DNA of 55,999 nt, counting the filler, from Sphacelaria rigidula (Eukaryota), in NCBI GenBank assembly GCA_964200075.2. It is 6 parts of 6 records of this genome, joined end to end, with 100 filler letters (N's around TTAATTAATTAA, not from the genome) between each part and the next. Parts side by side here need not be neighbours in the genome. Positions count along the whole stretch, not along the records: positions 1 to 9,251 come from CAXNAA020008921.1; 5 more parts are not named here. One strand, 5' to 3'. A program made the position numbers and the translations under genes. This document shows, piece after piece, positions 1 to 55,999 of this stretch. The notes beneath the pieces are model-generated. The model was not told the origin of the DNA, searched no databases, and was given only the letters and a program-made list of their open reading frames with translations. Within the stretch, counting starts at the first letter, position 1. The number at the start of each line of letters is the position of its first letter.

Positions 1-339
1 ATGGACACAATCCCGGGGAGCGGTTGGTTCTCATTTCAAAATACGTTCTCATTTTTCTGGCAACCCTGTTATTTCTTGATTGTATCCCGATGGTAATGAG
101 ACCTCAGCTTCTGTCCTGCCTGATTTAGCTAGATGCCAAGACTTCATTGCTTCTTCGTGCTCTTCGTATGCCATGCTTCATCCTACATTGCTTGTCATTG
201 TATTTAGAGTTCGTCCTGTACAGCTCGTGCTTCTTTTCCTAGGTGATATGGCTGCTATTCCTACTCTTCAACATCCCTCCTCTCGATTATTTTTTATTCT
301 TCCCCCTCTATCGACCGCGTAATTGCTGGTATATACTGC

Positions 340-1700
340 ACCACTTCTTTCTTGTGGTGACCCCAGTGACGGTCACTCGTTTGCAGTTTGTCGGGGTCTA
401 ACGATCCTCCGTCACCGGTTGTCAGAAGCACATGACAAATGGTTCTTATCCATTGGCGAACACAACCCCCGTACAACCCCTGCTACTTCTCACGGCGACT
501 GACTTTGAGTACAAGTCCATGCCGTTGGACTGTGCATACATGTAGGTTGTACGAAACAGTGATGAGTAGTTGCAGAATTCGTGAGGGTATACCGGGGAAG
601 GAGGACGCCCTGGTACTCGCCTGGACACATGGCCGGCGCCCCTCGGAGGTCGAAACTAGAAACTCCGAAGCTCTTCACGGCATAGGACTGAGGGTCCAAC
701 CCCCGACAAATGTACTTTGTTTTGTCGACCCGATACATCCCTTTTCCGGCAGTGAAAACGTAACAAGCCAAGAGTTCTTGTTTTCCGCTAAAGTCGACGC
801 TGTGCGGGCGTGCTGATCCAGTCCCCAATACCAAAAGGAGGACGTGCTCCGGGGGAAAATGGGTTGATCTCACGAGACGAAGGACTCGTTCCGAGATATG
901 GAGGATTTGTCCGTGTAAGAGAGACGAAACTACACGCACGCACGTCCACATGACCACTCGGACCAACCCGACCTAGTAAGTTATCGGTACGCTAAACGGG
1001 ATTCCATTTTTTGTGCGCTCGTCGCGCTCGACTGGCATCTTCGGGGATAATTTACTGCTGTGGTCCAACGTGGGCATAGCCGCAGCCGTTGGACGCTTTG
1101 CCACCACCTTTGTCGATGTTCAGCCATGTGTTGTTTCGATTGCGCATGCTGTCATTGTGCCCGAAACCAATCATGGCAACACCCCCATTTCGCCAGGAAA
1201 AGCGCGCCGGGAGGGAGGGGGGTATACTCATGATGTTGTATACCGTGGTCATATGATCAACGACATTACATCCCGACAGAGCCGGGACGGAGCAAGCCGG
1301 ATTTTCGCCGGACCAGGCTCAGGACGGGGGTAGCGGGGGGGAATCCCAGTGCTAAAGTAGCGAAGTACGACCTTGCCCATACGAAAAGTGGAAATATATG
1401 GTGTGTGTGTAGTTGGTGTTTTCAGCTTTTGGACGCAAGGCGACCATCTGGCACAATACATATCTCAGCCAATCACCGCCGTCAACACGCACATTATAAT
1501 TAAGAAGCCCATCTTTTTTTGCTAACAAAACATCCAATGACGAGCTCTGCAATTCGATCTCCCCGACCCATTACTCGTGAGTTTCGGCGAGGTGATCGAT
1601 GCGGGAGCAGTTGCTTGTCGCCTCATTCGCCAGGGAGCAATGGAGGGTCGATTTGCGGCATCCCGCGCCCAAACTGTTGGGGGCGGACGAGTTGCACATT
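340..1700 (-). pseudogene. Possible highly degenerate KDZ/CxC-type transposase relic
   Basis: Minus-strand fragments occur in the expected order: GEIELQS...DGLLNYN (~1570-1495), CPR[frameshift]GPQQ*IIPEDA (~1080-1035), DRHWGHHKK (~375-345). They recall IELQ..G.FNYN / CPxCGP..VIxDG / D.FH..GH motifs of CxC-associated KDZ-like proteins. Many stops and frameshifts. Confidence 0.25.
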
Positions 1701-2971
1701 GGTTGTTTGCTCGTCATGAACATCGCGTTTGTGATTAAACTAACTGAAGTATTTCCGACCAGTTGATGAACCCCCACAGTGTGGGATCGGGATCTGACAG
1801 AAAAAAGCTGTGTGGTGAGGACTCTCGGTTTCAATTTGTACCAACAGCTGCATTATATACTTGATGTCAAAGTCAGGCTCCAGCACAACTCGATGTGAAC
1901 TTGTCGAGTCATTTGAGCTCCGTTGTTCCAACATCAAATGAGTTCAAGCAGATGTTTGCTACAGAACGCAGTTGCAGTGTGATGTTCTTCAACTTCATGG
2001 CGCCCACAAGCTTGAGATTCCCCCAGGGTCGAGGCGTTGGCGGGCGCCGGCATCGGAGACCCCCACTTGTAGGTATCCTGGCCCATTCTGTGTGAAGCCG
2101 TAAATATTATGCGTGCGTCATGCACTTACGCAGTACCTGACCGCTTCATGTTAAATATTGGGGCAATCATCTACTCGTGACTCACTCTGTAGATGTGCAG
2201 TCTTGCCTGGGCACAACTGCCGAATCATGCATGTCGCAAGGGAAAGGTGCTGGTACAAGCAGCGCAATGGATGTTTTGTTTTCGTTCCACCCTCACCCTC
2301 CACCATTTCTTGTGACGAGTCTGTGGTTCCAAGGGGGTCAATTCATCTCTGCCTTGCCTGGTACATGTGTGACATTTTGATACCGCGGCTGGGGCTGGCA
2401 CTGCCGGACGTTGTCAACTCCGGTCAAATAGTGTGCGCTACTCACGTCCTCGCACTTGCAAAGCCGGAAATCTGATACGTACAAAAACGCGAATCCACCC
2501 GCATTCTCGAACCCTCATCCTTTCACCTAGCCGATTGAGAGGGACCAGTTGCATCACTGGGACAAGGCAGTGAAGGGATGGGTACACGTGGACCTTCCTG
2601 AGCTGCAAATTGCCGAATGCATTGAGGTCACCAGAAACAGAGTGCCACTTGAGCTTGACCCAAAAGACAAAATGTCACCAGGCGAAAATACCACCAAGCC
2701 ACGGAAAACATTACAGGAGATATCCGCAAGCACACGATAATCCACCATAACCACGTTACCTCCCCCCAGCTACGGTTCAAACACAGCGGCACCACACGAC
2801 CCGGAAACAGCCAAGTTAAGATCTCTTGCGGAGGTTTGTGCGGAATCATGAGGTCATCAAAACACAGATACGGTGAAACAGCACCACGCCAAGTTATCAG
2901 CCCGGAAAAGGGCGTGCAGGGGCCTTCTTATCGAGCTACCGCTCGCGCGGGCGGGATGAGGCCGCGGACAC

Positions 2972-5708
2972 CTAACGAGAGGAAGCAGATACGTCCAACT
3001 CTAGCTTTACGCCACCCCCCTCCTCCTTAGACGTTTCGTCATTCCCCGCTGCTACGTCAAATACCGACTCCATCCGCACCGTCCGGCGTGGCCATTTCGT
3101 GTTTTTTCCGCTGGCGATGCTCTTATGGCCGCTCCCATGTGTAGTGGTGCCGCTGGAGCCGCCATCGCTCATGCTGTTGCAACTGCTGGATTGTGCAGTC
3201 ACCAGTTCGCGACTCGTTCTTTCCCCGTTGAAACCTCGCGGAGGCGCAATATTCTGATCTATTTCCGTTTTCATGCGTGTCTGCGCCCCATCCGATAAAA
3301 CTCCATCTGCGGTTGCCGCGCCAGGGGGTTGTCTTGAGGCGACAGGCAACGTGGTCGTAACATTCGCACCCCGTCTCCTAGAACACGTGACACGTGAGCA
3401 ATGACAAACGTTTGCGTTACAGCAACCATCGTTTGCGTTGGGACCGGCATCCGATGAATGGGTGGCTTTTCCATCACGTTCATCAATATTGATATCACTT
3501 TCTCCCACGACTGAGTTATCGTTCGGGCGGTTCTTTTCTTGGACGTGTGGTACATCAGACGCCATGGCCAGACAGTGTGCAGCATCACGGCACATGTACT
3601 GGTGCTGCCGCAGCCGTTTGGAACAACGCTGCGAGACACATTCATTGTCGTTCATGGATACCAGTCCTGCGCAGGCGGGCGTGGCGCAGAACTTCGCCTC
3701 TCTGCCACCGGCCGCACCGAACGACGGACGTTTAGAGCATTCTCTGTCGCAACGCTTGCTGACTACGCTAACCATGCTCGTCCGGGTAAGTGGGCCGCAG
3801 AACTCTGCTTTCCTGCCACTGGTTGCACCGAAAAATGGTCGTTTGGAGCAACCCTCCTTGTCGAAGCGGCTGCTTGATACATTCACTATGCCCGCTGGGG
3901 CGTGCACGGCGCAGGACTCTGTCTTCCTGCCACCGGCTGCACCGAAAGATGGTCGTTCGGAACATCCCTCCTTGCAGCATCGCTTGCGGTTTACGTTAAC
4001 CATATCCGCTGGGGCGTGCACGGCGCGAACCTCCGCCTTTCTGCGACCGACTGCACCGAAAGATGGATGTTTGGAGCATCCCCCATTGCCGCGGAGGCTG
4101 CTTCTTACATTAACCATGCCCGCTGGGGCGTGCAGGGCGCAGAACTCTGCCTTCCTGCCACCGACTGCACCGAAATATGGTCGTTTGAAGCATCCCTCCT
4201 TACCGCACCGCTTGCTTGATACATTGACCATCCCCGTTGGGGCGTGTGTGGCACAGAACTCTGCCTTTCCGCCACCGGCTGCACCGAAACATGCTTGTGT
4301 GGAACATCCCTCCTTGCCGCATGGCTTGCGGTTTACGTTAACCATGTCCGCTGAGGCGTGCACGGCGCAAAACTTTGCACTTCTGCGACCGACTGCACCG
4401 AAAGACGGATGTTTGGAGCATCCCCCTTTGCCGCATCGCTTGCGGATCACGCTGACCATACCCTCTGGGGCGTGCAGGGCGCAGAACTCTGCCTTTTTGC
4501 CTCCGGCTGCACCGAGAGATGGTCGTGTTGAGCAGCCCTCCGTGCCGCAGCGGCTGCTTGATACGATAACCATGCCCGCTGGGGCGTGTGTGGCGCAGTA
4601 CTCTGCCTTCCTCCTACCGGCTGCACCGAGAGATGGTCGTTTGGAGCAGCCCTCCATGCCGCAGCGGCTGCTTGACACATCAACCATGCCCGCTGGGGCG
4701 TGCAGGGCGCAGAACTCTGCCTTCCTGCTACCGGCTGTACCAACAGATGGTCGTGTTGAGCAGCCCTCCGTGCCGCAGCGGCTGCTTCGTACGTCAACCA
4801 TACCCGCTGGGGCGTGCAGGGCGCAGAATTCTGCCTTCCTGCTACCGGCTGCACCGACAGATGGTCGTGTTGAGCAGCCCTCCTTGCCACAGCGGCTGCT
4901 TGTTACGATAACCATGCCCGCTGGGGCGTGCAGGGCGCAGAACTCTGCCTTCCTGCCACCGGCTGCACCGAAAGATGGTCGTGTTGAGCATCTCTCCTTG
5001 CCACAGCGGCTGCTTGATACATCATGCCCGCTGGGGCGTGTGTGACGCAGAACTCTGCCTTCCTGCTACCAGCTGCACCGACAGATGGTCGTGTTGAGCA
5101 TCCCTCCTTGCCGCAGCGGCTGCTTGATACAATAACCATGCCCGCTGGGGCGTGTGTGGCGCAGAATTCTGCCTTCCTCCTACCGGCTGCACCGAAAGAT
5201 GGTCGTTTGGAGCAGCCCTCCTTGCCGCAGCGGCTGCTTGTTACATTAACCATACCCACTAGGGCGTGTGTGGCGCAGAACTCTGCCTTCCTGCCACGGG
5301 CTGCACCGAAAGATGGTCGTTTGGAGCATCCCTTCTTGCCGCAGCGGTTGCTTGATACAATAACCATGCCCGCTTGAGCGTGTGTGGCGCAGAATTCTGC
5401 CTTCCTGCCACGAGCTGCACCGAAAGATGGTCGTTTGGAGCAGCCCTCCTTTAGACACCACTTGCTAATTACGTCAACCATTCCCGCTGGGGCATGTGTA
5501 GCGCAGAATTCTGCCTTCCTGCCACCGGCTGCACCGAGAGATAGATGTTCGGAGCATCCCTCCTTGCCGCATCGCTTGCTTTTTCCCTTGATCATGCCCG
5601 CCGGGACGTGTGTGGCGCAGAACTCTGCCTTTCTGCCACCGGCTGCACCGAAAAATGGCCGTTTGGAGCAACCTCCCTCACCACACAGCTCACCAATCCA
5701 GCACAAGC
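2972..5708 (-). CDS. EsV-1-7 cysteine-rich repeat protein (~18 x 38-aa C-x4-C...C-x2-H units), frameshifted at ~5020; possible pseudogene or assembly error
   Basis: ORFs 4903..5808 and 2972..4915 carry consecutive units like CGKEGCSKRPSFGAAGGRKAEFCATHAPAGMVNVSSKR, the EsV-1-7 motif. A 4-nt deletion at ~5021 (gatacatcatgcc versus gatacaataaccatgcc in sister units) splits the frame. A low-complexity C-terminal tail ends GGGVKLELDVSASSR*. The 5' boundary is a guess from a candidate acceptor (ttggtgcag) at 5710-5709. Confidence 0.88.
3635..5690. repeat. Coding tandem array, 114-bp unit, ~18 copies
   Basis: Recurrent 'catgcccgctggggcgtg...gcagaactctgccttcctgccaccggctgcaccgaaagatggtcgt' at 114-nt spacing. 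Confidence 0.95.
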
Positions 5709-5892
5709 CTGCACCAATCAAGCAGCAAAGGCAACCGTATATCGTGCCCATGAGAGGTGTAGGTGAACCGTCATATTGTATATCGATCAAAAACAGGCAC
5801 GTGGACAAGAGTGGACTGACTCACCATCTCACCGTGGAATGCGCAGGCAACAACGATAGCAAATGGAGCACGACCGCCACAGGGGGGGGGGG

Positions 5893-6142
5893 GGGCGACG
5901 TCTTCATGATGAGGGGCGTAGCATCGAGACTGTTGCTGCCATGGCCGGGCGATTGAACAAAGGAAGTGGTATTNNNNNNNNNNCACCAACCCCGCGGAGG
6001 CGGCAGAGGCAACGCCCGCAGACAGACGCGGGGGCCCGAGCGCGGGGGGGGGGGGGGGGGGGGGCGACGTCTTCATGATGAGGGTCGTAGCATCGAGACT
6101 GTTGCTGCCATGGCCGGGCGATTGAACAAATGAAGTGGTATT
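5893..6142. repeat. ~80-bp duplication either side of a short N gap (probable scaffolding overlap)
   Basis: gcgacgtcttcatgatgagg...gaagtggtatt occurs at ~5893-5973 and ~6061-6142, each preceded by poly-G, with 11 N between. Confidence 0.8.
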
Positions 6143-9100
6143 GAACACTGAAGCTGCACAACAGTTCCTAGTCACTACGGCGCTGGAATGGTTTTTCCAC
6201 TTGTAATATTTGATCTCCACACGCCGCGCTACCACTCTGACTTTAGCGCCTTGCGTCGGGGGCCATACAGACTGGACAGCAAGTTCGTGTAAGTAATATC
6301 CGTGAGCAATTAGCGATTATTGCGAACCCTTCATACCAGGTAGGTGATATAGTGGTGAACAGCATTCGCCGACCCTCAACATATTTGTCGTATTGTCATG
6401 CGTATTGATAAACACCACTATATCCTGCGTTGGGTAGGCGAAGGGTGCTCCACACTGGGTGCGGCGACGGTCGGCACTTAGCGGGGATTGTGCGTAAGAC
6501 TGAACCCACCATACGTCACTCAATGTACTGGGGTTCAAGGAAGTGGGGTATCCCAATCCTAGTACCTGTTGAGGGTCTGGTGTCTTCCAAATCTGTTGCT
6601 GGCTTACCGGCAATGAGAGTACCTCCAACACGGGCTCGTAGCCTGAAGCCAGGTTCAACACCCTCAACAGAAGTACGCCATTTTCGTGCTTCGCGATCTG
6701 CAACGTGAACCATCCATGCATCCCACCATCGTTCTTTCCATGTTCATGCCCGACTGCTGTACTGGCTACTTTCTTCCAGGCAGGTCGGTTTCACGCGTAC
6801 GTTTCGAGGACGGCTCGCATAACACCAAGTGTTGGGAACACATCAGGGTGTCCCAGACATAATCACTTCTCCCCAGTCCATGTATGGGTCACCATGCGTC
6901 GCTACTTCACTAATTCTCCCGGGTAGACCTGCGTCGCCGAAAGCTTAGCCACCGATTCCTCCATGTTTTGTACTGGCCTCCCTCCCGTCGAGGTCTCCAG
7001 ATATCTACATACCGCTTGGTGCTCTTCGTTGTTGGTCATGCGGTTGGTCATTAGCAAGGTGTTTGTTTCTTAAATGCCGTAAGTCTGGACGTTTTCGTTA
7101 GGCATTATCCGCCGTTCCCTTTATTCGACGCCTGTGCACCCAACGTCAAGAGCTGTAGGAAAATGGCCAACCGGATTATCATCGGCCAACGAAAGAGGTT
7201 TCCCGGTATGACACCACGAGACAGAACAGTGTGAAATTAAGATGTCGGGGTCACTCTATTCCATCTGTACTCGTTATATGTCTAACTAAGATTACGTGCG
7301 AGCGCTCCCGTGCAAGCGGGACACTTAACGAACCCCTTCAGCTTGACGTCACCCTGCGACATTTTGCATTTTCGAAAGCTTGATAAGATAGTGCAATGTT
7401 TTCCCGTCACCGTTCACGTTCGACGAGTGCGAGATTCGACCTCCGACCCAAGCAGTCAGTGCATGAAAGTATGCGCGTAATAGGCAATACAAGGAGCCCT
7501 GATCGTGGATCTGACACTTTGATTCTAAAAAACGGAAATTTCAACTATACATGCATACACGCAATGAACACAGGTGACAACAGACTGCAGAACGCAAGAA
7601 GAGCGTATCCGTTCTCTCCGGGCTAGAGTTTTCTTTGGACCATGTTGCTGTAAATTTGTGGCTGTATATTGCGCAAAACACATAAAAACGTAAGGTTGAT
7701 CAGGTTGTGCAATGATTTTCCATCACCGTTCATCTTAGACGAGGACAAGATTCCACGTTGACCCAAGTATATGTGCAACACACTTACGTCGAAGCGGTAA
7801 CGCGATTAGTTTTTTATTGCAACGTAGGCGTCCAATCAGTCAGAGCGTAAGCAAGAACAGCAACGCATTGCAGCTTACCGCCCGGCGTTTTTTTCGCAGG
7901 CCTTTCGTTGCTTCGATTTCAATTAACAACGGTCATGGACGCTGTATTTGTTGTGACCTATTTGCAACCATCTGTCCGGCGCGGTTAACTCCCACGACAT
8001 TCTGCCGTGTCTCGCTTTCAGTCTCCATCATTTGCCGCAGTAAGCAAGAGTTCATGTTCAGCAGTGATGTCTGTGTTTTTCTTGGAGCTATTCGTAGATG
8101 TGCTGAGATGTTGCCAGAGTCAATATATGTCCTCGATTGAGCTTTCTCCGTATATTCATTGTCGGTGTACATCGGAGGTTGATACGCGAATGTTGAGGGA
8201 TATTTCGACTTGCAGGTTGTACAAAAATACATGGCTTCTTCGTAACGAAGATACATACTGGGGAAGCGACGCAGGTTCCTTCGCGAAGGTTTCCTCGTGT
8301 GCCTTCAGCCCCTCTTCCACATGTGCGTATTATATAGTAACACATTCGGCGTAGGGATATTGCGTGGTGCAATTATAATATCATGTGTCGTGCTTGGTTT
8401 CGACGTATGTATAGTGTATACGTGAGAGTGTCGTGGGTCCGAGTGTGTTCAGGGAAACGACTTATTGCTCTTGCTGAATGCAGCACCTCTTGCTATGCTT
8501 CTACGTGATGATATAAATAATATACATTCGAATATTCCCTTCCGCCGACAATTTGAAGTGAGGCGTGTTATTGAAAATTGAGCATCGCATATGTATTTGC
8601 ACCCCAGATTAACTTTTTTGTTTAATTAGACAGGAGAACTTGAGTAGCCCCCGGGCGTATGCCTGCACGGGAAGTTTTCGCCCGACTTGGCGAGCTGATG
8701 ACCTATATACGTATACGCACCAATTTGTGCAGCTCACTGCTATATACACCGGGCTCACTTGCGTTCGAGTGGAACCCCCCAATCATCTGGCTGCATGCCT
8801 GGGATCCTGTAACATACCCGAGCATTAGGGCGCAGATTATTCGCAGGGTATCCCTGTCTCAAGGGTGAAAGTCTTTTTACAGGGGCATCATAAGCCCCCT
8901 GCGCAGGGTCTACGCAAAGGGATGTCCCTGAAACAGGACTTTCATCCTTGGGCAGGGATAACCCTGCTCAGGTTCTTCACAGTGGATGGACTGTGACTTT
9001 GCACACAGTCCGGTAACCTGGGTCATCCGAGTACCCTGCACTCGGCCTACGCAGTTCACCCACAGAGGAGACCTTTGCCCACGTGTGTTACTTTTCCGTC

Positions 9101-9149
9101 TTGACTTTGTGCATTTCTCGGCAAGCAGTTCTTTTGACGATGAACGTCT

Positions 9150-9251
9150 TCCCCTCACACCATGCCCAACAGTGGAGGGCGACTATGTCGTGGGTACAGA
9201 AAATTCGACTGAATGGAGGTCGACGAGGGAAAGGGACTGCTGAACCCCTCT
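9150..9251 (+). mobile_element. tRNA-derived SINE, internal fragment cut by contig end
   Basis: ctcacaccatgcccaacagtggagggcgactatgtcgtgggtacagaaaattcgact...gggactgctgaacccctct matches the body of the 40607 copy. Confidence 0.8.
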
Positions 9252-9351
9252 NNNNNNNNNNNNNNNNNNNNNNNNNNNNNNNNNNNNNNNNNNNNTTAAT
9301 TAATTAANNNNNNNNNNNNNNNNNNNNNNNNNNNNNNNNNNNNNNNNNNNN
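9252..9351. other. Artificial contig linker N44-TTAATTAATTAA-N44
   Basis: Six-frame-stop spacer inside a 100-nt N block. Confidence 0.98.
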
Positions 9352-10961
9352 CTCCTGATTTGTTTTTTTCCTCTCAAACGAGACACCTGTTTATCAGCCT
9401 TTGGGGCGTCAGTTGCTCAGCCACACGTCGTCGAAACAATACGCACGAGCCGTAAGTGGTTTGTTCTTGTGTCTCATGAATATAATCGGATGGTGTTCAA
9501 TGGTGTGAGCAGTGTTGAGTGTTGTTTTCGATTTATTTATCAATAGTTCTTTGATGATTCAAGATGATTCAAGCAAGCAAGTAAAAATGATGACGCCAAA
9601 TAATTTACGCAGATCCTCAGGCTACACCCCCTCAGCCACACTAGTGCGGCCGTTGCAGTGATTGCTGCGGTCACAGATGGGTGAAGGGTTTGTGGTTCGT
9701 CGCAACTGCCCCCCTCCTTCGCCTCGATCTTTTGCCCCAACTCATTAAACCCGTTTCCCCCCACCGCGTGTTTGACGGTTTCAGTTTTTAGTCTCGCCGC
9801 GTTTGTGCGAAAAGTCCTTAGCTCTGCTTGTTCTGATGTTAGGGTGCCGAACTCTAGTAATCTGACTCACTTGGGTTTGCTAGGATTCATGATCAGGTTG
9901 CATCAAGATATGGATTAAGCGGTTTATGTTCGCTTACACAGTGTACTTCAAGCCCAACACCGAACCAAGACTTGCCGAGACCGCGACTGCTGTTTTGTTC
10001 TTCGCTGTTTGTGCTTGGGTGTGCTCTGCAAGTGAAGTGACTTTTCTCCCCCGTTTAACCCATTCTAAAACCAAGTAACTTGTGGTTGAGCTTAGTTGCA
10101 TTGAGTATATAGGATTTAGTGTAGAAACGGAACCTGCCAGCCCGGACACGGTCCCAACAGTGCTACCCCCCCTCACCCCAATCGGCCCCAAATGGAAAAA
10201 AGTGAGTGTGGGTCCAGGAATATCTTTTTGCACCCGCCCTTGCATCTACAGGCAATTTTTTCCCGTGGATTGATTTTTCGAACCCCAGTCCGATGGGCAA
10301 TATTTGTCGGCTAGCTGTGAGCAAACCAGATCAATTCTCCGATTTTGTGGACGTTGACGTTTGGTTCACCACATTTCTGCCTAAATCGGGACACTCCCGC
10401 ATCCCCCCCGGTTTTTCGCATTGTAAGCAGAGAGAAGTGGTAGTCCTTGGGTGTCTGCACTGCACGTTGCCCGCTTCTCCTTTATATTATCCTGCATGAA
10501 ACACGCACACACGCTATCAACACACCCTGCTTGCAAGCAGTGCAGGCAGTACAGACTGTCTGTACTGAACACGAGTGACCATGTTCCGTTTCACAACTTT
10601 CACTTCTATGGTACAACCGAGGTGGAGTTTGGGGTGTTGCCAAATAATGTCTAGGTAGCTATTATAGCTACCTAGCCGTATATTCCGCTCGGGTGCGTTA
10701 GTCGTTAGTGCACGTGCATGTAATTATTCTTGTGTTCGGGGAGAAACCCCTGAGCCCTCCGAACACATGGTTGCGGACTTATTGTACTGAACGGTCTTGT
10801 TTCGAAAATGGATATAGTAGAAACCCCCGAGCCCTCCAACCCCATGGTTGCGGACTTACTGAACTGTACAGTCTTGTTTCGGAAACAAATGGTACAGTCT
10901 GTGGTGTTGCTAGATGATGTCGCCTAGCTAGCTACCTACCCACCTCGCCATATATCCCGCA

Positions 10962-11030
10962 GACGGTCGACGAGGGAAAGGCAGTGCTGATCCTCTGTCA
11001 CGATGAAAATAAAAAAAGGCAACCACCATA
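10962..11030 (+). mobile_element. tRNA-derived SINE fragment
   Basis: cggtcgacgagggaaaggcagtgctgatcctctgtcacgatgaaaataaaaaaaggcaa matches the SINE body. Confidence 0.65.
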
Positions 11031-11252
11031 TAAAGGTACAGCTCCGATTGAGGGACATTGTAGTTCACCTGCTAACAGTGATATTTTTTTCACTAGACTC
11101 AAGTTTTTATGCTGTGTATCATTCCACGATATGTGCAGCCCTGTATGCAGGTCTATGTCTGTAATACAGCAGCTGCATGCAGGACTTGTTCAAAACACTG
11201 TTCTGTGGCTACCAAGGTACATAGACAGCTCTCAAAATCTCCATATGCAGTG

Positions 11253-11550
11253 ACGGTCGCCCCAGTCGCTCAGTTAATAACCTCGACACCTTCTGATGGT
11301 TGAGTCGTGGATTGAAATCGCTGAGCAATCTGGGATTTTTTCTCACACCATACTCAACAGTGGAGAGCGACTATGTCGTGGGTACACAAAAGGAAGATGA
11401 AGTACTAAAGGCAACTCGAAAATAAAAAGCTCATGTGTTGTTGACCTTCCTCCTGTGTGACCACCTGCCACGGCTGGTGCGCATACATATACCGAAAGTT
11501 ATAGACTGGCGCCCAGGATAAATGGCACGCTACAAACACAACAATACAAC
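11253..11550 (+). mobile_element. tRNA-derived SINE, internally deleted copy
   Basis: Head acggtcgccccagtcgctcagttaataacctcg, body tgggatttttctcacaccat...ctcctgtgtgacc, CA-rich tail. Confidence 0.8.
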
Positions 11551-11699
11551 CTAGCCGACACCCGAGGAACTTTCCTCGTGGTCATAAGTTTCCAATGGAC
11601 GAGACTCGTGAGGCCTCAACGTAGAACAATAAAGGCTGTCCGGTTCGCATAAGTGTACGTTTTAACCCTTGATCCGCGGCGACGGTACTGCATCTCAAT

Positions 11700-11770
11700 C
11701 ACGCATACTCTTTTCAAGTGAATATTGATGCCGATTCAGCAGGTAACCTGCCCTCGCGATCGAAGGATGA
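11700..11770 (+). repeat. Dispersed repeat family 'ttttcaagtgaa..tgatgccgattcagcagg..accctcgcgg' (other copies ~15505-15605, 47040-47125, 47420-47500, 47885-47950, 55858-55925)
   Basis: The same motif is present in both orientations in two separate contigs. Confidence 0.7.
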
Positions 11771-13354
11771 ACACCGATATCCTCTCTCAACTTTTTCTAA
11801 CTGATGTTCTTGAACATGCTTTTGTGGACTGTTGAGTTCGCACAACGGGGACCCACATGACCTAGGTATTATGACGGTATTAGACGCTTCATGTCAAAAC
11901 TCAAGAGGAAGGGATTTCAGATGTTCCGACTTGTGTGTGTGATGAAGAAATGCCCCGCCATGAACACGCTGCTTTGGTTCGGGTTCTTGTTGAGAGTTTT
12001 TCACAATCTCGAGGAGGCTTTTGTGGTTCGGGATCGACACCCCGCGAAAAAGAGCTAGTGTGGGCGACTTTCGTCGGCCAGAAGACGCGCCACAGGTATC
12101 AGATGACACCCAAACCTGAACTGTAATGTACCCCTGACCCTCCTTCGTGCACTGCAAAACAAAGCGCAGGCTAATATGCCTTTCAGCCAGAGAAAACTCG
12201 GCAAAAATAGTGAAAAAGGCGAAATGACACATTTACATATATCCTTACACTGCGTATTGATCTATCACCTGCCGATGTCCAATATAATGAGCACCGAAGT
12301 TGGCCGTGATATGGTGAGTAATATTGTGATCAAGGAGAGTTTCGATATAGGCTGATCCCTGATGCGCTTCCTGAACTGATTGATTCATTTGGTTGGTTGG
12401 TTGATAGTGCTCGGTTGTCTGGCATGAAACTTGTCCACTTACGAGTCCACCGACGGTCACGGAAATATTGGCGTACTGTGCCCATAGCAAATACACGAAA
12501 AACATGGAAATGGAACCCCAAATTCTGTCCTAGTGAATTCGTTTCGGAAGAAACAATGAGAGCTCTATCTCCTGTAAGGAATAGCAGGTTGGTATTGGAA
12601 AAGACAAGCCTACGTCTGTGACCACGGGTCCGAGAGATCGGGCTAACGTACGGAAATAATAATGATGAAAACTAGCTGTTCCGCAGCGCGCGTTTTGTTT
12701 TTTCCAGATTTCGTGCTTCGTACAAGTTCAGTACTCTCGGGGCCTTAAGTTGATACCAATTGCTAGTAAGTGTTGTTGATTTCGTGCAGGTTTCCACCTC
12801 CGCCAAGCTGTTCGGTGTCGTCATTTGCAGCGTCCGACCTTAGAATCTTGCTGACGGGGCAACTTTGTGTCTGCCTCCGTCGGTGAGTTGCAGTATATGT
12901 CAGGCGGGCGGAGTTGCGGGGTTGATTCGATTGCAGATTGGTATTGGAAAATTCGTGTTGCTGAAAGGCGTTCGTTACGATGGCTTTTGATGCGATCGCG
13001 GAATGGCACAGCGTTGGCCCGGTGTAATCTTCACGATGTATGTCCATGTTGACATTAAACGACTGCTCGTGCTTGCATGAAAAATTTCTCAAGGGTGTGT
13101 GTTGGGTAGGAGGTGAATGCCCGGGTATTTACTCTCCCGGAGTTTGTGTTGCGATGATCCGATCTCCAAACTCTACCCAAACAAACGGGTAAAATTAGTT
13201 ACGATCGCATTACCCTGCCCATTACCCGGGTATTGTTGAGTACGATCTCAGTACTCTACCCGACTTTTGGGTACTCAAGAGTCCGATTTTGCGAAGTAAC
13301 CGAATGAAGAAAATACCCTAACAACGCAGTCTTGGAAGTTTTCACATCCTGGAA

Positions 13355-14345
13355 AATACAATATGCAATATGTATAATATATATATATATATATATATTG
13401 CTCGCTCAATATGTCGATGCGTCGGGTGGTCAATGTGTAGTCGGCGAGCAATATGGTGGCACGAGAGACAGGTCAAAATATATTGTGCCATCAATATGTC
13501 AAGGCTCGCGACATGCCATATATATTGACCAAGCAATGTATCACGACAAGCGTCACCTCAATATATATATATATATATATATATATCGAGTAATATATTG
13601 GCTGCCACACGAGGTCAATATATATATCGACGATTCAATATACTCAACACCCGAACCGCCAACATATATTGCTGCCCCAGTATGTCGTGCGTCAATGCGT
13701 CCAATATATATTGGTCGGGCAATACACGAGGGAACCGACGGACACAAGACATGATGACAAAGCAGTATATATTGATGATCCAACATGTAGATTGGAAAAT
13801 GTATTGGAGTTTTTATGGCGGGTAGTTTTATGTTCGCGGGCGCCATTGAAAGATATACCACCACATGCCGAAAACGCTCAATATATTCATCCGCGAGCGT
13901 GTTCAATGTATATTGGCTGCACAGTAGCTATGCGATGAGCGTGCGCATTATATAATGGAAAAATAATAATTTTGCATGGTTTGTGTTCAATACTTCGTAT
14001 ATATGATGGTAACTATATGTAACGCATCGCTTCGACTCAATATATTTTGACACTTAAATACATACACGACCGGCATGCGCAATATGTATTGCACGTTTTT
14101 TTCCCGAAACAAACGCATGTCCGATGCATACCGTCATACATTACTTCACGATCGTGAGACGAGAAATAAATGTTGTTGCTTCAATATCTCGGAGGTTATC
14201 TCAACACATTTATATATATATATATATATATATCGAAATGACAATATTTGCAGTCCAAGGGTACCGATATGCGTTACGCCGGCAATATATCACAAAACTC
14301 CAATATGATCGACTTGCATATAGTGAACGCATATGGTATTGTCCA
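13355..14345. repeat. Degenerate AT-rich repeat region (caatatatattg-like motifs, (TA)n runs)
   Basis: Many caatatat/atatattg motifs at short irregular spacing, with (TA)n tracts near 13375, 13560 and 14212. Confidence 0.6.
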
Positions 14346-14963
14346 TGATGTGAAATTTTCATACCGTGGAGAATGACTACATATGGTCAATGGTCGCAAA
14401 AGACACAAAATGTACTGCTTGAAGAATAGGCATATTGCAACTATTGCCGGCCGATATTAGCTGCAACAGGCTTATACTTGACGCAGTACATTTTGTGTCT
14501 ATTGCAACTACTGACTGTACGTTGTCATTGTCCGGAGTGTGCAAGTTTTCAACTACTTCCTGGCGTCTTCATGCAGTGGCTGGGCGACGACCCTGCTCGA
14601 GAAACGAACGTGCGGCGTGGGCCTTTGTTCTGGCAAGTCGCCCGTAGCCAAAGTGACAGGATTTCTCTCTTCTCTCCAGTCACCCACACACGACTCTTTC
14701 ACCCTCCGCCATTTTCATGTATGTTATCCAATATCTTGGATTCAATATATTAAGCGTGGCGGTGGAAGCCGCACAAAATCTTGTATACATACGTATATAT
14801 GTATATATCAAATATCAGTGAGCGCATGACGATTTTTTTTTTAAATCTCAATCTCGATGCAAAAAGAACAAACGTTGATTTGTATTTTTTGGCCAAACGT
14901 ACTGAAACGCTGTTGTGTGCTTTGTTTTTGTCCCGCTTCATCGCCGTATATCCATCTCACCAG

Positions 14964-15137
14964 GGTAGAGATTCGGCAAAGCCGATCGATTCGGATAACG
15001 AAGACGAAGCCAAGGAGCCCAACTGCCTGTTACTAGAACCGGACTTCCATCTGATGCAAGCACTCATGGAGAGCCAGCAGAACTTCACGATATCAGACCC
15101 CAGCATGCCGGACAACCCCATCGTCTTCGCTAGTCCG
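14964..15137 (+). CDS. AUREO: Aureochrome-like LOV photoreceptor, internal exon (linker + LOV start)
   Basis: cag|GRDSAKPIDSDNEDEAKEPNCLLLEPDFHLMQALMESQQNFTISDPSMPDNPIVFASP|gtgatt, phase 0/0. The EPDF.LM.AL..SQQNF segment is typical of the aureochrome A'alpha region. The bZIP exons were not found in this contig. Confidence 0.9.
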
Positions 15138-15446
15138 GTGATTGTAACCGTCATGATCATCCACTCGGCTCTCTCTATATATACATATATATATATATGT
15201 TATTTTCCAGCCGGGCTGTCCTCGGGATTTTACCCCGAGCTCACAGACGGGAAGCCACCCGCGCTCATTCGAGTATCCTGTATACCACCAAATGGATCAT
15301 GACCATGTCGATTTTGTGTACATTTTTCAAGTGAATATGATGGTCGATCCAACCCATGACCAAACCCCGGAGTAGGTCCAAGGATAATGACTTTTTTTTC
15401 ACCTAGTTGCTATGTGTTGGCACCGCTGCGGAAACTTTCATAGTGG

Positions 15447-15652
15447 AGGTATCTCAAACTCGGCTCCCGGTATCCTGGTTTATTCACTGGCTATGAGTTG
15501 TTTACTTTTTTTCAAGTGAAAGTGATCGCGATTCATAGGAGGACCTGACCTGGCGATCAAGGGGTCTCATCATCTGATGAATCGGCATCACTTTTACTTG
15601 AAAAAATGGAACAAAACAAATAGGATACCCGGAGCCGAGTTTGAAATACCTC
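15447..15652. mobile_element. MITE-like inverted repeat in LOV intron
   Basis: gaggtatctcaaactcggctcccggtatcct (15447) is the near reverse complement of aggatacccggagccgagtttgaaatacctc (15622-15652). Confidence 0.7.
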
Positions 15653-16270
15653 TAGTAAGAGCCCCATTCCGCACCGGCTGCAAAGTCAGCAGCAAACTTT
15701 CGAAGCGCCAAAGTCTTGGGAGGTAACGCGAGCAGCGGGATACGGTAGCCCCCCCTCCCTCCGGAACAAACCTTACCTTTCTTACCGCGCAGTTCCCTTT
15801 ATTTATGCTCTCGAACCCCTTGTGCTACGAAATTACGGGTCATTCTCCGGCGAGTCCATGTAAGCTGAGGGCAATCCCTTTCTTTTTCTAAGAAAAGTTG
15901 ATTTTGTTAGCAACGAATAACTTTGTCGTGGTAGGAAGAATGAATGCCGTTGTCGTAGTACAGATATACAGTGATCCCAGATAGTCGTAGAGTATGTTTG
16001 AGTATGTTTCAGAAGGCTTCGTCGGGCATCTAAAGGGCAAGTAAACTTCAAGTTTCACTGCGTGTGTATGCGGCTTGACGCGCACCTCTTAATCCTCCTT
16101 GGTGTGCCACTACTTTTGAAAAAAGCATTTGTTCAATTGTTTCGAATTTTTTTTTTCATTTTTTTTGTCGACTTTTTTCCTTCCGTCACTTTTTCTGTTA
16201 TATGTCTTTACTTATTTTTTTGTCAATTTTTCTTGCTAACTTTTCTTTGTACGCGGATGCGACAACACAG

Positions 16271-16336
16271 GGCTTCTTGAAGATGACGGGGTACACCATG
16301 CAGGCCGTCCTTGGTCGAAATTGCCGCTTCCTGCAG
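16271..16336 (+). CDS. AUREO: Aureochrome-like LOV exon containing the photoactive Cys
   Basis: cag|GFLKMTGYTMQAVLGRNCRFLQ|gtaag, the canonical GRNCRFLQ motif. Confidence 0.95.
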
Positions 16337-17342
16337 GTAAGATCCATCGGTCGATCGATACAGTAGTTGATGATTGCTCGGTTGGTTGATGGATCATCGC
16401 AACTCAGTCGAGAGTGTCGAGAACGCCTACACCCGATCCTATCATGGCTACTGCGTACTATCCCAATGTTAAGGAGACAGAGATAGCAACAATGCAGCTG
16501 GGGTCTCTAAGTGCAGCTACCAGGAGATACCATGGTTGCAGCCAACCAAGCTCCCACAAGGGCACACTGCACAAGACCTATGTTGCTCTCTTCATACGAA
16601 TTCACCCAAATTCATATGTGTTACATAGGTTCTTTGTGTAACTGCTGGGAGGATAAGAGACTCTCATGTCGGTTGCATAAATTATTTCGACTAGTAGCTC
16701 TCTAGCTCAGTATAGCCGGTGCGCAGCCATAGGAGCAGAGCGTGGCGGTGATGCCTGGGTGGCAGAAGCCAGCAAGTAAGAGAGCAAGCCAGCAAGTGGT
16801 AGGAAAGGGGTGGCTCCTGCCCACATCGCCATAATAATGGCAAATAACAAGCGCGGTACAACGCGTCACAGAACCCAGCGTCTACTAGTAGACCCGCACA
16901 TCCTACGAATATTTCTAAACGCTTCTGAACCTCATGACACCGATCAAACGAGCGCTGAAACACGAATATTGTGTGTGCACTATTCAAGCGCCCACTGCTT
17001 CCCAAAGGGTTGGGAGGAAAACTCTGATTGCTGTCGGAATCCGACCCCACGAAATCCATACGATCCACTTGTCGTGGCGATGTAGCTGTTTCTAACCCTT
17101 TGACCGCGAATCACGGTAGCCATGTTCCCGTCAATCTGTGTATGTCAACGCGAACGATTGTGACTACTCATCTCTTTTTTCATTCTTCCCAAATTCACGA
17201 AAATTCGCAACGCAGCGAAAAATGCACGAACCTTCGCAACCGGAGCGCGATTTTCTGTTCTGATATGTTTTATATTGCTCTGTTTTTTTTTTTTCGCGAA
17301 TCAAATTCTGTGCTGCGTATGTTCTGGCTTGTGTCTGTCTAG

Positions 17343-17401
17343 GGGCCGGGAACAGATACGGGCGCGATTGACATCATTCGCCGAGGGGTTGCGGATGGAC
17401 G
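17343..17401 (+). CDS. AUREO: Aureochrome-like LOV exon
   Basis: tag|GPGTDTGAIDIIRRGVADG-CG|gtgag, phase 0/2. Confidence 0.92.
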
Positions 17402-17481
17402 GTGAGATGCTTGACACGCATATCGTACCCGTTGTTTTGGAGAGGGAAACCATCGAGCTGTCGTACTTCAATTCCCCCCCA

Positions 17482-17990
17482 CCCCCGTGGGGTTGGTGTC
17501 GGTTGGCAACAATGCTGAAGGGCACGCCACTCACTGCGTAAGCTAGGAAGCCAAGTTACCGATTTGTTTGCGCGCGCTTGCGGGTTTTTTTCGGTAACCG
17601 TGACGGTGGTCGAGCTAGATCATATTGTGCGGGGTGGGAGAATCTCCACTCCGCGCTAAAGGAATTATCGTACTACGTAGTGTTCATATGGTGAGACACC
17701 CATGACGCAGTGTGTAACCTGTGGCTGTATCTGGAAGTGGCGATACCAGAATAATGAAGCAACTCATTGTAGGCTGTCATCCATATGCAAGATAATCAGT
17801 GGGCTTCGGGCCAAATCTTACAGTAGCAGGATGCACCTCACCCTTCGTGCGACTCGCTCAACACATCACGGCGCTTCGCGCTTGATGATTGATCGCGAGC
17901 CTTATCCCGGCGTGTTCCGTCCCGGCCCTGTAGGGATGCGAGGTCAACGGTCATATGACTATGGCATGCAAGATCATGAGTAACCCCCCT
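17482..17990 (+). mobile_element. Non-autonomous element with LINE-like 3' tail ending in poly-C (family A), copy 1, in LOV intron
   Basis: Aligns along its length with 54620-55105 and over its 3' half with 33930-34216; ends ...ggcatgcaagatcatgagtaacccccc. Confidence 0.85.
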
Positions 17991-18071
17991 CCCCCCGCAC
18001 GCCTCCCGCGCCCCCCCCCCCGCACGCACCCATGTGCAACCCGTGTCCGCGTTTTCTGCTGTCGTCATCAG

Positions 18072-18165
18072 AGATACCTCCGTCTGCCTGCTGAACTACA
18101 AAGCAGACGGAACACCCTTCTGGAACCAATTCTTCGTGGCGGCTCTCAGGGACGAGCAAAGCCAG
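18072..18165 (+). CDS. AUREO: Aureochrome-like LOV exon (final LOV exon lost at contig end)
   Basis: cag|A-DTSVCLLNYKADGTPFWNQFFVAALRDEQSQ|gtggg; phase matches the previous exon (CG+A = Arg). Confidence 0.93.
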
Positions 18166-18601
18166 GTGGGCATGCCAGCAAACGGCTGTGGTGCTTGCAG
18201 GAGAAGTGATGGTGCCGCTTTGTAGCGCAGTGTTGTTGTTCTTGTTGTTCTTGTTGTTGTTGTTGCCGTTGTATACTCGGTTGGTGTGCTTGGGTGTCGC
18301 GGGTCTGAGTTGAGTCGAGGACAAAGGGACGAGAACACAACAGTGGGAAGCGGTGTATACCGCAGTTCGACCATATGATGGTGGTGCAGCTGGACAGCGA
18401 CGGATTATTTTCGTCGATGTTCATCCGGTAAAACGTCGGCCTCTCTTGCACACGTGAATTTGTTTTGTCCTGGAGTACGGCGCGTCATGCATGCATGTTC
18501 GTCACGGGGAAAACCAAAAATGCCCCCCCCCCCCCCCCAGATCGGAAGGGGGTAGTGTAGGGAAGGCGGGTAGATCTCGGGGGGCGCCGGAACATTAAAA
18601 A

Positions 18602-18701
18602 NNNNNNNNNNNNNNNNNNNNNNNNNNNNNNNNNNNNNNNNNNNNTTAATTAATTAANNNNNNNNNNNNNNNNNNNNNNNNNNNNNNNNNNNNNNNNNNN
18701 N
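18602..18701. other. Artificial contig linker
   Basis: Same N/TTAATTAATTAA/N spacer. Confidence 0.98.
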
Positions 18702-18959
18702 CAGTATATGTCACGGACAGCAGTGAGATGCGCCAGTTCTTGTTCAATTTTTCAAAACCTTTCTTTTTCAAAACAAATCGGGTATCGGCATATGTGATGC
18801 TGTTCCGTGGAAGAACAGTTGCACTCTGGCCATACTTGTTGGGTGTGATGGTGGTCGGGAAAGTGTAAATTAGTGTTCCGAGAAGGATCACACGGTTACT
18901 TGATCCCAGTATTGGAGCGGGGGATCATTTTCGTCATTAATAATATTGATAATAACAAT

Positions 18960-19040
18960 AATAATAAGAATAAGAATAAGAATAAGAATAAGAATAAGAA
19001 TAAGAATAAGAATAAGAATAAGAATAAGAATAAGAATAAT
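18960..19040. repeat. (AATAAG)n microsatellite
   Basis: Direct inspection. Confidence 0.95.
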
Positions 19041-20384
19041 AATAGTGATATTGATAACAATAATTATATTAATAAGAATTCCCCGACTGAGAAGAGATGC
19101 GCATTTGTACCTCTGACGTGAGTCCTTCTTTGGGTCCGTGTACCCCTTTTCGACCGATCAAGAAATGCGAGTCTTTTCTGCTGATGCAAACGTCCATCTA
19201 CTATTTCAAGGGTCAGACGAATAATGATTCGTCTGAAAATGACTTCATGTTCTTGTGATTGATTCGTATCGTACAAATCCATCCTCGAGCTTTATTTTCA
19301 GCGTTGCAACCCAGGTACGCGCACGCCCAGGAACGTGGAATGGCGCAAAATGTTGGAGGATAAATATTTTTTCCGCGGTCAACGATATTCTCTCGTTTTA
19401 CCGATCAGGCCTCGAAAATCGTAGATTTGGTGATTCAAACCAGCGATGATTCGTCCGATCCTTCCACTTTTTCAGAAAGTTTGAGCTGTAGTCATCGTTC
19501 TTCTAACAAAATGGAACAGAGCTAAAACTAGGCAGCGGCTCGGCGGTCGAAGTGTTGCCACCCATTGTTCGGGTGTGGGGGGACTAGAGAAAAGACAACA
19601 CTATACTGTACTGTGCTCCATCAAACTGCTGTTGCACTGCTGTTTTACTGTTATGGGTTGGAATAAGGAGCCTAACGACCAAAACTACCGACGACAAGAA
19701 TAGAAATCAAAAGCGCGGAGAAATCATGAACCCGTCAGTAGGTGGTCGCACCTGTGCCGAGCAGAAGACGACCAAAACACAGGCTTCATCACTTATTAAC
19801 TTGGTTAAGTATGCGACAGCTGTAGCACTTGAGCTCGCGCGGTTCTCGACACAGGAAGCAAGTCGGCCCACGGTACTTCACACGCCCCCGCGTACGCACA
19901 ACAGCTACGCCAAGACGTTACACACTTGACTCAATTGACGACAACGAACCGCAAAAACCCGCGGAAGTCAAAAACACCTTATTTTCGTATATTCGGGTTG
20001 TTAGCGGCTTGGTATCACGCGCAAAGGCAATAGCCTAACGTTTCAAACTAGATTGGGTGTGCGGGAAGCGCAAGCAAGAAACCGCAGTCCAACCTCCCGC
20101 TTCGTTGCCGAGATAGCCACGTTGCGAGATCGGCACTTTCGGGTTGAGGATCAGTAGCGTTTTCCGAGGTCGAAGATGGCAAATTCCAACAAACAGGTGC
20201 GCATTTGTTTTATTTTCCGCAAGCAAGTTGTGACGACATGCAGCTTGGTTGCGGGCCATCAGGTACTGCTTTGTTCTGTGCGGCTGTGCACAAAGGGCAC
20301 TGATAACAATATTTAGACACTGCGATTTTTCCCGACGTGCTTTCTCGACCAAGTGTAATATTTTGGCGGTTATGATGAAAAAAA

Positions 20385-20550
20385 AAAAGGCAAGCACCGC
20401 AGAAGGAAGGTGGAGAACTAAAACAAGCAAAGAAGAGAAAACTCCTGCGTTGGCCTTCCTCCTGTGTGACCCCGGCTGGTGCGCCCACATGTACCTAAAG
20501 GTGTAGACCGGCGTCCAGAGTAGATGGGACGACAACACGCACACACAATC
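20385..20550 (+). mobile_element. tRNA-derived SINE, 3' half (5'-truncated)
   Basis: aaggcaagcaccgcagaaggaaggtgg...ctcctgtgtgaccccggctggtgcgccca...ggcgtccaga...caacacgcacacac matches 40805-40970. Confidence 0.85.
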
Positions 20551-20579
20551 AATCTGTCCTAACATTTGCTTTGGTAGCG

Positions 20580-21500
20580 TGCGGCCAGGTGCTGCTCTGT
20601 TCTGTGCAGTTGTGCACAATGGGCAACTTCGCTTTCAGCAGCGAGTATCCTTCACACCTTGAGTTGCAAAGGGTGAGTTCATAGATCAAATGCGGCTTTC
20701 TTGTTGCAGACGGTTCCAGCACAGAACCCAGGGCGTCTAAAGAGATTGTTTTTCCCGTTGACGCACTGGCTATCACCGGCTCGGCGGAGCCACGATGTTG
20801 GACATGACTGTCTGTACATACTACAGATAATATGGAAACTACGCAACTTGCGCCAACTTGCATCTTCGACGAAAATTCAACTTTTGGCAGCAACCAATAT
20901 CAAGATATTTGCTTCGGTCGCGATCCACCATATGCCTCTCTGTTCTGTGGGGAGGTGCACAAAAGGCAACCTCACGTATCATGAGCGAATAGCCTTTATC
21001 CCTTGCCTGGTAGGGTACGAATTTACAGATAAAATACGGCTGTCTTGTGGCAGACGGTTCCAGCACAGAAACGAAGGCGTCTAGAGCGTTCCTATTTTCG
21101 ATGACGTACTGGCTATGACCAGGTCGGTAGAGACACGATATTTCAAGTCACTGCCTGTACATACTGCAAATAATATCTGAACAATGCGATTTGCGTTAAC
21201 TGGGATTTGCGACCAAATGTTATGTTTCGGCGGCAGTCAATCTGTGATAACATTTGCTATAGTGGTGGTCCGCCGTGTGCTGCTCCGTTCTGTGGGGATG
21301 TGCACAAAGGACAATCTCACGTATCATGACCGAATGCCTTTTTATCCCTTGACTTGTAGAGGGCGAGTTCACAGGTAAAATACGGCTAACTTTTGGGAGA
21401 TCGATTGTATTTTCGATGACGCACTGGCCACGACCGGGTTGGCAGAGCCACGATGTTCCACGTGACTGCCTGTACATACCACAAAAAATACGTAAGCTAT
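20580..21500. repeat. Diverged tandem repeat, ~345-bp unit, ~3 copies
   Basis: gttctgtg.g..gtgcacaaa.g.caa at ~20598, ~20942 and ~21286, each followed by ...gatgacgcactggc...ccacgatgtt...gactgcctgtacatac; a partial fourth copy lies near 20270. Confidence 0.75.
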
Positions 21501-22639
21501 GCTGCTTTAGCCAACTTGCTGTTGAAATAGGATACTATTCAGGCGGGAAGGGACGCAGTCGGTGAATATCCAATTCACCTCATCCCGGCGCTCTTCGAGG
21601 AGCGTCGCCCCCTCCCATTTCACCATTTATCTTGTCTCTGCCGGCCGCACACTTTGTTTTTGCCACGCTTGCCCAAATTCGTCTCTCACGAGGTTTGAAG
21701 TTAGGGGAAATTTGACGTTGAAGATGTTGATGTGGACAGAGTGTACCAGACCGTGTTCAAGCGACCGACGAGATGGGATTCCTCCCACTCATGCCATGAC
21801 CCTGACCCCGTGGGGCCCATGAATTGTGGAATCTCCAATGCTGCCGTCACAGCTATGCGCAGGATATGCAACGCGCAGCCAATCCGCGCAGCGTGAACCC
21901 TTTGATCGTCGTCAACATCGTTAACATCATTTTCACGTATTTCCAGATGCGCGGCGCTGCTGTTCATGGTCTCCAAATTCCGTATTTCTTGGTTCTAGCA
22001 ATATGTCAGGCACACGTTTCACTGCTGTTGCTGTGGAGTGTGGCGACCGCAACTGCTGCTATTGTGTTCGTGTTATAGTCTGGTTATGTTCCCCAGGGCA
22101 GTAGCCGTGGAGTGGGAGCTCGGGGGGGCTCGTGCTTCCCGAGTGCTACTGCAGCAGGACACCAGTACAGAAATAGCAGCGCAATCGCCGGAGCAACAAC
22201 AGTTTTCACTCAGATCTGGTGCAATTGATCTGATACAACAATATCACCGCAACACCGACTACTCACAGGCTTGCAGAGATGTACCATGAATATAGTATAT
22301 ATCATATGAGCCAGGTCGTAATTTTTAGGTGACGCATGTATGATATGATTGGCCCGATCACGGTCCATTTATTCCGTACACAGTGGTCGGTGCACACTTT
22401 TCCCAAATATAGTGCCCAAATTCGCCCCCCACACCGACACATAACTTTGCGTATACTCCCGACCAACCCGCCGTCCTCAACAAAAGCAGATGGGAAATGA
22501 GCACAGACACAGAGGAGGAAATGTGGGAGGGGAGGAATAACTTTGGTGCGTGCGTATGTCTATAGGTAATGCATGCCGAAGGACTTTCAACGTCATGGTT
22601 CACATGGTTGATCATAAGGTTGGCAGTGACGAGTTCGTG

Positions 22640-23480
22640 CACAGTAAAGTGCAGCACAGTGTTGTCTTCGCTCTCCCCCTCCTGCATCCTTTCCCTCTGT
22701 ATATGGGTATCAGGTTATACCGAATGTCTGGATAGCGTCAGGCCGTACCTTACCGAGACAAGGATATAGAAGTGGGAAAAGAGACAAAGTAATGCAGCTT
22801 GCCGGCCCACAGCACCTACCTTGGGTCTTGAAGAGGATTCATAACATTGGCTTGACCGAGAGCAGTCGGACATGAGTCCGGAAATATCAACGGGCGTGAC
22901 TGAAACACTAAAATAATCTGCGATGTTGTTCAATGCAGTACAGTACAGTGCAGTACAGAGTTGTCTTCTCCCTCCCCCTGCCGGATTTCTTCCCCTTGTA
23001 CATGGGTATCAGACGACATCGAATGTCTGGAGAGCGTCAGGCTGTGTCTTCTCTAGATAAGAGAAAAAAAGTGGGAGAAGTGACATAGCAATGCAGCTTG
23101 CCGACCCGTGACAACGATATTTGAGTCCGAACCAAGATTTACAAAACTGGCTTCACTGGACGCAGTCGGAAATAGGTCTGAAAATCTCAACGGACTTCAC
23201 TGAAAACAAAGATATAAAGTTGAATGCTTTACAGTACAGTACAGAGCAGTACGGCACAGTGTTGTCTTCTCTGTTACCCTGCCGCATCCCTTCTCTTTGC
23301 CTATGGGTATCAAAGGGGACCAGATTAGACCAAATTGCTGGCGAGGGTCCAGCCGTGTCTCATCGAGGCTAAGAAGGGAAGCGGGAAGAGGGACAAAGCA
23401 AAGCAGCTTGCCGGCCCACAGTAACCACCTTGGGTCCTGATGAAGATCCAAAAAACTGGAAGTTTGGGACGAGCGATGAG
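22640..23480. repeat. Diverged tandem repeat, ~295-bp unit, 3 copies
   Basis: cagtacag.gttgtcttc.c....cct.ccg.at...tgggtatca...gcagcttgccggccca at ~22650, ~22945 and ~23245. Confidence 0.8.
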
Positions 23481-23489
23481 TGTTTTCAC

Positions 23490-24760
23490 CGGTGTTGAAT
23501 ATCGAACGGGAAAAAGAAAGTTCTATACAATATTTTGAAAGTATCGACCTCGAGACGTCGATACCGATTTTTTTCGATACGCGAAAAATAGCCCGGTACG
23601 TTTGAATACTCGATACTGATACTCGATACGATACGATACGGCTGTTTTGGTGGGAACACAGCTTGCAAGACCTCATCGTACTATACTGACACTAGCGACC
23701 AAACGCGGAGTGGGTGCACGCCTGATTGTATGAAGGTACAGCAGCACCAGTGTGTGGTTTGTGATTTGTTATCTGACATCATAGAAGTGGCGGCACAAGA
23801 CGCGGCGTGATGCTTCGGTTTGACAAAAACGGTTCATCGTGCAAGAGGCAAGTCGCAAAAGATGTGGTTGATCACAACGCCAGGTGTGATGCATGATACA
23901 TTGTGTGTTGTTCAAGCCGGTGATATTCCAAAGTATATTCCGTGGCCACTATTCCGTCATGTTTCGATCGAATTTGAGCATTGACCTCGGCTCTGCGCAC
24001 TGCGCACTGCGAATACACTCATTAGTCAGTGCCAAACGCGCCAAACCTCGAAACTGGGCGATAACATGATAAATGCAAATGCGCGCTCGCTTTTTCTGTT
24101 CTCCGTACCAAACAAGGGGGAAGTCATAAGCATACGTCCAATTTTTTCATTGTCGGCTATACAACGAAATATACCCTCCAGACACCTAAACGCCAAAGCA
24201 ATAGAATTCCAAAGCTTGTGGAAAAAAATGGATATGATGAGAAGAGATGACCGTCTACCCTCACACGCAAAATTGGCGCCATCTCAAGGGTCCGCTACCT
24301 TCGCGGTTCACTCTACTTGCTCGCTCTCTCCACTCTTGGTTGAGGGCACTGGGTTGGCCGCTGGTTCAGCAGCAGCCGCCGCCGCAGACACAAATACAAA
24401 GTTCGGCAGAAACGTCGACCGCAGACTCTGCGCTACCGCCTTTCACAAAGCCGAAAGTCTGAACGCGGCTCATGTTGCAGACCGGTGTGGTTCGCAGCAA
24501 GTGGCTGTATGGTGGGCTGGTGGGCTGGTGGGCAGTGGGGTGATGGGCGGTGGGACGATGTGTTGTTTACCGCCCCCCCCCCCGGTAAAATAAATATATA
24601 AATATATCGACCATATCAATATCCGATATCGATACTGATATTGATACGTATCGACAAATATCGGCTTGGCAAGGCGATACCGATACGTCGTATCGATATA
24701 TATATATATAATATATATATCGAAATCGTATCGAATATCGATATCCGATTTTCAACACTG
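23490..24760. mobile_element. Non-autonomous DNA transposon (hAT-like) with 15-bp TIRs and ATCGAT-rich subterminal repeats
   Basis: Left end cggtgttgaatatcg versus right end cgattttcaacactg (13/15 inverted match). Clusters of atcgat/cgatac lie at both ends. The 8-bp flanks gttttcac / ctttctac are a possible decayed TSD. Confidence 0.6.
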
Positions 24761-25844
24761 CTTTCTACAGTAGTGGGCGGTCTAGCTATTTAGGGGTGTT
24801 TTGGAGTTTTCCTCGCATACTACTCTTTGATAGAACTCAAATTGCTAGCGTCGGTAGATTTTCGTACAATAAACAGGATCATCATCAAAACATAGTTCCC
24901 AAGTCAGTGTTGGTTGGTGTTACCGGGCGATTCGAATAAATACCTCGTTTATCAGGAGGGTGTTATTGACCGTATAGCACAATTTTCGGCTCTCGTGCCA
25001 TGAGTGGGTAGAAGTTCAAAAAAAATAAATCTATCTATTCAGAAATATGATCGGGACAGGTTCGATCGACCGAAAATACCGAAGAGGAAAGATCTAGGCT
25101 GAAACGTGGCAGGATCCCCGATGACCGTTCAGCCCGTAAGTCACTCAATATTGAGTATATATATATATAATATATATATATTTCCTTGGAATATGAAGCG
25201 GATACAAATATCTTCACATCCCCAATGTGATGAGCGGTGGCAAGCAGAAAGAGCCCAAGGAAATCGCCAATTACGAAAAAATCACAAAATGTCACAAAAT
25301 GTCACAAAATGAATGGTAAGACAACCCACTACTGTACACCGCACACAGTTGGAAACAGGTCCGGAAATCTCAACGGGCTTGACTGGCATATATCAAGCAC
25401 AACATCGCTCAGTCTGCAGTACCGTCGGGTTCTTATCGAACAGGATTATCCGCACAACATGGTCTGCCTATAAGCAGCTACAACCCGAGCTGTATCTCCC
25501 CTTTCTGTATATCGATTGCCCCCGCAACGACCAGTTTGAGTCTTACCGAGAAGTAGTTTGTACAGATCGAAACCCAGATCTGCACACACTTCCAGAAACA
25601 CGGCGCTTCTAGAAGTTGTCGCTAGTGCAACATCTCTGTAGTGCTGAGGGTAAGAAGCAACAAGGCAACACAACACCTACACTCCGAGCTCCGACAATAT
25701 ACGCACAGACACCCACCACGCACGCGCAGTAGTTCCAGAGGTAGCCGTTGCTAATCTACACACGGCAGTCTTAGATGGAAATCCGTTCTGTGTTGGAGAC
25801 GGAGCGGTCGCGGGCGCATCGAACTGTAATCGAAAACGTATCGT

Positions 25845-25965
25845 CGTTGACCGTTTGTGTGCATGTGCTGTGCGCGCGTCTCACACAAGTCATCGTTTCG
25901 CACTGATTTCCAAACGGATTTGATCAAGGTCACGCACAACGTGTTCAGCTGATGAGAGCAACGAC
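25845..25965 (+). repeat. Dispersed repeat (second copy ~31000-31115)
   Basis: cgtctcacacaa.tca.cgtttc...caaggtcacgcac....gt..tcagctgatgag is present in two contigs. Confidence 0.7.
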
Positions 25966-27951
25966 CCGAGCTGTGTGTTTTTGGTTTGCGGGGGGGCACC
26001 AAGTTCCTGAGGTTCACCTCTGATTGTGTTGAGTTGTGTGACAAGCCTTTGTACTTGTCTTGTCTGTGCGTTTTAGTATGAGTAATTTAATTGATTGTCG
26101 CACTTTCACTGACCCCCCAGAGGCCCAGCCGTGGTCGCATGAAGTATGAGCCTTTTTGAGATTAAGGGTTTTCAAAACACGTTTACCAGTTCCAGGCTGT
26201 TTCATCTCTCGGCGTGCCCATGCGTTGTGATTGTGATATCCTGCAGATGGAGCGTATTGGGAACAGAGATTCTGAAATGCTTTATTTTTTTAACTTTGGT
26301 ATGGTATGTGAATGAACTTCACTGTTATGTTGACCAAAGTATGGGGCGGAGAGACAATTACGCTGTTATTATAGCTGATATCTGATATACCCCTTCACCC
26401 GGAAATCTCTTGGCTTGCCCAGGCGGAGGCTAGAGCCCCCGAGTTTCTTGTGCGCTTGAGTGACACCTGTGCTACGATAGGGGGTGATGCTTCCAAGCTG
26501 GCACCGGCTGCATGCCTCGCCCTCGAGATTCTTTTCACATTGGAAAGGTGAGCAGGCTTCTCCTCATCCTTCTAATGGCGACACATGTTGTTTGTGTTGC
26601 GAAAAACATGACTCGATTCGTTCGTACATCTTTGGTTCTTTGCCCATGACTTTTGGGTACCCTGATAACTAATGCCGAACTCACAAAACCTCGGATGCCC
26701 GACAACCGCAGGAAATGGTGAGCGTATGAAGCGACCCTAGCCACAAAACGTACCTGGAAGTTTTCCTCCCACCTTCCATTTGGCCGCTTATTTTTTGCAG
26801 TCAATCATCATGCGGCTTGGTTTTGTTCTCTCACATGCCCCAAAACGATGGGGAATTTAACGTGCAGAGGAGTTGTCACCGCCTGGTATTGGTGGAGAAA
26901 TGGTTGCCGGCTTGCACACGTTCTACAAGAGAGAACACAATTCGTCTGCTCACTCTTGGAACACGTTCTGGAACGTTGTCAAATATTCCATCAGGTTGAG
27001 AACAACTTCTAGAACTTCGTCAGGTCTGCACTCGGTTTCGAATGTTTTTTAAAACGTTGCCAGATACTAAAGTCGGCTCGAAATAATTGCCAAAACTTTG
27101 CCAGATAACGTACTACTCGGTTCTGAACATCTCCCCACGACGTTGTCAGATTTGTGTTCATTCGGAACAACGGTTGAAATGGTTGTCGTACATCTGCTCA
27201 TACAGAACAACTTGCTTAATCGTTGCAGAGCATAAAGAGGGTGCTGCATTTTAGAGTGGTTCCAGAGCAAGCACCCGGGTTGTTCCCCAACGCCGGTGTT
27301 AAATCAACACGTTCAAACGTGTTGGAGACAGCCGTTGTCTGTGATCATCAGCATCTACACGAACACTACCTCGTATTGGCTGATGACCTCCTGGGTGTAA
27401 ATGCAGGCGGTGCTGCGGACGCCACACCGTATGGATGTGCCAGCCTCGAGGTAGTAACTCAGCACTTGAAACCAGAGTGGGAATGGGGGTGTTGGTCTGC
27501 TCGTTGTTGTGTCGTTGCTTTTTACTGTGTAGGTAGGGGGTGAGGGGGAGGGCGAGGGGGGCGAAGGGGCGGCGAAGGGCAAATGCCTGAGCATTCCCTC
27601 TGGCGATCTCTGTCTTTCCTGTCACTTTTCGTTGATTCCTTTTTTCTCATCTGAGCGACAAACGAGACACGGGATGCAAAAGTGGAGTCTTTGCCATGCA
27701 TGTACCTATGTGTCGATATTATAGTACCATGCTCGTATTGAAGAGAATAATTCCCAGCAGTGTCTGCCGAGAAAGTCAACTTTTCATCTTGGCGACACCG
27801 TAAGATAACTCTGTACGCTTCATGAAGAGGAAGTTCCGGGTTCGATTCCCGGTTTTCACCAACTCGACGACATAGAGGTAGCGTAACAGGGGCATCTGGC
27901 AGGCTGATATCCACATAACTCTTTGTGTATATGTACCTGAGACGTGCGCCA

Positions 27952-28051
27952 NNNNNNNNNNNNNNNNNNNNNNNNNNNNNNNNNNNNNNNNNNNNTTAAT
28001 TAATTAANNNNNNNNNNNNNNNNNNNNNNNNNNNNNNNNNNNNNNNNNNNN
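27952..28051. other. Artificial contig linker
   Basis: Same spacer. Confidence 0.98.

Positions 28052-28114
<63 letters not shown>
28052..28114. repeat. (AGT)n microsatellite at contig start
   Basis: Direct inspection. Confidence 0.95.
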
Positions 28115-28115
<1 letters not shown>

Positions 28116-31100
28116 CGAGACTTTATCCGTATGCAGGCGATGTGCGACGAGGATGGGTCATAAAAAAAAGCACGGCAATTCGAGAGAGGTTTCATCAGGG
28201 GCATGTAAAAATCTGTCCGAACAAAGCGTATATTGAATATTTTTGTTGGACGATTGACCGCCAGTTCTCGTCGGGGTAGGCACAGTGGTAGTAGTGCGAA
28301 GCGTTGCGGATTGTGCCGCCTCGAAAAGTAATGCTGTACGTTTCCGAGAGAATTCCAGCGCCATTTCCGATTTTTTTCGTACGCCCACTGTGACTTCTAG
28401 CTGGATGAATAACTTGTCAAACAGCACATGAAACCTTCAAGGTCTCTCCCACAAAACGCGTACCGACGATCTCAGAGAAATGCAGCACTATTATTTCGTC
28501 TGGGAGAAATACGGCAGGGTTATCATTGGGGTTGCTTGAGAAACCGTACGTCGCGCCAAAAGTCAAACAGGGCGCACGGAGGATCGGAAAAGTGCGGAAG
28601 AAACCTCCAAGAGAGTACAGCAGCGAGTCCCTCTGAGGTGGCACACTCCGTCGAAAAAACATATGCTGGCGAAAATCGTCACTGAATCGACAAAATGAGC
28701 TTTTCTGGGGGAGATGGTTTTCGTAGCACTACAACAAGCGGCTACTCACGATTTCCCATTCGCTTGCTCCCTTGCCAAGCAACGAACCGGCACAGATGAA
28801 CGATGGAATGATGCTGCCCGCAAACCTGCACAAATAAAGGACAGAATTATGCTACCCGCATGTGTGTGGTGGTCCAAACTACCGCCGTGAATATATTTCT
28901 CGTGACCTCCCTCTGAATCGGGGGGCAGTCGGGAAGGCAACGGAGTGATCGACCGGTAACTTATCATAATTATTATCTCACATTAGTCCGATCTCTCGAA
29001 CCCGTGTTCACAGACGTAGGCTGGTCTTCCCAATACCGTACCTGCTATTTCTTACAAGACATGAGAGTCCTCATCATTTTTTCCAGAGACTCCAGCCTAA
29101 TTACAAGAACGAACGCAATCAACTAAAATATTACCGAAATGAAAGTAAGAAGAGAGACGCCAAGAAAAACACGAGAAACGAGGTAACTACATAGTGTGAA
29201 TCTCCATCATCATGGTGTTCATCACAACATTGATTGCCCGAGGTCACGTGATTCGAAATACCCGCTCTCGAGGAATACCGATCGTTGAAATGCTGAAGCG
29301 GGAGATGAATGAAGAGGCCGTTCGACGCATGGCTTCATTACAGCGTATATTGTCGGCCACGAGCACACGGTCGGTTGTCAAGGGCAACAAACTGCGTCAT
29401 GATGCTGCGCTCTGCGGTTGTATCTGCGGCACCTACTGTGTTGTGTTTTGCTCTCGCTTATCTCACTCTTTGAATTTTGCTCTCGCCGGGGTCATCAGCG
29501 GCGGGCAATACATCCCTGTCGAACAAAACGAGACGCACTCGAAAGTTCAGTGTAAACTTTGCCCCATAAGTATCAGTGTTTACGGTTCGGTCAGTTTTTT
29601 TTTTCCATTCTTTGCAGATCGGTGTACCTTCGCTCAAGTTAAGGGTGAAAAGGCTGTCATATCGTCTCATAAGCAGGAGGGAGTGAGCAGTATGTTTGGC
29701 GGGGGGTTTCATCATAGTGTCAACAACTGTTGGAGTCTGGTCGTCGCTACGATGACATGTTTGCAGTGTATTTGGTGTTGTGCCGGGATCAGTTTCTTTC
29801 CGTGAGGTCATCGCATACACGACTTTTGACCGGCACTGGTTACTTCTGTGCAGATGGATTATTTTGTTTTCTGTGAGGTCTTATCGTCGACGATGTTTGA
29901 GGGATTTTATGGGGTTTCTTTTTGCGCAGGTTTACCACGAGTTATTCAGGTAACCTTTATTTAGGATCCATTTTTTTTCTCCGAGTTTCCAAACTACCCG
30001 TGAATTATGTATTCAGCTCTGAGGACTCATCAATACTGGCGAAGCCTGACGCCGGTGGCAACACCCCACACTACCCTTTGCCGGTGGCAACACTTCACAC
30101 TCCACGCCAAGAGTCTTGTATCAATTATACCATATCTTCAGCTCCGAGCACTTCTCAGTGTGGTCGGGGTCTAGCGCCGGTGGTGACACTCTGCACTATA
30201 CTTTGCCTTGGGATCGCTCAACTTTGGCGGTGACGCGAATCGCCAAGAATCTTGTATCAATTATACCAGTGACCTTTTTCTGTCAAATGTCTTCCCTGCA
30301 GACAGGTGATACTTTCGCTCCAATTGTCTGAGAAGCCACAGTTTTGTCTTTGCTCGATTTGAAGGTACCTCTGTTTCGGGGTCATGTTCTCTGAAGCTCT
30401 GAGTAGACGGCATTTTGTCTTTGTTTGACTTTTGGAGCAAGCGCTTTTCGCCGACACCCCTTCGCTTGTATTTCACTGGACATTATGGTGCGTTCTGTTT
30501 CTGCTTGGGTTTGAAGTACATTTGCTTTCCACGCTGTGTTCTGCATGGCGTTAAGGCGTTATGGCGTTGCGATGCGTTCCGCTTACTCTCCTGTGTCCAC
30601 GTCCCAGCGGACCCTTAGACTGTTGGGGGTACCGTCATCCATCTCGGCCGCTCTTCGTTCGTGGAATCGGAATAGGTTTTACTTGAAACATGAATCGGTA
30701 TCATATCATTTTGAGAATCAGAAGAGACGAGAAAAAGTCATGGATCATGCCACAGCTCTCCGTTGGACACAGTCGTCCTCTTGGGGCAGGGCTTGTATAT
30801 CTCGAGCGTTTTCTGATCTTGCACGCGCGTGTTCCCATCGTCTCAACTGTATTTCCTTTTTTCCTGTCTCTGCACTGCTGCTGCAGCTGCTGCTGCTACT
30901 GCTTTTACGGTACACCCGAGTTTTTACTCATCATGAGTGGCCAGATGCAACAGTGTTTACTCCTTTTCCGAAGTTGACTCGGCATCATCTCAACGGGCGC
31001 TGACCCTTCGTTTGTGTGTACAGTACGTGCGTCTCACACAAATCACCGTTTCTCGCTGTATTCTGGATAGATTTGTGCAAGGTCACGCACCTCGTACTCA

Positions 31101-31407
31101 GCTGATGAGCAGCCCCCGATTCGTCCGCTATTCCATGTGCCATTACCCAACGCACATACCCCTCTCGGGTGTTCATGTATCTTGCCTATCGATCCACTGA
31201 GCGCGGCGACGAAAGCTGCCGAAACCCTTGTATTTTTTCTGTTGAAGCTTGAAAATTGAAAACGAATATGTATTTCAATGGTTTTTCTTTGCAAGGCAGT
31301 ACCCCTCTCCCTCCCCTTCTCCCTCTCCCTTGCATCCTCACCTCCGGTTCCTGCCGCCACTGAAAAAAAAAACGCGCAATCAAATTTCACGCGCTGGATT
31401 GGAGCAG

Positions 31408-31704
31408 CATCCGCCCGGTGACCGTTGAAACGAACCCAAACGCGAATTTCCTGTCTCGGCTGGTATTCGTCTACACCAAGCTTGTGATCGTGGAGATGGA
31501 GGATGAATACGACACTGTTGTGTTTCTGGATGCGGACACGTTGGTGCTGAGCAATGTGGATGAGCTGTTCTTCTGCGCGCCGTTCTGCGCCGTGATGCGT
31601 CATTCCGAGCTGCTGAACTCGGGCGTCCTCGTCATCACCCCGAGCAGGCAGCTGCACCGAGAAATGAAGGAGGTCATGGGGGACCTCGATTCTTACACTG
31701 GAGG
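31408..31704 (+). CDS. Glycosyltransferase family 8, IPUT1/PGSIP6-like (inositol phosphorylceramide glucuronosyltransferase-like), internal exon with DxD motif
   Basis: cag|C-IRPVTVETNPNANFLSRLVFVYTKLVIVEMEDEYDTVVFLDADTLVLSNVDELFFCAPFCAVMRHSELLNSGVLVITPS...DLDSYTG-GG|gtgag. The YTKL, LDAD, HSE.LNSGV and SYTGG motifs are present. Upstream exons were not identified. Confidence 0.9.
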
Positions 31705-31743
31705 GTGAGACGTCACTATTGCCGGTGTTTTTATGACCTCTGA

Positions 31744-31744
31744 G

Positions 31745-31808
<64 letters not shown>
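31744..31808. repeat. (TTG)n microsatellite
   Basis: Direct inspection; explains the poly-L and poly-T ORFs. Confidence 0.95.
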
Positions 31809-31809
<1 letters not shown>

Positions 31810-32324
31810 ACTACTGCTGCCCACAAAGCCGGGACGGAGCACGCCGGGTTCTCGCCGGACCATAGTGGGGGGGAGGATGCGGCGTCCTCATTTGTTGCTT
31901 GTCTTAGTTGTCCGACTATTGATCGTGCATCCCTTTCGAGACAGAAGGGGGGGGTGGGTATCTTCGATTGCACGCAGCAAAGGCGATTCATGGGTGTGTT
32001 TACCCGACGTCACAAACTTGTTGCTGCATGAGCTTGAATTATTGTGGGTAACAGCGTTGTTGTCCGGTATAAGTGTGGTGCTTCAGATAGCTGTTGGGCT
32101 GCTGCGGCATCGCACAATTTTCGACGAAAAATAGCAAAAACATACATTTTTATACAGCATGTGCGGCTTGCCGCATACGGCAATTTGCGGCGCACATATT
32201 TTCGCCGAAGGCGAAGGCTTTGGGTCCCCTTTTCTTGCGGTTAAGGCCACTTCATATGTGCCAGAAAGGAAGGATCTGCTTGAAAACTGCCTTTTTTGGT
32301 CCTTCTGCGTCATTTCACGCGTCA

Positions 32325-32642
32325 AAGAGGGCTAGGTGGATGTTGATACCATGAAATGACTTGCTGTACTCGCTGAGACCATTCCAGGAAGGGCACCTTT
32401 GCGCTTTCCGGTGGCCGCAGATTTGTTCTTGTTAATACTTGCATTTTAAATAACAAAACATCCAGTTATAAAGAAGCTGGCAGTTTTTTTGCTGTTTTGT
32501 GATGGCTTGACCTTTTTTTTGTTGAATATGGAAGAATCGCAAAAAAAAACCAGCGGCCACTGGAAAGCGGAAAGGTGTCCTGAAACCGTCCCAACGAGTC
32601 AAGAACGTCATTCCAAGGTGTCAACACCCGCCTAGCCCTCTT
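32325..32642. mobile_element. Palindromic MITE family C, copy 1
   Basis: agagggctaggtggatgttgatacc...ggtgtcaacacccgcctagccctct terminal inversion with internal ccggtggccgc/gcggccactgg; homologous to copies at 43745 and 45245. Confidence 0.8.
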
Positions 32643-33209
32643 TCAGGATGTAAAACGATTGTTTTGTGGACGGGTAAGAAGTGGCGTAATTAGGCGAAAA
32701 ATTGTATTGTGAGACTTTTTCTCGCCATAAGATTGTATGAGAAATATGAGCAATGTTTCGTACCACCAAAAACAGCACTAAATGACGATAAAACAGCACT
32801 AAATGACGATGGAACAACACTAAATGACGATGGGACAGCACTAAATGACGAGGAAACAGCATTAATAAAGAAAAAAGGGGGGGGGGGGGCTGGAATACAC
32901 ATGAAGCAGCGCACAGAGCAGAGGCTAGACACACGACTTGACTGCTCAGGCGTATTGTTCGATTTTGAATGACTGGTACATGGTGGACAGCCGATACAAG
33001 CCTAGTACGTTGCTACACACTTGGCAATCTGCGGGTTGCCGCACATACGGCCTGCGACTTATCTGAAGCTCTGGTGCGGTAGGTCCTGTTGGTTGATATC
33101 AACACGAGCATCCAAATTAGGTTTGTTGCTTGCAGCAACACTGCAAAGTGACTCCTCCGTGCAAAGAGATGCCCGCCCCCCCGCCCCCCCGCCCCCCCTC
33201 CTTCCCCCG

Positions 33210-33635
33210 CACCTCCCAGAAAGAAGAAAGAGATATACCAGTAGTCGTGTGGAGTAAGCAGTAGATGCGCAGAACTGCCTCTGCGGCAAGACAATAGAGA
33301 GCACAACTCATATATTGGCAGAATGTGAAGGAGGAACGGGACATGCTAGAGGGGGAAATGCCGGACGTGAACGGAGGTGGCATGGAATCGTTTGAAGCAT
33401 TAGACAGAAGCGAGAAAACGATGGCTATACTAGGAGACAGATGGTGACCACAGACGGCGAAACAGGACGGGGATAAGATATGTGAACGGTTTTTGTGGAC
33501 GAGTAATGTGTCGAAGAAACGTAATGAGCGCCTGAATGTTGAAGGTGTCTCTATCACGAGTAGGAACGGTGCTCCGTCTCGAAAGGGATGCATGGTCAAT
33601 GGTCAACCGACTAAGGCCAGCAACGAATGAGTACG
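33210..33635 (+). mobile_element. 5'-truncated LINE 3' end (ORF2 C-terminal CCHC-like zinc knuckle), degenerate, flanked by C-runs
   Basis: Reads LPERRKRYTSSRVE*AVDAQNCLCGKTIESTTHILAECE, then after a frameshift KEERDMLEGEM...EKTMAILGDRW*PQTAKQDGDKIC...SRKGCMVNGQPTKASNE*. The C-x-C-x8-H-x4-C spacing resembles non-LTR ORF2 ends. Confidence 0.75.
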
Positions 33636-33929
33636 TCCCCACCTCAACCCCACCTCCACCCCCGCCCCCCCATCAAACCGTAGGACTGCTCTTTCCCATT
33701 TCACAGGGCAAGTAGCGGCTAGGTACGGGAGTAGGGAAGGGAGCAACGGTTCAAACCACAAAGTCTAGCGGGGAAGGGGATGGTCAAGTCACCGTAGGGA
33801 ATAACTTGCGTGAGAACGTGCGGATGTCCAGTGTAAGGGAGGCCATAACGTTGAAGCACTGGACGGCATCTTTTTATTTTGCGTGTCGAATGAAGAATAT
33901 TCTACAGCATGCCGCTCCTCCCCCTAAAA

Positions 33930-34216
33930 CCCGTGGCGGGCTCCGGAAGTGGTGATACCATAATATGAAGCAACTCGTTGGAGTTTGTTATTCATGTGCA
34001 AGATAACCAGTACGCTTCGGGCCGAATAGTCGTAGCGGGATGCAGCTGTCCCTTCATGCGAATCGCCGAACACATCGCGGCGCTTCGCGCTTGGTGATTG
34101 AGTGCGAGCCTGGTCCGACGAAAACCCGACGTCGTCCGTCCCGGCTTTGTAGGGGTGCGAGGTCAATGGTTAGATGATTATGGCATGCAAGTCCACGAGT
34201 AACCCCCCCCCCCCCC
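33930..34216 (+). mobile_element. Family A element, 5'-truncated copy 2, in GT8 intron
   Basis: ggaagtggtgatacca.aatatgaagcaactc...gtaggggtgcgaggtcaatggttagatgattatggcatgcaagtccacgagtaacccccccc. Confidence 0.85.
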
Positions 34217-34261
34217 CAAATCCTCCCCTTCTCCCTCCATTTCCCCCAACAAAACGAACAG

Positions 34262-34613
34262 GGACCAGGGCTTCCTGAATTCCTTTTATCCGTACTTCGC
34301 AGCGTGTCCCGCGTTCGAGCCGTATCCCACCCTAGGATCGGCCCTACCCGGCCCGAGCAAAGGGGCCGAAACGTTCAGGTTACGATACGACGGCATCGTA
34401 GAGGGGTTCGGGGAGCAGGAGGCACAGGCTTTTGGCTGGGGGGATGGCGGGTTTGGAGAGTATGAAGGAGGGGAGGGATCGGGTAAAAGAGAATTGATTC
34501 AAGAGGCGGCGGCCAGGGGGAGCGATCAGGGCAGGGGTGTGCGGGGTTGCCGACGGTTGCCGACGAGGTATAACGGGGATTGGCCCCTGCTATTCGTCGA
34601 CGGTGATTTGCAG
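34262..34613 (+). CDS. GT8 IPUT1-like exon (GDQGFLNS...RLPTRYN)
   Basis: cag|G-DQGFLNSFYPYFAACPAFEP...GCRRLPTRYNGDWPLLFVDGDLQ|gtttg. The frame is open throughout and the phase is consistent with the previous exon. Confidence 0.88.
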
Positions 34614-37087
34614 GTTTGTGTGTGACTTGCGTGTTTTGTGCGCTGTGTGTCCGTTTGTTTGTAATTCTAACCCCCTCTACTACAGGATGAGGGTTTGAAT
34701 TCGATAATGTTGACACCAACCAGGGTACAGATCACAGTCCCGTGAGGGAGGGGTGGTGAAGTCATGCTCCGGGAGAGTTTGTGCGAGAAAATGACCCGTG
34801 TGTGGGGAGGGTGGGGGGAGTCGAAATGTCAGAACGTTACGCTCTGAACTACTGAGCCAATCTCGCGCTATTTTCGCGAGAAATAAGACATGCATGGCAG
34901 TATATTTCTTGAGATCCGCGATCGTTGTTCCGCTAGTCATATGTAAGGCACCTATACAAGGGAATAAGAATGCTCACCTCGTCGCCTCGTCCCTCCACGG
35001 GATAAGGAGTATCATGGGTGGCTACTGGGGTAGTGAAACGGGCTTGGGATATTCAAATCATGGTTTGCAGCAGGAGTGGGAGAGGGAGAGGTTGGGGGGG
35101 GGGGTGTATACTCATTTTTTGCTTGCCTCAGCCGTTTGACCATTGAACATGCAGCCCTTTCGAGATGGAGGGAGAGGGAGAGGGAGGGGGGAGACGATGA
35201 ATTTTGAGGTGGAGCTCGGGCAACAAACTTCTGGATCAGGATCGTGTGTACGAGTGTTAGTGTGTATGTCGTGATCACCTTTTGCTGTCCAGCAGAGGCG
35301 TTTTCCCCTCCTTTTGTCGCATTGTACAGTGGAATAATATGTCGACTGTTTGAGAGGGAAACCAGCGTGGGTTGCGTCCCTCTTGCGTGTGTTCGCATTT
35401 GCTGTGGTTGGTCGTGTGATGCAGCAGCCCGGTGTGCTTCGGGCCTAAAATAGAACGAGCGCTGTGCTTCGGTATCATGTTGTTAGCCTTTCTCGTTGTC
35501 TGCGACTTTTGGATGTACAGTATACCCTCCACTACATCAGCAGCCCAAATCTTGGCAGCGATTGCTCCCAAGGTGCCACAGCCGCCGCGGAAAAGTAGCA
35601 CTACTTCATGTGAGTAGCTCCACTTGTGGTAGCTGTAGTGATAGTAGCAAAAATGCTGCCGTGGAATACTATGTATGTTGTTATTCACTCGTAGGTGGTA
35701 GCACTTCTATGATACCCCCCCCCCCAAAAACAAAACAAAAAAGCCCAAAATTGTCATGAAAAAAGTCGTCGTACAGCACCTGATATTTGGTTTGAGACTG
35801 CGTGGAGGGTCTCATATGGGCAATGTTGGCGGCGGGAACAACCCCCAGCGTGGGAATTCCAAGCTGATTGTTGTGCTAGGCTGTTTTTATTTCGATTGAC
35901 GTGAAGATTTTGCCTCGCCAAACCAGCCACATTCTTTGGCAGGGCTAAAGTAGAAAGTGTCGTGTACCACCGGTTTCTACTTTGGAAAACGATCGTTATG
36001 ACTACCATCTCTTGAAATATTGATATATATATATCATGTATTATTTCGTTGATATATCGATACTAGTATCATCTGTTTTTGGTGACACCTTACTACCGTA
36101 TCGTATGGTGTCTAGGAGCGTCTATGTGCATGTTTATGATATTCACATGTTATATCATGGTGGGTTATGATATTGAGCTGTTACGAGGCGAATATCATGG
36201 TACCTCAGATTGGATATCTGGTGGTGTATCGAATATCGTATGGTGTATCATATGATATTACGCGATATGATATATCAAGATGTCATGTCAATATAGAGAT
36301 TTTCGGAGGTAAATATCACGTATCATTATCACGTCGACATATTCCTTGATACTCGTCACTAGATAACACCCCTGGGTATTTGAGGCTTTGGGCATCATTG
36401 GGCCCCCACCAGTGCGGGGGAGGTTTGCCCTAGTTCGTCTCCGAGAATCGACGCTTGAAGGCAATTTGTTTCCGTCAAACCGTAGCGCTAACCCCAACCT
36501 ACGGCAAACCGAGAATCCTCGCGCAAGACGGGTGCGTACGGTGTGCCCTAGGCAAATGGTACCTTGTTTTAGCTCAAACCGGCACTGAAGCGCCGATTGG
36601 CGCACGCGCTGGTCGAGCGCTTGGGACAACGAGCCTTTTCCCACTTGAACAAACATGGACATTCACCCGTCGGCTTTTGGAGCCGATTTGGCACAAACTC
36701 TAGCGACCCGTACCTATACTACTTAGTAGGGGTATGTGAGATATCACACCCCTTACCCTTGACGCAACCCCCAGATGACGAATTTTCGGGTCTCACTGAC
36801 CAAACGGGAGGTGGTAAACACCATATTCTACGGTATAGTAGGGGTTTCACTACAGTGCGGTCATCTGAGGCGGGGGTCCCACCATAGTGCGTTCAAGATC
36901 ACTTGTCGCAAGTCTGATCCGCTGTACCAATATCTAGTAAATGTACTATACTAGTAATATGCGGGGTGCCAGCATAGTGCGGTCATGCCGGGTTGGCGCC
37001 CCCACCGCACTATAACGGGACCCGTACCGTTTGCAGTAGTTCAAATATCAAGATGCAACTGGTACTTGTTTTTGTGACGCGGAGCAG

Positions 37088-37188
37088 ATGGTGCAGGGGC
37101 GAGAAGCTGACCCGGACGCTCCGCAGGACTGGCAAGTACGCAAGAGTCTCAAGATCATCCATTTCACCTTCGGATCCGCGAAGCCATG
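37088..37188 (+). CDS. GT8 IPUT1-like exon (IIHFTFG.AKPW); gene continues past contig end
   Basis: cag|MVQGREADPDAPQDWQVRKSLKIIHFTFGSAKP-TG|gtgcg, containing the GT8 H-x-x-G-x-KPW motif. An alternative in-frame acceptor exists at 37097. Confidence 0.88.
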
Positions 37189-37212
37189 GTGCGTGACCCC
37201 CTTGTCCGTGTC

Positions 37213-37214
<2 letters not shown>

Positions 37215-37277
<63 letters not shown>
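37215..37277. repeat. (TG)n microsatellite
   Basis: Direct inspection. Confidence 0.95.
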
Positions 37278-37278
<1 letters not shown>

Positions 37279-37301
37279 GTCGTCCCATCTGTTCTCGACG
37301 C

Positions 37302-37401
37302 NNNNNNNNNNNNNNNNNNNNNNNNNNNNNNNNNNNNNNNNNNNNTTAATTAATTAANNNNNNNNNNNNNNNNNNNNNNNNNNNNNNNNNNNNNNNNNNN
37401 N
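37302..37401. other. Artificial contig linker
   Basis: Same spacer. Confidence 0.98.
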
Positions 37402-38109
37402 CCCTTGCACGTTCTGGGCAATTCTCAGCAACCGAGATCAACTGCCCACATACCGCTTCCTCATCCCCGCCCACTACATACATATTGACTGCACGCTGAA
37501 AGTTATCGGCAGAGGGATAAGCAGACTTCATGACCGTATCTCCTTGTCTTTGCACGGCCCACCTGGGTTTAGTGCCTCGTGAAAATGACCACATGGTAGC
37601 ATGTACACTCCTTCCCGGTTTTTCCGGTCCACCCTCTGTTCGTGTAATTACTGCGTTCTAGTATAAATTGTGACACAACAAAAACACCGGAAAACTTGGG
37701 GAAGCTGTACTGAGTGCAAGTAATATCACATAACCAAGTTCCGACCGCCCTGCACTTGGAAACCTGGGAAGGCTTATGCGGGTAAGGGATAGGGCGCCCA
37801 CACGATCTTTGCGGTGGCATCACACTCGTCAACAATCCCCGCGCTGGTCGTTTGGGTCTGGTGGATAAATATCGCCTCGCCGTGATTGGGCAGGTCGCTC
37901 CAAGACTTATGTTTTATCATTTCACCAACACAGGGTCAACCCTGTGTTAGTGGGGGGTCGGTCCCAAAAGGCTTGATAAAATATTCATGAAGTTTGATGA
38001 ACCCATCTTCCCTGGGTTGGTGTACGACCTTACTCCAGATCGAAGCCCAGATGTACACACAGGTTCAGAAATACGGCGGTTCTCCGTACTGCTGCAGACC
38101 GCCCGGTGT

Positions 38110-38255
38110 ATGTCTGCTGGCGCAGGCATATTGAGAGAACCTGCTGGCAGAATCGAAACAGTTCCACAGGAGATTGTCTGCCCGGCGTGTGTCTGCTGGC
38201 GCAGGAATATCAACAGAACCTGCTGGCAAGGTCGAACCAGTTCCAGAAGATATTT
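38110..38255. repeat. ~79-bp tandem duplication
   Basis: gtctgctggcgcagg.atat....agaacctgctggca...tcgaa.cagttcca at 38112 and 38191. Confidence 0.8.
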
Positions 38256-39309
38256 GTGTGGACCCGCCGGTCCAACGAACATCTTTTCGAATCCACTCGC
38301 ACACAGTAATTAGAGCCGGCATGATATGCATAGATCGGAAGGCGGAGCTTACCTACGGTAAACTCCCGATAATGCACGAGAGTATACTATACATATCCAA
38401 CACTACAAAACGAAACCCTAGTATTTACTCAACACCACCCTTTACCGAAAAACAAACGACGTCATTTGGAAGTGGGTTGCGAGGAAGTAAGGAGCGACGC
38501 AGTACGGTGAGCTGTCGTCGGATTTCGTGTAGCATGTTGTCACCATCACCCGTATTTCGCGCCAGCAGGTTGGTGAAGACATACGTTTCATCACGTGTCT
38601 CGATTCGAAAGTGGTGTGCGGAAGCACATATACTCTTATGTCATTTACTCAACAGAGAGTACGGTACAACAGTAGCGCATAGCCGCACATTGCCCATCCA
38701 AATCACGGTGGGAATAAACGTCCTCATCGTCTCAGTCATCGTCTTTGCCTTGTGATGAAAGGAACGACACGGATTGATCGTCCAAAGAGTAAAAAAGTAA
38801 AGAGCGAAAAATGAAAAAAAACGAATACCAAAAAACCACGGTGTTTGCCAAACAGCACCCGTCATGGTGAAGGAAAATCGCTCATTTTGGGACAGCGCGG
38901 TGCGAGCTGCACAGTCTGTGGGCAATGTGTGCAGTGCGAAGAACCGGTGAGAAGTATCGTATTGGATTTACTGTCCGTCTTGGCAGCGTGTAGCGAAGGC
39001 GGAGTAATATTATCGTCTCTCGTGTGCGTGGAGTGTGGTCGGTGTGAGACACAGTTGACGATTACAGCGAACAGTATATGTTACGTTCTCTAGAACAGTA
39101 CAGCTAGTAAGTACCGCATAGTGCCGACACAGAAGTGACTGAACTTCTCCCACAGTTGATTACTCCGCAGTCGGAGACGGGTGTGGAGATAGCAACGTAA
39201 TGAAAGGACGCTATTCCGTGAGGAGCTCACCCGAGCAAACAGGCAGACACCCACATAACAATCGCAACAAATAGAAGTGCAAGTTACAGTCGCCATACTC
39301 CTATTGGAC

Positions 39310-39670
39310 TTCATAATCTGTGTCGTGGTGAGCACTGGATCGCAGGTGCTCCTTTTCAATTTCTTGAGAGAGGCAAGCAGGAGGCGATGCTCCCGCCGGT
39401 CACGATACAACGTTTGAATGCTTGACTGCAAACAACCTGCAATACTGTTCAATGTATCTTCCCACGGTATGCTGAACGACATGACTAAGAAACAAAAGCA
39501 GATATAATACAGTCGTCATGACATGTCGTCTGTTGCAGCAAACACCACGCGGTTGATGATGGGCTCGGCGTGGGTAATACTCCTGGGTGGAGCTGTTTCA
39601 TAATCTGTGTCGTGGTGGGCACTGTATCGCAGGTGCTCTTTTTCAATTTCTTGAGAGAGGCAAGCAAGAT
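39310..39670. repeat. ~75-bp direct repeat, two copies ~287 bp apart
   Basis: ttcataatctgtgtcgtggtg.gcactg.atcgcaggtgctc.ttttcaatttcttgagagaggcaagca at ~39310 and ~39597. Confidence 0.85.
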
Positions 39671-39924
39671 GGGGCTTCGCGAGAGGTGATGCTGCCGCAA
39701 GCGACGAAAATAATTCCGTGGTGGATGATCGAGGCGCAGTTCAACAATTCGATAGTGAAAGCGTGCATAAAATAATGTTCCGATAAGGATAATCTGTGAC
39801 TTGGCTACAATATGGGAAATTCGGACAGCGGGCACTTGATTGCAGTGTGCGAGCGGGGTGATATTACGTCATTAATAAATAGGATGATAATAATAATATA
39901 ACAATAAAAGTAATAAATATAGTA

Positions 39925-39948
39925 ATCGTAGTAGTAGTAGTAGTAGTA

Positions 39949-40008
<60 letters not shown>

Positions 40009-40062
40009 GCAACAATAATGATAATAACAACAGCAACAATAATGATAATAACAACAACAATA
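39925..40062. repeat. Compound (AGT)n/(AAT)n/(AAC)n microsatellite
   Basis: Direct inspection. Confidence 0.95.
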
Positions 40063-40499
40063 CCAAATAGTTCTGGTATTCGGAGTTCGTAGCGATATGA
40101 CCAGAAAAGATTTTCAAAGAAAATGCAATGGAGTATGACTTTACTGTTTGGCGAGAGGGAAAGTAGAAAGAGAGGGAGAACATTTCCAAGTGACGCCAAG
40201 AAAGAGTGCGGGCAACGGGTGGGAAAGGATAGAAAGACAGGTAAGGTGATGAAAGAGTAGGATGAAGAGTGTGCATAGCTAATGGAACAACAAACCTAGG
40301 ACATGGTGCACGGGTAAACGGAGGTGAAGAGAGGCAGGAACAGGTAAGTGCCCAGAACGGCAAGGGGAGGAGAGGAAACATAGGCGCCCGAAGCAAACGG
40401 ACAAGGACCATTCCAAAAACTGGAAGGACAATCAAGCACAGGAAAGTAGAATTAAAAGTGATGGAGAAAAAACAGTAGACAACAGGAGGGCAGATAATG

Positions 40500-41770
40500 A
40501 CTCGGAGAGAAAGTCCAGAGTAGAATCGTGGAACGTGTGTGGATTCGCCACAGACATGCGCAACAGAGAGGAGATAGCGCAACAAGAAGTAAACGAGACC
40601 TAGCTCACCGGTCGCCCCAGTGGCTCAGTTGGTAACCTCGAAACCTTCTGATGGTTGGGTCGTGGGTTCAATTCTCGGAGTGATCTGGGATTTTTCTCAC
40701 ACCATGCCCAAGAGTGGAAAGCGACTATGTCGTGAATACACAAAATTCGACTCAACGGTCGACGAGAGAAAGGGACTGCTGAACCCCTCTCGTGATAAAA
40801 AATAAAAGGCAAGCACCGCAGAAGGAAGGTGGGGTACAAAAAACGAATAAAAAAGAGAAAGCTCCTGTGTTGATCTCCCTCCTGTGTGACCCCGGCTGAT
40901 GCGCCCACGGAGACCGAAAGGGGTAGACTGGCGTCCAGAACAGACAGGACGTCAACACACACAATACACAGAGATAGAGTATAAATCCAAGAGCCATGGG
41001 GAAAAGAGGGGGCGGAAATAGGATGCAAAGTTAGAGCGTAGGCATGAATAGGGAAGAAGCGGAAGGGACAGAAGCCCAAGAGCAGGGGAGCGGGGGGAGT
41101 AGGATTCTCTGTCGAGGAATACCTGTGTGACAGTATAGAAGTGATCGACGACACGAAACTCGACGTGAGCATAGAGATAAGGGTACCAGGAGAGCGGGGA
41201 ACGAAGGACTTCTTCGTAGGGAACATCTATATGCCCCCACAATCGAAGAGTAAGGTGAACGAGATACAGCGGAGATTTGGAGAGATATCAGCAGATGAAC
41301 ATGAGTATAAAGGGCAAAGAGAAGTGATGTTAGTGGGAGATTGTAATGCATTGGTAGAAAGAGCACGTCAACCGGATGATATCATTGGGCAATACGAAGG
41401 AAGGTAAGAAGAAGACGAATGAGGTAAAAATGCTGTCATGAGCATAAAGAGATGACGCTAAACGGCAGAGCAGTATCATGAGCATAAAGAGATGACGCTA
41501 AACGGCAGAGCACAAAAGCCAGAGGCGCAATGGACATGGACTGCGAAATGCAAAGAAGAGAGGGAATGCTCCGTTCTTGACTATATGGTGGTAGAATATG
41601 GAAAACGTGAAGGGATGGAAGTACATGCACGCCTCGAGGACGTGGGGACTAAAGATCGTTGCGTACTATGGGCAGAAAGCCAACAGGCGAGAGCTATGAG
41701 TAAAAGATAAGGCGGGGTAGGAAGTTATACAAATGGAGAATCGATACACTAGACATGGAAGAAAATCGGC
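40500..41770 (+). mobile_element. Degenerate LINE apurinic-like endonuclease (APE) domain, interrupted by a SINE
   Basis: Motifs in order: SWNVCG (~40525), IQEPW (~40987), GGVGF, VGNIYMPP, LVGDCN (GDFN-like), TLNGR, WTW, SVLDYMVV, VGTKDR (SDH-like). Stops are present, plus a 40-bp-period duplication at 41436-41512. Confidence 0.85.
40607..40975 (+). mobile_element. tRNA-derived SINE, apparently full length (~370 bp)
   Basis: Head gccccagTGGCTCAGTTGGtaacc (Pol III A box) ... gggtcgtgGGTTCAAttctc (B box), followed by a unique body and CA-rich tail. At least six copies or fragments occur in the window. Confidence 0.9.
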
Positions 41771-41774
41771 AACA

Positions 41775-41784
41775 TTGTTGTTGA

Positions 41785-41817
<33 letters not shown>

Positions 41818-41818
41818 C
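41775..41818. repeat. (TTG)n microsatellite
   Basis: Direct inspection. Confidence 0.9.
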
Positions 41819-41957
41819 GTCTTTACATCAAAACCGTTCCGATATCTGCGCGGAACATTCGTACTAGGCATCTGATGCGGACGCCTTCCGTGATCACAGG
41901 CTAGCTACCCAAAATACAGACTGGTTCACGGGAAAAAAAACAATTACACTCATCGGC

Positions 41958-42222
41958 AAAACTTCACGCCGTTTAAAGGAGTTAGACGCTGAAATTTTGC
42001 ACAGTTGTTCTATGGGTCATTACGCAAATTTGAAAGGACGACTTTTGTTTTCTTTTTTCACCGTTTTTCCGGGGTCCCAGTTTTGTCGGGAAAACTTCGA
42101 TCTAGTCGGACCCCCGTAGAACGTTAAAAAAAAAAACGCGGTCATACAGAGTTGCGTGATGATCCATAGCACACCTGTGCGAAATTTCAGGGTCTAACTC
42201 CTTCAAACGGCGTGGAGGTTTT
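41958..42222. mobile_element. MITE-like fold-back element
   Basis: aaaacttcacgccgtttaaaggagttagacgctgaaattttgcacag...ttacgcaa is inverted to ttgcgtga...ctgtgcgaaatttcagggtctaactccttcaaacggcgtggaggtttt. Confidence 0.75.
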
Positions 42223-43485
42223 CGCGTTTGTGCGAGGAACTTTGCCGTGCCACGGTGAGACGGCAAACTACTAGATTTTTGTATGAAAATGGCGCTTTCG
42301 GACCTTTTTCGACGTGGACATGAAAATTCAAGCACCAGTTAATCGAGTTTGGCCACGAAACCTTGTGGGGTTCTTCCTTGGGTTTAGCGTTGGCAGAGGG
42401 TTCGCGATAAAAATGAAAAAAAGACTGAAGCGCCGGTTTTCGGGGGTCTCAGAATGGATTACTTCGAAAAAACGACTTGGATCACGTCGGACCCACGAAA
42501 CACACAAAAATAAACAAGATTTAGAAAAACCTTGGTAATCGAAACTTGCACGGTTAGGACAAATCAACTCGTGAATCAACTCAAAGTCATCATTTCAATG
42601 ACTGAATCACACGGTTCGTACATCAGTTGTAATTCAAGCAGTCAACCCTTCTTCATGACTCAAGGCATGTTGTATTTCACACAGTCAGCCACTTGCATTC
42701 CACACCGCAACTCTTCAAGTTTCCCATGGCAGCCCGAGTTGAGCATATAGCTGTTGACTGCAGACCAACCTGGTAACGTACGGCACCGCCGCTGGTCGAT
42801 TGGCGCACTTTTGGCGATGATGTAAGTGTACTACATTGAGTACCGTGTACGTCTCGTGTCATTGCGAGATGGCGTGTCTGCAGACGTTTCGTTCCACGAA
42901 ATGCGGTGGAATTATGATACACAGTTGCGCCACACAGACACGCGAACACCCGACATGCGCAGGCAAAAGCACACAGGTAGTGCTGCAAGATGGCATCAAG
43001 CTCATCGATTGCTCCATTATGTGAGAGGACCTCCGGGCTGACTGTCATATATCACCGTATGAGGGAGAAGTACTACTTGAAACTGCGCTAGACTCCCCCG
43101 AATGCAAACCCGTCAGCAAAATATCGGGACCCTTTGCAACTCGGGAGGAAGCAGGGATTATGCACGATTAGATTATGCACGAAAAAATGGTGATGTCGGG
43201 ATTCTAACTCGTGACCTGGGTAATTGGAGGCTATTTTATCAGTTTGATCACCGGGGCGCAGCCATTTCACATGAAAAGGGCCCGGCTGCGCCCAATTTGA
43301 GTACTCCTTGGTCGGAATTTTACCAGGATCTCCTGCACGCACGCACGCACAACATTTAAGGGGATGCCACCGTATTTCTTATTATCACGTTGTTAAAGCA
43401 TTTTTCCAGTTTTTGCTGAAACTTCAAGTAGTTCCAACAGTCTGCTGTTGTTGATGATAAAATCGTCGCGCCAAATTTCAGCGTC

Positions 43486-43665
43486 TAAGGCCAACTCTTA
43501 TGGGAGCGCTAAGAATTTTATTTTGCAATCATTTTAAACGATTTCTTTTTTTTTTGCCGTAGTTGTATATTTTGTACCCCTTCACCATGATGACAAAGAA
43601 AAAAAAATCCTCTGAAATAGTTGCAAAATAAAATTTCAAACGCTCCCATAAGAGTTGACCTAAGG
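43486..43665. mobile_element. MITE-like fold-back element
   Basis: ggccaactcttatgggagcg..aagaattttattttgcaa is inverted to ttgcaaaataaaatttcaaacgctcccataagagttgacc. Confidence 0.75.
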
Positions 43666-43744
43666 CCGCTACATGTAACAGACAAAGGAAACATGTGGAA
43701 AAGTGTGCCATTTTGGAGCTTTTAAGTCGTTTTACGGCCGAAAA

Positions 43745-44066
43745 GAGAGGTAGGCGGAGTTTGACTCCTTGGAATGACTTGCTCTACTTGTTGAGACGGT
43801 TCCAGGCCATCTTCCCATGTTCCGGTGGCCGCTGTTTTTATTTTTGCCAAACATGAACTTTTGCCCAAGAACGGTGAAAAGCAGTCCAGTCAAGAGAAAA
43901 GTGGCGTTTTTTTCCCATAGATTTGACGGTTTCATACCGTTCTTCGACAAAAATTCTCGTTTGGCCAACATGAAAACAGCGGCCACCGGAACGCGGGAAG
44001 ATGCCTTGGAACCGCGTCAACAAGTACAGCAAGTCATTCCAACGTGTCAAACTCCGCCTAGCTCGC
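43745..44066. mobile_element. Palindromic MITE family C, copy 2
   Basis: taggcggagtttgac..ttggaatgacttgct...ttccggtggccgctgtttt is inverted to aaaacagcggccaccggaa...agcaagtcattccaacgtgtcaaactccgccta. Confidence 0.85.
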
Positions 44067-45244
44067 TCCTTATAACAGAAGAACATGATAGAGAGTTTCG
44101 GAAGGTTTTTGTTATTATCATAGAGTCAGAGTGCAGAGTGGAAGCTTCGAAACTTCATAGTGGACGTTATAAAGTTCACAGCGGAAGCTGATGTGACGTG
44201 GCTTGACGTGATTTTGTTCTGTCGCGGTGATTGACCGCAGGTTGCCCCGCCAAATGCACGATCGACCAGCGCCCACTTCGGAAGTGCATAGGCCGGCGCA
44301 ACACTGACTGTACCGTAGACTGCGGCACCGTCGCACCATACCCTGTACGCGTTTTCAATGCACCTACAGTACTTCAATCCACTACGGCGCACTACAGGAC
44401 ACTGTAGTGCTCTAGTGCTCTAGTTCTGTGCAGCGTGGAGTACAGTACAGTACAGACATAGAGTGCAATACAGAACCCCACAATAGTGCATTGCGATGCT
44501 GTGAACTTTTACACTGTACAGCGATACCGTGCAGAGAGTCAGTTGTACAAATAACAATAGTACAGACGGTACGGCACGCAGCACTTACAAACAGCAGACC
44601 TCGGCCGCATTGCGATGATGTCTCCAAATGCCACCCATAACGGTGGTGCAAGACGTCATGATCTCTCAAGGGATGGGAATACAGCCAGGTGTAGTACTGC
44701 TTGTGCGCTGTAGACTACGAATCATTTCCACCGTCTTCTTTCAGCTGAGACTGGCAAGAGTGAGGAACTGCACCCAAGTCAACGTGTACCCGTCGAGTAT
44801 TTGAATATTCACGAAACACAACCAAGCGAATACTGATACCGTGGCGGCGTCAGAGAGATCTTCTGATTGCGATGCCAAGCTTTTCTACTTCGTGAATGGC
44901 CCATTGTGATGAGTACGGCAGTTTTGATGGATGATGAATGTCCCACTTTGCTCGTTAGGGTGTATTGACCATGGACTGGACGTGACCATGGCGGTGACGG
45001 TGGGCGTGGTTCTTTTTCATTCCGCTATGAGCTCTGACGAGGAACAACGGTTTTCAGAGTGAAGTGGTGCAAACGGCACTCTGACCCTGAAAAAATCGCT
45101 CTGAAAAAATCTTCATAGCGGAAAGTGCACCGTTACCGGCTATTTTTCCTTCTACTCTGACTCCAAGATTTGAAAAAAAGTTTCCAGAAACTCTCTAATA
45201 AATCTGGAAAAGTGCCTTCAGCTTCTACTTCGTTTTACGCCCTC

Positions 45245-45558
45245 AAAGAGTGCTAGACGAAGTTTGACACATTGGAAGGATTTCCTCTACTCGTTGAGGC
45301 CGTTCCAGGACATCTTCCCGTTCTCCGGTGGCCGCAGTTTTTACTTTGGTCAAACAAAAAAAGATGTGTCCAAGACCAGTAAAAAACTGAAATCTAGAAA
45401 AGAACGCAATTTCTCTCTGGACTTGACCGTTCTTGGACAAAAATTATTGTCAAGCCAAAATAAAAACTGCGGTCACCGGAAAACAGGAAGATGTCCTGGA
45501 ACCGCCTCAACTAGTGGAGCAAGTCATTGTAAGGTGTCAAACTCCCCCTAGCTCTCTG
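45245..45558. mobile_element. Palindromic MITE family C, copy 3
   Basis: agagtgctagacgaagtttgacac...ccggtggccgcagttttta / taaaaactgcggtcaccgg...gtgtcaaactccccctagctctct. Confidence 0.85.
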
Positions 45559-46650
45559 TTGGGGCGTGAAACGACGTAGAAGCTCCAAGGAAGCACATTT
45601 CTCAGATTTTTCTTTTCGTTTGTTATTCAAGAAGCGGCCTGATGACTCCTCGAATTACCCACAGCTGGCCCAGCTCGTAGCCTATCTGAGTCCATCTGAC
45701 GAGGGTTTGCAGTCATAAGGATAAGGCATAATATTCCGTATTTCGGCCAAGACAGGAAGACTGGCCTTACATCCAAGGAGATCACAAGGGAGTCTAGGCG
45801 GCCACATATCTCAACTAGGCGTTATTGAAAGCGGCCTTATATCGGGTCACCTTCTGTAGCGTGTTGTGGAGCATGCGACAAGGCCAAGTGAGGTGCACTC
45901 GAGGTTGCTTGTAGGCACAGAAACTTATCATTCAGAGAATCACGGTGTGGTCGATTGAAACAAATTTTTCTCACGAGCAGCCGTTTCTGCTGCTGAATCA
46001 GGCCGCACCTGCCACTTCTCGTAACAGACGTTACTGCCCTACCCTGCACTGCTGTTCCTGTGATGTGTGGAACACACGGCATGTTGTACAAAACCACAAA
46101 TGACGGGGTATATCACCCCCTACATCGGCGATGATGTACATCCTCATTTATTTCGAGGGGAGGGGGAATCTTACATTACTCTACGGCCACGTTTTGAAGA
46201 ATTTGACCGACCCTATCTCTCCAACGTCCCATCTTCCCATAACATGATCATTTCAGCTTCCTAGTCAAGAGAGCCCAGGCAGTTTATAGCACGCGCGTGA
46301 TATTGTCTGCCCGCTAGACTACCCAGAAGGAGGTGCTTCAATCGGTCTCACCTGTGTACGTAGCGAGTCAAGATAGGATGGTGATATTATCTTTGCTTGC
46401 TCTCAAAAAGCAATCTAACGGCAATATCAGATCTATCTCCCCTGTCGCCTCTACCCATCCCCTGCGCCTTCGCTTCGCCGTGACTGGGGCCGTGGTGGGG
46501 TTTTGGGTGAGTAGGGTATATACAAACAGCACAGTATAATCAAGGGGCCCTACAGACTGGAAAACGGTTTATACCCCCCCCCCCCCCCCCCCGGCGCGGC
46601 CGGGAAGTGGGAAAAAAAAACAAGAAGCTGCACACACCACCTTCAACCGT

Positions 46651-46750
46651 NNNNNNNNNNNNNNNNNNNNNNNNNNNNNNNNNNNNNNNNNNNNTTAATT
46701 AATTAANNNNNNNNNNNNNNNNNNNNNNNNNNNNNNNNNNNNNNNNNNNN
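46651..46750. other. Artificial contig linker
   Basis: Same spacer. Confidence 0.98.
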
Positions 46751-48857
46751 AAAAAAGTATGGTTTGGGGCAGGTGAGGGGTGGAACCAGCTCGTCCAGAA
46801 CGTGTTTTTATCGAAACCGGCGCTTGCCGCGACGATTCGAACTCTGCCAACGCACACTTTGCCTAGGGGGAACTATGCATCCTCCTCGTCCGAGGGTCTC
46901 TTGCGCCTTGGGTCGGGGTTATGGTTAGTGTTAGTGTTAGTGCTAGTGTCAGTGTCAGTGTCAGCGTCAGTACTAGTTTGTAACATTCCATGATGTTCCC
47001 CATCAACTATTATCAACGAAAAATTCTTCAGGTCCCCTCCCTTAGACCGCGAGGGTAGGTCACCTGCTGAATCGGCATCGATTTTCACTTGAAAAAGTAT
47101 TTGCGTGATCCAGATGGACTACCCGAATTGTACCGGTCGCCCCGATGGCTCAGTTGGTAACCTCGGAACCTTCTGACGGTTGGGTCGTGGGTTCAAATGT
47201 CCGAGCGATCTGGGATTTTTTCTCACACCATGCCCAGCAGTGGAGAGCGACTATGTCGTGGGCACGCGAAATTCGACTTCATGGTCGACGAGGAAAAGGG
47301 ACTGCTGAACCCCTCTCGCGGTGAAAAAGGAAAGGCAAGCACCGCAGAAGGAAGATGGAGCACCAGAAACAAGTGGGACGACAATCCACACACCCGATTC
47401 ACGGTCTAAGCGTCAACTCTTTGACCGCGAGGGTAGGTTACCTACTGAATCGGCATCAACGTTCCCTTGAAAAAACAGTGCGTGATCCAGATGGACTCTC
47501 TAGTAGACCTTACGAGATGTACCTAAACAATGGTTGGTACTCGATTTTGCTTGTTTTCAGACTGCAGAAAGCTCTGAGAACGTTTATTGTCTGGGGTAGG
47601 TGAGCAGTGGTGAGCAGTAGACCCAGCTTGTCTAGAATGTGTTTTGGTCCAAAATCGGCTGAAAGGCGTCGATTTGAGCTCTGGCAACGCACGCTTTGCC
47701 AAGGGAACACTTCGCACCCTCATTGTCCGAGGGTTCTCGGTATGCCTTGATCGGGGTTGGGGTTAGTGTTAGTGTTAATGTTGGTTTGTAACATTCCATG
47801 ATGTTCCCCATCAAACATTATCCACGTACATTTCCTCAGGTCCCCTCGATGGACTACCCATACCGGGGTCAAAGCGCTAAACATTAAACCGCGAGGGTAG
47901 TCCATCTGAATCACGCACATCTTTTTCAAGTGGAGTTGATGTCGATTCAAGCCATGACCTACTCTCGTCGTATGAGGGTCGAGTTCCAGCTCAAATCTTT
48001 CCTTGGTCTGATATTCGAAATAATGCTAACGACCATCGTACACCCCACCAGCCACCAAACAACATGCCGTTCGTGTGTGCAACCATTTCATAATATACAG
48101 CCCAACGACGGGTCGGAAAATATTCGGAACCAATGAAAATCTAATCCTTGGGCTCCAAAACGAAAATGGTTTTTTCATTAGGGGAAAAGCCGACGTCGGT
48201 GAGTTCTCAATTCTTGGGAAAGGTACCGACCGGTAGGGCACCCTTGCAGTGACACTTTCTACGATAGCCCCCCCACCCAAAAAAGTGTCTGGTTTGGGGA
48301 GGCAAAATCTTTGCGTAAATCGAAATGGAGAAAACCAGACACAACGAGCAGCTGGGAATTCCCGCGCTTGGGTTTGTTCTCGCCAATGTCGCCCATATAA
48401 GGCGCTTCATGCAGCCTGAATCCAAATATCAGGCGCTGTATGACCATTTTTTTCGTGACACTTTTGGGCTGGTTTTGGAGGGGGGGGCTACCGTAGAAAG
48501 TGTCCCTTGTACATAATAATCGGAATAACTTCGTGATGACATGGCGGCTTCACGAATTCACATATCGGATGGCTGCCGAAGAATTTTTCGTTGATAATAG
48601 TTGATGGGGAACATCATGGAATGTTACAAACTAGCACTGACACTGACACTGACACTGACACTGACACTAACACTAAAACTAACCATAACCCCGACCCAAG
48701 GCGCAAGAGACCCTCGGACGAGGAGGATGCATAGTTTCCCCTAGGCAAAGTGTGCGTTGGCAGAGTTCGAATCGTCGCGGCAAGCGCCGGTTTCGATAAA
48801 AACACGTTCTGGACGAGCTGGTTCCACCCCTCACCTGCCCCAAACCATACTTTTTTT
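46751..48857. repeat. ~280-bp near-identical inverted repeat pair (46751-47029 / 48578-48857) with a third diverged direct copy (~47590-47835)
   Basis: ORFs 46802..46993(+) and 48614..48805(-) are almost identical. The arms contain a degenerate hexamer run (ggttagtgttagtgttagtgctagtgtcag). Confidence 0.9.
47132..47398 (+). mobile_element. tRNA-derived SINE (internally deleted) nested in another repeat
   Basis: accggtcgccccgaTGGCTCAGTTGGtaacc...GGTTCAAatgtcc; flanked by acccgaatt / acccgatt, a possible TSD. Confidence 0.88.
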
Positions 48858-49051
48858 CAGGACTTTATCAAGTCTAGGATCGAGTAGTCACCCCTGTCAA
48901 CCATTGTGTACGATTATTTCTTGAGTTCTACTGCTCTAAGGGCCAGCTAGTCTCTTATTATGCTAGAAGCCAACGTGTCGTGTAACAATTTGAAAGGTGA
49001 AAGCCACCGCCGTTCGGGGAGAAAGGTCACTCTCAATCATATATTGAACCC

Positions 49052-49142
49052 TGTGACGGCTTAAGAGACAACCGACTAGACTATTGACCAGTCAGCGATG
49101 ACTGGTCATTAGTCTAGTTGGTTGTCTCTTAAACGGTGACAA
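49052..49142. mobile_element. Short hairpin MITE
   Basis: ttaagagacaaccgactagactattgaccagtca-gcga-tgactggtcattagtctagttggttgtctcttaa, a near-perfect palindrome. Confidence 0.85.
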
Positions 49143-49414
49143 AAGTTAATCGCTGGTTCGATTCCCGTCGGACGCACTTTCTTTGAAGAAAAAAGAGGAG
49201 AGCAAACCTCTGACAAAAAGTTGATCCCAAGGTGAGAAAATCTCTGTAAGAAATGGTCCCAAAAGAAAAAGAGTGGGGTATAGCCTGGTGGTTATGTTTG
49301 GAGTGTACTGCTAAGGACCCCAGTGCACACACTCTGGAAATGAGTGGGGGAGACGAGTAACTCAAGGGTACGGTGATAGTGTCAACATTAGGGATCCTGA
49401 TAGTAGTCGATGGT

Positions 49415-49640
49415 GCGCTGGCAAGGGGAGTCACCCCCCTCGGAGTGAAAGCGACGGGGATTAAACCCCCACGTCTAACTTTTGTGATGGTTTAAGAGAC
49501 AACCAACTAGACTACTGACCAGTCAGCGTGGGGGTTTGATCCCCGTCACTTTCACTCCGAGGGGGGCAACTCCCCTTGCCAGCGCTCTATCCACTGCTAT
49601 CAGCGCTGATAGGCCAGTAGTCTCTTAAACCGTCACAAAC
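49415..49640. repeat. Interleaved inverted repeats (A-B-A'-B')
   Basis: A 49415-49472 pairs with A' 49527-49585. B 49482-49526 (same as the 49052 hairpin arm) pairs with a shortened B' 49612-49638. Confidence 0.8.
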
Positions 49641-51506
49641 TGCAAAAGGTAAGAAGGCGAGAGGTGAATGTCTGACCAATGCCGACGGTGTGCCGGAGTG
49701 CTGCTTTTATGCACGATACCACGATCCCAGGCATGTACCGCGGGAGTGACGGATTTCTGCCTTGAGACTGCAGACTCGTCCAGGGAATGGGAAGATAAAT
49801 TTTTATCTTTGCACCACCGTTTGTCTCACGTGTGCGTCGTGCATATGCACTGTAATCCCCCTGTTGGTGTCGTTTTATTAGTCGATATGACGATATGCTG
49901 CCCCTACATGCACCAACGTTCAATAGCAAAAAAAGCCGAAAAAGCGACGATCACAAGAATATGCGCACTTCGCATCAATCGTCAGGGTCTCCAATTGTGG
50001 CAGTACGTGGTTGACGACCGCCTGATCTCCTGGAGAAGATGATGGGTTTGTTCGACACCGCACGTACATGTTGAGTACAGTAGTGGTCGGCCCATCCGCT
50101 CTTATTGCAAGCATGATAGGAGACACTACGACTGCAGAGATGATCTATGTCCTCTATCCTCTCACGGCAAAGGCAGACGTTGTTCCTTCATGTCTCGACT
50201 TGCAGGAATGGAAAAATACTTCTGCGGAGGAGATCTATAAAGGCTCCATAGTCAAAGAGTTCAGTCTTTATGAAAAACTACGAGATCTTGCCGGAGGAGT
50301 GACCGCGTACACGAATCAGTGTGCGAAGTGGTGTATTGGCATACACGGACGTGAATAAAAGGTTTCGCGGTCAAACGGTTACCCCAAACGCAATGCGGTC
50401 GCGTGACTATCTAGCTGGTACATATTTGAAATCTTGAACCTGTTAGGGCGGGGGTAGGTGGAAAGGTGTCCAACAGATACAATTCTGCACGCTTTCTCGT
50501 CCAGGAGTATTTGATGCTTCTTGCTTAAAACAGTGGGACGTGTGTAGCATGTTTTCCCCCACACGGAACTCAACGCGGTGCGATGGTACTGATCCAATCT
50601 GCAAGACCAAAATGTTGGTCATGGACGCGGGGCGAGGGAAGATAGGCTGATCTGCCGGGACCACAAGCTCGCCTCGACGAAGATTCGGGGTTAGAAGTAT
50701 GGCGGCGATGCAAACGCGCTGAACGTACAACGGTCCCTGACGGTAGCCATCGTCCTAACGTACACGAGATGAAACGCAATTGAAGCACTCGCTGGAGGGG
50801 CGCGAAAAAGGCAGAAGGAGGTACAACAGGCAAACAGAGTAGAAGAGGAAACCACTCTTATGCCCAACCGCAGAAAACAAAAAGGCGTGAGAGCAGATTG
50901 CGGTCCATCTACTATGATATCCCTATTGTGGGTACGAACCTCGCATCCATGGACCCTACGGAAGCGAGGTACCAAACTGCTATTACTGTCGCTCACCGGC
51001 AGGAAAGACCGCATGCACAGAGGGAAAGATGGGAAAGAAAGAGAGAACAGAGGAGGAGATTACCAAAGTGGTTCAACCCAAAAGGCACAAAACAGTAGAG
51101 CACGTGCAAACAAACGCACACCAGGGCGCACGGCAGAACTACCGAGAGAGGGAAGCCAAAATCAGCAACGGATAGGGACGGAGAGGGGTCTTCGATTGGT
51201 AGCTCTCGACGCAGCAGCCTCTCGTTAGTGACGGCGGTTCGAGTCTCGTTCGTGTTCACGTCGCCATGTGTCCTCGAACTGAAAAGCTAGAAACTCATCT
51301 ATACCACCACTAGTGGATATTGGTACTCGTCTTGAAGCATCAGGCGTCATGTAGCGCCAGTATCTGTCGAGAGGGTGGTGATTCAGGCATTGAAATGTGG
51401 AGAATACGACTCACCAAGTCAAAACCATGTGGGCAACAGCGGACTATTGTTTCCCCCCCTCCCCCCCGCCCCGCCTGCCCCGACAAAAACTCAGGGGGTA
51501 ATACAG

Positions 51507-51596
51507 GCGTATATTGATGCAGTGGACAATTTGTTGGCGGCTGGCGTGAAGGGAAAAATTCTCATAGCAAGCGTGGGATCTTTGAAGGCTCTGCCG
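51507..51596 (+). CDS. GDSL/SGNH hydrolase, probable internal exon
   Basis: cag|AYIDAVDNLLAAGVKGKILIASVGSLKALP|gtaag resembles the GDSL 'L...GAR.ILV.N.P.LG..P' segment; an alternative acceptor exists at 51495. Its phase does not join directly to the next identified exon, so another exon is implied. Confidence 0.6.
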
Positions 51597-52479
51597 GTAA
51601 GCCATTAAGCTCTGTCACCAGGATCGGTTTTTATGATCTGCTTTATTTTGTTGGGGCTGTCCTTACGCAGGGGGGTCGGTGTAAGGGCTTGTCATTCTGG
51701 GGTGAGGCTTGGATGTTTGTTTTGGACTTTGGTTCTGAGGGGTTTGGTACACATTATGAAAACTGCGGGGAGACGAACAAGTTACAACGGCTGGTGAGTT
51801 CTCGTGGATAATCGATGACACCATTCGTTTTTGGTTAATCTTTCGACCCTTCCCCTCCCTCGGCACAAACCTCTGCTCTTACTGAACCAACCTGTCTCTA
51901 CCAGTACACGCCTCGCTTTATTTGGCATCGCGGCTGAATCAACACTCCCGCACCGCTTGAATTTTCGAAAAACTCACGTCCCTTGCTACTCATACGCTAC
52001 CGTTTTTCAACGACGGAAATTGGATACTTCTCCCAGGAAACCCCAACTATATTTGCCAAGAACGGAACCCTCGCTCTTTCCACCTGATTCACTTCAGTAG
52101 AACCTATTTAACCGGTAGGGTGATGCGGCGCTACATGGTTTCACCTGACGCTGCCAGATGAATCGTGGTCGATCTCCCCTATTTTTCCTCCTGGTTTCTG
52201 CGGGCTCGGTCACGCTTATGTCAATCCATTCATCCATAAATGCTCACGCCGATTCTTATAGCTGAACTCTGAGCACCAAACACATATCATATGGCATCAC
52301 GAACCTTTCGATTAATGGTGTTTTTATTTTTTTTTCTTCGCCGGACATCGAGGGTCCCAGGATCCTGGGGAGTCACATGACCTTCTGGGACCCCCGACGA
52401 ACAGCGGAAGAAACATTTATCCAAGAAACACCATATATATATATCGAACGTTTCGTAGTGCTCCATGGTATTCGTGTAC

Positions 52480-52925
52480 AAAACACGAGATTTTCCAAAC
52501 TGGGGATGAGCTTTTATTAAGGATGAAAACCCGGAGAATTAGATTCTTTGTATTCACACCATACCTTCGAAATATAGTTCCACTCCGTCACCTCCTAGTA
52601 GCTATTGACAACAACTACACATCATACGAATTTAGATCCTGATAACCCACATGTCGGGGTCCCAGGTGAAGGAACAATGTTGGGGACTTCAGATGATCCG
52701 ATCAGATCGCCGAAATTCCCCCAAAATGTTTTTTCACCTAGGACCCCAACAGTTCGTTTATCGGATTCCAGAATTGTATCGCGTGTAGTAGTTGTCGCTA
52801 GCTACCAGCAAGTGAAAAAATGAAACCATATCTCGAAGATTTGTTGTGGATAAGAGTCATCATTTTATTTTCCGGGTTCTCATCCTCAATAAAAAAACCT
52901 ATCCCGTTTTCGTGAAATCCTGGGT
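52480..52925. mobile_element. Diverged palindromic MITE in GDSL intron
   Basis: ggatgaaaacccggagaat...cttcgaaatatagttcca is inverted to tgaaaccatatctcgaag...attttccgggttctcatcc; inner ggggtcccaggtgaa / ttcacctaggacccc. Confidence 0.65.
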
Positions 52926-53869
52926 TACAAACTGTCAGATTCTAACTTCAAGAACCGGCGTGAGCAATCGTTCCTTTCGGCCATGACGTGAGCTTGAAAG
53001 TTACAAACTCCTGACTATTTGGTTTCAGTGTCGAAACCACTTTTTCGGATACATTCGATATTACCACATTCCATCACTGTTTCGAGGTACGCAGCGAAAC
53101 GTTTGTACGATATTTTCCTGGACTACCCAGGGACGGGTGCATCTTATATGTTCTACTTCGAGTCATGATGTACCGACTTCCTTGGGTCTTCGCACGGGGA
53201 ACGCTGGAGGTCGGAAAAGACCGTAGAAACTTTAGCTGTTCCAGGAAGACTCTTGATTGTTTTCAGCACTACCCTTGTTTCCATTTGAAGCAGCGACGCC
53301 TACTGATTTGCCACTTTTCAGGACTGTTGGAAATGTTCTAGCAGATATCAAGGAAACCATCAGGAGTCCTTCTGGGGCTTCGGCGCATAACGTCAGTGGG
53401 AATCTGACGACGCCGAAACCTCACATCACCGCAATATCACGGGTTTGAGTAAAATTATATTCCAAAGACACTGTTTCCAAATATATTTTGTACATTAGAT
53501 TCCTGATCTGATGGATACTGTGAAGCATGTGGAGGTTAGGTGCTAGTTGTGCTGAAAATTCGTGTTTTTGATCAACAACTGAACAATTTTTAGGCCGCTG
53601 ATTACTGGAGACATATTTCGTCTTTGGTGCCACCGTTGTGGACTTTAACAAAAATCCGGCTCCGTCACCCACTTGATTGAGTTGACCATGGTGATCAGTA
53701 TGATATAATATTTACGACTATTGGGTAGAAGCTGCCACAGCCATTTGCTAATGAGTGAATGTTGGGTCGAATCATGGACCAGCTCGAATCGGCTTTCGGT
53801 CTCTCTAGCCATGGTGTTGGTTGTCGTTGCCGTCGTCGTTGACTTCGTTGCTGTTTGTCGAACACGCAG

Positions 53870-53942
53870 GGATTCGATTGAGCTTACTCAGTCAGGCGTT
53901 GATCTGATTACCGCCTGCCAAACACATGCCGCAGTTGGTCTG
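53870..53942 (+). CDS. GDSL/SGNH hydrolase, probable exon
   Basis: cag|G-DSIELTQSGVDLITACQTHAAVGL|gtgcg; ends in phase 0, compatible with the next exon. Confidence 0.5.
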
Positions 53943-54049
53943 GTGCGTGATATTCCGTACTGTTTCACTGTTCATTTTGTTTCTCTCGCTTTATATGATT
54001 CCGTATGTGTTTTGGATTTGTGTATTTCCCACCCACTGTTCCTTCGTAG

Positions 54050-54175
54050 AGTTTCGCAGGCACTGCGATGGGATTATACCTGGACGAGGTCACTTCTGCC
54101 CTGCGCAATGCCACTCTGGACGCGTTCGATTGGTACTCGCAAGTGCGATTTCTCGACGCCTACTCATTGTTCGCG
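54050..54175 (+). CDS. GDSL/SGNH hydrolase exon
   Basis: tag|SFAGTAMGLYLDEVTSALRNATLDAFDWYSQVRFLDAYSLFA|gtgag. V.F.D.YSLF is typical of GDSL proteins. Confidence 0.8.
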
Positions 54176-54619
54176 GTGAGTACAAGTCACTTTGCCCAGC
54201 GGCGGCATTCGATGAGAGTAGCATACAACATTCATCCGTGCTTATCATACAGTACCGCAGATACCTGCATGGTTGTCATGAGACTCAGACATGGTGCTAG
54301 ATTCCTGTCACACAGCTCTGGCTGCTCAGAGCTGTAGGCAGCGATACGGGGTGTTGGCTCTCATGCATTCGTTTCAACCTTTGTGTGGGTAGTTTGGGCT
54401 CCCCATGCGATCGTTTATGATGCGTCCTCTCTCGGAGACGCATCTAGCCACCTCCTCCTACGTAGTAGTCAATTCCTGCCGGGTCCAGATCCCCCACACG
54501 AATTCGCACTTTCAAAGTTGCCGCGTAGTCCATTGGGTCGTGCGAATATGTATATTTTTCCTCAATCCGCCTAGTCCGGCGGAAACCCGGCGTGCTCCAT
54601 TCCGGCTTTGTAGGGACGA

Positions 54620-55105
54620 ACCCCCCATGGGTTTGGCGTCGGTCGGCAGTGACGCTGTAAAACACGCCACTCACTGCATAAGCTAGGCAACCGGGTTACC
54701 GATGGTTTCGCGGTAACCATGATGGTGGCCGAGCCAGATTTTATTGTGCGAGGTGGGATAACCTCGATTCCGCGCTAAGGAGGTGATTATACTACGTATT
54801 CTTTAAATAGTAAGACACCAATGAGACCGTGTGTAAGCCGTGGTTGTCTCTGGAAGTGGCGATACCAGAAAATGAAGCAACTCACTCATTGGAGGCTTTC
54901 ATCCAAATGCAAGATAGTCAGTGCGAGCAGGATGCACCTGACCCTGTGTACGACTCGCCGATCATATCACGACGCTTTGCGCTAGGTGCTTGATTGCGGG
55001 ACTGGTCCGGCGAAAGCCCAGTGTGCTTGGTCCCGGCTTTGTAGGGATGCGAGGTCCGTGGTCATATGACTATGGCATGCAAGATCATGAGTGCATCCCC
55101 CCGTC
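54620..55105 (+). mobile_element. Family A element, copy 3, in GDSL intron
   Basis: Co-linear with 17482-17990; ends gtagggatgcgaggtccgtggtcatatgactatggcatgcaagatcatgagtgcatcccccc. Confidence 0.85.
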
Positions 55106-55211
55106 CCCCGCCTGCCACCCATCCTGACTCCACCTTACTCACTCCTCCGTTCTTCCACACACACACACCCCTCCCCCCTGTGTTTTGATCTACCTGCACA
55201 ATCGCAATCAG

Positions 55212-55577
55212 GCAATCGTCGACGACCCCGAGATCATTACGAACGAGGGTTTCTCGTCGAATACTTCGGCCTGCCTGAGCTACAACTTCACGATTGATTA
55301 CACCGCAAATATCATGGGCACCCAGGCCAATCGCTCGTCCACCTGCGCTGGGGAGTGCCCCTTATGCGTGGACAGTGTCTCGCCGTGTCAACAGTGTATC
55401 ACGGAGAGCCCGTCCACCTCCGTGTGCGATGATGCCGACACGCGGATTTTCTGGGACCTCTATCATCCCACAACGAACTTTCACGCGCTTCTCGCTGAGG
55501 CTACATACCAGTGTGCTCAAGACGCCCCGGATTACGCTGTTGCTTGGGTACAAGTACTTTGCCCCGACGCTGAATGA
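55212..55577 (+). CDS. GDSL/SGNH hydrolase, terminal exon with catalytic DxxH block
   Basis: cag|AIVDDPEIITNEGFSSNTSAC...VCDDADTRIFWDLYHPTTNFHALLA...CPDAE*. FWD..HPT is GDSL block V. Confidence 0.88.
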   Translation, partial: AIVDDPEIITNEGFSSNTSACLSYNFTIDYTANIMGTQANRSSTCAGECPLCVDSVSPCQQCITESPSTSVCDDADTRIFWDLYHPTTNFHALLAEATYQCAQDAPDYAVAWVQVLCPDAE

Positions 55578-55999
55578 ACCCCGCGGAGCTGGGTGGAAAC
55601 CTGCGTCCACGGCCTTCTTTGTTTTTCGTTATGTTTCGCTTGATGTTGAGCACCCTTCTTACCTGTGGTCATGCAGCAGGGGCCGGTCATTCGTTTCATT
55701 TTTTGCATGTACCAGGATCGGTACTGCATCCCTCATATTGGTGTATATGTCGTTTTTCTTTTCTTCTCCTTTTCCCCTCCTTCCGTTCCTTACCCCTCCT
55801 TCCTCTCATCTTTACCTGTTTGATTATTGAGCACTTTCTCGTTTCTCGCGTTAACCGTTGGACCGCAGGGGTAGTCCATCTGGATCATGCGTACTTTTCT
55901 CAAGTGAAATTGATGCCGAGTCACCAGTAAGGGCTGAATCTTGTACTCAGCGCGCGGGTCTGTATGAAATAGAGGTCGTGGACCTGTGTTGTTGTTCTT

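Follow-up and report, generated by a model that had tools for sequence, protein, structure and literature searches.

A long EsV-1-7 array in Sphacelaria rigidula, probably a decaying paralog from a possible DNA-binding zinc-finger family

Introduction

There is a long tandem array of short units, each with three cysteines and a histidine, in the genome assembly GCA_964200075.2 of Sphacelaria rigidula. The question raised by this locus is whether it encodes a working protein that reads nucleic acid unit by unit. A sequence-only reading had proposed such a protein, in which the two residues that follow the second Cys would, in every unit, specify one DNA or RNA element in the manner of TALE or PPR repeats. 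The units belong to the EsV-1-7 family, whose genes form the largest brown-algal orthogroup and include the developmental regulator IMM, and whose molecular activity is described as unknown (bioRxiv 10.64898/2026.04.27.720984; bioRxiv 10.1101/2024.02.19.579948; PMC7457493).

The whole stretch of DNA that was analysed, hereafter the window, is 55,999 nucleotides long. Six pieces, each about 9.25 kb long, make it up, with artificial N44-TTAATTAATTAA-N44 spacers between them, and therefore the true context of the array is positions 1-9251 only.

An 18-unit array of the EsV-1-7 family

3665..5712, minus strand: EsV-1-7 tandem array, 18 units of 38 amino acids (114 nt) with the spacing C-x4-C-x16-C-x2-H (TRF, unit table, Pfam PF19114 in 17 stretches)
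5749..5751, minus strand: candidate ATG start, lying 13 codons ahead of unit 1 of the unit table and 22 ahead of its first Cys (frame-0 translation; an upstream exon is possible)
3438..5045, plus strand: antisense open frame of 535 aa (ORF scan; no Pfam family)
5913..6081, no strand: assembly duplication around a 10-N gap (5974-5983); in contigs of two runs, 6082 follows immediately on 5912

The initial count of about 18 tandem 38-aa units is borne out by TRF (period 114, 17.6 copies at 3674-5670, 81% matches, score 2195), by the unit table, in which 18 units of 38 aa run from 5712 down to 3665 on the minus strand, and by Pfam. The family PF19114 (EsV_1_7_cys; cut-off 25 bits) matches the minus-strand ORF at 2972-4915 in 11 stretches (E 7.2e-131, 426.1 bits) and the minus-strand ORF at 5023-5808 in 6 stretches (E 3.8e-80, 263.8 bits). 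The array thus has the gathering score, the ligand pattern and the tandem period of about 38 aa that mark members of the EsV-1-7 family. The residues that had been read after the second Cys (KR-PF, EH-LS, KR-PS three times, TR-PS four times and so on) are exact for all 18 units, and the basic charge noted at the same time amounts to a net +68 over the 18 units. The array is also contiguous, with no intron-sized break, as had been described. The full set of four ligands is kept in 15 of the 18 units, the exceptions being units 15, 17 and 18, and the description of a strictly periodic, zinc-finger-like array of the 3Cys+His type is consistent with all observations.

In the rest of the window, Pfam finds no family in 60 of the 83 stop-to-stop open frames of at least 110 aa. 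A Pfam search of the window's open frames found no viral or transposon marker adjoining the array, and Rfam has no match within the window. The 535-aa antisense frame is a by-product of the repeat, because no stop codon occurs in the unit when it is read in that frame. A peptide is duplicated in translation around the gap at 5913..6081.

State of this gene copy

5019..5028, minus strand: place where unit 7 has lost 4 bp, so that it measures 110 nt and not 114 (G-M-V junctions of all units compared; three-frame translation; Logan contig)
3665..4120, minus strand: units 15-18, with ligands lost in units 15, 17 and 18 (unit table, ligand count)
3551..3664, minus strand: relic 19th unit or cap, C-x4-C and then irregular, kept in Sphacelaria paralogs (unit table, alignment)
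2972..3550, minus strand: C-terminal tail with no known domain, common only to Sphacelaria rigidula paralogs (region search, alignment)

Four bases are missing next to 5022/5023 in unit 7. As a result, the array is split over two reading frames (ORFs 4903-5808 and 2972-4915), and the upstream frame, followed past the deletion, meets a stop at 4903-4905. A 209-nt Logan contig of run X3 matches 4953-5161 without differences or gaps and reproduces the deletion; this contig and the probable source of the assembly stem from a single study. There is no insertion at the deletion site in the contigs compared from any of four runs.

The last units have departed from the consensus, with ligand states R/C/R/H in unit 15 and F/C/C/L in unit 17, and with C-x3-C and no His in unit 18. 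The tail has no Pfam match, and a search with this region returns 3 proteins, all from S. rigidula, at 69-76% identity. Its stop at 2972-2974 lies, in the alignment, 12 codons before the end of the paralogs P0001 and P0003. A variant in run X4 has 19 coding differences, 11 of them nonsynonymous and 8 synonymous, a split that shows no clear departure from neutrality or constraint, and one of them changes the His ligand of unit 12 to Tyr. The paralogs P0001-P0003 have lost ligands independently, in other units than the window copy. The most likely state of this copy is that of a paralog in decay, within a birth-and-death family, rather than a gene for a working 18-unit protein; the most that could still be made is the 647-aa downstream frame, with units 8-18 and the tail. 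The term 're-programmable protein' used at the outset is unfitting, since the locus is frame-shifted.

Some evidence tempers the pseudogene reading. The downstream frame is open for 697 codons, pN/pS between the units of the array is 0.56, and the ligand codons of units 2-14 differ only synonymously.

One alternative is that the gene is intact and functional, in which case the 4-bp deletion would be an artefact of the assembly or strain, or the 647-aa downstream frame would be the real product and would start at the Met of a G-M-V joint. Such a gene would agree with the long open frame and the pN/pS value just given, with the retention of all ligands in units 8-14, and with the annotated paralogs P0001, P0003 and P0005, which likewise start at an M-V-x-V joint. 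However, the exact reproduction of the deletion in the X3 contig, the absence of an insertion there from every run, the three C-terminal units without their ligands, the early stop and the polymorphic His ligand all speak against it. In addition, no identical protein is found among the homologs listed, and thus public annotation apparently holds no such model in the range of 355-1133 aa. We regard an intact gene as unlikely.

Unit amplification and a Sphacelaria subfamily

4577..5370, minus strand: young core, units 4-11, with 81-93% mutual DNA identity and with the T17 units 6, 7, 8, 9 and 11 in one clade (identity matrix, unit tree)

The array belongs to a lineage-specific, recently amplified subfamily that combines the repeated units with a private tail of about 230 aa. 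There are 19 proteins named as S. rigidula among the 120 homologs listed, and these include the top 6. In run X1 the summed contig depth is 1,300-14,550 at 4496-5293 and 70-76 in the flanks, a figure that is not a copy number.

The closest paralogs or orthologs are the unnamed S. rigidula proteins P0001, P0002 and P0003, which are 64-71% identical to the window copy over the array. They share its tail, its degenerate last units and its relic cap. Unlike the window copy, they have only 3-8 units and are annotated as open genes, in addition to the differences in lost ligands and in the terminal codons of P0001 and P0003 described above. The 18 units of the window exceed the number in any of the 253 relatives inspected, for which the maximum is 16 loosely defined units and about 7 is typical.

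Unit scaffold and structure models

4121..4918, minus strand: units 8-14, with all ligands intact, the part that was modelled (AlphaFold2)

The common features of the unit were derived from 665 units of 133 representatives, collected from relatives in protein databases. Positions 2, 14, 19, 21, 22, 25, 31 and 36 are conserved in this set along with the four ligands, whose invariance results from the construction of the set. On average a unit bears a net charge of +2.7, and 84% of the units are positive. Successive units keep a strict spacing, with a period of exactly 38 in 191 of 270 successive canonical unit pairs (375 units, 105 proteins).

The AlphaFold2 model of units 8-14 (pLDDT 88.5, pTM 0.56) has no helices and has beta-bridges at unit positions 3-4, 21-22 and 31. 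Foldseek finds nothing in the PDB for the array model at E<=0.001. A search of PDB sequences gives 0 matches with the array alone and chance matches at E>1 with profiles A1 and A3, and the ESM Atlas offers no usable named match for the array. With VIA-align the best Z for the unit is 3.0, and its neighbours are RING, A20 and B-box fingers (Z 2.0-3.0, which is noise level), mostly protein-binding modules.

The 38-aa unit most likely forms a small module that binds zinc, with C10, C15, C32 and H35 as predicted ligands. It would be built on a conserved scaffold of hydrophobic residues and glycine, and the conserved G-M-V-x-V joint would fix the period. Conserved basic residues occupy positions 8, 9, 17, 27, 28 and 36, and variable, probably exposed residues occur in the short stretches 6-9, 11-13, 16-20, 33-34 and 37-38. 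Our guess from the model is that positions 7, 9, 16, 18 and 20 might lie on one hairpin face, but only if the beta-bridges 3-4 and 21-22 share one unit.

Viral fusions of the array with a nuclease-like domain

There are 135 proteins among the 253 relatives that carry the motif [RK]PD...E-x-DE-x-x-H, and in all 135 it follows the last unit. In IMG/VR, 581 of 606 pattern matches encode relatives, a lower bound for such loci in that database, with many of them in giant-virus MAGs, and in 74 of the 80 viral loci fetched the array (2-13 units) and the motif are in one frame. These giant-virus proteins (for example P0068, loci L001-L080 and the BFVD entries named 'Endonuclease') have the same EsV-1-7 units as the window and the same period. 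P0068, whose model has a pLDDT of 92.6, matches PF19114 in 5 stretches (E 3.3e-73), and viral array models match the window array model at E values down to 8e-28. At E<=0.001 there are 29 matches in BFVD, 4 named 'Endonuclease' and 1 named 'DNA primase', together with EsV-1-7 itself (Q8QNQ2), the model of which matches that of the window array at E 1.4e-25 with 42% identity. The viral proteins differ in that their array scaffold is more uniform, and in that their C-terminal part is a nuclease-like domain of about 170 aa, preceded by CxxC...CxxC. The window protein has no such domain.

The C-terminal domain aligns with I-Bth0305I at Z 8.7 (rmsd 3.0 over 95 residues) and with Vsr at Z 8.2, both near the noise ceiling of about 8 stated for the structure-alignment tool, and with NGO0050 at Z 7.6. 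Five of its residues, D263, E276, D278, E279 and H282, do not vary among 63 sequences. The comparison by hhalign with a DUF559-positive ORF gives 64% probability (E 6.6e-5), and the DUF559 HMM on record G001 matches another gene and not the array-linked one. The domain is not recognised by Pfam or NCBIfam, and the ESM Atlas provides only leads below 0.9 for the nuclease part of P0068 (DUF559, Vsr-like, PvuRts1I-like). Outside Macaisne et al. 2017 and the preprint supplements, our literature search found no report that links EsV-1-7 to a Vsr/I-Bth0305I-like nuclease.

None of the six frames of the window contains the nuclease motif, and neither does any of 31 named proteins of brown algae or EsV-1. 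A scan of IMG/VR with the window array alone, a method that detects close relatives only, found no close viral relative.

Possible binding of DNA

The N-terminal side of nucleases and transposases is the usual place of DNA-binding modules in such enzymes. A Tc1/mariner transposase of Ectocarpus is reported to carry an N-terminal EsV-1-7 domain (PMC12477816). We infer that the arrays bind DNA because giant-virus relatives carry the array before a Vsr/I-Bth0305I-like domain and because of this transposase fusion. Since the window and the 31 named brown-algal or EsV-1 proteins have no nuclease domain, the argument is one of domain association across a large evolutionary distance. Nucleic-acid binding as first suggested thus gains indirect support with respect to DNA from the viral and transposase fusions, but the accompanying code of one di-residue per unit is not supported (see below).

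The array would most likely bind DNA along its length, with several variable positions per unit on a fixed scaffold, in a way more similar to a C2H2 array than to a TALE. We lean slightly towards the reading that this locus is a genuine 18-unit EsV-1-7 array, now decaying, whose most likely ancestor was a zinc-finger array that bound DNA and had more than one variable patch in each unit. The array-before-nuclease architecture of the viral proteins makes the molecular activity of EsV-1-7 testable.

Alternatively, the array might be a scaffold for proteins or other partners that are not nucleic acids, as are many RING, B-box, LIM and A20 modules, and the viral fusions would then bind such partners. 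The RING, A20 and B-box fingers are indeed the only structural neighbours of the unit, the model lacks the sort of helix with which DNA is usually read, and the function of IMM is described as unknown (PMC7457493). However, the Z scores of these neighbours are at noise level, the units bear a strong, position-specific positive charge, and the array is N-terminal to the nuclease in every motif-bearing protein as well as to the transposase (PMC12477816). A scaffold of this kind seems to us quite unlikely.

The preferred reading of a DNA-binding array can be extended well beyond this locus, to a proposal that we consider improbable. EsV-1-7 arrays would be the DNA-targeting modules of a large undescribed family of giant-virus nucleases of the Vsr/EDxHD type (2-13 units). 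Hundreds of arrays free of the nuclease would have been acquired by brown algae, to serve as regulators or to block the target sites of viruses, and a partial code would reside at exposed positions beside the zinc ligands (7/9, 17/18/20 and 33/34/37). If this were true, the long, fast-duplicating Sphacelaria arrays would be raw material of new specificities, and the partial code would be readable from the cleavage sites of the viral enzymes.

Variable positions within the unit

The first description had localized the variation of the array in the di-residue after the second Cys (positions 17 and 18). Over the 18 units, however, positions 6, 4, 34 and 12 have entropies of 2.48, 2.31, 1.82 and 1.67 bits, compared with 1.61 at position 17 and 1.23 at position 18. 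Variation is spread over the stretches 6-9, 11-13, 16-20, 23-24, 33-34 and 37-38. The per-position entropy check that had been proposed was run on the relatives. Family-wide, 16 of the 38 positions reach at least 3.17 bits (665 units, 133 representatives), and within-protein entropy in the same set declines smoothly (1.97, 1.94, 1.94, 1.74, 1.74, 1.65 and so on). Position 17 is conserved, being K or T in 457 of the 665 units, and positions 19 and 21 are part of the scaffold. This check did place positions 18 and 20 among the most variable, but it revealed no two-position hot spot.

The residues at these positions also follow the history of the units. In a unit tree built without codons 17, 18, 20 and 21, the T17 units form one clade, in which the K17 unit 14 is nested with zero branch support. 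The KH unit 12 groups with the KH unit 15 in this tree, and unit 13 with unit 16. Because the K/T and R/H states track the genealogy of the units, they were inherited by unit duplication and do not reflect independent re-programming. Between units, pN/pS at codons 17, 18, 20 and 21 is 2.2-2.9, although these four codons were picked after the variation had been seen.

The viral arrays linked to nucleases speak in part for the first reading. Positions 18 (1.53 bits) and 20 (1.62 bits) are the top two in within-array variability there, and position 18 is second in within-protein variability in wider sets of relatives. Nine words at positions 17-18 (KQ, TR, IR, TI, TQ, KR, KI, II and KH) account for 277 of 358 units. 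Canonical units were obtained from 71 of 74 viral proteins, and in these the words are arranged in 59 different non-empty orders. However, the mutual information between positions 17 and 18 in viral arrays is only 0.38 bit. In 11 independent pairs of matching viral arrays, pN is highest at position 34, followed by 17, 7, 1, 37 and 20, and position 34 alone exceeds the overall pS.

A working, re-programmable protein in which one di-residue per unit reads one DNA or RNA element, like a TALE or PPR protein, would agree with the strict 38-aa period, the basic charge, the raised pN/pS at the four chosen codons, the variability of positions 18 and 20 and the many orders of the viral words, but it is very unlikely at a frame-shifted locus where variation occupies several stretches, position 17 is conserved and residue states follow duplications. 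TALE/PPR-like codes are characterized by a unit that hardly varies except at one or two hypervariable specificity positions, and by variation at these positions that is independent of unit genealogy; neither is seen here.

A clustering of variable positions round the zinc site was also considered, as 7 of the 10 most variable viral positions are within 3 residues of a ligand. The same is true for 18 of the 34 non-ligand positions; the enrichment is thus not meaningful, and the idea was dropped.

Comparison with known systems

Taken alone, the locus is an ordinary, damaged member of the EsV-1-7 family (PF19114). It shares the motif, the C-x4-C-x16-C-x2-H spacing and the tandem layout with Ectocarpus IMMEDIATE UPRIGHT and with the EsV-1 protein EsV-1-7. 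It has no other Pfam domain, which is also reported for all Ectocarpus members (bioRxiv 10.64898/2026.04.27.720984). It is unlike other members in being frame-shifted and in having a tail private to Sphacelaria. Orthologues of IMM are recognised by an IMM-specific N-terminal domain in bioRxiv 10.1101/2024.02.19.579948.

In comparison with other modular proteins, the EsV-1-7 unit differs from C2H2 arrays in the order and spacing of its ligands and in the lack of a recognition helix in the model, and from TALEs in the lack of a single hypervariable di-residue on a near-invariant unit. C2H2 arrays and TALE repeats are functional analogues and not relatives, and have in common with the EsV-1-7 array their fixed-period tandem modules on a conserved scaffold and joint, more than one variable position in each unit, a basic surface and rapid gain and loss of units and genes.

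The SBP domain (PF03110) is matched weakly, with scores of 27.0 and 23.5 bits (cut-off 27) over positions 1-36 of the 75 in its profile, and no stretch passes alone. We take the first zinc site of SBP to space its ligands as the EsV-1-7 unit does; the array profile found no SBP chain among PDB sequences. Zf_WRKY19 (PF24906; cut-off 27) is not listed for the window units even at E<=10, and the relative P0009 scores 36.2 bits on it.

An additional member of the EsV-1-7 family

In the piece 1-9251, a single tandem array is found by Tandem Repeats Finder at positions 3674-5670, with a period of 114, 17.6 copies, 81% matches and a score of 2195. It is encoded on the minus strand. When cut at the conserved G-M-V junctions, the array resolves into 18 units of 38 amino acids running from 5712 to 3665, followed by a relic of a 19th unit. 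There are 11 Pfam matches to PF19114 (EsV-1-7 cysteine-rich motif) in the ORF at 2972-4915 (minus strand, E 7.2e-131) and six in the ORF at 5023-5808 (minus strand, E 3.8e-80), and the net charge of the array is +68. This combination makes a chance origin impossible, and the locus is an additional member of the known EsV-1-7 family. The sequence-only reading had described about 18 such units, in agreement with the count, the period and the Pfam matches, and the residues it lists behind the second Cys agree exactly with all 18 rows of our unit table.

Five artificial spacers, spaced at a step of about 9350 bases, join six unrelated pieces of about 9.25 kb. The window is thus not one locus, and the true context of the array is 1-9251. 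No viral or transposon markers were found in these 9 kb around the array: of the 83 stop-to-stop frames of at least 110 amino acids in the window, 60 gave no Pfam family. Outside the array, the whole window yielded no Rfam families and no Pfam domains.

Features of the window other than the array
9252-9351, 18602-18701, 27952-28051, 37302-37401 and 46651-46750: artificial spacers, N44-TTAATTAATTAA-N44
5974-5983: 10-N gap within the piece 1-9251
3438-5045, plus strand: 535-aa antisense open frame without a family match, open because the repeat unit has no stop in that frame
28052-28115: microsatellite AGT x21, perfect or near-perfect, in another piece of the window
31744-31809: microsatellite GTT x22, likewise
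37215-37277: microsatellite TG x31, likewise
39887-40062: microsatellite ATA x59, likewise

The region 5913-6081 around the 10-N gap is an assembly duplication with the same peptide encoded on either side; contigs from two sequencing runs (X1 and X4) connect 5912 straight to 6082, skipping it.

Putative array-nuclease fusions in giant viruses

The lead that matters in this analysis comes from viral relatives. At E<=0.001, a search of predicted viral structures with the array model returned 29 proteins. Among them are EsV-1-7 (1.4e-25, 42% identity) and EsV-1-115, as well as proteins of marseille-, faunus-, klosneu-, pitho-, cedrat- and Tetraselmis viruses; four of the 29 are named "Endonuclease" and one "DNA primase". 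The motif [RK]PD...E-x-DE-x-x-H is present in 135 of 253 relatives, always C-terminal to the last unit. An alignment of 63 motif-bearing proteins defines a conserved domain of about 170 amino acids with invariant D263, E276, D278, E279 and H282, ahead of which lies a CxxC...CxxC element. Scanning IMG/VR with two domain motifs gave at least 606 pattern matches, at least 581 of which encode relatives; many of these lie on contigs that carry a giant-virus MAG label. Array and motif share one frame in 74 of the 80 loci kept, with 2-13 units, and one 420-kb record (95% complete) carries two genes of this kind.

The C-terminal domain is not recognised by Pfam, NCBIfam or PDB sequence searches. For one giant-virus representative (P0068), modelled at pLDDT 92.6, Foldseek gave no match at E<=0.001, and its list of weak matches consists almost entirely of PD-(D/E)xK nucleases. 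When these candidates were aligned with VIA-align, the catalytic domain of I-Bth0305I ranked first (Z 8.7, rmsd 3.0, 95/97 residues), followed by Vsr (Z 8.2) and the DUF559-type protein NGO0050 (Z 7.6), values that barely exceed the level this program calls common. In a profile-profile comparison, the domain matched a DUF559-positive ORF from the same viral record across the acidic/His core at 64% probability (E 6.6e-5), and Atlas leads below 0.9 agree with the nuclease direction. The EDxHD homing endonucleases have I-Bth0305I as their prototype, an enzyme whose catalytic domain is Vsr-like and whose footprint spans about 60 bp (PMC3239194).

There is, then, a widespread giant-virus family, with at least 581 loci, that combines an array of 2-13 units, the CxxC...CxxC element and a Vsr/I-Bth0305I-like domain. 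Because of this likeness, we interpret the viral proteins as putative DNA endonucleases, in which the architecture suggests that the N-terminal EsV-1-7 array is the DNA-binding part. The nuclease domain is absent from the window and from all 31 named brown-algal or EsV-1 proteins. In the literature searched, no paper was found that ties EsV-1-7 arrays to a nuclease of the Vsr/EDxHD kind in giant viruses. A Tc1/mariner transposase of Ectocarpus carries an EsV-1-7 domain at its N-terminus (PMC12477816), a fusion that fits the picture of the array as a DNA-binding element.

Predicted structure and proposed function

Units 8-14 were modelled with AlphaFold2 from an alignment of 72 sequences (pLDDT 88.5, pTM 0.56). 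The model has no helices and has beta-bridges at unit positions 3-4, 21-22 and 31, a pattern that is repeated in the P0068 model. Foldseek found no solved structure resembling the array at E<=0.001, and the best VIA-align score of the array model is only Z 3.0, to RING, A20 and B-box fingers. The mean net charge per unit is +2.7, with fixed basic residues at positions 8, 9, 17, 27, 28 and 36.

The EsV-1-7 unit is very probably a zinc module, and we favour, with less assurance, DNA as what the array binds. In the account we consider most likely, the family would make strictly periodic, basic, zinc-dependent DNA-binding arrays, and the window copy would be a recently expanded member that is now decaying; brown algae would hold nuclease-free versions of the array. 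Such versions have been proposed as transcription factors (PMC12629598). The zinc-finger and transcription-factor idea for EsV-1-7 is already in print.

Against Pfam PF24906 ("WRKY19 zinc finger domain", cut-off 27), one of the relatives, P0009, scores 36.2 bits, which hints that EsV-1-7-like fingers may be related to a land-plant finger family. An Atlas cluster from Nucleocytoviricota has PF24906 in 63% of its members.

Variable positions

The sequence-only reading had proposed that a variable di-residue after the second Cys (positions 17 and 18) forms a TALE/PPR-like code of one unit per element. Among the 18 units of the window array, positions 6 (2.48 bits), 4 (2.31), 34 (1.82) and 12 (1.67) have the highest entropy, with 1.61 at position 17 and 1.23 at position 18. 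Two family-wide sets were compiled, one of 375 canonical units from 105 of 120 proteins and one of 665 units from 133 cluster representatives. The pattern by which units were picked fixes the ligands; beyond these, conservation is seen at positions 2, 14, 19, 21, 22, 25, 31 and 36. Entropy reaches at least 3.17 bits at 16 of the 38 positions, and in 457 of 665 units position 17 holds K or T. Within proteins, variability falls smoothly from 1.97 bits in the order 6, 18, 7, 16, 20, 34, 28, 33 and onward. The TALE-like contrast of two hot positions against a frozen remainder is absent from these family-wide sets.

In a unit tree built without codons 17, 18, 20 and 21, the T17 units 6, 7, 8, 9 and 11 form one clade, within which the K17 unit 14 sits with zero support; the KH units 12 and 15 pair, as do units 13 and 16. 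This grouping indicates that the di-residue pattern is largely inherited through unit duplication, one instance being the duplication of a block of three units (12-14 and 15-17).

Several observations, in the window array and in the viral arrays, favour the sequence-only reading. Between units of the window array, pN/pS is 0.56 overall, about 1.0-1.35 at 13 family-hypervariable positions and about 0.5 elsewhere; it is 2.2-2.9 at codons 17, 18, 20 and 21, four codons chosen post hoc in comparisons that are non-independent.

Nuclease-linked viral arrays have a tighter scaffold, and their within-array variation peaks at positions 20, 18, 7, 9 and 34. Comparing matching viral arrays in 11 independent pairs gives a pN/pS of 0.365, and the fastest positions are 34, 17, 7, 1, 37, 20, 3, 18 and 33. 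Nine 17-18 words cover 277 of the 358 viral units, and across 74 proteins they are arranged in 59 distinct non-empty orders. The two positions share only 0.38 bit of mutual information.

Thus, the localized patch survives in part: variable, probably exposed residues do follow the second Cys, but they make up one variable stretch among three to five rather than a single code-bearing di-residue. Given the missing TALE-like contrast and di-residues that follow unit genealogy, a simple one-unit-one-element code is improbable. The passages on EsV-1-7 that we read in the literature do not contain the code idea.

Probable expansion and decay of the window copy

Unnamed S. rigidula proteins are the best six of the 120 homologs listed and 19 of the 120 overall, with a top identity of 71%. 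Degenerate last units, a relic cap and the tail are common to the window copy and three S. rigidula paralogs (P0001-P0003), and a search with the last 223 tail residues alone retrieved only these three, which makes the window gene part of a lineage-specific subfamily and S. rigidula or a close relative the probable source of the window. Ligand loss in the paralogs affects other units than in the window copy, a distribution that points to relaxed constraint on distal units across the subfamily.

Units 4-11 share 81-93% DNA identity among themselves. Contig depth summed over 4496-5293, which is not a copy number, is 20-200x that of the flanks in four runs and shows that many near-identical units are located elsewhere in the genome. 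The 18 units exceed those of any of the 253 relatives inspected (maximum 16, loosely defined; typically about 7), and longer arrays may exist, since the first 120 relatives were restricted to 355-1133 amino acids.

The sequence-only reading was right that the array is real, but it overlooked a frameshift, ligand losses and an early stop. Unit 7 is 110 nucleotides long and, relative to all other junctions, lacks four bases directly after the Met codon of G-M-V, beside 5022/5023. The upstream frame has a possible ATG at 5749-5751 and encodes six units before running out of frame to a stop at 4903-4905; a different frame, which opens at 5065 and closes with the stop at 2972-2974, holds the remaining array and the tail. 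A 209-nt contig from run X3, which belongs to the same study as the assembly's likely source, spans 4953-5161 with no differences and no gaps, and no run compared has an insertion at the site. This rules out scaffolding as the origin of the deletion. All four ligands (C10, C15, C32 and H35) are complete in only 15 of the 18 units, and the stop is located 12 codons ahead of the ends of P0001 and P0003. We consider it probable that the window copy no longer yields a full-length protein. A strain-like variant in run X4 carries 19 coding differences, among them a G>A change at 4360 that converts the His ligand of unit 12 (4349-4462) to Tyr, and their split into 8 synonymous and 11 nonsynonymous changes is compatible with weak constraint or none.
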